Source: an uncultured archaeon (lineage in GTDB: Archaea; Iainarchaeota; Iainarchaeia; Iainarchaeales; CSSED10-239). From it: DNA of 29,450 nt. The stretch covers positions 1 to 29,450 of the forward strand of contig CAZPGO010000026.1 of the NCBI GenBank assembly GCA_964586355.1, written 5' to 3'. Shown piece by piece: positions 1-29,450 of the stretch (the first letter of the stretch is position 1; every line of letters begins with the position of its first letter). The notes under the pieces were generated by a model. That model made no database searches, was not told the origin of the DNA, and saw only the letters and a list, made by a program, of their open reading frames with translations. The translations under genes were made by a program, and so were the position numbers.

Positions 1-419
1 AAAAAATTTCCTTTTGCTAAAGAAAGGTTATTTTGTTTAAACATATCTTCAAAATAATCTATATCATAAGAAGTAAAAGTAGTCATCACCACCTCATTAG
101 AAAACTTAGTTTCTAAATATCCTGTTAATGATCCACTTACAAACGAAATATCACTTACTTTTTTAATAGTTTTAATATCATCATCTGTAAGCCCAGTACT
201 AGTTCTTGTGCCACCAAAAGAAACATATTTTGAGGTGATTGTTATTTTATAAGCTCCAAGATTACTAAACTCCCTATCTATAGACTCTTTTAGACCTTCT
301 GACAAAGAAATTAAAGAAACAATAGCAAAAACACCTACAATAATTCCTGCAATAGTTAGCCAATTTCTTAATTTTCTTCTTCTAAGATTCCTTAGAACAA
401 AGGGCAATATATTAAACAT
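1..419 (-). CDS. ABC transporter permease, MacB/FtsX type (N-terminal part; gene runs off the window)
   Basis: The minus-strand frame is open from the ATG at 419 to the window edge. My translation is MFNILPFVLRNLRRRKLRNWLTIAGIIVGVFAIVSLISLSEGLKESIDREF... This shows a basic N-terminus, a first TM helix and the start of an extracytoplasmic domain, as in MacB/FtsX permeases. It starts 2 nt after the stop of the upstream ABC ATPase gene. Confidence 0.7.
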   Translation of the reverse strand, partial: MFNILPFVLRNLRRRKLRNWLTIAGIIVGVFAIVSLISLSEGLKESIDREFSNLGAYKITITSKYVSFGGTRTSTGLTDDDIKTIKKVSDISFVSGSLTGYLETKFSNEVVMTTFTSYDIDYFEDMFKQNNLSLAKGNF

Positions 420-421
420 AA

Positions 422-1144
422 TCACTCCTTTGTTTTATCCTCAATAATTTTTCCATCTTTTAAAAAAATGTTTCTTTTTGCAAATTTTGCAACATTTTTA
501 TCATGAGTAATAATTATTACTGTTTTTCCTTCTTTATTTAGATCAACTAAAAGATCCATAATCTCTTGACTAGATTTAGAATCAAGAGCACCAGTTGGTT
601 CATCAGCAAGAACAATTTCAGGACTATTTACTAAAGATCTTGCAATTGCTACTCTTTGCTGTTGACCACCAGATAACTCAGAAGGTTTATGACCGGTTCT
701 ATCTCCTAAACCAACTAAACTTAATAAAGCTTCACAATGTTTCTGTCTTTTATCTTCATCCATTTTCTCTTCTTGAAAAAGCATTGGAAGCATAACATTT
801 TCTATTGCTGTAAGTGTTGGAATAAGATTAAAATCCTGAAAAACAAAGCCAATCTTTTTACCTCTAATAACAGATAATTGATCTTCACTCAAAGTTGATA
901 GGTCTATATTATCAATAAATACTTTACCAGAAGTAGCAAGATCTAAGGCACCAATAATATGCATCATGGTTGATTTTCCAGAACCACTTGGACCCATAAT
1001 AGAAACAAATTCTCCTTTAGTGATCTTTAGGTCAGCACCGTTTAGAGCATTTACATTAACTTTGCCCATACTATAAATCTTATAGACATTTTTTAGTTCA
1101 ACAACAACTTTTTCCTCTTTTTTTTTAACCATGAATTCTTCCAT
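422..1144 (-). CDS. ABC transporter ATP-binding protein (MacB/LolD-like)
   Basis: Walker A GPSGSGKST, ABC signature LSGGQQQR, Walker B IVLADEPTGALD and H-loop IITHD are all present. It is tightly coupled to the downstream permease. An alternative ATG at 1132 (MVKKK...) is possible. Confidence 0.95.
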   Translation of the reverse strand: MEEFMVKKKEEKVVVELKNVYKIYSMGKVNVNALNGADLKITKGEFVSIMGPSGSGKSTMMHIIGALDLATSGKVFIDNIDLSTLSEDQLSVIRGKKIGFVFQDFNLIPTLTAIENVMLPMLFQEEKMDEDKRQKHCEALLSLVGLGDRTGHKPSELSGGQQQRVAIARSLVNSPEIVLADEPTGALDSKSSQEIMDLLVDLNKEGKTVIIITHDKNVAKFAKRNIFLKDGKIIEDKTKE

Positions 1145-1282
1145 TTTAAATATTAAAATATCTTATTAAAAATAGATCTTTACATATATTATAATATATA
1201 AAATACTTAATAAATAAATCATTTTTTAAAAATATATATTTTATAAAAAAACACATTAAAATTTCAAAAAAACAGAAAAATT

Positions 1283-2326
1283 ATGGTAGCAATATTAGAA
1301 CAGGTTTTTTTAGGTAATACTATATATCAATATTTATTTTTCTTTACCTATTTGATATTAGGAGTAATAGCCATTAAAGTCTTGTCCTGGTTATTTAATA
1401 CAATCTTTAAGCCATTAGAAGAAAAAATAAAAAAATTAGAAATTATTTTTAGTGTTTTAAGAAAACCGCAACCAATTTTACTAATTATTTTCCTTTCAAT
1501 AATTAGAGGGGCATTAACTGTTTTGTTTGTTAATCCAAAAATCTTAAATTTAATAGATAAATTGATCTTTGTTTTATATGTTTCATTTGGAGCTTGGTTT
1601 TTTGGAAAAGTGGTAATAATTTCTATAGAAAAATACTTGTTAAGATTTACAGACACCAAAAGAGAGCAAAAAAGATTTGAGGATATTTTACCTTTAATAA
1701 AGACATTAATAAAAGTATTAATTATTATTGTTGCTGTGCTTTTAATAATCTCAAACTTTGGATATAACGTTAGTGGACTGATCGCAGGACTTGGAATTGG
1801 TGGTATTGCAATAGCTTTTGCTTCTAGAGAACTTTTAGAGAACTTTTTTTCTGGGATTATTATTTTTACAGAAAAACAGTTTAAGGTTGGCGATATTGTT
1901 AGATCTGATCAGATTATTGGAGTAATAAAAGAAATAAACATAAGAACATCAAAAATAGAATCCTTTGATGGAACACTTTATATTGTTCCAAACAGTAAGC
2001 TTTCTCAAGGAATTGTTGAAAACATTTCTAAAAGAAAAGCTAGAAGAGTAGTAGAATATTTATCTTTATCACATGATAATTCTTTAGAAAATATAGAAAA
2101 TGCAAAAACAATTATAAAAAAACTATTAATAGATCATCCAAAGATTGATGCAAAAGAATCATTTGTAATTTTTGATAAGTTTAATACTCAGACTATAGAT
2201 CTTTATTTTGATTATACCATAAAAGAAAAAGATTGGAGTAATTTTTTAGAAATAAAAGATCAGTTGCATGGAAATATTAAAAAAGAACTAGATAAAGAAA
2301 AAATAAAATTTGTAATATTTAAATAA
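1283..2326 (+). CDS. Mechanosensitive ion channel, MscS family
   Basis: N-terminal TM helices are followed by the MscS pore-helix/beta-domain signature GIGGIAIAFASRELLENFFSGIIIFTEKQFKVGDIV...GVIKEINIRTSKIESFDGTLYIVPNSKL. Confidence 0.85.
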   Translation: MVAILEQVFLGNTIYQYLFFFTYLILGVIAIKVLSWLFNTIFKPLEEKIKKLEIIFSVLRKPQPILLIIFLSIIRGALTVLFVNPKILNLIDKLIFVLYVSFGAWFFGKVVIISIEKYLLRFTDTKREQKRFEDILPLIKTLIKVLIIIVAVLLIISNFGYNVSGLIAGLGIGGIAIAFASRELLENFFSGIIIFTEKQFKVGDIVRSDQIIGVIKEINIRTSKIESFDGTLYIVPNSKLSQGIVENISKRKARRVVEYLSLSHDNSLENIENAKTIIKKLLIDHPKIDAKESFVIFDKFNTQTIDLYFDYTIKEKDWSNFLEIKDQLHGNIKKELDKEKIKFVIFK

Positions 2327-2336
2327 CAGATAAAAT

Positions 2337-2963
2337 ATGAAAATAGATGCTCCTGAAAATAACTATGAAGATCCTAATGATTTCTATACTTTAGAAGAAT
2401 CTAAAAGATACGATAATAATTCAGGAATGAAAAAAACACAAACAATATTAACAAATGATTGCTTAGAGATCTATTACTCTAAAAGAAAAAACTCTAAAAA
2501 AACAGAAATACTTGATGTTGGGTGTGGAACTGGTTTTAGTATTGAGTATTTAAAAAATTTAGGATATTATAATGTAGTAGGAATAGAGCCTAGTCAAGAA
2601 ATGCTAAAATATTGTAAAGAAAAAAAGTTTTTTGCTTATCTTGGGGGTTTTGAGGATCTATTAAAAATAAAAGAAATAGAAAATAAAACTTTTGATCTTA
2701 TACTCTCAATTTCAGCACTTCAATGGGTTATTGCAAATAAGCAAGAAATGGAAATAAAAAACATTATTAAAAAAATAGGAAAAGCCCTTTTGTTAAAACT
2801 AAAAGAAAAAGGGATTGTAGTTATTCAGTTTTATCCAAGATCAGAAAACATATTTGAAATAGTTAAAAATTCATTTAGTAGAGCAGGTTTTAAGGTTAGT
2901 GAATATATTAAAAATTTAGGAAATTCTAAGAAACAAAAGTATTTTATAATCTTAGAAAAATAA
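2337..2963 (+). CDS. Class I SAM-dependent methyltransferase, Bud23/WBSCR22-like (candidate SSU rRNA m7G methyltransferase)
   Basis: SAM motif I is ILDVGCGTGFS. The N-terminal segment PNDFYTLEESKRYDNNSGMKKTQ, plus ISISALQW, IQFYP and a C-terminal SKKQKYFIIL, match the layout I recall for yeast Bud23 (PPEIFY..EA.KY, ISISAIQW, QFYP, KKNKKYYLVL). Confidence 0.75.
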   Translation: MKIDAPENNYEDPNDFYTLEESKRYDNNSGMKKTQTILTNDCLEIYYSKRKNSKKTEILDVGCGTGFSIEYLKNLGYYNVVGIEPSQEMLKYCKEKKFFAYLGGFEDLLKIKEIENKTFDLILSISALQWVIANKQEMEIKNIIKKIGKALLLKLKEKGIVVIQFYPRSENIFEIVKNSFSRAGFKVSEYIKNLGNSKKQKYFIILEK

Positions 2964-3009
2964 AATAGGTATTAAAAGTATAAAATAAAAATGTAAATTA
3001 AGAAAAATT

Positions 3010-3963
3010 ATGAAAAAAACAATAATTATTTTAGGAATTTTAATATTATCTTTGTTCTCTTTATCAGCTCAAGAAGAAATATTAAATAATGAAACTATAA
3101 ATATTAAAGTATCCTCTCCAATTTCCTTAAGTCTAAATAAAGACTTTAATGTTACTCCTGACACCATAATTGTAAGAAAAGAAAATGATCTTCAAATTAT
3201 TGCTGGTCAAACAATTATTTCAAAATATGAATATGAAAATAAACTAGATTATGCTGTGGTTATAAAACAAGAACTTAACCTTAATATTGAAACAAATAAC
3301 AATAGTATAGCAACATATTTGGCTCAGGAGTTAGAAACAGAAGAATGTTTAGAAAAAAATGGTTCTTTATTAAAATATAATGATCAAAGAATAACAGTTT
3401 TTAATAAAAAAGAACAAAAACACTTGTGTTTTTTAGAAAAGAAAAACGATTTTTATTTTTTTGAGGGTAAATTAGTTTTGGAGTTAGAAATCAACCCAGG
3501 AAAAACAACTAAATATCTTTTAATAGTAACCACTCCACAATTAGCTTTTGATCTTAATGATAACACCTTAGTTTTTGAAGATCAGATCTCTATAGACTCT
3601 AAACAAAATCAAAGACTATTTGATGCAAATTATCAAGGAGTTGGTCTTGAAGAATTTGGTCCAATTACTACTAGTGATGAAAATAACTCTCTTTTAGGTA
3701 ATCTTAGAGACATCTACAATAATCAAGCAAGAAGAAATCTTAATAATAATTATTCAAAGACAGATACTGAGATAAATACTGCTCTAAATAAATCACAAAC
3801 AGAACCTGCTGGAAATACTTTAAAAAATAAAATGAGTGGTCTTGTTACTTTTAGTGCTTCCAAAAACACCAAATTTATTATTATTTTGATTTTATTAGTT
3901 TTGGTTGGTTATATATATTATAAAAGAAAGAAAAAGAATAATTTTTTAAAACAACGATTATAA
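3010..3963 (+). CDS. Hypothetical secreted / C-terminally membrane-anchored surface protein
   Basis: It has an N-terminal signal-like segment MKKTIIILGILILSLFSLSAQ and a C-terminal hydrophobic helix FIIILILLVLVGYIYY followed by KRKKKNN. No recognisable catalytic motif is present. Confidence 0.6.
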   Translation: MKKTIIILGILILSLFSLSAQEEILNNETINIKVSSPISLSLNKDFNVTPDTIIVRKENDLQIIAGQTIISKYEYENKLDYAVVIKQELNLNIETNNNSIATYLAQELETEECLEKNGSLLKYNDQRITVFNKKEQKHLCFLEKKNDFYFFEGKLVLELEINPGKTTKYLLIVTTPQLAFDLNDNTLVFEDQISIDSKQNQRLFDANYQGVGLEEFGPITTSDENNSLLGNLRDIYNNQARRNLNNNYSKTDTEINTALNKSQTEPAGNTLKNKMSGLVTFSASKNTKFIIILILLVLVGYIYYKRKKKNNFLKQRL

Positions 3964-3964
3964 G

Positions 3965-4585
3965 ATGTTCAAAAAAATAACCCTTTTTAGAAGAAAAAAT
4001 AAAAAAGCAAATGTAATTTACCCAGAAAAATCTTTTGCAAAAAAGTTATCTTCTTTTAATAACCTAGAAAAAGAAATAGGATTAATAAAAATTGGATCAA
4101 AAGTAATTGATATTTCAGGAAAAAGAGGTAAAAAAAGTGTTGCCGTGGATTTAAAACTCTTAGATTCTCTAGCAAAAACAAATGACCTAAAAAAAGCAAC
4201 ATTTATACACACACATATTTTGGGAAAAATAAAATCCCCAAAATCAGCAAATCTTTCTGCTATGGATTTTTCTTGTTTTGTTAATTATTGTAAAAAATAT
4301 GGCCTATCTAATTTTGAAGTATCTATTCTTGGAACAAATTCCTTAGAAATGGGAAGAATACAGATTATGTTTTCATCAAGATTTGTAGAAGAGTTAAATA
4401 AAAAAACACAAAAAGAAATAAATGCTTGGTTATCTTCAATTGTTTTTAGACATCAAATGAATTTTTCAAAAACATCAATAATTTCAGAGTTAAGAAATAT
4501 TGGATCTATTATTAAATATGTTTCTTTAAATGGTTATAAATTAGAAGAAATAAAAGGAACACCTTATATCTCAAAAACAAAATAA
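3965..4585 (+). CDS. Hypothetical protein (possible very divergent JAB/MPN-like fold; unproven)
   Basis: This 206-aa ORF starts 1 nt after the preceding stop. It contains E-x-x-G (EKEIGLI) about 50 aa before HTH...SAMD. That resembles a JAMM motif but with non-canonical spacing. Confidence 0.5.
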   Translation: MFKKITLFRRKNKKANVIYPEKSFAKKLSSFNNLEKEIGLIKIGSKVIDISGKRGKKSVAVDLKLLDSLAKTNDLKKATFIHTHILGKIKSPKSANLSAMDFSCFVNYCKKYGLSNFEVSILGTNSLEMGRIQIMFSSRFVEELNKKTQKEINAWLSSIVFRHQMNFSKTSIISELRNIGSIIKYVSLNGYKLEEIKGTPYISKTK

Positions 4586-4597
4586 AACAAACCGATT

Positions 4598-4605
4598 TTT
4601 ATATA
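4598..4605 (+). promoter_or_regulatory. Candidate archaeal TATA box for leuS
   Basis: The sequence tttatata ends 35 nt upstream of the leuS ATG, which is consistent with a short 5' UTR. The background is AT-rich, so specificity is low. Confidence 0.3.
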
Positions 4606-4639
4606 TTTTTACTCTATTATATTTTAAAAGTGAAAGAAA

Positions 4640-7513
4640 ATGAGCAATTATAATTTTAGTGAAATAGAAAAAAAATGGCAAAAAATATGGGATCTAGAAA
4701 AAATAGGTGTTGCTTCTAGAGATCCTAATAAAAAAAAATATTTTATAATCTGGGCATACTTAACAGTATCAGGATTTCATCATGTGGGCCATATGAGAGG
4801 ATTTTCATATGCTGATGCTATTTCTAGATATAAAAGAATGCAAGGATATAATGTTTTGTTACCAGCTGGAGGACATGCATCAGGAAATGCAGCTGTTGCT
4901 AAAGCTAAAAAAGTTTCTGAAAATCATAAAGAAACTATTGAATATTATAGAGAAATGGGCTTGACAGATGAAGATCTTAACCAAATATCAACTCCAGAAG
5001 GATTTGTTGACTTTTTTTCAAAAAAATATATTAATGATTATAAAGAATATGGGTTTATTGGTGATTGGCAAAGATTTACAGTAACTACAAACCAAGATTA
5101 TAATAAATTTATTGAATGGCAATTTAAAAAACTAAAAGAAAAAGAACTATTGATACAAAAACCCTATTATGCAACAGTCTGTGTAAACTGTGGACCAGTT
5201 GCAGTAGACCCTTCAGAGATGGATTTATCTAAAGGAGGAACTGCTGAGAAAAATGAATATACTTTAATAAAATTACAATATCAAGAACCAAAACAGTATA
5301 TAGTAGTAGCAACCCTAAGACCAGAAACCATGTTTGGACAAACAAATATATGGTTAGATTATGATGTGACTTATGTAAAAATAAAAGTAAATAATGAAAT
5401 TTGGATTGCAAGTAAAGAATTTGCCGAAAAAATAAAATATCAAAAAGAAAACACACAAATTGTTGGACAGATAAATGGAAAAGACCTTGTTGGTAAATAC
5501 TGTTTAGCCCCTGCAATCAACAGAGAAATAATAATATTACCTTCTTCTTTTTGTGATCCTGCTATTGGGACAGGCATAGTTACCTCTGTTCCTTCTGATG
5601 CTCCTGCTGACTGGATTGGGTTATATGATTTGCAGAGATCTCCTAATGACTGTAATAAATATGGATTAGATTATGAAATTATAAAAGAAATAAAACCAAT
5701 TCCAATAATACAATCAAAAGACTTTGGAAAATTTCCAGCAATTGAGATCTGTAAAAAACTAAATATTAATTCTCAAAAGGATATAGAAAAACTAGAAAGT
5801 GCAAAAAAAGAAGTTTATAAAAAAGGTTTTCATACTGGAGTTATGCTTGAAAACTGTGGTAAATACTCAGGAATGAAAGTAGAAGATGCCAAAAACTTAA
5901 TGAAAGAGGATCTAATTAAAGAAAATCACGCGGATATTTTTTATGATCTCTCAGAAGAAGTAATCTGTAGATGTGGATCAAAAGTTTTAATAAAAAAAGT
6001 AGATGATCAGTGGTTTATTGATTATTCTAATGAAAAACTAACAAATGATACTATAGAACATGTAAAAACCATGAATATACTGCCAGAAACATTTAAAACA
6101 AATTTACCACAAATACTAAATTGGTTTGATGCTAGAGCATGTGCTAGACAAGGAACATGGCTTGGGACAAAGTTGCCTTTTGATTCTTCTTACACTATTG
6201 AGCCAATCTCAGATAGTACTCTTTATCCTATTTATTATTTAATTAGTCTATATGTAAACAACGGACAAATAAAAGCAGAACAGCTAACAGAAGAATTTTT
6301 TGACTATGTTTTTTTGAATAAAGGAGAGAGTAAAAAAATTTCTAAAGAAACAAACATAGATCTTAACCTTTTAGAAGAAATTAAAAAAGATGTAGAATAT
6401 TGGTACCCTTTAGATATTAATCTTGGAGGAAAAGAACATCAAACAGTTCATTTTCCAGTATTTTTAATGAATCATATTGGAATACTTCCAGAAAAATATC
6501 ATCCACAAGGAATTTTTGTGAATTGGTGGGTTGTTGCCAAATCAGGAAAGATCTCTAAATCAAAAGGCGGTGTTAAAAGTATTGCTGACGAAGCAAAGAG
6601 ATACTCAGTTGATGCTATTAGACTATTTTATGCAAATATTGCAAACCCTTTTGTAGATATTAGTTTTGAAGAAGAGGATCTTAAAAACTATAAACTAAGA
6701 ATAGATAAAATATATTCATTTATTGAAGAAACCATTAATGATAAAGAACTAATAGAAAAAGACCCTGAAAAAATAGATAGTTGGTTGATCTCTCAATTTA
6801 ATATAAGACTAGAAAAAATAATAAGTTCAATGGATAAAATAGAATTTAAGAATGCAACAGACGAGATCTATTTTAATTTCTATAATGATTTACTTTGGTA
6901 TAGAAATAGAAATGGAAAAAACAAAAAAGTTTTAATAAAATTAATAACAGAATGGATAAAGAGTATGGGACTTTTTACCCCACATCTAAGTGAAGAACTA
7001 AATCAAATGATTGGTAATCGGTATATTATTGCAAAAACAGAATTTCCAAAAGTAGACTTAAGTAAAATAAATTTAGATCTTGATAAGGATGAACAGACCA
7101 TAGAAAAAACAACCTCAGATATTAGAAATGTTATTAAGATGGCAAATGTTATAAACCCTAAAAAAATTACATTATTTATTTCAAAGAAATGGATCTATGA
7201 TCTTTATAAAGAACTAAAAGAAGAAATAGTTGTAAAAGAAAATAGAAATATTAAAGAACTTATGAGTAAGTTTTTAGAAAAACACTCAGAAAATAAACAA
7301 ATGGTAAGTAAAATAATTACTTGGGCAATAAAGACTCCAGCAATTTTAGAAGATATTAAAGATCAAGAATCAGAGTATAATTTCTATAAAGAAATAAAAG
7401 AGTTTTTAGAAAAGAATTTAGAAGTAGATCTAGAAATTATCTTGGCAGAAGAAAGTTCTGACCCTAAATCCAAACAAGCACTTCCTAAAAAAGTTGGAAT
7501 ATTAATAGAATAA
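4640..7513 (+). CDS. leuS: Leucine--tRNA ligase, archaeal type
   Basis: The 957-aa protein starts IEKKWQKIWD. It has a HIGH-region variant GFHHVGHMRG, a KMSKS-type loop GKISKSKGG, and the large insertion/editing region and C-terminal extension typical of archaeal LeuRS. Confidence 0.95.
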   Translation: MSNYNFSEIEKKWQKIWDLEKIGVASRDPNKKKYFIIWAYLTVSGFHHVGHMRGFSYADAISRYKRMQGYNVLLPAGGHASGNAAVAKAKKVSENHKETIEYYREMGLTDEDLNQISTPEGFVDFFSKKYINDYKEYGFIGDWQRFTVTTNQDYNKFIEWQFKKLKEKELLIQKPYYATVCVNCGPVAVDPSEMDLSKGGTAEKNEYTLIKLQYQEPKQYIVVATLRPETMFGQTNIWLDYDVTYVKIKVNNEIWIASKEFAEKIKYQKENTQIVGQINGKDLVGKYCLAPAINREIIILPSSFCDPAIGTGIVTSVPSDAPADWIGLYDLQRSPNDCNKYGLDYEIIKEIKPIPIIQSKDFGKFPAIEICKKLNINSQKDIEKLESAKKEVYKKGFHTGVMLENCGKYSGMKVEDAKNLMKEDLIKENHADIFYDLSEEVICRCGSKVLIKKVDDQWFIDYSNEKLTNDTIEHVKTMNILPETFKTNLPQILNWFDARACARQGTWLGTKLPFDSSYTIEPISDSTLYPIYYLISLYVNNGQIKAEQLTEEFFDYVFLNKGESKKISKETNIDLNLLEEIKKDVEYWYPLDINLGGKEHQTVHFPVFLMNHIGILPEKYHPQGIFVNWWVVAKSGKISKSKGGVKSIADEAKRYSVDAIRLFYANIANPFVDISFEEEDLKNYKLRIDKIYSFIEETINDKELIEKDPEKIDSWLISQFNIRLEKIISSMDKIEFKNATDEIYFNFYNDLLWYRNRNGKNKKVLIKLITEWIKSMGLFTPHLSEELNQMIGNRYIIAKTEFPKVDLSKINLDLDKDEQTIEKTTSDIRNVIKMANVINPKKITLFISKKWIYDLYKELKEEIVVKENRNIKELMSKFLEKHSENKQMVSKIITWAIKTPAILEDIKDQESEYNFYKEIKEFLEKNLEVDLEIILAEESSDPKSKQALPKKVGILIE

Positions 7514-7516
7514 ATT

Positions 7517-9001
7517 TTATTTTATTAATATTTTCTTAATCTCTAAAAAACCAGTAAACTCATTTTCCATAATCTTTTTAGATTCTAGAATTTTTATAGA
7601 TCTTTTAAACATAGGAGAATCAATAACAACAGTCTCATATTCTCCACCCTCTCCAGCAATATTAAAACCATATTTTTTGTTTAGTTTTTTAAAATCTATA
7701 AGATCTTCTTTAGAAACAACTTTTCCAAGATACTCTTGATCTAACCCTAATGCTGCAATTTTACAGATCATAAACTTAAAATTATTATTTAATAATAGCT
7801 CAATTTCCTTTTCTTGATCCATTTGCCACAAAGGAGCAATCAATTCTACTTGTAATTTGTTACAGATAGTTAAAACCCTTTCTCTTTGATAATTACTAAA
7901 AAGAGCACCACAGACTATTCCTGTTATTTTATATTTATTAATAGTTTTTTTTATTAGTAGTTCTAGATCATCTAACTCCTCTTCCTTTACAGAATTAGAG
8001 TTTTTTGTAAGTAGCGGTAGATTCAAACACTCCGCTTGAGCATTTAATAAATTCAGCTCAGGTTTTTGATACATATATGAGTCATTAGAACTAGGGATAA
8101 TAGATAACAAACAGGAAAAATTATATTTATTTTTTACTAAAAACATAGAAAGATTACTATCCTTACCACCAGAAAAAAGAACACCAACATTTTTTTTTAA
8201 AAAAGAGTTTAAATACTCTGTTTTTGTTTTAAATTTATTTTCTTTAGCTAACTTTTCAATAACCCTATCAGAATTACTACCATATTGACAAGCAACTTTT
8301 TTTCTTTCACTAATTTCTGAACAGAGACCAAGATCTTTACCAATCTCTCTTATTATTATTTTATTTTGTGTTTTAGAAAGCAAATATTTTGAATCAATAG
8401 TTAAAGAATAATTTATTAGATCTTTATCTAAATATGGACAAACAATAGAAAGATTAAAAAAACTAGCAATAGCTTGATCTCTATCTAAGTTGTCCTTTTG
8501 AAGATTTTCTAAGCATTTTTTTGTTTCTTCTTTAATATCTTTACTTAATCTAAACTTGTGATAACCAGCAAACAACTCATCACTTCCAAGACCAGAAAAA
8601 AGAACATCTGTATTTTTGCTTTTTGCTTTTTTTGCACAAAGATATACTGGTATTGCAACCCCCATATTTATGGGGTTTGTGGAGTTAGTAACATCTATTA
8701 TATCTTTAATAATTACAGGTAATTCTTTTTTCTCACAAGAAATAATATTTAGATTTAAATTTAGATCCTTTGCTAGCTTTTTTGCAAAATAAAGATCTTT
8801 TGGGTCGTTTATATCTTTTACATATGCAAAAAAACAATCAAATTTTATTTTGTTTTTCTTAAGAATAATTGCTAACAAAGCAGAATCAACACCACCACTT
8901 AGTAACAAACCATATTTTTTAGATCTATTTTCTGTTAATTTCAGTATAGATCTTTCTAATAAATTTAACAATTCTTCTTTTGATTTATTCATTGACACCA
9001 T
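7517..9001 (-). CDS. Fusion of two PP-loop ATP-pyrophosphatase domains: asparagine-synthetase-like adenylating domain (no glutaminase domain) + Dph6/MJ0570-like diphthine-ammonia-ligase domain
   Basis: The N-terminal half has LLLSGGVDSALLA and SGLGSDELFAGY, which are AsnB C-domain motifs. The C-terminal half has VLFSGGKDSN and AGEGGEYETVV, which are MJ0570/Dph6-type motifs. The start is ambiguous: GTG at 9010 (overlapping the U32 stop as GTGA), ATG at 9001 or ATG at 8992. Confidence 0.8.
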   Translation of the reverse strand: MVSMNKSKEELLNLLERSILKLTENRSKKYGLLLSGGVDSALLAIILKKNKIKFDCFFAYVKDINDPKDLYFAKKLAKDLNLNLNIISCEKKELPVIIKDIIDVTNSTNPINMGVAIPVYLCAKKAKSKNTDVLFSGLGSDELFAGYHKFRLSKDIKEETKKCLENLQKDNLDRDQAIASFFNLSIVCPYLDKDLINYSLTIDSKYLLSKTQNKIIIREIGKDLGLCSEISERKKVACQYGSNSDRVIEKLAKENKFKTKTEYLNSFLKKNVGVLFSGGKDSNLSMFLVKNKYNFSCLLSIIPSSNDSYMYQKPELNLLNAQAECLNLPLLTKNSNSVKEEELDDLELLIKKTINKYKITGIVCGALFSNYQRERVLTICNKLQVELIAPLWQMDQEKEIELLLNNNFKFMICKIAALGLDQEYLGKVVSKEDLIDFKKLNKKYGFNIAGEGGEYETVVIDSPMFKRSIKILESKKIMENEFTGFLEIKKILIK

Positions 9002-9006
9002 AAAAA

Positions 9007-10203
9007 TCACTTAAATAAATAAACCTCATCATTTCTTCTTACCCTTTTTTTTACCTTAATTGCAATAAGATCTCCTTTTTTTGCAATTTTTGTAAAATTA
9101 TTTTTAGATAATTGCATCTCTTTTATATTTTCTTCTAAAACACCAGTAGTTGGACCGATAATTAAAATATCATCATTAATTTTTAGAGATCTAGCTTCAA
9201 TCTTAATCTCTGCAACAGAAATTTTTCTAAAATAGTTTGTGATTTTTCCAATTCTTGTTTTTGTTTTGGTTGCTTTTGACCCTCTAGTGTCCGTCCACTC
9301 ATTTATTGGTCTACCTAAATAAAAGCCATCACTAAAATCTCTATTATAAACTGTTTTTAATTTTTCCATAAGCTCTTCTTTTTTTTTAGAAGATAGTTTT
9401 TTTTTAAAATACAGATCAATAGCGTCTCTATAAACAGATGTTACAACCTTTACATACTCTGGGGACTTTCCTCTACCTTCAATCTTTAAAGCAGAAACAT
9501 TAAGAGCTAAAATCTTTTCTAAAAAAGGTAAGGTACAAAGATCTTTTGGACTTAGTATGAAATTATTGTGTATCTCTAATTGTTTATTTGTCTCTATATC
9601 AGTTGCAATATACTCTCTTCTACAAGGCTGAATACATTTCCCTCTATTAGCTGAGTGACCATATAAAAAATGAGACATAAAACATCTTCCACTAATAGCA
9701 ACACACATAGCTCCATGAATAAATATTTCTATATCTGCCTTTGTATTTCTAATTATTTTCTTAATCTGATCTAGAGAACATTCTCTTGCAAGAACAAATC
9801 TTTTAATACCAAGTTTTTTATATTCATTAATTGATAAAGAATTACTCACACTTGCCTGAGTACTTAGATGTACCTCAAGCTTTTGCTCTCTTGCTAGTTT
9901 TATTACTCCAAGATCCCAAGAAATAATTGCATCAATTTTTGCTTTTTTTGCAGAAATTAATGTTTTCTTTATCTTGTTTATTTCATCATCAAAACATATA
10001 GTATTTAATGTTAAATATACTTTAACTTTTGAATCATGAGCAATTTTTGTGATCCTATTTAGATCTCTTAGAGTAAAATTTCTTGCAGATTCTCTCATGT
10101 TTAAGCCCTTAACACCCAAATAAACAGCATCTGCACCCCCATCAATAGCTGCTATTAACATCTCAAAGTTTGCAACTGGTGCTAGTAATATTGGTTTTTT
10201 CAT
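9007..10203 (-). CDS. Peptidase U32 family protein (Fe-S, RlhA/TrhP/UbiU-like hydroxylase family)
   Basis: The N-terminus is U32-like (LLAPVANFEMLIAAIDGGADAVYLG, TIM-barrel type). It carries the family's four-Cys cluster CVAISGRC-x15-C-IQP-C, i.e. Cx6Cx15Cx3C. Confidence 0.9.
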   Translation of the reverse strand: MKKPILLAPVANFEMLIAAIDGGADAVYLGVKGLNMRESARNFTLRDLNRITKIAHDSKVKVYLTLNTICFDDEINKIKKTLISAKKAKIDAIISWDLGVIKLAREQKLEVHLSTQASVSNSLSINEYKKLGIKRFVLARECSLDQIKKIIRNTKADIEIFIHGAMCVAISGRCFMSHFLYGHSANRGKCIQPCRREYIATDIETNKQLEIHNNFILSPKDLCTLPFLEKILALNVSALKIEGRGKSPEYVKVVTSVYRDAIDLYFKKKLSSKKKEELMEKLKTVYNRDFSDGFYLGRPINEWTDTRGSKATKTKTRIGKITNYFRKISVAEIKIEARSLKINDDILIIGPTTGVLEENIKEMQLSKNNFTKIAKKGDLIAIKVKKRVRRNDEVYLFK

Positions 10204-10221
10204 AAAAGATCTTTTTTTATT
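10183..10221. repeat. Left copy of a perfect 39-bp direct repeat (tagtaatattggttttttcataaaagatctttttttatt)
   Basis: This is identical to 11516-11554 by direct comparison. It covers the first 7 codons of the U32 gene (ATG at 10203, minus strand) plus 18 nt upstream. Confidence 0.95.
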
Positions 10222-10226
10222 AAAAT

Positions 10227-11366
10227 TTATTTAGATAATAATATGTTCTGTATTTCTTTTGCCAAAAACAAACCATCGGTTGTTTTTGTTAATATATTTA
10301 GATCAACTAATTTATTAATTACTCTTTTAGAAGTATTATAATTTTTTGTGTTAAGTATATCTTTACCTTTACTAACAGTAATATATGGATTAGAAAACAA
10401 GCTATCAAAAATAATTAATAATTTTACACTAACATTATTATCTTTTAAATAAGCTCTTGTAATTGATCTATATTCTAGTAATTTGGTAATCTTTTTAATT
10501 GTTTTTTTAGATTGATCAATAACGCCATCTAAAAAATATTCTATCCAATTATTTATTTTACTATTAGAAGATGCATTTAATAAATACTGGTAATAATTTT
10601 CTTTTTCTTTTTCAAAATATTCACTTAAATAAAGAATTGGTTTTTCTAATAAATTACACTTACATAAATACAAAATAATAAGTAATCTACCAACCCTCCC
10701 ATTCCCATCAACAAAAGGGTGTATTGATTCAAATTGATAATGTAGTATTGCAGATTTTATTAAAAAAGGAGTATCATCATCAGTGTTAAGATAGGTTAAA
10801 AAATTATTCATAAGTTCTAATAAATTTTCAGGATTTGGAGGATTATATATAGATGTTTCCAAATCACTATTTGAATAGCCAATCCAATTTTGAACAATTC
10901 TTAATTTGCCAGAATCTTTTGAAAATCCTCTAACATCTAATAATAATATTTTATTTAATCTTAATATTAATTCAAGAGAAATTTTTTCACTCTTAATTTT
11001 TTCTAGTCCTTCATTTAATGCATTTATGTAATTTAAAACCTCTTTTAGATCTTCTGTTGGGTTTTTATTAATTAAATCAGCTCTTAAAACATCAGATAAT
11101 GAAGATCGTGTACCCTCTATTTTAGAACTTAAAACAGCTTCATTTTTTAAATATGGTTTTAAAATTAAATCAGCATTAGGTAAAGTTTTTATTAAACCAG
11201 ATAATTTACCTAAATTATTATTAGATTGTTCAATTTTTTTAATTAATGTGTTGGTATAATTAATAGATATAGGTAACTTGTTTGGTATAAAAACAACATA
11301 TTTTTTATTATCTCTATTTATTGAAATTATTTTACCATTTGGCTTCTTAAAGTTTTTTGTGTCCAC
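10227..11366 (-). CDS. fic: Fic family protein (AMPylase-type), class II with N-terminal inhibitory helix and C-terminal wHTH-like region
   Basis: The Fic active-site motif is HPFVDGNGRVGRLL (HPFxDGNGRxxR). The inhibitory-helix motif SxxxEG appears as SSKIEGT upstream of the core. The ~90-aa C-terminal tail is typical of Fic proteins with a winged-helix domain. The start is GTG at 11366, and there is no in-frame ATG near the N-terminus. Confidence 0.9.
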   Translation of the reverse strand: MDTKNFKKPNGKIISINRDNKKYVVFIPNKLPISINYTNTLIKKIEQSNNNLGKLSGLIKTLPNADLILKPYLKNEAVLSSKIEGTRSSLSDVLRADLINKNPTEDLKEVLNYINALNEGLEKIKSEKISLELILRLNKILLLDVRGFSKDSGKLRIVQNWIGYSNSDLETSIYNPPNPENLLELMNNFLTYLNTDDDTPFLIKSAILHYQFESIHPFVDGNGRVGRLLIILYLCKCNLLEKPILYLSEYFEKEKENYYQYLLNASSNSKINNWIEYFLDGVIDQSKKTIKKITKLLEYRSITRAYLKDNNVSVKLLIIFDSLFSNPYITVSKGKDILNTKNYNTSKRVINKLVDLNILTKTTDGLFLAKEIQNILLSK

Positions 11367-11410
11367 AAATATTTAATGATTAAACTTGTATTTAAATATA
11401 TCATTTAATA

Positions 11411-11436
11411 GTGCCAAAAATGGTTGTTTTTGGCAC
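11411..11436. promoter_or_regulatory. Perfect 10-bp inverted repeat gtgccaaaaa-N6-tttttggcac upstream of fic (operator or RNA hairpin)
   Basis: Read directly from the sequence: 11411-11420 is the reverse complement of 11427-11436. It lies 45-70 nt upstream of the fic start, inside the inserted segment. Confidence 0.5.
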
Positions 11437-11451
11437 AGTTGTTAAAATTAG

Positions 11452-11465
11452 TGCCAATTTTGGCA
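11452..11465. promoter_or_regulatory. Second TGCCAA/TTGGCA inverted repeat (tgccaa-tt-ttggca)
   Basis: It uses the same half-site as the 11411-11436 palindrome but with a 2-nt spacer, and lies 15 nt further upstream. Confidence 0.4.
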
Positions 11466-11500
11466 ATGATATTTGTTATTTAAAAATTTTATGATTTGCC

Positions 11501-11536
11501 CTATATTAATCTTAATAGTAATATTGGTTTTTTCAT
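11501..11536 (-). pseudogene. Duplicated 5' fragment of the U32 gene (MKKPILL + LRLI*), remnant at the right cassette boundary
   Basis: The ATG at 11536 (minus strand) and the next 6 codons are identical to the true U32 start, because they lie in the 39-bp repeat. The frame then stops after 11 codons. Confidence 0.6.
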
Positions 11537-11554
11537 AAAAGATCTTTTTTTATT
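11516..11554. repeat. Right copy of the perfect 39-bp direct repeat
   Basis: Identical to 10183-10221. Confidence 0.95.
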
Positions 11555-11605
11555 TAAATATATTATATAAATATTAATACAAAACAAATAAAAAAGAAAA
11601 CAATT

Positions 11606-12379
11606 ATGCAAAAAATAAAAGAATTTTATAATATACACCAATATCCTAAAAGTAATCAATATACTTCTAATCAAAAAAGAACAAATAAAAAAATAATCAC
11701 AAAAATACTTAGATCAGCAAATTTAACAGAAAAAGATCTTTATAATAAAAGAATATTGGATGTTGGGTGCGGGACTGGGGAAAAATCCATCTATTTTTCA
11801 AAAAATGGGGCAAAAGAAGTTGTTAGTGTTGATTTTTCTTTAGGACAGTTAAATGAAATTAAAAAAAGAATAAAGAAAGAGAATCTTAAAAATATTATAA
11901 TAAAAGAAAAAGATATTATTAAAGATAACTTAGAAGATCTAAAAAAATTTGATCTGATCTTTTGTCTAGGTGTATTACACCACACAGAAGATCCTTATTT
12001 AGGATTTAAAAAAATCGCCTCTTTATTAAAAAAAGAGGGAATTATAGTAATTGGACTATACCACAAATACTCCAGAATTAGATATAAAATACAAAGAATA
12101 TTACTAAGAACCTTTGTAAGCAAAGATCCAAAAAAGATCATAAAATTTTTATTAACCTCAAAACTTACAAAAAAATTTAGAAAAGCACCTCTCTCTACTC
12201 TTTATGATAGGTATGCTGTGCCTTATGAATCTTATCATACCCTAAGAGAAGTAAAAAAATGGTTTAAAAAAAACAATATAAAAATAATTAATTACAAAAA
12301 TATAAAATACAAAATAGAGATATTTAACCTTTTTGAGAAAAAAAGCATATTTTTTGTAGGAGGTGAAAGGTTTATATAG
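11606..12379 (+). CDS. Class I SAM-dependent methyltransferase
   Basis: SAM motif I is ILDVGCGTGEKS, the acidic post-I residue is in VVSVDFS, and motif IV-like is DLIFCLGVLHHTEDP. The substrate is unknown. Confidence 0.85.
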   Translation: MQKIKEFYNIHQYPKSNQYTSNQKRTNKKIITKILRSANLTEKDLYNKRILDVGCGTGEKSIYFSKNGAKEVVSVDFSLGQLNEIKKRIKKENLKNIIIKEKDIIKDNLEDLKKFDLIFCLGVLHHTEDPYLGFKKIASLLKKEGIIVIGLYHKYSRIRYKIQRILLRTFVSKDPKKIIKFLLTSKLTKKFRKAPLSTLYDRYAVPYESYHTLREVKKWFKKNNIKIINYKNIKYKIEIFNLFEKKSIFFVGGERFI

Positions 12380-12423
12380 ATTTCTGCAATACATGTTATT
12401 AAAATTTGGAGGTGTTAAAAAAC

Positions 12424-12879
12424 ATGTTTAAAGACTTATCATTAAATCAATTTATGGCAAAATTTCTGTCAATATGTAGTTGGGGTATTGGTGGTATTTA
12501 TTTACTATATGGAATATTTATTTTATGGTTACCAAAACTATTAGAGAGTATTGAATCATTTGCTGTTTTTGATTTTAGTGCTGTAGCAGTTGCACAAAAT
12601 TTAATAGCTGTTTTCTTTTTTGTGTTAGCAATTTACTCATTTATTACAGCATATGGTTTAGGTAAATATAAAAATTATGGAAGAATAATGTTATTGATTC
12701 CATTATATCTTGCAGCAATATCAGTAGTTCTATTTATTATTGGTGCTGTGATTTCAATGTTTACTAGCTTTTTTGTTGGTTTAGTATTATTTGCTATGGG
12801 TTTATTCTATGGGTTTGTGGTATATCTATTGATCTACCTATTCCAATCACAAAAAGAAATGAAAGCAGTTTTTAAGTAA
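12424..12879 (+). CDS. Hypothetical integral membrane protein (4 predicted TM helices)
   Basis: The sequence is hydrophobic throughout. I prefer the ATG at 12424, preceded by ggaggtg at 12408-12414, over the TTG at 12406 used in the ORF track. Confidence 0.65.
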   Translation: MFKDLSLNQFMAKFLSICSWGIGGIYLLYGIFILWLPKLLESIESFAVFDFSAVAVAQNLIAVFFFVLAIYSFITAYGLGKYKNYGRIMLLIPLYLAAISVVLFIIGAVISMFTSFFVGLVLFAMGLFYGFVVYLLIYLFQSQKEMKAVFK

Positions 12880-12888
12880 ACTAAAAAT

Positions 12889-12927
12889 GCCCCTGCATAA
12901 CTTTTGCAGGGTTTTTGCTTTTTTTTT
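12889..12927. terminator. Bidirectional hairpin + T-tract between convergent genes
   Basis: A 7-bp GC-containing stem pairs ccctgca (12891-12897) with tgcaggg (12905-12911) around a 7-nt loop. It is followed by tttttgcttttttttt on the plus strand and by cattttt on the minus strand. It is the only GC-rich hairpin I saw in an intergenic gap. Confidence 0.5.
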
Positions 12928-13888
12928 AAAACATTTTATTTTTCCAAAGAACATACATTCCAAAAAAAGAAAATAACATAATAATGACCATAACCACTAA
13001 AAAAGCCTGAGGGTGATGATCAAACGGTAAAGGCACATTCATACCATAGATTCCAGCAACCATTGTTGGTATTGCAATTACTATTGTAATAGAGGTTAAT
13101 AGTTTCATAATCTTATTTAGATTATTACTTGTAAGAGAATTAAACAGATCAGTGGTATCAGTAATAATTGTTTTGTAGATAGCAGTTGTAATTATTGCTT
13201 GTTTATTTTCATCAATAATATCATTTATTACATCCTTATCATCTTCAGAATACACAAAATCCTTATTTCTTGCTATTTTTTCAATTAAGATTTGATCTGT
13301 CTTTAAGGATGTATTAAAATAAACCAAAGACTTTTTTAGATCTAATAGATCATAGATATCTTTATTTTTTTGAACAATTTCAACCTTTTCTTCAATATTT
13401 TTAATTTTTCTATCAATTTCTTTTAAATATTTTAGATAGGTTCTAGAAGAGACCAATAATAACCTTAATAATAATAAACTTTTTGTAAACTTAAACCTTT
13501 TTGATTTTAATAGATCTATAATTTCATTATTTCTAAAACAAATAGTAACTATATAATCCTTATTAATCATAATACCTAAAGGCAAGGTAATATACTCAAC
13601 AGCAGAAAGAAATTTGCTTTCTGGATCTTTTGAAGTTACTTTATGTGGTGTTCTTGTAATTATAAAATATTTCTCTTTATATTTTTCCATATAAGGAATT
13701 TCTTCAGTATCCTCTAAAGAATTAATATCTTCCTTAAACCCCTGGTAATCAACTTCCTTTATTTTTAAGATCTTTGATAGATATTCAATCTCTCTAGTAT
13801 CAGGATTAACAACATTAATCCAGGTGTTTTTTGTGGGTTTTTTTAGGACCAATAATCCTTTTTCTGTTTGTTTTAGTATTTCTATCAT
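12926..13888 (-). CDS. corA: Magnesium/cobalt transporter CorA family
   Basis: The 320-aa protein has a cytoplasmic N-domain and two C-terminal TM helices with the signature YGMNV (AGIYGMNVPLPF). Confidence 0.9.
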   Translation of the reverse strand: MIEILKQTEKGLLVLKKPTKNTWINVVNPDTREIEYLSKILKIKEVDYQGFKEDINSLEDTEEIPYMEKYKEKYFIITRTPHKVTSKDPESKFLSAVEYITLPLGIMINKDYIVTICFRNNEIIDLLKSKRFKFTKSLLLLRLLLVSSRTYLKYLKEIDRKIKNIEEKVEIVQKNKDIYDLLDLKKSLVYFNTSLKTDQILIEKIARNKDFVYSEDDKDVINDIIDENKQAIITTAIYKTIITDTTDLFNSLTSNNLNKIMKLLTSITIVIAIPTMVAGIYGMNVPLPFDHHPQAFLVVMVIIMLFSFFGMYVLWKNKMF

Positions 13889-14112
13889 GGTAAGATCACA
13901 TTTTTTAAAAAAACTTTTAAAAATAGGTTTAAAAGATAAATAATGTTTTTTTATAAATTAATATAAATATACTTAATTGGATAGATTTATAAATATTTAA
14001 TATATTATGTAATATATAATAAAACAAATAATAACTATAAAAAGTTAATTTTCAATAAAAAAAATTAATTTGAACAAAAAAATAATAATTAAAAATAGGG
14101 AAAGATTTAAAT

Positions 14113-16419
14113 ATGAACAAAAAAATAATTTTATTAGTGTCAATACTTTTGGTGATCTTATTCTCATCACAGATTTTTGCATATGAGACAAAAGGAGAAA
14201 TTCCACATTTAGCAAATACTAATAAAGGTGGTATTTTTAATTTGCAAATTGAAGATGTAGAATTTGTAAAATATATTCAACCCCTTAAAATTCCAAGCGT
14301 TGGGGATAAATTGTATTGCGGTCATATTGAACTTAAAACAAGTGTTTTATCTGGAAATTCTAAAGATTTAGCTTTAAGCATATTAATGGCTATACCATTT
14401 ACAGATAAATCAATATACCCAAAATATATAGAAGAAATTTATTTATCTGGATATGAAGGTAAAAATCAATTTATATCTAGACAAAATAAAAAAATATGGA
14501 TGTATTCTCCAAGTTCTAATAGTAGGACTCATAAAATGTATTTATATGATGAAGAATTGTGTTCTGCAAAAACTTTAGATTTTTATATTTTTAAACCATA
14601 TTATCCATTAGTTGCAAAAACAACAAAAATGGGATTGTTTACTTCTTTGAGCGTAATTATTCCTGCATTAAATTTAGTGAATATATTTGATTTTACTTCA
14701 GATAGTGTATTTGAGGATTATCAAGAAAAAGTTTATGTTCATCATTATAAAAGGGGCGTTTTTAATCACAAATATGTTATCAGCGCATTTGATTTAGAAA
14801 AAGATGCTGCAAAATTATATAATATAAATAACACAGAAAATTATAGTGATGGATCTGCATATTTTTATAATGCAGATTACGCATATGGTATTCCAGAAAC
14901 AAACAAAAATGTAAAAAAAGAAAATAATACTGTAGATACTGTTGAAAAAGAAGACGATACTGTAGATACTGTTGAAAAAGAAAAAGAAACAGAAAAAGAA
15001 ACAATTACATTAAAACAAGAACAACTAAAAATAAATAAAATAATAAATAAAGAAAACAATGAAGAACTAGTCTATGATATAGAAAATAATAGATATTATT
15101 TTGTTTCTGATAACTTAAATGCAGATGTATATTTAGATTCAGCTTATAACCAAAATAAAGAGATCTGTTACCTATTTACAGATCTATCAAATCTTAACCA
15201 AGAAAACATTAATTCTTTTGTAATTAACCATCTAAAAGGAGAAACAGTTACAGAGTTATCAAATGTTACTTGTACTAACAATGTAAATTCTGGAAAAATA
15301 TCTTTAGAAAACATTTCTGAAAATAAATTTTTATTAGTCTTACAAAGAAAGGATTTAGAAAATCTTCTAGTTTCAAAAACTAGAATAATTAAGATCTCTA
15401 AAGAAGCTTATTTAAATTTTGTAAGATATGAAATAAATAAAAAAATTGCAACCTTTTTTTGTCCAAATTGTAATTATCCTAAATTTAATTTCGATCTTTC
15501 AACAACAGAACAAAATATTATAATTCCAGAAATAACTGTTGATATAGAAGAAAGCAACGAAAATATTGTTGATTCAGAAACTTCAACACAAGAACAAACA
15601 GATGATTCAACAAATACTTGTTCAATTTACAAACAAAATTCATTAGATGAATATATCTCTTGTTTAAAAAATAATTTGAATGTGTTTGATATAACTAAAA
15701 TTTATGATTATGGGGGCAGTAGTGGAACAGGTAGTGAATTGATGAATATAAAATATAATGATTCCTCTAATTGTTATAATAATTCTGAATTTAATAACTT
15801 GATTTTTAATACTGCACAAAAATTAAACTTAACAGAAGAAGAAACTGCTCAATTGTGGGCCAGAATAGCAGCAGAGTCAGGTTGTAGTGTAACTTGTGGG
15901 GCTGGTTCTAATTGCGGAAGTGATGGAGTTGCTCAAATTATGGTAAGTGTTTGGACTGAAGAATATAATAGACTAAAATCTAAATTACTTGATATTAATC
16001 CAAGCAAATATAGTACAGAAACTAAATACAAAACAGAATTAGAAAATAGTAGAACAGACCAAGAAACCTCTTTAGAAATATCTACTGCAATAAATAGAAT
16101 GAATTTAGCAAATGTTATAAACTCTTCAAAAAATTCAACAAAACCAATAACTACAGAAATGTATACAACTTATGATCATAATTCTGCAATAAATGTGAAA
16201 TTTATTTCAGCATATTTATACTGTTCTCCAAATTATTCTTTTTTTAGTGGGGGCTTAAATCAAGTATATAAAAATGAAGGGTGTGCTTATACTGCATTTC
16301 ACAAAATGGGTTATTATTTAGGTTATAAAAAAATGATTTATGATTGTAGTAAAGAAGAAATATCTAATAGCTTTGTAGATGCATATAAAAATAAATATCA
16401 AGGAAAATATTGTAAATAA
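14113..16419 (+). CDS. Large secreted Cys-rich protein with C-terminal lytic-transglycosylase (SLT/goose-lysozyme)-like domain
   Basis: The signal peptide is MNKKIILLVSILLVILFSSQIFA. An acidic repeat linker follows (TVDTVEKE x2, KETEKE). The C-terminal segment WARIAAESGCSVTCGAGSNCGSDGVAQIM matches the SLT catalytic E-S motif followed about 15 aa later by G-x-x-Q-I. The last ~250 aa contain many Cys. Confidence 0.7.
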   Translation: MNKKIILLVSILLVILFSSQIFAYETKGEIPHLANTNKGGIFNLQIEDVEFVKYIQPLKIPSVGDKLYCGHIELKTSVLSGNSKDLALSILMAIPFTDKSIYPKYIEEIYLSGYEGKNQFISRQNKKIWMYSPSSNSRTHKMYLYDEELCSAKTLDFYIFKPYYPLVAKTTKMGLFTSLSVIIPALNLVNIFDFTSDSVFEDYQEKVYVHHYKRGVFNHKYVISAFDLEKDAAKLYNINNTENYSDGSAYFYNADYAYGIPETNKNVKKENNTVDTVEKEDDTVDTVEKEKETEKETITLKQEQLKINKIINKENNEELVYDIENNRYYFVSDNLNADVYLDSAYNQNKEICYLFTDLSNLNQENINSFVINHLKGETVTELSNVTCTNNVNSGKISLENISENKFLLVLQRKDLENLLVSKTRIIKISKEAYLNFVRYEINKKIATFFCPNCNYPKFNFDLSTTEQNIIIPEITVDIEESNENIVDSETSTQEQTDDSTNTCSIYKQNSLDEYISCLKNNLNVFDITKIYDYGGSSGTGSELMNIKYNDSSNCYNNSEFNNLIFNTAQKLNLTEEETAQLWARIAAESGCSVTCGAGSNCGSDGVAQIMVSVWTEEYNRLKSKLLDINPSKYSTETKYKTELENSRTDQETSLEISTAINRMNLANVINSSKNSTKPITTEMYTTYDHNSAINVKFISAYLYCSPNYSFFSGGLNQVYKNEGCAYTAFHKMGYYLGYKKMIYDCSKEEISNSFVDAYKNKYQGKYCK
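14927..14982 (+). repeat. In-frame tandem duplication, 26 bp perfect at 30-bp period (atactgtagatactgttgaaaaagaa)
   Basis: 14927-14952 is identical to 14957-14982. It encodes (N/D)TVDTVEKE twice, followed by KEKETEKE. Confidence 0.9.
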
Positions 16420-16439
16420 AAAAAAGAGCGATATAAAAA

Positions 16440-16631
16440 ATGTTTAAAAAAATGAATAAAAAGATTCAAAAGTTTACAGTCTGCGATATAGGAATGATTA
16501 AATGGTCTGTGTTTTTCTTTGCATTGATGATTGCTGTGTTAATTCCTCAATTACTAAGGGTAGATTGGTATATTTATGGAATATTATTTGTGCTATTTGC
16601 AATAAAACCAATGATCAAGATCTTTAAATAA
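16440..16631 (+). CDS. Small hypothetical membrane protein (2 TM)
   Basis: This 63-aa ORF starts 20 nt after the secreted-protein gene and has two hydrophobic helices. There is no homology evidence. Confidence 0.45.
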   Translation: MFKKMNKKIQKFTVCDIGMIKWSVFFFALMIAVLIPQLLRVDWYIYGILFVLFAIKPMIKIFK

Positions 16632-16633
16632 GA

Positions 16634-17980
16634 TCATTTTTCTATTTTTTTTAATATTCCTCTAGCAGCAATTACACCAGTTGCAGCAGCACCAACAATA
16701 TTACCTGAAACTCCTGGAGCATCTCCTGCAACAAAAAGATTTGTTATATTTGTTTCAAGATATTTATTTGTTTTTATTTTTGTAGATCTAAACTTAACCT
16801 CAGGAGCATACAAAAAAGTAGAATCACCATCAAGACCTGGTAATATTTTACTTAATAACTCTATACCCTCTATTAAATTTTTAGTGATTCGGTAAGGCAA
16901 AGCCATACCAATATCCCCAGGCACAGCATTCTTTAATGATGGGGTGATGTGTGCATGTAAAAGCCTATTAGGTGTACTTCTTCTTCCAGATTTTAAATCC
17001 CTAAATCTTTGAATAATTGGTTTACCTCCACCAAGTAAAGTTGCACCCTGTGCTATAAAATTAGCATATTGTCTTGTATTTTCTAAGGGTTCAGTCAAAG
17101 ACACTTCAGTAACTAAAGCAAAATTAGAATTATCTCCATCCAAATTAGAATTACTATGCCCATTTACACAAACAAAATCACCATACTCCTCAGTAGCAAC
17201 ATAACCACTTGGACAAGGGCAAAAAGTTCTTACTACATCATCATATGTTTTAGTATACATTAAATAAACAGTTTCATACATTAAATCAGCATGCTCCTTA
17301 ATTAAAGCAGAAGGAAACTCAACTCTAACACCAACCTCTATTTTATCATAAACAAAAGGAATATTATATTTTTTAGTTATATTTTCCATCCAACTAGCAT
17401 TATATCTGCCAGGAGCACAAACAACATATTTTGATAAAATATCTTTACCATCCAATAATTTAACACCAATAACAGTATGATCATTAGTTAAAAGATCAGA
17501 AACCTCTGTGTTAGGCAAAAAATCTATATTAAGATCAGTTAATTTGTCTTGAATATTTTTAATAACAGCAGGCAATTTATCAGTACCAACATGAATAGTT
17601 TTTCTTATAAACAACTTAATATTATTTTTTTGAGCAAGATCAACTAAATTTTTAGCCAATTGCATATTTTTTGGATAATATTCTGGAATAACACCATTTT
17701 CTAAAAAAATTTCTTCAATATAATCTAAATATTTTTGATACTCATCAACAGAATAAAGATGAAGCATTTTTTCATGACTTAAAACCGGAGTAAAATGAAG
17801 CTTACCATCAGAAAATGTACCTGAACCTCCAAAGCCAAGCATTACTTCTTGTTTAGATCTCTTTTCTATTAAATTACCCTTATCAATCAAAAGAATTTTT
17901 AGATCTTTATTAGTTTTACTTAACTCATAAGCAGCAAACATGCCAGCAGGACCAGCACCAATAATAACAACATCATACAT
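16634..17980 (-). CDS. FAD-dependent dehydrogenase (uncharacterised COG2509-like family)
   Basis: The N-terminal Rossmann dinucleotide motif is VVIIGAGPAGMFAA. The C-terminal motif FVAGDAPGVSGNIVGAAATG is typical of this flavoprotein family. Confidence 0.85.
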   Translation of the reverse strand: MYDVVIIGAGPAGMFAAYELSKTNKDLKILLIDKGNLIEKRSKQEVMLGFGGSGTFSDGKLHFTPVLSHEKMLHLYSVDEYQKYLDYIEEIFLENGVIPEYYPKNMQLAKNLVDLAQKNNIKLFIRKTIHVGTDKLPAVIKNIQDKLTDLNIDFLPNTEVSDLLTNDHTVIGVKLLDGKDILSKYVVCAPGRYNASWMENITKKYNIPFVYDKIEVGVRVEFPSALIKEHADLMYETVYLMYTKTYDDVVRTFCPCPSGYVATEEYGDFVCVNGHSNSNLDGDNSNFALVTEVSLTEPLENTRQYANFIAQGATLLGGGKPIIQRFRDLKSGRRSTPNRLLHAHITPSLKNAVPGDIGMALPYRITKNLIEGIELLSKILPGLDGDSTFLYAPEVKFRSTKIKTNKYLETNITNLFVAGDAPGVSGNIVGAAATGVIAARGILKKIEK

Positions 17981-18162
17981 TTTTTATCACAAATTATTTT
18001 TTTTGATGTTACTTGTATATAATTAGTAACAATATTTTAAGATACAAAGAGTTTTTAATAATAATCATTATAGTATTTATAATATTAAGACAATATCATC
18101 CCTACATAACAATTTTGTTATCTTGGAGTGATAATAAATATATAATTAAATGTGAATAATAA

Positions 18163-19989
18163 ATGTGCGGAATAACTGCCTATTTTGGAAATAAAGAATG
18201 TAAATCTATATTAATAAATGGTCTTAAAAGATTAGAATATAGAGGATATGACTCCTGTGGAATATCTGTAATAAATAACAAAGAAATAAAAACAGTTAAA
18301 ACAAAAGGAAAAGTAGAAGAACTAGACAAAATTACAAAAAATCTAAAAGGAAATATAGGAATAGCACATACAAGATGGGCAACACATGGAGAACCTAGTG
18401 AGCTTAATTCCCATCCGCATCTAGATTGTAAAAATGAGATCTCAATTGTTCATAATGGGATAATAGAAAACTTTGAAAGTATAAAAACATATTTAGAAAA
18501 AAAAGGGCATAAGTTTAGATCAGAAACAGATACAGAAGTAATTGTTCATTTAATAGAAGAATTTTACTTAGGAGATCTAAAATCAGCAGTAATAAAAGCA
18601 CTAAAACAAATAGTTGGAACCTACGGTGTTGCTGTAATACATAGAAACAAAAAAGAACTAATTGTAGCAAGAAAAGGATCACCATTAATTATTGGTGTTA
18701 GAGATGAAGAATATTTTGTTGCTAGTGATGCATCAGCAATTATAGAACACACAAAAGAAATGATCTATCTTGAGGACTGCGAAATAGCAAAAATAGATGA
18801 AAACGGTTGCAATATTACAGATCTTGAAGAGATAAATATAGATAAAGAAATAATTACAGTAAAAATGAATATAGAAGAAATAGAAAAAAAAAACTATAAA
18901 CATTTTATGCTAAAAGAAATATTTGAGCAACCAGAAACACTTAAACAAGCAATCTTAGGAAGAATAGATCATAAGAACTATACCGCAAAACTTGGAGGTA
19001 TAGAAAACAGCTTAACAAAAGAATTTTTAGAAAAAGTAAATAGAATAATAATTGTTGCTTGTGGAACCTCTTGGCACTGTGGATTAGTAACAAAATTTTT
19101 TATGGAAAGATTTCTTAAAATCCCTGTTGAAGTAGATTATGCTTCAGAATTTAGGTATAGAGATCCAATTATAGATAATAACAGCTTAGTAATAGTAATT
19201 AGCCAATCAGGAGAAACCGCAGACACACTTGCAGCACTAAGAGAAGCAAAAAAGAAATCTGCAAAAGTAATTGGTATTATTAATGTTGCTGGAAGCACAA
19301 TTTCTAGAGAATGTGATTGTGGTATATTTATTAGAGCCGGACCAGAAATTGGGGTTGCCTCAACTAAAGCATTTACAAATCAATTGATCTGTTTAAATCT
19401 ATTAACACTTTATATTGGAAGAACCATAAACAAAATAGAAAAAGAAGATGCAAAAATATTAATAGACAATATAGAAAAAATTCCAGAAATTATTAAAAAG
19501 ATTTTAAAAACAAATGAAGATATTAAAGAAATAGCCAAAAAATATTATACTACTAAAAACACCCTATACCTAGGAAGAGGAATAAGTTATCCTATTGCCT
19601 TAGAAGGCGCACTAAAGCTAAAAGAAATCTCCTACATTCATGCAGAAGGATATCCAGCAGCAGAAATGAAACATGGACCAATTGCTCTAATAGAAAAAGA
19701 TCTTCCAGTAATTGTTATTGCAAATAATGACCTTAACTATGATAAAGTTCTATCAAATATACACGAAGCAAAAGCAAGAGGAGCAAAAATAGTAGCCATA
19801 GGCACAGAAAAAGACACAGAAATTTCTAATCTATGTGATGATGTTATATTTGTTCCAGATATTTGTGATAATCTTTTACCATTTGTAAATGTTGTTCCAT
19901 TACAGTTGTTAGCCTATCATATTGCAGATCTTAAAGGTTGTACAATAGATCAACCAAGAAATCTAGCAAAATCTGTAACTGTTGAATAA
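18163..19989 (+). CDS. glmS: Glutamine--fructose-6-phosphate aminotransferase (isomerising)
   Basis: The protein starts with the MCGI Ntn nucleophile, has two SIS domains (SQSGETADT) and ends with the conserved C-terminus ...LAKSVTVE. Length is 608 aa. Confidence 0.97.
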   Translation: MCGITAYFGNKECKSILINGLKRLEYRGYDSCGISVINNKEIKTVKTKGKVEELDKITKNLKGNIGIAHTRWATHGEPSELNSHPHLDCKNEISIVHNGIIENFESIKTYLEKKGHKFRSETDTEVIVHLIEEFYLGDLKSAVIKALKQIVGTYGVAVIHRNKKELIVARKGSPLIIGVRDEEYFVASDASAIIEHTKEMIYLEDCEIAKIDENGCNITDLEEINIDKEIITVKMNIEEIEKKNYKHFMLKEIFEQPETLKQAILGRIDHKNYTAKLGGIENSLTKEFLEKVNRIIIVACGTSWHCGLVTKFFMERFLKIPVEVDYASEFRYRDPIIDNNSLVIVISQSGETADTLAALREAKKKSAKVIGIINVAGSTISRECDCGIFIRAGPEIGVASTKAFTNQLICLNLLTLYIGRTINKIEKEDAKILIDNIEKIPEIIKKILKTNEDIKEIAKKYYTTKNTLYLGRGISYPIALEGALKLKEISYIHAEGYPAAEMKHGPIALIEKDLPVIVIANNDLNYDKVLSNIHEAKARGAKIVAIGTEKDTEISNLCDDVIFVPDICDNLLPFVNVVPLQLLAYHIADLKGCTIDQPRNLAKSVTVE

Positions 19990-20024
19990 TTGTGGATTTT
20001 TAAATTTATTTTTATTTTTTTAAG

Positions 20025-20052
20025 TGTATTACAAAAATTATAATGTAATACA
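20025..20052. promoter_or_regulatory. 9-bp inverted repeat tgtattaca-N10-tgtaataca abutting the TATA-like box of the PIN/RHH operon (candidate operator)
   Basis: 20025-20033 is the reverse complement of 20044-20052. It lies immediately upstream of tttatata (20053-20060) and about 30-58 nt upstream of the PIN gene ATG. Confidence 0.35.
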
Positions 20053-20060
20053 TTTATATA
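20053..20060 (+). promoter_or_regulatory. Candidate TATA box for the PIN/RHH operon (near-leaderless transcript)
   Basis: The sequence tttatata ends 23 nt upstream of the ATG at 20083. Confidence 0.3.
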
Positions 20061-20082
20061 CTTTTTAATCTATATAATATAT

Positions 20083-20580
20083 ATGGAAATAGTAATTAGT
20101 GATTCTTCAACTTTAATCTTATTAACAAAAGCAAAATTAATAGATTTAACATTAAAATATTTTGATATAGTTATTCCAACGATTGTTTATGAAGAAATCG
20201 AGAGAGGCAAATCACAAAATATAGAAGATGCATTTGAAATCGAAGAATTAGTTAATTCAAGAAAAATAAAAATAAAGAACCCAAAAGACAAGCATTTAAT
20301 AGATATGTTAACTAAAAAATTTAGTTTAGATGTAGGGGAATTACATGCAATAGCATTAGCTAAAGAAGAAAACAGAAGCATATTTATTGATGATAAGAAG
20401 GGACTGTGTGCGTGCAAATTGTTAAATATAAACACATACACTGCAATTAGATTATTAAATACATTTTATCTTACAAAATTATTAACAAAAGAGGAATTAA
20501 AAGAAAAATTAGAAATATTAAGAATTAAAGGCAGATATACAATTGATGATTTAAAAGAAACAGAATTTTTAACAAGGTGA
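20083..20580 (+). CDS. PIN-like nuclease domain protein (DUF3368/COG2405-like), putative type II toxin
   Basis: The N-terminus is IVISDSSTLILLTKAKLIDL, followed by IPTIVYEEI, then GELHAIALAKE and IFIDDKKG. This reproduces the acidic-residue pattern and order of DUF3368-type PIN proteins. Confidence 0.7.
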   Translation: MEIVISDSSTLILLTKAKLIDLTLKYFDIVIPTIVYEEIERGKSQNIEDAFEIEELVNSRKIKIKNPKDKHLIDMLTKKFSLDVGELHAIALAKEENRSIFIDDKKGLCACKLLNINTYTAIRLLNTFYLTKLLTKEELKEKLEILRIKGRYTIDDLKETEFLTR

Positions 20581-20586
20581 TTAATT

Positions 20587-20970
20587 TTGGAAAAGAAAAA
20601 AAATATAAGTTTGAGATTAAGTAAAGAGATTGTTGATAAGGTGAATTTGCTTTCAAAACTAGAAACATTAGATAAATCTATTATATTAAGAAGAGCAATA
20701 GAGTTAGGATTAAAAGAAATATCTACTGAAGTTGCAATTAAAGGTTTTGGAGAAGATAAATTGTCTTATTCAGAAGGAGCAAAACTATCAGACATGTATG
20801 TTGGTGAGTTTATGGAACTATTATCTCAAAGAGGAGTTCAAATTAAGCCATATTCTTATGGAATTAAACAACATTTAGATAAATCAGAGAAACATTTATT
20901 AAAAATATTGTCTGATCAAATAAATAAAAATAAAAATAAATACAATGTTAAAAAAAAAAAAGAGAAATAA
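20587..20970 (+). CDS. Putative antitoxin: ribbon-helix-helix N-terminus fused to a UPF0175-like domain, Lys-rich tail
   Basis: ISLRLSKEIVDKVNLLSKLETLDKSIILRRAIELGL is an RHH pattern (beta strand plus two helices). KLSYSEGAKLSDMYVGEFMELLSQRGVQI resembles the UPF0175 core (iSlgkAAelaGms..eF.ell...gi). Only a TTG start at 20587 is available, preceded by aaggtga. Confidence 0.6.
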   Translation: MEKKKNISLRLSKEIVDKVNLLSKLETLDKSIILRRAIELGLKEISTEVAIKGFGEDKLSYSEGAKLSDMYVGEFMELLSQRGVQIKPYSYGIKQHLDKSEKHLLKILSDQINKNKNKYNVKKKKEK

Positions 20971-21088
20971 TATGATTGATAATTTAAATTTAAAAGAACA
21001 GGGAAAAATTGTGTTTAAACAAAATTCTATTGGTAGATTAATAATTAACAAATAACACAAATTCTTGGACAAAATCAACAGATTAACC

Positions 21089-22105
21089 ATGAACACAGAA
21101 ATAATAATTATAAAAAATCTAAAAAAAGAAAAAAATAAAATAAAAACACCTGCAAAAATAATATCTAACGGTGGTTTAGTTGCATTTCCAACAGAAACTG
21201 TTTATGGACTTGGGGCTAATGCTTTTGATAAAAAAGCTATAAAACAAATATTTTTAGTAAAAGGAAGACCACAAGATAATCCTTTAATTGTTCATATATC
21301 AGATATTTCTCAAATTGATCAAATATCAGAAAAAATACCAGAAAATGCAAAAAAACTAATAACCAAATATTGGCCAGGACCATTAACTATTGTTTTAAAA
21401 AAAACAAAAATAGTTCCAGATATAGTTACTGCTGGATTTGATAGTGTTGCTATTAGAATGCCAAAAAACAAAATAGCACTAGAGTTAATAAAAGAATCAA
21501 AAGTACCAATTGTAGCTCCAAGCGCAAATATTTCTGGAAAACCTAGTCCAACTAATGCAAAACATGTAAAAGAAGATCTTTTTGAAAAAATTGAATGTAT
21601 TATTGATGGAGGTTCTTGCAATATCGGTTTAGAATCAACAGTAATTGATTTCACCTCAAAAACACCAATAATACTAAGGCCAGGATATATTACAAAAGAA
21701 AATATTGAAAAAATAATTGGAAAAGTAGAATTGTTTGTTTCAAAAAAAAATAAAACACCAAGATCTCCTGGAATGAAATATAAACACTATTCTCCAAATG
21801 CTTTTGTTATTATGGTAGACTATAAAAAAAACTTTAAAAAAGAATTAGATAAGATTTTGAAAAAAGAAAATCACAAAAAAATAGGTGTTATTTCATTTAA
21901 TTTAGATCTTTCCTATAAATCAAAAAACATTATAATAAAAAATCTTAAATCAGATTCAAAAAAATTTGCAAAAAAACTATTCTTTTATTTTAGGTTTTTT
22001 GATCAAAAGAAAGTAGATCTAATAATCGTACAAGGAATAAAAGAAAAAAAATTAGGACTTGCAGTTATGAATCGATTAAAAAAAGCCACAAATAAATTTC
22101 TATAA
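21089..22105 (+). CDS. sua5: L-threonylcarbamoyladenylate synthase Sua5 (YrdC domain + Sua5 domain)
   Basis: The motifs are GGLVAFPTETVYGLGANA, APSANISGKPSPT and the linker RSPGMKYKHYSP. I prefer the ATG at 21089 over the TTG at 21065 used in the ORF track. Confidence 0.9.
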   Translation: MNTEIIIIKNLKKEKNKIKTPAKIISNGGLVAFPTETVYGLGANAFDKKAIKQIFLVKGRPQDNPLIVHISDISQIDQISEKIPENAKKLITKYWPGPLTIVLKKTKIVPDIVTAGFDSVAIRMPKNKIALELIKESKVPIVAPSANISGKPSPTNAKHVKEDLFEKIECIIDGGSCNIGLESTVIDFTSKTPIILRPGYITKENIEKIIGKVELFVSKKNKTPRSPGMKYKHYSPNAFVIMVDYKKNFKKELDKILKKENHKKIGVISFNLDLSYKSKNIIIKNLKSDSKKFAKKLFFYFRFFDQKKVDLIIVQGIKEKKLGLAVMNRLKKATNKFL

Positions 22106-22140
22106 AATTATTTTACAATTAAAAAAAAAAGGAAAAAAAT

Positions 22141-22506
22141 TTAATCTTGAGCTAAAGAATAAATCTCTTTTAATGCTACAATTATTGTTGCAGGAATTAC
22201 AAAAGTCATCATAGCAACTAAAACACTCTCTAAGTAAAATCCAATTAATGATACATTACCTAAAATATTACCGCCAAGACTTGTAACAATAACTAAAGCA
22301 ACAGCAGCAATTAGATAATCTTTAACTTCTGTTTTTGCTACATTTAAGAAACCAACAAACAAACCTAAAACGATTAGTATAGATGTTGTTATAGCAGACC
22401 CAATAAATGTTGCAACAATACCAGCAATTAAAGCTAAGATCATTCCTGTTATAAAAGCAATTGCTCCGAATTTTTGAAAATCTTGTTTTTTCTTTTTTAC
22501 AACCAT
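22141..22506 (-). CDS. Hypothetical membrane protein (3-4 TM)
   Basis: The 121-aa protein has a basic N-terminus (MVVKKKKQ) and Gly/Ala/Ile-rich helices. No recognisable family. Confidence 0.6.
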   Translation of the reverse strand: MVVKKKKQDFQKFGAIAFITGMILALIAGIVATFIGSAITTSILIVLGLFVGFLNVAKTEVKDYLIAAVALVIVTSLGGNILGNVSLIGFYLESVLVAMMTFVIPATIIVALKEIYSLAQD

Positions 22507-22699
22507 AGTTTAAAACCCCCTTTTCTTATAAATATATATAGAATTATAAAAGAGAATTGTTTATAAATAGCGGATATATTTGCAAATAAAATTAATTATT
22601 TAAAGTTAATTTTTTACAATTTATGCTTTGCTATTTTTTAATTAAAAATAATCAAATTTATATATTTTACGAACTATCAAAATAATAAGAGAAACCAAC

Positions 22700-23116
22700 A
22701 TGAAAAAAAAACATCCAAAATTAACATATATAAAAAAATCAACTCCATTAAAAAAAGCAATATTTGGAGGATTTCTGGTAGCAATAATTGTAGCCATATT
22801 AATATTTTTCTTTGGAGTTTTAGATAGATTTGAAAAACCATTAACAAAAGAAGAAGAATCTATAAAAATAGAATATCTTAAAGAATCATTAAAAACCGAA
22901 ATATTAAACAGTATAAACTATAAAGATCTTAATGGATATAATCTTAATTTAATAGAAGTACTAGATGAAAAAGATAGGTGTGAAAAACACAACTGTTATT
23001 TATTCAGATATTCTTATTTTGTGGACACTAATAATGTTAATATAAAAAACAACAAATTAACCATAGATATATTTATATCAGACTTTGTAGAATCAATAAT
23101 AACAAAAAACAACTAA
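22700..23116 (+). CDS. Hypothetical N-terminally anchored protein
   Basis: The 138-aa protein has a single N-terminal TM (IFGGFLVAIIVAILIFFFGVL) and then a soluble domain. A TATA-like atttatatat lies about 40 nt upstream. Confidence 0.55.
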   Translation: MKKKHPKLTYIKKSTPLKKAIFGGFLVAIIVAILIFFFGVLDRFEKPLTKEEESIKIEYLKESLKTEILNSINYKDLNGYNLNLIEVLDEKDRCEKHNCYLFRYSYFVDTNNVNIKNNKLTIDIFISDFVESIITKNN

Positions 23117-23120
23117 AATA

Positions 23121-23297
23121 TTAGCTTTTAAAAACTATTTTTTCTGTATCTGTAAATTTATAAATAATTACACTTAATAATATAAAAATTGCAAAAATGC
23201 CAGGTAATTTATAATTTAATATAGTGGTTATCAAAAACAGAAATAAAACAAAAACCAATATAGTCATTTCAAGTTCTTTATTTACTTTTAATTTCAT
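23121..23297 (-). CDS. Possible small membrane protein (58 aa), not in the ORF track
   Basis: My own translation is MKLKVNKELEMTILVFVLFLFLITTILNYKLPGIFAIFILLSVIIYKFTDTEKIVFKS*. It has two hydrophobic segments and fills an otherwise empty 290-nt gap. There is no other support. Confidence 0.3.
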   Translation of the reverse strand: MKLKVNKELEMTILVFVLFLFLITTILNYKLPGIFAIFILLSVIIYKFTDTEKIVFKS

Positions 23298-23407
23298 TTT
23301 TTTAGATCTATCCTTTTTTTTAAATTAATATAATAGTAAAAAAACAGGTTTATATATCTTTTCTTTATTAAAGAATATAGAACATAAACAATAAAAAACA
23401 GAAAAAT

Positions 23408-23905
23408 ATGAAAAAAATAATTTTAAAAAATTGGCAAAAATTACTGTTATCAATAGCATTATGTTTGCTTGCTGGAGTTGTGGGATCAATATTTACTAGT
23501 AGCACCATGGACTCATGGTATGCAAATCTAATAAAACCAGCATTAATACCACCAAGTTGGGTGTTTCCTGTTGTTTGGACTACTCTTTATATATTAATGG
23601 GCATAGCACTATATTTAGTTTGGTCAAAGAAAACAAAAAATAAAACAGAAAAAACAAAAATTGATTTTGCAATAGTTGTATTTGGATTACATTTAGTATT
23701 TAATGTTTTATGGACATTTTTGTTCTTCTTTCTAAAATCACCAATTGCTGGACTAATAGAAATTATAATTTTGTGGATGTTAATTTTTATAAATATTCTA
23801 CAAATTAGAAAAATCTCAAAAACAGCAACAGGAATACTAATAATATATATTTGTTGGATCTCTTTTGCAACAGTACTAAACACCTTGGTATTGTTGCTTA
23901 ATTAA
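23408..23905 (+). CDS. tspO: TspO/MBR family tryptophan-rich sensory protein
   Basis: It has five TM helices with WYANLIKPALIPPSWVFPVVWTTLYILMGIA and a Trp-rich later helix (FNVLWTFLFF), which is characteristic of TspO. Confidence 0.85.
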   Translation: MKKIILKNWQKLLLSIALCLLAGVVGSIFTSSTMDSWYANLIKPALIPPSWVFPVVWTTLYILMGIALYLVWSKKTKNKTEKTKIDFAIVVFGLHLVFNVLWTFLFFFLKSPIAGLIEIIILWMLIFINILQIRKISKTATGILIIYICWISFATVLNTLVLLLN

Positions 23906-24279
23906 TTTTTTTTAAAAAAAGAAAAGATTAATCTAAAAACAGAAATAACTAAAGGAGTTATAATATACAAAAGACCCTTATCACTAGGAATTACACCCAT
24001 TTTACCAAAAACAAAAACACCAATAACCCAACCTAACAAATAAAATAAAGAAGAATGAGAGAATTTTCTAAACAATAAAAATATAGTAAAACCAGTTAAT
24101 ATTATTAAAATAATTACATAAGTAGTCTCTCGCCAAGCAAAACCAAAAGAAATATCTATAAAATTACTAATTATTAAAAAAAGAAAAGCAATTATAAAAC
24201 CCTTAATAAGCCTTTTTAAAAAATCAAGAGATCCAAAAACAACTGTTTTTGATTCTGCTAAATATTTTTTTGTTTTCAT
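23902..24279 (-). CDS. Hypothetical membrane protein
   Basis: The 125-aa protein has 3-4 hydrophobic helices. It is convergent with tspO, with overlapping stop codons in the palindrome aattaatt. Confidence 0.5.
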   Translation of the reverse strand: MKTKKYLAESKTVVFGSLDFLKRLIKGFIIAFLFLIISNFIDISFGFAWRETTYVIILIILTGFTIFLLFRKFSHSSLFYLLGWVIGVFVFGKMGVIPSDKGLLYIITPLVISVFRLIFSFFKKN

Positions 24280-24440
24280 AGATCTTTTTCACACATTTTT
24301 AAATTAATAATTAAATAACAAATGTAAATTTATAATTATTAAAGAATATATGAATTGCTTAGTATTAACTTTATAATAATATTGTATATCAATAAATATA
24401 GAAATTATACTTATATAGATCAAAAAAGAGGTTAAGAAAA

Positions 24441-25082
24441 ATGAAAATATCACAATCAAAACTTTATAAATATTCAATACTTTCATTAATTGTTTTTATT
24501 ATTGGAGTAATATTAATAACATTTACAAAAATATTTCAAAATATAGATTATCAAATACTTTCTAATTTACCACTTGTATGGAATAATATTTTAACAAAAA
24601 TAATGGTAATTATTACTAGCATAGTAAGTACAGAGACCATTATCATAATCTCATTACTGTTCTTTGTATGGTTTTTATATAAAAAACAAAAAACAAAAGC
24701 AATAATTATCTTTTTAGTACCCACAATAACTGCTGCAATCATCTGGCTACTAAAAAAAATTATTCAAAGAGCAAGACCAGTAGGCTTTCAGTTAATAATG
24801 GAAACTAGAAATAGTCTTCCAAGTGGACATACAGTTACAGCAGTGGTTTTTTTAGGAATCTTGTATTTTCTGTTTTATGATTCTATAAAATCTAAAAAAA
24901 TTATAAAAACAATAATAATTGCAACAATAACACTTGTTGGTATGAGTAGAATATATTTAGGAGTACATTGGTTTAGTGATGTTTTTGTGAGTGTGTTTTT
25001 AGGAATTTCATTATTGTTCTTCTATGTGTATATTATTAAAAAAAATAGAATATTAGAAAAACAAAAATCAAGAAAGAAATAA
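24441..25082 (+). CDS. PAP2-family (type 2 phosphatidic acid / polyprenyl-diphosphate) phosphatase
   Basis: All three PAP2 motifs are present: KKIIQRARP (KxxxxxxRP), PSGH and SRIYLGVHWFSDV (SRxxxxxHxxxD). An aagaggt sequence lies 9 nt upstream of the ATG. Confidence 0.9.
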   Translation: MKISQSKLYKYSILSLIVFIIGVILITFTKIFQNIDYQILSNLPLVWNNILTKIMVIITSIVSTETIIIISLLFFVWFLYKKQKTKAIIIFLVPTITAAIIWLLKKIIQRARPVGFQLIMETRNSLPSGHTVTAVVFLGILYFLFYDSIKSKKIIKTIIIATITLVGMSRIYLGVHWFSDVFVSVFLGISLLFFYVYIIKKNRILEKQKSRKK

Positions 25083-25083
25083 A

Positions 25084-25737
25084 TTATTTTTTCTTATTTT
25101 TTTTGGTATTATCATTTATAATTAATTTACCAGTATGTAAAAAATCCTTCATACTCACTAGACCATATCTAGTAATAATCCAAGATCCTGTAAATATAGC
25201 CCCAGCCATAATAGGATTTAAGTTTAATAATAAAGAAGCAACACCACCAGCAGTAGCAACCTGTATATCAGGCTTAGAAAACAACTCCCCTAATTTTTCA
25301 AAAAACTTTCTGTTTTTACCAGTTTCAGGGTTTATTTCTCCAATAAGTTTACCTTGTTTAAAAACTCTTATCCTTCCGTCTTCTTCAGAAGAAATAATTG
25401 CTAAAACATCCTTACATTCAGAAATACCTCTAGCAGCAGAGTGTCTAGTTCCGTGACCTAAAACAATTTTTGTTTTCTTTATTTTAGCACCATAGGTTAT
25501 GATTTTACCAGAATAATCCATAACCACAGCACCATCCATTAACAAAAGATTCATTATAAGTGTTTTTGTTTCTTTTTCTTTTAGATTAATATTTTTTCCT
25601 TTAAATAGATCTGGATAAAGCATTTCATATTTAGAAGAAATATTATTCTTAGTTAAAACCACAAAAGAACCTTTGCGATCTTTTGCCATCTCCGTTGTTA
25701 GTAGCATAACTTGAGCAATTGTGTCTTTTTTATTCAT
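25084..25737 (-). CDS. Diadenylate cyclase (DAC/DisA_N domain) protein with C-terminal hydrophobic segment
   Basis: DAC motifs are LMDGAVVM (DGA), GTRHSAARGISE (RHxAA) and IISSEEDGRIRVF (SEE-G). I trimmed the start to the ATG at 25737 (MNKKDTIAQV...). The longer track ORF runs into the tyrS start and encodes low-complexity sequence. Confidence 0.8.
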   Translation of the reverse strand: MNKKDTIAQVMLLTTEMAKDRKGSFVVLTKNNISSKYEMLYPDLFKGKNINLKEKETKTLIMNLLLMDGAVVMDYSGKIITYGAKIKKTKIVLGHGTRHSAARGISECKDVLAIISSEEDGRIRVFKQGKLIGEINPETGKNRKFFEKLGELFSKPDIQVATAGGVASLLLNLNPIMAGAIFTGSWIITRYGLVSMKDFLHTGKLIINDNTKKNKKK

Positions 25738-25828
25738 TAGTCTATCCCTTTTTAAAAATAGTATATATATTATATTAGAAAAGGAATATAAATATATTTC
25801 TGCAATATATATATATTTATGAGAAAAG

Positions 25829-26917
25829 ATGAAAAATATGAACTTAACAATAGAAGAAAAATTTAAACTAATAGAAGAAGTTGGAGAAGAAATAATTGGT
25901 AGAGAAGAGCTAATAGAACTTCTAAAATCAGGCAAAAAAATAATAGCCTATGACGGTTTTGAACCCTCTGGAAGAATACATATAGCTCAAGGGCTTATGA
26001 GGGCTATAAATGTAAACAAATTAACAAAAGCAGGCATTCACTTTAAATTTTGGGTTGCAGATTGGTTTGCTTTAATGAATAATAAACTAGATGGCGATCT
26101 AGAAAAAATAAAAACAGTAGGAAAATACTTTATAGAAGTCTGGAAAGCCTGTGGAATGGATTTAGAAAATGTAGAATTTTTATGGGCTTCTGAAAACCAG
26201 AATCAAGAATATTGGTTAATGGTATTAAAGATTGCAAAATTTAACACAGTAACAAGAATTACAAGATGCTCACAGATTATGGGTAGATCAGAAAAAGAAG
26301 AACTACAAGCAGCACAAATATTTTATCCCTGTATGCAGGCAGCAGATATTTTTAATCTTAAAGTAGATATTGCACAACTAGGAATGGACCAAAGAAAAGT
26401 AAATGTTTTAGCAAGAGAAGTAGCACAAAAACTTGGACAGAAAAAACCAATTGCTGTTCATAATCACATGCTTATGGGGCTATTAGAACCAAAGACAGAA
26501 GGACTTACTGGCGCAGAAGCAGCAATAGCTAAAAAAATGTCCAAATCTAATCCTAATTCTGCTATTTTTATGACAGACACAAGAGAAGAAATATTTTCTA
26601 AATTTAAAAAAGCTTATTGTCCTGAGGGAATGATAATAGATAACCCTATATTAGAATATTGTAAATATATAATCTTTGAAAAAATAGAGGAATTTGAAGT
26701 AAAAAGACCAGAAAAGTTTGGTGGAGATATAGTTTATAATAACTATGAAGAATTAGAAAAAGATTTTGTAGAAAAAAAACTACATCCTATGGATCTTAAA
26801 AACTCAGCAGCAAATTACATAGATCAATTAATTGAACCTGTTAGAAACCATTTTGAAACAGATCCCAAGGCTAAAGAACTGTTAGAAAAGGTAAATAGTT
26901 ACAATATTACTAGATAA
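25829..26917 (+). CDS. tyrS: Tyrosine--tRNA ligase, archaeal/eukaryotic type
   Basis: AYDGFEPSGRIHIAQG is the HIGH region and KKMSKS is the KMSKS loop. The C-terminal block KKAYCPEG..NPILEY...KRPEKFGGD...YEELEKDF..KKLHPMDLKN is near-identical in pattern to the M. jannaschii TyrRS sequence as I recall it. Confidence 0.95.
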   Translation: MKNMNLTIEEKFKLIEEVGEEIIGREELIELLKSGKKIIAYDGFEPSGRIHIAQGLMRAINVNKLTKAGIHFKFWVADWFALMNNKLDGDLEKIKTVGKYFIEVWKACGMDLENVEFLWASENQNQEYWLMVLKIAKFNTVTRITRCSQIMGRSEKEELQAAQIFYPCMQAADIFNLKVDIAQLGMDQRKVNVLAREVAQKLGQKKPIAVHNHMLMGLLEPKTEGLTGAEAAIAKKMSKSNPNSAIFMTDTREEIFSKFKKAYCPEGMIIDNPILEYCKYIIFEKIEEFEVKRPEKFGGDIVYNNYEELEKDFVEKKLHPMDLKNSAANYIDQLIEPVRNHFETDPKAKELLEKVNSYNITR

Positions 26918-27041
26918 AACATAAAAGAATTGGTTTTTAAATATTTTCTTGAGTAAATATATTATTCTATTAACTATACAAAATTAATTATTCCATACGA
27001 TTAACAGCCTCCTATATAAAAAATAAAGAGGATGAATTATA

Positions 27042-29267
27042 ATGAGAAAAAAAGAAACTAAAATAATAACAACATTTACAGAAATAAAAAAAGAACCTGA
27101 TGTAATTGATGGAAACATCTATTCTCCCGAAATTAGTTTAATACCAGAAACTAAAGAAAATGTTACTGCAAATAAAAAAATTGCAGAAAAAAAGCCAGTA
27201 ACTAAAAAGAAAGCCCCAGCAAAAAAAAAAACAACTAAAAAAACTGCAGAAAAAGAAGAGAACAAAACAAAAAAAAAGGTAAAAAAACCAGCAACTAAAA
27301 AAAACGCACCAGCAAAAAAAGAAGAAAATAAAACAAAGAAAAAAGTAAAAAAACCGATTACTAAAAAAAAAGCAACTACAAAGAAAAAAATAAAAATTCC
27401 AAAAGATGCAAAAAAAATTAAAAAGAAAATAGAAGAATATTCTAAACAAAATATTTTAGATCTATTAAAAAAACAAGAAAAAACACCTAATTATTATATT
27501 ATTTCTCCAGTAGATCTAAAACTATTAAACAAATATAAAATAGATACAAAAAAATATTTATCTAGACTAAAAAAAGCAAAAACAAAATACTCTGTTCTAA
27601 AAAGATTAGGATATGATATTAAAGATCTACATAACTACAAAATATCAGAACTAAAAAATATTCAGACACCTTTAGAGGCAATACTTTCTTTTAATTTTAC
27701 AGCAGATAAACTTTTAAAAAACGGAATTAATAAAAAATATTTAAGTAAAAAAAAGATATCCTTAAGAAGTTTAAAACTTAAAAAATTCCCAGCCAAATTA
27801 CTTTATACCCTAGGATATAGTATAAAAGATCTAAAAAGAGTTGGATTCTCTTTACTAGAGATCAGCAAAATCAACTACAAACTACAAGAACTAAAACTAG
27901 CAGGATATAAACCAAAGGATCTTAAAAAAATGGGAATAAGTATAAATAATATAATCTCATTAAACTATTCAGTAGCAGATCTTAAAAAAATAGGCGTTAG
28001 TGCAAGAATACTAAAAGAAAAAAACTACTCTTTAAAAAAACTTAAAAAACACTATTCAGTAAAAGAACTTCTTGCAGCAGGATTTACAACGAAACAACTA
28101 ATCTTAGAAGGCTTTGATCTACAAGAAATGAAAACAGAAGATGTTGTTGTAAAAAATGTAAAAGAACTAATAGCCTCAAAAATAACAATAAAAGAACTTC
28201 TGGAATCAGGATTTACATTAAAAGAACTTCTAGAAAATGATATTAGCTTAGAAGAATGCCATAAAGAAAAAATAAATGCAAAAGATCTTTTTAATCTTGG
28301 TGTTACTTTACAAAAACTTAGAGAAGCAGGATATACTGTAGAAGAATTAATAGATATTGCAAAAACAGATATAAAAAATGCAGATTTAGAAAGATTAAAC
28401 TTAGAAGAACTAAAGTTTTTAAAATACACTGTAAAAGATCTACTTGCTTTAGGATATACAGTAAGAGAGCTTTATATCTCTGGATATTCAGCAAAAGAAC
28501 TATATGAGTCAGGAATTAGTTTTAAAGAACTTTTAGAAAGTGGATGCTCAAGCTTTGAAGTAAGAGAACTTGGATGTGATATTAAGGACTTCATACTATA
28601 TGGATTTGATCTTTCTAAACTAAAACAATCAGGATTTAGTGCATTAGAGCTTAATTTAGCAGGGTATAGCCTATTTGACCTTAAACAAGCTGGGTTTAGC
28701 CCCAGGGCTTTATTAAATATTGGATATACCGCAAAACAATTTAGATCTGTTGGGTATAGTGGACAAGAACTTTATCTTGCTGGCTTTGATTTAAGTGCTT
28801 TAAAGTTTGCAGGATATAGACCTAAAGAACTAAGAGGATTAGGATTAGAAATTTGCGAATTCAAAAATGCAGGATACCTAGCAAAAGAAATGAGAGTATC
28901 AGGTTTTAGTGCTAAAGAACTAGCACCAACCTATAGCTGTAAAGAACTTAAAAAAGCAGGATTTGATGCAAGTTCATTAAAGGATGCTGGCTTTAGTGCT
29001 AGTGACCTGCATGAGATTGGATTTACTCATAGAGAACTACACTTAGCTGGTTTTAATGCAAAAGAAGTTAGTCAACTAGGATATAGTATAAGACAACTAA
29101 GACTAATAAGATACTCTGCAAAAGAACTAAGAGTTTTAGGATACTCCGCAAAAGAACTAAGAAACGGCGGATTTACTTTAGATCAACTTAGAGCAGCTGG
29201 ATATAATCAAAAAGAACTAGAAGATGCTGGTTATGATGTTGATAAAATAAAACTTCTACCAGACTAG
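27042..29267 (+). CDS. Lys-rich (H1-like) N-terminus + ~50 tandem decapeptide repeats (xG[YF][ST]x[KR][ED]Lxx); function unknown
   Basis: The 741-aa ORF has no signal peptide or TM. Residues ~44-130 are KKPxTKKK-type. From residue ~185 to the end there is a 10-residue periodicity, for example LGYTVRELYI SGYSAKELYE SGISFKELLE ... LGYSAKELRN GGFTLDQLRA AGYNQKELED. Confidence 0.85.
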   Translation: MRKKETKIITTFTEIKKEPDVIDGNIYSPEISLIPETKENVTANKKIAEKKPVTKKKAPAKKKTTKKTAEKEENKTKKKVKKPATKKNAPAKKEENKTKKKVKKPITKKKATTKKKIKIPKDAKKIKKKIEEYSKQNILDLLKKQEKTPNYYIISPVDLKLLNKYKIDTKKYLSRLKKAKTKYSVLKRLGYDIKDLHNYKISELKNIQTPLEAILSFNFTADKLLKNGINKKYLSKKKISLRSLKLKKFPAKLLYTLGYSIKDLKRVGFSLLEISKINYKLQELKLAGYKPKDLKKMGISINNIISLNYSVADLKKIGVSARILKEKNYSLKKLKKHYSVKELLAAGFTTKQLILEGFDLQEMKTEDVVVKNVKELIASKITIKELLESGFTLKELLENDISLEECHKEKINAKDLFNLGVTLQKLREAGYTVEELIDIAKTDIKNADLERLNLEELKFLKYTVKDLLALGYTVRELYISGYSAKELYESGISFKELLESGCSSFEVRELGCDIKDFILYGFDLSKLKQSGFSALELNLAGYSLFDLKQAGFSPRALLNIGYTAKQFRSVGYSGQELYLAGFDLSALKFAGYRPKELRGLGLEICEFKNAGYLAKEMRVSGFSAKELAPTYSCKELKKAGFDASSLKDAGFSASDLHEIGFTHRELHLAGFNAKEVSQLGYSIRQLRLIRYSAKELRVLGYSAKELRNGGFTLDQLRAAGYNQKELEDAGYDVDKIKLLPD
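27255..27386 (+). repeat. Imperfect 66-bp tandem duplication encoding EENKTKKKVKKP(A/I)TKK... twice
   Basis: 27255-27320 and 27321-27386 align with roughly four-fifths identity by eye. They encode two 22-aa Lys-rich units. Confidence 0.7.
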
Positions 29268-29355
29268 TTTTTTTCTATTTTTTTTATAAAAAGATAAGTA
29301 TATAAATATTAGATCTATGTGTATATATATATAAATATAAATAAATCGATTAAAT

Positions 29356-29450
29356 ATGGGAAAAAATAAAAAAAATACTTTAAAAAAAAAATCACAAATA
29401 CATTTGTTAATGATTGGTGGTTTACTACTTATTGCTGTTATTGTTTTATT
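29356..29450 (+). CDS. Start of a hypothetical N-terminally anchored protein (runs off the window)
   Basis: The ATG at 29356 gives MGKNKKNTLKKKSQIHLLMIGGLLLIAVIVL..., a basic N-terminus followed by a hydrophobic helix. Only 31 codons are visible. Confidence 0.35.
   Translation, partial: MGKNKKNTLKKKSQIHLLMIGGLLLIAVIVL

Follow-up and report, generated by a model that had tools for sequence, protein, structure and literature searches.

The locus described here raises the question of how a single gene could come to lie between two identical copies of the start of a neighbouring gene when neither the gene nor its surroundings appear to encode a recombinase. It is found in the window, by which is meant the whole stretch of 29,450 nucleotides of archaeal DNA that was analysed. 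The host is a DPANN archaeon of the Woesearchaeota/Nanoarchaeota type, a member of a group with very small genomes in which few mobile elements have been recognised and little is known of defence. The locus presents a recent gene gain at base-pair resolution, with the states before and after the event, and the gene gained, fic, appears to be a defence or toxin gene of the SoFic type.

The duplicated gene start

The target of the insertion is a housekeeping gene of the U32 family (TrhP/UbiU-like; 9007-10203, minus strand), which is intact. A PP-loop (Asn_synthase-type) and Dph6 fusion gene (7517-9010, minus strand) overlaps the U32 stop and is the downstream member of the operon, and a gene for a SAM-dependent methyltransferase (MT; 11606-12379, plus strand) is the divergent neighbour. 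The segments 10183-10221 and 11516-11554, both read on the minus strand, were identical at 39 of 39 nucleotides, as the first-pass annotation had described, and were the sole such pair in the window. The left, U32-proximal copy comprises codons 1-7 of U32 together with 18 nt of upstream sequence and runs into the intact gene (attR-like). The right, methyltransferase-proximal copy runs into the ancestral intergenic region (attL-like), and the duplicated U32 ATG within it opens a dead stub of 11 codons, MKKPILLLRLI* (11501-11536, minus strand). Both copies had been described in this way before, and the description holds.

When up to three mismatches were allowed, the window contained two copies of the 39-mer, and the expectation from shuffled sequences was 0. 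The longest other exact repeat in the window was 26 nt, and the longest exact repeats in first-order Markov simulations had a mean of 17 nt and a maximum of 21 nt, which bears out the earlier statement that the match is beyond chance. The repeat continues imperfectly for a further 10 nt, in that 10222-10231 (minus strand), a segment that includes the fic stop codon (10227-10229), is identical to 11555-11564 at 8 of 10 positions (empirical chance 0.003-0.006). With this extension the repeat is identical at 47 of 49 positions, and the duplicated scar measures 39-49 bp. The repeat has a polarity: identity ends abruptly toward the U32 gene body, and the imperfect extension is located solely on the side of the gene terminus.

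The 39-mer is not a dispersed repeat. Apart from the two copies in the window, it was found in contigs of the same locus only among the sequences searched, and viral contigs gave no match to its 34-nt core. A Xer/dif-type site was considered and dropped by eye, the sole palindrome within the 39-mer being AAAAGATCTTTT, which has no spacer.

Content of the insert

The 1,294 bp between the repeat copies contain a single full-length fic gene preceded, as far as the sequence can be read, by a TATA box and palindromic operators of its own, and nothing else. The fic gene (10227-11366, minus strand) encodes 379 aa, is of full length relative to its homologues, and begins with a GTG that aligns with the ATG of those homologues. 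Its stop is separated from the U32 ATG by 23 nt, the distance given previously. It had also been claimed that this GTG-initiated gene is the only one between the copies, and no other ORF of at least 42 aa and no gene fragment was found there. The GC content of fic (0.221 overall and 0.108 at GC3) is below that of every neighbouring gene (0.24-0.29 and 0.16-0.19, respectively).

A TATA-like box, TTTAAATA (11389-11396, minus strand), is positioned 23-30 nt upstream of the fic GTG and is a candidate fic promoter for a leaderless mRNA. Beyond it are a perfect palindrome, GTGCCAAAAA-N6-TTTTTGGCAC (11411-11436), for which 0 occurrences are expected by chance, and a second palindrome, TGCCAATTTTGGCA (11452-11465), which is kept as ATTGCCAAAATTGGCA in the sequences L086 and L090. 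Both are putative operators of fic; palindromes equivalent to the first are also present upstream of fic orthologues, and the order of palindrome, TATA box, and start recurs in L086 and L090. These palindromes can be written in short as TGCCAAAA/TTTTGGCA. The outer 50 nt of the insert (11466-11515, minus strand) may include a degenerate third operator, GGGCAAATCATAAAATTTTT, at about 11481-11502, which is weakly suggested by a visual comparison with L086 and L090, where the region holds three operators. The borders of the insert match the limits of the fic unit: one lies approximately 14 nt beyond the outermost operator-like sequence, and the other follows the stop codon by 5-15 nt.

Searches with Pfam detected no integrase or transposase domain in the 29-kb window or in the approximately 21 kb that were fetched of a 48-kb sister contig, in agreement with the first-pass annotation, which had noted neither kind of gene in the cassette or the window. 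No tRNA gene and no Rfam family was found at the locus, and no inverted repeat pairing the two ends of the insert was found above the AT-rich background. Several familiar types of element were rejected. A transposon or insertion sequence was set aside for lack of terminal inverted repeats, a transposase, or the same ends elsewhere in the sequences searched, and an SSV-type split integrase because there is no room for integrase fragments beside the repeats. An integron gene cassette was dismissed in view of the 5-15 nt that follow the stop, a repeat made of target sequence, and the presence of a TATA box and operators within the unit.

No donor, attP, or circular form of the fic unit was found. 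The only short contig, the Logan unitig L085, is 1,354 nt long, and its ends overlap by 21 nt. It is compatible with a circle, but its length corresponds to 1,294 + 2x30 nt, and it was not taken as evidence of a circle because a k=31 assembly graph breaks in just this manner at a 39-nt repeat. The junction of the hypothetical circle would read ...TCTAAATAAATTTT + 39-mer + TTAAGATTAATATAG...

The Fic protein

Pfam domains Fic_N (2.5e-23) and Fic (3.8e-21) were identified in the fic product, whose 379 aa fall within the roughly 360-390 aa expected of a SoFic-type class-2 Fic. The catalytic motif, HPFVDGNGRVGR, fits the pattern HxFx(D/E)GNGRxxR, and residues H216, P217, F218, D220-R224, and R227 were invariant in 24 homologues. 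An inhibitory motif near the N-terminus, SSKIEG, fits (S/T)xxxE(G/N), and its E84 and G85 were likewise invariant in the 24 homologues; an N-terminal inhibitory helix motif is what defines a class-2 Fic (PMC12249575). The PADLOC SoFic profile matched residues 22-376 with an E-value of 2.2e-102, and the best PDB matches were SoFic structures. With the NCBIfam SoFic equivalog the protein scored 176 bits, which is below the 550-bit cut-off of that model. Judged by its sequence, the product is a SoFic-type class-2 Fic AMPylase composed of Fic_N, Fic, and a C-terminal DNA-binding region, and it is predicted most likely to act as an autoregulated enzyme of the toxin type or in abortive-infection defence.

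The domain order is common to this protein and SoFic, a single-gene anti-phage defence represented by the Shewanella oneidensis structures 3EQX and 3ZCN and by Sofic of E. coli (PMC12249575). Also shared are the catalytic HPFxDGNGRxxR, the N-terminal inhibitory SxxxEG, and the occurrence as a single gene that is accessory or mobile cargo. The protein differs in being approximately 35-39% identical to the bacterial members and in having a DPANN archaeon as its host. A further difference is that the 23-nt spacing between fic and U32 leaves no room for a small antitoxin gene of the AS1-like kind downstream (PMC12249575). A scan of a genome collection with an alignment of Fic returned, among the matches listed, bacterial homologues only, with identities of at most 43%, and no close relative of the window fic was found in viral contigs.

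Empty sites in related genomes and age of the insertion

The gene order CorA-TM-MT-U32-PP-loop-LeuRS is common to the window and six related contigs (L005, L006, L186, L187, L188, and L189), in all of which MT directly adjoins U32. The U32 of these contigs is 78-92% identical to that of the window. Each contig holds one copy of the homologous sequence, and the window minus the insert aligns end to end, with the ancestral divergent MT/U32 intergenic region (11555-11605) corresponding to the complete intergenic region, 63-73 nt long, in the relatives. The single-gene insertion with an empty site in relatives that had been proposed is therefore present in fact, in six contigs, and these same contigs show that the filled arrangement is not shared by every relative.

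Both copies of the 39-mer have a 6-nt deletion and a start shifted from ATT to ATG, and these changes were absent from all six empty-site relatives. Because both copies carry such lineage-specific changes, the duplication is younger than the split from the six relatives, and on the evidence of these alignments the fic insertion is recent. All six contigs that encode an identical U32 protein have fic adjoining U32, and a near-identical fic (99-100%) was met at this locus only in the sequences searched. The locus has also received another lineage-specific insertion, of a gene encoding 239 aa, in L186 and L187; this insertion was checked for a flanking duplication and none was found.

Other fic loci

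Orthologues of fic with 57-68% identity were present in six other contig sets, from related and apparently DPANN genomes, where they occupied five different neighbourhoods; a flanking duplication of host sequence was seen in none of the six. Flanking repeats of 128 nt in L090 and of roughly 60 nt in L183 were examined as att sites and rejected, as they are repeated operator regions. The SoFic-like family is common on plasmids and is also found in some temperate phages, and this distribution, together with the varied neighbourhoods, marks the gene as mobile cargo.

Among the bacterial homologues from the genome-collection scan, four distant SoFic-like genes are each bracketed, alone, by the duplicated end of a host gene or tRNA. 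The bracket is the 3' end of a tRNA-Phe gene in L096, the 5' end of MatE in L147, the 3' end of FemAB in L110, and the 3' end of NnrS in L152. The repeats are spaced 1.5-1.7 kb apart and share the polarity observed in the window, the exact core lying beside the gene body and the imperfect extension pointing to the gene end. Of 62 fic genes, 4 were bracketed in this way, compared with 0 of 110 control frames from the same loci (Fisher p = 0.016). Two additional candidates, L171 and L116, were not accepted as bracketed cases, since their repeats either look like regulatory regions in tandem or have an additional gene between them. The first-pass annotation had called the archaeal cassette unusual, a judgement that needs to be qualified now that four bacterial loci are seen to share its architecture.

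Origin of the duplication

The explanation that we prefer, and to which we would give an even chance, is an att-type, Campbell-like integration in which a minimal fic unit entered by means of a recombinase acting in trans or of the host's homologous recombination. A DPANN archaeon would have gained a self-contained fic unit, in which the gene for the 379-aa Fic is accompanied by a TATA box and two or three palindromic operators. The donor molecule that brought it would already have borne at least 39 bp, and probably some 49 bp, of U32 5' sequence. Reciprocal recombination of the Campbell type between the chromosome and this donor, with the crossover within the 39-bp identity, would yield two products: on the MT side, the original promoter followed by the dead 11-codon U32 stub (attL-like), and on the side of the fic stop, a reconstituted and intact U32 start (attR-like). 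As the cassette encodes no recombinase, catalysis would fall to an integrase encoded elsewhere, to a helper element, or to host homologous recombination on short homology. For homologous recombination to be efficient, however, 39 bp is a short stretch. Because the duplicated sequence is chromosomal, evolves fast, and is specific to the lineage, an attP that matches it at 39 of 39 positions would have to come with a donor from this lineage or one very close to it. Further points against this explanation are that neither a donor, attP, or circle nor an integrase was found in the sequences covered, and that the six contig sets with fic orthologues showed no comparable flanking duplication. Points in its favour are the agreement between insert borders and unit limits, the low GC content of fic, and the mobility of the gene family. 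We infer both the recombination mechanism and a circular or homologous donor. An attL/attR interpretation had been offered before, and it stands as the best fit on account of the one-sided imperfect extension and the four bacterial parallels.

A possible but rather unlikely alternative is that the 39 bp are a true target-site duplication, in which a staggered break in the U32 start, with nicks 39 nt apart, captured a linear fic fragment and the overhangs were filled in, whether through microhomology-mediated end joining, a replicative template switch, or an unknown transposase in trans. Such an event would explain why the 39 nt are perfectly identical and why no recombinase is nearby, and no matching donor would be needed, the whole repeat being in the chromosomal, lineage-specific derived state. 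The 8/10 similarity between the end of the insert and the target could also be end-joining microhomology at the junction, which would speak against the att-type reading. Long target duplications are not impossible, because IS1634 of Mycoplasma mycoides generates direct repeats whose length varies from tens to hundreds of bp. The target duplications of known archaeal IS elements and casposons, however, reach up to about 15 bp, and 39 bp exceeds these. The insert moreover lacks terminal inverted repeats and a transposase, and the sequences searched contained no second copy of it. Its imperfect extension is one-sided, with the polarity of the bacterial att-type cases, and counts against a fresh target duplication because the latter would be perfect throughout. 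Finally, the insertion of the 239-aa gene in L186/L187 occurred without a duplication, and long duplications are therefore no general repair habit of these genomes.

We doubt that the cassette is a CIME-like relic, that is, the remainder of a larger, integrase-bearing element that entered at the U32 start and later lost everything between attL and attR except fic, which selection or addiction would have retained. In its favour, att-like flanks without integration genes agree with the definition of a CIME (PMC5704250), SoFic-like genes are found in prophages and on plasmids, and a toxin-like Fic could resist loss, as SoFic is toxic in E. coli (PMC12249575). No other gene remnant was seen, however: the insert extends approximately 50 nt past the operators and 5-15 nt past the stop, so two deletions would need to have stopped at very nearly the precise limits of the fic unit. 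The repeats of the four bacterial cases enclose their genes just as closely (1.5-1.7 kb), and random decay is unlikely to repeat such an outcome.

It is very improbable that fic and its repeats are ancestral and that the relatives lost the gene by recombination between the repeats. Direct repeats do promote deletion, and the empty genomes belong to different species (U32 identity of 78-92%), but a deletion would leave the derived 39-mer behind, whereas all six relatives keep the longer ancestral version (with the additional 6 nt and ATT), and several independent losses would be needed. An assembly or binning artefact through a chimeric join at the short repeat, which the first-pass annotation had raised as a concern, can be given almost no credence: the L003 and L004 assemblies break inside fic and Logan breaks at the repeat, but the former breaks are away from the repeat, the latter is expected at k=31, the 39-mer is shorter than a read, and both junctions are crossed, with identical sequence, by L001 and L002, which come from two other samples.

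Possible consequences for transcription

The sequence TTTATATA at 11564-11571 on the minus strand, 28-35 nt upstream of the duplicated ATG, is the presumed ancestral U32 promoter, and a TATA-like TAAATAAA is located 23-30 nt upstream of the working U32 start. The earlier proposal that U32 had been cut off from its ancestral promoter was an overstatement: with fic and U32 oriented alike, transcription from the ancestral promoter TTTATATA can still pass through fic and reach U32. The U32 and PP-loop genes would now be transcribed downstream of fic. U32 may, rather than must, depend on the fic promoter, because the TATA-like TAAATAAA precedes its working start. The inserted fic would also rewire transcription of the U32/PP-loop operon. 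The locus indicates that one gene, together with its promoter, can insert among the first codons of an operon that looks essential and leave it undamaged.

Comparison with known elements

That unrelated SoFic genes of bacteria are bracketed in like manner suggests that single-gene defence systems may have a general, so far overlooked way of spreading in which they carry no recombinase of their own. A more far-reaching proposal, which we consider improbable, is that SoFic-type fic genes constitute widespread minimal recombinase-less cassettes in bacteria and archaea, moving from one related genome to another by host homologous recombination or borrowed integrases. If this were true, each cassette would comprise one autoregulated toxin or defence gene and a short copy of a host gene end, insertion at a gene terminus would rebuild the host gene and place it under cassette transcription, and the window would hold the youngest, cleanest, and first archaeal example. 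In the boldest version of the proposal, the operator-binding Fic protein would itself take part in movement.

Integrative elements that use gene ends include phage 21 and e14 at icd, P4-type islands at tRNA genes, and the SSV- and pNOB8-type elements of archaea. They encode their own tyrosine integrase, and those of the SSV type split the integrase gene upon integration. The window insert resembles them in its exact core with an imperfect extension on the terminus side, in the rebuilding of the target gene, and in the single-copy empty site, and differs from them in having no integrase or fragment of one and in targeting a 5' end that includes the start codon. With IS1634 it has in common a long direct target duplication in an AT-rich, reduced genome, but unlike IS elements of that kind it has no transposase or inverted-repeat ends, is present in a single copy, and carries an ordinary gene as cargo.

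CIMEs (cis-mobilizable elements) are integrated elements that keep attL and attR and are without genes for integration and transfer (PMC5704250). The insert is similar in its retained attL/attR-like repeats, in the absence of a recombinase inside, and in leaving the target gene intact. Remnants of ICE or IME genes were not found between the repeats. CIMEs are decayed bacterial ICEs and IMEs, usually with several genes or remnants, whereas the unit in the window is one intact gene; it is archaeal and sits at the 5' end of a protein-coding gene. On these comparisons, the window insert is an islet of one gene with no recombinase, a variation on a type of element already known.

Flanking repeat and insert

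The perfect 39-bp direct repeat reported in the first-pass annotation was confirmed. The two stretches, 10183-10221 and 11516-11554, match at every base. A search allowing up to three mismatches finds no further copy in the window, shuffles being expected to give none, and the two copies remain identical to each other in the other contigs that carry the insert. The second-longest exact repeat of the window has 26 nt, and the longest repeat in first-order Markov simulations of the window did not exceed 21 nt. Beyond the 39-mer, ten further bases match at eight positions, giving 47/49 in total with the two mismatches grouped at one end. Since 8/10 was reached by 0.3-0.6% of random 10-mer pairs, drawn from the window or from this intergenic region, the true similarity was taken to be about 49 nt. 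The proposed gene structure also held: the left (U32-proximal) copy comprises U32 codons 1-7 and 18 nt upstream, the right (methyltransferase-proximal) copy opens the dead frame MKKPILLLRLI*, the fic stop lies 23 nt from the U32 ATG, and the GTG start of fic aligns with the ATG of homologues.

The sole gene in the 1,294 bp between the repeats is fic, on the minus strand at 10227-11366. Its product has the Pfam domains Fic_N and Fic, is complete at both ends relative to 23 homologues, aligns along its entire length with the PADLOC SoFic model (E = 2e-102), has SoFic entries as its top matches among solved structures, and contains the catalytic motif HPFVDGNGRVGR as well as SSKIEG, the inhibitory motif of class 2. 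It scores beneath the strict NCBIfam SoFic equivalog cut-off, and was therefore regarded as a distant SoFic member.

A TATA-like TTTAAATA is located at -30 to -23 from the fic GTG, preceded by the perfect palindrome GTGCCAAAAA-N6-TTTTTGGCAC and, farther upstream, by a second palindrome, TGCCAATTTTGGCA. The same layout is found upstream of fic orthologues (57-68% identity), some of which have different half-sites (TGTCAAAA, GTTATCAAAAA and TTCCAAAAT), and would be compatible with autoregulation through the C-terminal DNA-binding domain. The operator-like palindromes, of the form NNNCAAAA...TTTTGNNN, number two or three per orthologue and lie upstream of the TATA box (window 11411-11465; in contigs of related genomes, L086:900-1010, L090:421-548 and 1748-1875, L175:2790-2900, L183:1940-2005 and 3245-3305, L179:3270-3330, and L190:2958-3077), and the operator region recurs downstream of fic in L090 and L183. 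The outer bases of these putative operators vary by lineage (TGCC, TGTC, GTTATC, TTCC, GTATC), a pattern that looks like co-evolving repressor-operator specificity. One border of the insert is about 14 nt beyond a putative, degenerate third operator and the other is 5-15 nt past the fic stop codon, limits so close that it is taken to be exactly one transcription unit.

Empty site, host, and population

The empty site anticipated by the first-pass annotation was found in six related contigs, in which the methyltransferase gene is divergent from U32, without fic, across a gap of 63-73 nt (U32 identity 92% in L005, 89% in L006, 88% in L186 and L187, and 78% in L188 and L189). The wider order CorA-TM-methyltransferase-U32-PP-loop-LeuRS is kept in the longer of these. 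After removal of the insert and one repeat copy, the window aligned end to end with all six; thus, the 39-mer is chromosomal target sequence over its full length. A 6-nt deletion and a change of ATT to ATG set the window apart from 6/6 relatives and shift its U32 start three codons downstream (window 10183-10203 and 11516-11536; L005:3019-3050; equivalent positions in L006 and L186-L189), giving a U32 protein of 398 aa instead of 401 aa. Because both repeat copies carry this derived state, the duplication is placed within the lineage of the window itself. To judge from these alignments, fic was gained at this locus rather than lost elsewhere.

On the 3' side of U32, relatives carry lineage-specific genes on the opposite strand (239 aa and 300 aa, without a recorded Pfam hit) that overlap the U32 3' end by 12-16 nt (L186:6191-6910, L187:2043-2762, and L188:3116-4018) and that, in L186 and L187, part U32 from the PP-loop gene. 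No duplication flanks these inserted genes. The U32 locus seems prone to insertions.

Named U32 homologues belong to Woesearchaeota and Nanoarchaeota, the PP-loop gene has an archaeal-type Dph6 domain scoring above the cut-off, and the GC content is 26%; assignment of the host to the DPANN archaea is well supported. The same sequence is carried by contigs from four JGI samples, two of which span both junctions, and by a Logan unitig. An assembly artefact was ruled out by these junction-spanning contigs from other samples. In every contig encoding the identical U32 protein, fic adjoins U32, and the insertion is fixed in the sampled population. The att-type reading proposed earlier is the best fit to the layout; on its ~1.33-kb circular unit the Logan unitig (1,354 nt with a 21-nt terminal overlap, or 1,294 + 30 + 30 nt) is uninformative, because its size is that expected of a k=31 graph at a 39-nt repeat.

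The window and its sister contig L001 differ at 8 sites over 20 kb, excluding one tract at the window end (28-348, in a MacB_PCD/FtsX-like permease gene). In this tract 56 positions differ from L001 and L003, which have 8 differences over the other 20 kb, and it was therefore considered hypervariable or recombined. Of the eight differences, four lie inside fic (10752-10754 and 10559), three of them neighbouring bases of a single codon (S to I); they also occur in the 99% protein variants P0002 and P0003.

Effect on the operon and surroundings

The operon was previously described as cut off from its ancestral promoter. That promoter region, with TTTATATA at 11564-11571 and thus 28-35 nt before the duplicated ATG, is indeed now 1.33 kb upstream of U32, yet it is not disconnected, because fic and U32 have the same orientation and transcription from the ancestral promoter can continue across the stub and fic. 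The sequence TAAATAAA, at -30 to -23 of the working U32 start, combines the 3' end of fic with the imperfect extension. With short T runs only in the fic-U32 interval, co-transcription of U32 with fic is plausible, and U32 may possibly depend on the candidate fic promoter.

The target locus (7517-12379) looks like a gene cluster for RNA or protein modification: U32 encodes a protein similar to the tRNA U34 hydroxylase TrhP (219 bits, under the cut-off), the divergent methyltransferase gives weak matches of the CmoB/CmoM type, and the downstream gene is a fusion of an Asn-synthase-type PP-loop domain and an archaeal Dph6 (diphthine-ammonia ligase) domain. Elsewhere in the window, a DUF3368 (PIN-like) gene followed by a UPF0175/RHH gene (20083-20970) is likely a toxin-antitoxin pair; a DUF3368 gene is also near fic in L190. 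A 741-aa protein (27042-29267) has nine Decapeptide-repeat stretches (Pfam PF25296, E = 1e-127) and a lysine- and alanine-rich region of 33-nt period at 27171-27402.

Mobility and bacterial parallels

In agreement with the first-pass annotation of the window, Pfam detected no integrase or transposase in its sizeable ORFs, nor in the fetched ~21 kb of the 48-kb sister contig. The window contained no tRNA gene and no Rfam family, and no inverted repeat pairing the insert ends rose above the AT-rich background. Among local genes, fic has the lowest GC and GC3. Its orthologues in related genomes occupy five different neighbourhoods (beside GlmS and CCA-adding enzyme, beside a second, shorter Fic gene, between SfsA and HAD hydrolase, beside an AAA ATPase, and beside a TnpB gene), none with a flanking host-sequence duplication, and SoFic-like genes occur in 856 plasmid records and a few temperate phages. 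The gene is mobile cargo.

The TnpB (OrfB_IS605/Cas12f-like) gene at L190:4377-5525 is convergent to a fic orthologue 64% identical to that of the window, 108 nt away. In several related genomes, a Fic-domain-only gene (312-327 aa) accompanies the SoFic-like gene as a direct or close neighbour (L090:2021-3004, L091:1624-2607, L179:4713-5666, L180:1905-2858, and L175:5859-6797), with a copy of the same operator region upstream in L090.

A genome scan with Fic returned only distant bacterial SoFic-like loci among the matches listed. A set of 95 loci, ~80 of them from this bacterial group, was screened for exact direct repeats tightly flanking the SoFic-like gene. Six had repeats of 27-34 nt, and in four of the six fic alone is clearly bracketed in att-type fashion, the repeats lying 1.5-1.7 kb apart. 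The duplicated sequence is the tRNA-Phe 3' end in Gallionellaceae (L096:3708-5404; exact core 33 nt), the first ~36 codons of a MatE gene in Synergistaceae (L147:3732-5385; 32 nt), the 3' end of a FemAB-family gene in Anaerolineales (L110:3711-5485; 29 nt), and the NnrS 3' end in Giesbergeria (L152:1730-3552; 34 nt, plus ~160 nt at ~87%). In all four, the gene body adjoins the exact core and the imperfect extension points to the gene terminus; no integrase was found in the examined flanks. Repeats of strict geometry bracketed 4/62 fic genes versus 0/110 control frames from the same loci (Fisher p = 0.016).

Mechanism and comparison with known systems

The identical core, abrupt gene-body-side end, imperfect terminus-side extension, rebuilt target gene, and single-copy empty site of the window are the classic signature of reciprocal recombination with a molecule that itself carries the end of the target. 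The favoured reading, at about even confidence, is therefore that a minimal fic unit entered by Campbell-type integration, with the enzyme supplied in trans. The unit, whose donor would hold a copy of the U32 end, would recombine reciprocally with the chromosome through an integrase encoded elsewhere or a host recombination system acting on 39-49 bp. Its main rival, which we consider rather unlikely, is duplication by a staggered break and fill-in at insertion. This would explain a lineage-specific chromosomal repeat without extra assumptions, and the 8/10 similarity could serve as junction microhomology; however, no known enzyme gives 39 bp, inverted-repeat ends and a second copy are absent, and the other indel at the locus came without duplication. 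More improbable still is a larger element that decayed into a CIME-like relic (CIME as defined in PMC5704250), which is hard to reconcile with the lack of remnants and with bacterial units that are equally tight. An ancestral fic later lost from relatives is contradicted by the derived state of both window copies, absent from the six relatives.

Campbell-type integration apart, the locus records a real, recent, and sharply bounded acquisition in a DPANN archaeon, in which one SoFic-type gene was added at the start of U32 (TrhP-like). The Synergistaceae locus shares the design of the window: a dead 5' stub is likewise followed by a same-orientation fic and then the intact gene. As a kind of structure, the att-flanked islet without a recombinase is already known; this one is set apart by consisting of a single gene without remnants, by its target at a 5' end and its archaeal host, and by the recurrence of the layout around unrelated SoFic genes.

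What the first reader, a model, noticed from the sequence alone, without database searches (positions are those of the whole stretch)
27590..29255. About 50 tandem decapeptide repeats (xG[YF]SxKELxx) filling three quarters of a 741-aa protein
From about residue 185 to the C-terminus the protein is a nearly uninterrupted array of 10-residue units. A small residue plus Gly sits at positions 10/1, an aromatic residue (Y/F) at position 2, Ser/Thr at 3, a basic residue at 5, an acidic residue at 6 and Leu at 7. I could phase 14 consecutive units exactly (LGYTVRELYI ... SGFSAKELAP). A one-residue deletion follows, and then about 11 more units.

The protein has no signal peptide or TM helix. The unit is not a canonical A(D/N)LXX pentapeptide repeat, because only every second 5-mer fits. 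The closest thing I can recall is the AGFSAxELKxAG decapeptide array in the central region of Legionella/Coxiella IcmE/DotG. That is a recollection, not a search result. I do not know of a characterised archaeal protein of this kind. Together with the Lys-rich N-terminus, it could be a nucleic-acid-tethered or surface-interaction solenoid.
Basis: partly seen in the sequence, partly recalled or inferred. Interest (0 to 1): 0.7.

Follow-up and report, generated by a model that had tools for sequence, protein, structure and literature searches.

The report
Archaeal protein of DotG-type decapeptide repeats
A small-genome (DPANN) archaeon encodes a conserved, apparently cytoplasmic 741-residue protein, three quarters of which is about 50 copies of the 10-residue repeat known from the Legionella secretion protein DotG/IcmE; the repeat type is already catalogued (Pfam PF25296), but its structure and function are unsolved.

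Summary
ORF 27042-29267 (+) encodes 741 aa. Residues 189-738 are a 10-residue repeat array: 45 strong units against 1.8 expected in shuffles, plus about 6 degenerate units. Lag-10 autocorrelation lies about 18 SD above shuffles.

The protein scores 417 bits against Pfam PF25296 "Decapeptide repeat region" (cut-off 45). Its only PDB sequence match is IcmE/DotG.

It is not a DotG. It has no TrbI domain, no TM helix and no T4SS neighbours. It is not a pentapeptide beta-helix either. AlphaFold2 predicts, with pLDDT 93 on a 160-aa stretch, one 6-residue helix plus a 4-residue turn per unit. The consensus reads as stacked helix-capping motifs. Foldseek finds no counterpart in PDB or BFVD.

The host is an Iainarchaeum-like DPANN archaeon. 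Orthologues occur in at least five other archaeal lineages. The C-terminal 28 units align without any indel, each unit keeps its own identity, and dN/dS there is 0.044.

Best reading: a fixed-length helical solenoid scaffold carrying a strongly basic, Lys-rich tethering half. The function is inferred, not shown. This is a new archaeal member of a known repeat family, of moderate interest.

The parts
27042..29267 (+). Complete gene for the 741-aa decapeptide-repeat protein (stop codon included)
   Evidence: ORF listing. Exactly the same protein is called on 5 metagenome contigs. Against the strain orthologue L003, dN/dS is 0.11, compared with 0.10 for the neighbouring TyrRS.
27042..27431 (+). 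Residues 1-130: Lys-rich N-terminal extension, predicted disordered (K = 47% in residues 41-130; net charge +34)
   Evidence: pLDDT is about 30 for residues 1-123. Lysine content is 47%, against 11.7% in the other window ORFs. The segment contains 66/93-nt DNA tandem repeats at 27188-27374. Compared with L003 it has two in-frame 9-codon indels and dN/dS 0.16. There is no alternative start codon between residues 95 and 140. L013 and L014 lack this segment at the N-terminus and carry Lys-rich segments internally instead.
27432..27605 (+). Residues 131-188: conserved non-repeat N-domain (NILDLLKKQ..P...I.SP.D..LL.KYKI....Y...LKK.K..Y)
   Evidence: The domain is conserved in all archaeal orthologues (alignments A4 and A5) and is duplicated in L093. 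It is predicted helical (H121-146, H157-164, H169-178). It has no Pfam family. Its only PDB lead is a non-significant match to the Tho1 SAP domain (E about 0.4).
27606..28418 (+). Residues 189-459: basic, partly degenerate half of the decapeptide array (about 24 units, net charge +15)
   Evidence: PSSM segmentation. Charge. Helix-turn pattern with pLDDT 77-93. Length and order vary between orthologues.
28419..29255 (+). Residues 460-738: canonical array of 28 units, near-neutral (residues 460-741 have net charge +2), collinear in all archaeal orthologues
   Evidence: Unit table for 5 lineages with zero indels. Orthologous units are 54% identical, non-orthologous units 31%. dN/dS is 0.044. The AF2 model of residues 470-629 has pLDDT 93.3 and pTM 0.79. 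This stretch gives the best PF25296 and IcmE matches.
28929..28955 (+). Residues 630-638: the single 9-residue unit (TYSCKELKK), which lacks the Gly position
   Evidence: Segmentation. The same 9-residue unit sits at the same place in L013, L014, L093 and L094. It coincides with a local pLDDT dip at 626-628.

Best explanation
The gene encodes a soluble protein, most likely cytoplasmic, of an Iainarchaeum-like DPANN archaeon. It belongs to the decapeptide-repeat family (Pfam PF25296), the repeat otherwise known from the middle region of the type IVB secretion protein DotG/IcmE.

Each 10-residue unit is predicted to fold as a minimal 6-residue alpha-helix plus a 4-residue turn. The consensus x-G-[YF]-[ST]-x-K-[ED]-L-[KR]-x can be read as three canonical helix-capping motifs placed back to back:
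- Gly as the C' (Schellman) residue of the preceding helix.
- The aromatic residue as N', paired with Leu as N4 (hydrophobic staple).
- Ser/Thr/Asp as N-cap, paired with Glu/Asp at N3 (capping box).

About 50 such units would stack into a long helical solenoid.

The protein is polar in layout. The N-terminal half consists of a Lys-rich disordered tail, a conserved 58-residue N-domain and Lys-rich degenerate repeats, and has net charge +59. The C-terminal 28 units are near-neutral, have a fixed length, and are conserved unit by unit.

The most likely mode of action (inferred) is a rigid, defined-length scaffold or adaptor. The conserved C-terminal solenoid surface would bind specific partner(s). 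The basic half would tether the protein to a polyanion, either nucleic acid or an acidic membrane surface.

Shown here: the periodicity, family membership, archaeal orthology, purifying selection and charge layout. Predicted: the helix-turn fold. Inferred only: the localisation, the partners and the tethering.
For: - Periodicity and unit count.
- Family membership: PF25296 at 416.6 bits against a cut-off of 45, in 11 stretches. The only PDB sequence match is IcmE/DotG, E = 4.9e-82.
- Fold: the full-length AF2 model gives repeats at pLDDT 80-95, with every unit H6 plus a 4-residue turn. The 160-aa fragment gives pLDDT 93.3 and pTM 0.79.
- Capping logic: across 45 units, Gly at position 2 in 35, a hydrophobic residue at position 3 in 45, S/T/D/N at position 4 in 40, E/D/Q at position 7 in 36, and L/I/M/F/V at position 8 in 45. 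In the model, the DSSP helix starts at position 5, which makes position 4 the N-cap. The motif definitions are taken from PMC4515027.
- No TM helix detected; charge layout.
- Real gene under selection: dN/dS 0.11 overall and 0.044 in residues 460-741.
- Orthologues: six further archaeal loci (L003/L004, L013, L014, L093, L094) keep the architecture. The 28 C-terminal units have no indel. Orthologous units are 0.54 identical against 0.31 for non-orthologous units; at the variable positions the figures are 0.43 against 0.18.
- Host identity: LeuRS is 90% identical to a 'Candidatus (I)ainarchaeum sp.' MAG, and a diphthamide synthase gene lies in the window.
Against: - No experiment and no informative gene neighbourhood supports any partner. 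The flanking genes differ between orthologous loci, apart from loose linkage to glmS.
- The AF2 models rest on shallow alignments of 12-21 rows, and AF2 can be over-confident on idealised repeats. A published attempt on DotG reported low confidence for this region (10.1101/2023.03.22.533729). I could not inspect coordinates, so the superhelical geometry is unknown.
- Lysine richness is partly a compositional effect of a genome with 25% GC; background lysine content is 11.7%.
- In DotG the same repeat works in the periplasm, so a cytoplasmic role cannot be carried over from it.
- Absence of a signal peptide was judged only from hydropathy and inspection of the N-terminus.
Confidence: 0.5

Rival explanations
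1. Nucleoid- or RNA-associated protein. The Lys-rich tail resembles a histone H1 tail, and together with the basic solenoid half and a possibly SAP-like N-domain it would bind nucleic acid directly. The repeat array would coat or bridge DNA or RNA, and this would be the primary function rather than a mere tether.
For: Residues 1-459 carry net charge +59, and residues 41-130 are 47% Lys with KKP/AKK motifs. Lys-rich segments are present in every orthologue, although at different positions. The N-domain profile gives its only non-repeat PDB lead to the Tho1 SAP domain (E = 0.38-0.52). The topoisomerase V helix-hairpin-helix arrays appear among the weak Foldseek matches (TM 0.30, probability 0.08).
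Against: None of these matches is significant. The best-conserved part, residues 460-741, is near-neutral (+2). DotG repeats are neutral (net charge 0, pI 6.7) and periplasmic. The AT-rich genome inflates lysine content.
Confidence: 0.2
2. Adjustable spacer or elastic element, as proposed for the DotG collar or cage. The array would simply set a distance between two ends, and the individual units would be interchangeable.
For: In Legionella the DotG repeat region varies in size between species and even between strains (1,000 to more than 1,500 aa; PMC6761968). It has been proposed to form the collar or cage spanning the periplasm. The upstream half of the archaeal array (residues 189-459) does vary in length between orthologues.
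Against: The C-terminal 28 units have exactly the same number and phase in five lineages that are only 40-56% identical, including the odd 9-residue unit. Each unit keeps its own sequence: 0.54 identity for orthologous units against 0.31 for non-orthologous ones. dN/dS is 0.044. The protein has no membrane anchor or terminal globular domain to hold apart.
Confidence: 0.15
3. Pentapeptide-repeat-like right-handed beta-helix, for example a DNA mimic of the Qnr/MfpA kind. Hydrophobic residues every five positions (F/Y at position 3, L at position 8) would face the interior.
For: Hydrophobic residues do recur every 5 residues. There are weak sub-threshold hits to Pentapeptide_4: 17.6 bits here, and 30-36 bits in orthologues, against a cut-off of 38. 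DotG is annotated in the literature as a 'pentapeptide repeat' protein.
Against: Lag-5 autocorrelation is only about 2 SD above shuffles, against about 18 SD for lag 10. All hits lie below the Pfam cut-off. AF2 predicts helices with pLDDT 93 and no strand. S/T-x-x-E plus Gly is helix-capping chemistry. The DotG AlphaFold model was also reported not to be a beta-helix.
Confidence: 0.05
4. Envelope or host-contact protein, exported by a non-classical route. It would act at the DPANN-host interface, by analogy with periplasmic DotG and with the neighbouring surface-protein genes.
For: The genes downstream, just past the window end, encode TM-anchored Glug-repeat proteins and a 1,697-aa protein with a signal peptide and a C-terminal TM helix. 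The family is enriched in host-associated organisms: Legionellales, giant-virus-like proteins and protist proteins.
Against: No orthologue shows a signal peptide or TM helix by hydropathy or inspection. The surface-protein neighbours are not conserved at other orthologous loci.
Confidence: 0.1

Closest known systems
Pfam PF25296 'Decapeptide repeat region'
   Same: The protein matches the family model strongly: 416.6 bits against a cut-off of 45, in 11 stretches covering the array. All archaeal orthologues also match, at 418-535 bits.
   Different: The family is defined by the repeat alone. No function or solved structure emerged from my searches. Members have many architectures: DotG with TrbI; a protein-kinase fusion; RCC1 + fn3 + Big_2 + DUF4347 giants of 2-4 thousand residues; EF-hand/TM proteins. 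The archaeal subfamily adds its own N-domain, Lys-rich segments and a fixed 28-unit C-terminal array.
[quoted passage not shown]
   Same: It carries the same 10-residue motif, published as [KR]-x-A-G-[FY]-[STND]-x-x-x-[LI] (10.1101/2023.03.22.533729). Repeat stretches are 30-43% identical. The repeat region is the long middle part of the protein.
   Different: DotG has an N-terminal TM helix and a C-terminal TrbI/VirB10 domain that forms the outer-membrane dome, and it lies within the dot/icm gene cluster. Its repeats are periplasmic, net-neutral and variable in number. The archaeal protein has none of those domains and no T4SS neighbours. It scores 342 bits against a cut-off of 750. It is basic, and its C-terminal unit number is fixed. 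The DotG repeat region is still unresolved in cryo-EM maps.
Pentapeptide repeat proteins (Pfam PF00805/PF13599; Rfr beta-helix fold, e.g. Qnr, MfpA)
   Same: Hydrophobic residues recur every fifth position. Every second 5-mer (A-G-F-S-x) loosely resembles A(D/N)LXX. Historically DotG was annotated as a pentapeptide-repeat protein.
   Different: The true period is 10. Scores lie below the Pfam cut-off. The prediction is all-helical with no strands.
Alpha-solenoid repeat families (HEAT, ARM, TPR, PPR; helix-hairpin-helix arrays of topoisomerase V)
   Same: The predicted architecture is a long array of stacked helical units with unit-specific conserved surfaces, as in scaffold solenoids. These are the only kinds of fold Foldseek retrieves, and only weakly.
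   Different: The unit is 10 residues with one 6-residue helix, far shorter than the units of those families as I recall them (established knowledge, not checked here). No PDB or BFVD match reaches TM-score 0.3 or E < 0.08 for the 160-aa model.

Membership tests
Pfam PF25296 Decapeptide repeat region | Whole-protein score above the curated gathering threshold (45 bits) | tested here: met
   416.6 bits, E = 1e-127, 11 stretches. Orthologues score 418-535 bits.
Pfam PF25296 Decapeptide repeat region | 10-residue periodicity with a G-[FY]-[ST]...[ED]-L core | tested here: met
   Lag-10 autocorrelation is 0.96, against -0.84 +/- 0.10 in shuffles. 45 units are found, against 1.8 in shuffles. The column composition is listed.
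DotG/IcmE (NCBIfam NF033900, T4BSS core protein) | Equivalog score of at least 750 bits over the full-length model | tested here: not met
   342.2 bits. The best-scoring stretch lies in the model's repeat region (positions 539-680 of 1008).
DotG/IcmE (NCBIfam NF033900, T4BSS core protein) | C-terminal TrbI/VirB10 domain (PF03743) | tested here: not met
   No PF03743 hit at E <= 1. The protein ends 3 residues after the last repeat. In contrast, 65 of the top 150 family representatives do match the P0001 TrbI C-terminus.
DotG/IcmE (NCBIfam NF033900, T4BSS core protein) | N-terminal transmembrane helix | tested here: not met
   The maximum 19-residue Kyte-Doolittle mean is 0.66, with no hydrophobic segment.
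DotG/IcmE (NCBIfam NF033900, T4BSS core protein) | Located in a dot/icm (T4BSS) gene cluster in a bacterium | tested here: not met
   The window genes are archaeal housekeeping genes (LeuRS, TyrRS, diphthamide synthase, GlmS, Sua5 and others), with no T4SS component. The host is a DPANN archaeon.
Pentapeptide repeat family (PF00805 / PF13599) | Score above the gathering threshold; period of 5 residues | tested here: not met
   Pentapeptide_4 scores 17.6 bits against a cut-off of 38. Lag 5 is only about 2 SD above shuffles.
Pentapeptide repeat family (PF00805 / PF13599) | Right-handed quadrilateral beta-helix fold | tested here: not met
   The AF2 models contain only helices and turns, with pLDDT 93. 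This is a prediction, not an experimental structure.
SAP / HeH DNA-binding motif (for the N-domain, residues 131-188) | Significant profile match to SAP-domain proteins | tested here: inconclusive
   The profile of 5 archaeal N-domains hits the Tho1 SAP domain only at E = 0.38-0.52. There is no Pfam hit.

The most novel reading that the evidence does not exclude
The archaeal proteins may be a soluble, fixed-length, naturally 'idealised' version of the DotG repeat. They would fold into a kind of alpha-solenoid that has not been solved: one capped 6-residue helix per 10 residues, a very short helical repeat unit. If so, the C-terminal 28-unit array would be a tractable model for solving the fold of the still-unresolved DotG collar/cage region. 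It would also define a new scaffold class shared by DPANN archaea, Legionellales, giant-virus-like proteins and protists, possibly spread by horizontal transfer among host-associated microbes.
Probability: 0.3. Interest if true: 0.6.

Novelty: new member of a known kind. Interest (0 to 1): 0.42.

Why it matters
The decapeptide repeat makes up more than half of DotG, an essential core component of the Legionella Dot/Icm secretion machine. Even so, it remains unmodelled in recent in-situ cryo-EM work, and its role (collar, cage or elastic element) is speculative.

Four results here give a handle on that problem:
- The same repeat exists in a conserved, soluble, fixed-length form in DPANN archaea.
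- It is under strong purifying selection.
- It is predicted with high confidence to be a chain of fully capped mini-helices.
- It has no structural counterpart in PDB or BFVD.

Together these give structural biologists an easier target and show that the repeat is a general-purpose module rather than a T4SS speciality.

For archaeal biology the protein adds one more conserved protein of unknown function in genome-reduced DPANN lineages. Retention of a 2.2-kb gene in such genomes implies a real role.

Tried and rejected
- Single-protein scan of GTDB genomes. It found no relatives because the tool chose low-complexity or unique peptides as patterns. The first alignment (A1) was too divergent to search with. 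A hand-phased 4-row alignment of 100-aa repeat blocks worked.
- Word-indexed homology search. It returned only 11 hits. The full HMMER scan was needed to see the roughly 2,000 clusters.
- Exact-sequence cluster look-up. The target is not in that protein collection.
- Synteny through TyrRS in more distant DPANN relatives (78-80% TyrRS identity). The gene is not next to TyrRS there, so TyrRS linkage is recent and uninformative.
- Foldseek of the full model and of the 160-aa model against PDB and BFVD. There were no meaningful matches.
- Trick alignment of shifted self-fragments for AF2. MAFFT re-aligned the fragments to their own positions, so it added little diversity. The model was still confident.
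- Rfam and tRNA scans of the window. They found nothing.
- Literature searches for PF25296, for decapeptide-repeat papers and for DotG together with DPANN. No paper describes the archaeal proteins. The Licanantase and prenylation hits were irrelevant.
- My first dN/dS value for residues 1-130 (0.67) was an artefact of slicing the sequences without aligning them. The aligned value is 0.16.
- Spurious-ORF or compositional-artefact reading. It is rejected because of purifying selection and cross-lineage conservation.
Full report
**1. The observation**

The window holds a 741-codon ORF at 27042-29267 on the + strand. For residues 181-741 the BLOSUM62 self-similarity at lag 10 is 0.96. In 200 shuffles it is -0.84 +/- 0.10, so the observed value lies about 18 SD above. 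Lags 20, 30 and 40 are also positive, whereas lag 5 (-0.62) is only about 2 SD above shuffles.

It finds 45 units scoring above 3 bits. Shuffled sequence gives 1.8 on average and 5 at most. The 9-10-residue gaps between these units contain recognisable degenerate units, which brings the total to about 51.

The consensus is [ALS]-G-[YF]-[STDN]-[ALIV]-[KR]-[ED]-L-[KR]-x. The uninterrupted run is 17 units (residues 460-629). It is followed by one 9-residue unit (630-638) and then 10 further units (639-738).

At DNA level Tandem Repeats Finder sees no 30-nt array except 2.3 copies at 29095-29162. The repeats are therefore ancient and maintained at the protein level.

**2. What the repeat is**

Pfam-A gives PF25296 'Decapeptide repeat region' at E = 1e-127 and 416.6 bits (cut-off 45), in 11 stretches. 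Pentapeptide_4 scores only 17.6 bits against a cut-off of 38. NCBIfam's DotG/IcmE equivalog scores 342 bits, well below its cut-off of 750, with the best stretch in the model's repeat region. phmmer against all PDB sequences returns only IcmE/DotG (7MUC and related entries), at E = 4.9e-82.

The literature describes the DotG motif as [KR]-x-A-G-[FY]-[STND]-x-x-x-[LI]. It notes that the motif differs from true pentapeptide repeats and that the DotG AlphaFold model is not a beta-helix (10.1101/2023.03.22.533729). The number of repeats varies between Legionella species and strains (PMC6761968). The region remains unresolved in 2025 in-situ cryo-EM work, where it is only inferred to form a cage or collar around DotA-IcmX (10.1101/2025.06.23.660953).

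**3. Not a DotG, and not bacterial**

The protein has no TrbI domain and no hydrophobic segment; the maximum Kyte-Doolittle 19-residue mean is 0.66. Its neighbours are archaeal housekeeping genes:
- LeuRS and TyrRS
- a diphthamide-synthase fusion
- GlmS and Sua5
- CorA and MscS
- a diadenylate cyclase

None of the neighbours is a T4SS component. The LeuRS is 90% identical to a 'Candidatus (I)ainarchaeum sp.' MAG protein and about 53% identical to Woesearchaeota and Nanoarchaeota proteins. The window has about 25% GC. The host is therefore an Iainarchaeum-like DPANN archaeon.

**4. Breadth of the family**

An exhaustive HMMER scan of 1.84 billion cluster representatives finds 2,058 clusters at E <= 1e-3 and 272 at E <= 1e-30. 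All of them match only the repeat part of the query, at 27-43% identity.

Of the best 150 representatives, 65 carry a DotG-type TrbI C-terminus and 85 do not. The latter include:
- proteins of 2,000-4,000 residues combining RCC1-like, fn3, Big_2 and DUF4347 domains
- a protein-kinase fusion
- EF-hand/TM proteins from eukaryotic transcriptomes
- proteins with 'YYKKYLKYKSKYL' N-termini

The repeat is thus a promiscuous and already catalogued module.

**5. Predicted fold**

AlphaFold2 on the full protein, with a 12-row alignment, gives pLDDT about 30 for residues 1-123. It gives pLDDT 80-95 through the array. Every unit is a 6-residue helix followed by a 4-residue turn.

A second model covers residues 470-629, which is 16 units. 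It gives mean pLDDT 93.3 and pTM 0.79 with the same pattern.

In the model the helix starts at unit position 5. The consensus residues therefore map onto canonical helix-capping positions as defined in PMC4515027.

| Unit position | Residues | Capping role | Frequency in 45 units |
|---|---|---|---|
| 2 | Gly | C' (Schellman) residue of the preceding helix | 35 |
| 3 | hydrophobic, mostly Y/F | N', hydrophobic pair with N4 | 45 |
| 4 | S/T/D/N | N-cap | 40 |
| 7 | E/D/Q | N3, partner in the capping box | 36 |
| 8 | L/I/M/F/V | N4 | 45 |

This mapping is an inference, but it is independent of AlphaFold and explains why these positions in particular are conserved.

Foldseek finds no real counterpart. 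For the 160-aa model the best PDB match is E = 0.08 with TM 0.22, and no hit exceeds TM 0.30. The best BFVD match is E = 0.3. The full-length model retrieves only generic helical repeats, with TM <= 0.16. I could not read the coordinates, so the superhelical geometry is unknown.

**6. The gene is real and conserved in archaea**

Closely related strains carry a 741-aa orthologue in the same TyrRS-to-target-to-Glug-protein context. These are L003 from SRR8925729 and L004 from ERZ27250894. The orthologue is 95% identical overall and 97% identical over the BLAST-aligned residues 131-741.

Against L003, dN/dS for the whole gene is 0.11 (TyrRS gives 0.10). The values by region are below.

| Residues | Region | dN/dS |
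|---|---|---|
| 1-130 | Lys-rich tail (two in-frame 9-codon indels) | 0.16 |
| 131-188 | N-domain | 0.24 |
| 189-459 | basic, degenerate half of the array | 0.11 |
| 460-741 | canonical array (7 non-synonymous, 39 synonymous changes) | 0.044 |

A scan of GTDB species genomes with a phased repeat alignment returned 182 relatives. Of the 80 kept, the two best are archaeal MAGs: L013 (808 aa) and L014 (652 aa). The other 78 are Legionellales, Coxiellaceae or other (gamma)proteobacterial records, presumably DotG. A metagenome scan added L093 (751 aa), L094, the partial L096, and one contig that looks eukaryotic, L095. All the complete archaeal proteins score 418-535 bits on PF25296.

The archaeal proteins share three features:
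- a non-repeat N-domain, window residues 131-188, which is duplicated in L093
- Lys-rich segments whose position varies
- a C-terminal block of 28 units that aligns without a single indel, including the 9-residue unit 18

Orthologous units are 54% identical and non-orthologous units 31%. At the five 'variable' positions the figures are 43% and 18%. Each unit therefore has its own conserved identity. This is the opposite of the copy-number plasticity reported for DotG.

In DPANN genomes whose TyrRS is 78-80% identical, the gene is not adjacent to TyrRS. Loose linkage to glmS recurs in L014, L093 and L096. No functionally telling neighbour is conserved.

**7. Layout and mechanism**

The charge distribution is strongly polar:

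| Residues | Net charge |
|---|---|
| 1-130 | +34 |
| 131-188 | +10 |
| 189-459 | +15 |
| 460-741 | +2 |

Residues 41-130 are 47% Lys, against 11.7% in the other window ORFs. L013 and L014 show the same polarity, with N-terminal parts at +31 and +41 and C-terminal blocks at 0 and +6. The DotG repeats are neutral.

My best explanation, at confidence about 0.5, is a soluble helical-solenoid scaffold of defined length. Its conserved C-terminal surface would bind specific partner(s), and its basic half would tether it to a polyanion. The fold is predicted. The partners, the tethering and the location are inferred.

The rivals are:
- a nucleic-acid-binding chromatin- or RNA-associated protein (0.2); the only hint is a non-significant SAP-like match of the N-domain, E about 0.4
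- a generic spacer or spring as proposed for DotG (0.15), which is contradicted by the fixed unit number and per-unit conservation
- a non-classically exported envelope or host-contact protein (0.1)
- a pentapeptide-like beta-helix (0.05)

**8. Comparison and novelty**

The protein is a member of PF25296, with all tested features met. It works, as far as one can tell, like a solenoid scaffold. It fails every tested defining feature of DotG/IcmE: score cut-off, TrbI domain, TM helix and gene context. It also fails the tests for the pentapeptide family.

I therefore rate it a new, archaeal member of a known repeat family. It has a distinctive subfamily architecture, and no characterised relative emerged from my searches. 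I found no paper that links DotG-type repeats with DPANN archaea.

Interest is moderate, at 0.42. On the other hand, the fold has no solved structure, and the archaeal form is a promising soluble model for the unresolved DotG region.

Noticed in passing
window 27188-27374 (within residues about 50-111 of the target): The Lys-rich N-terminal tail is built from 66/93-nt DNA tandem repeats. It differs from the strain orthologue L003 by two in-frame 9-codon indels. More distant orthologues have no N-terminal tail and carry Lys-rich inserts inside the array instead.
   Followed up: partly
L001 12316-14280 and 14477-16228 (just beyond the window's right end); L003 13519-15096; L004 10545-12230: Two tandem genes encode TM-anchored proteins with faint Glug-repeat hits, and their first ~200 residues are essentially identical. 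Related strains carry only one copy, of different length (525 or 561 aa). This looks like a rapidly varying surface-protein locus. It is followed by a conserved 1,697-aa protein with a signal peptide and a C-terminal TM helix and no Pfam hit.
   Followed up: no
window 20083-20580 and 20587-20970 (+): Adjacent small genes with PIN_4/DUF3368 and UPF0175 domains form a likely toxin-antitoxin pair. The pair is conserved in the related strains.
   Followed up: no
window 7517-9010 (-): A 497-aa protein fuses an Asn_synthase-like PP-loop domain (residues 15-165) to a Diphthami_syn_2 domain (residues 275-494). This is an unusual two-PP-loop architecture for a diphthine-ammonia ligase.
   Followed up: no
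window 10227-11366 (-): A Fic_N + Fic (AMPylase/DOC family) protein in a genome-reduced DPANN archaeon. A Fic gene also lies near TyrRS in the distant relative L012.
   Followed up: no
window 14113-16419 (+), and 3010-3963 and 3965-4585 (+): Sizeable ORFs of 768, 317 and 206 aa have no Pfam match. The 768-aa protein is present in NCBI, JGI and Logan copies of this lineage.
   Followed up: no
window 25084-25935 (-): A diadenylate cyclase (DAC domain) gene lies immediately upstream of TyrRS and is transcribed divergently from it. The longest ORF (283 aa, TTG start) overlaps the TyrRS start; gene callers use a 217-aa version.
   Followed up: no
L093 5659-7914; L096 6007-6198: In L093 the conserved N-domain plus the first two repeats is duplicated in tandem. 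In L096 a 63-aa ORF encodes the N-domain alone and ends in a stop codon 40 nt before the contig end. This could be a truncated gene, an assembly artefact or a stand-alone domain.
   Followed up: partly
L095 6245-8635 (metagenome contig Ga0099800_1086): A 796-aa PF25296 protein (451 bits) lies on a contig whose neighbouring ORF is an MFS-like transporter with poly-Asn/Asp tracts, which suggests a protist origin. Together with the EukProt hits (P0007-P0009) and the kinase fusion (P0188), this indicates that the repeat is also common in eukaryotes.
   Followed up: partly
proteins P0006, P0011, P0212, P0300: Several non-DotG family members begin with a 'YY(K/S)KY(L/I)KYK(S/N)KY(L/F)' motif. From memory this motif is typical of giant-virus (Mimiviridae-like) proteins, but I did not verify that. 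BFVD Foldseek gave no match.
   Followed up: no
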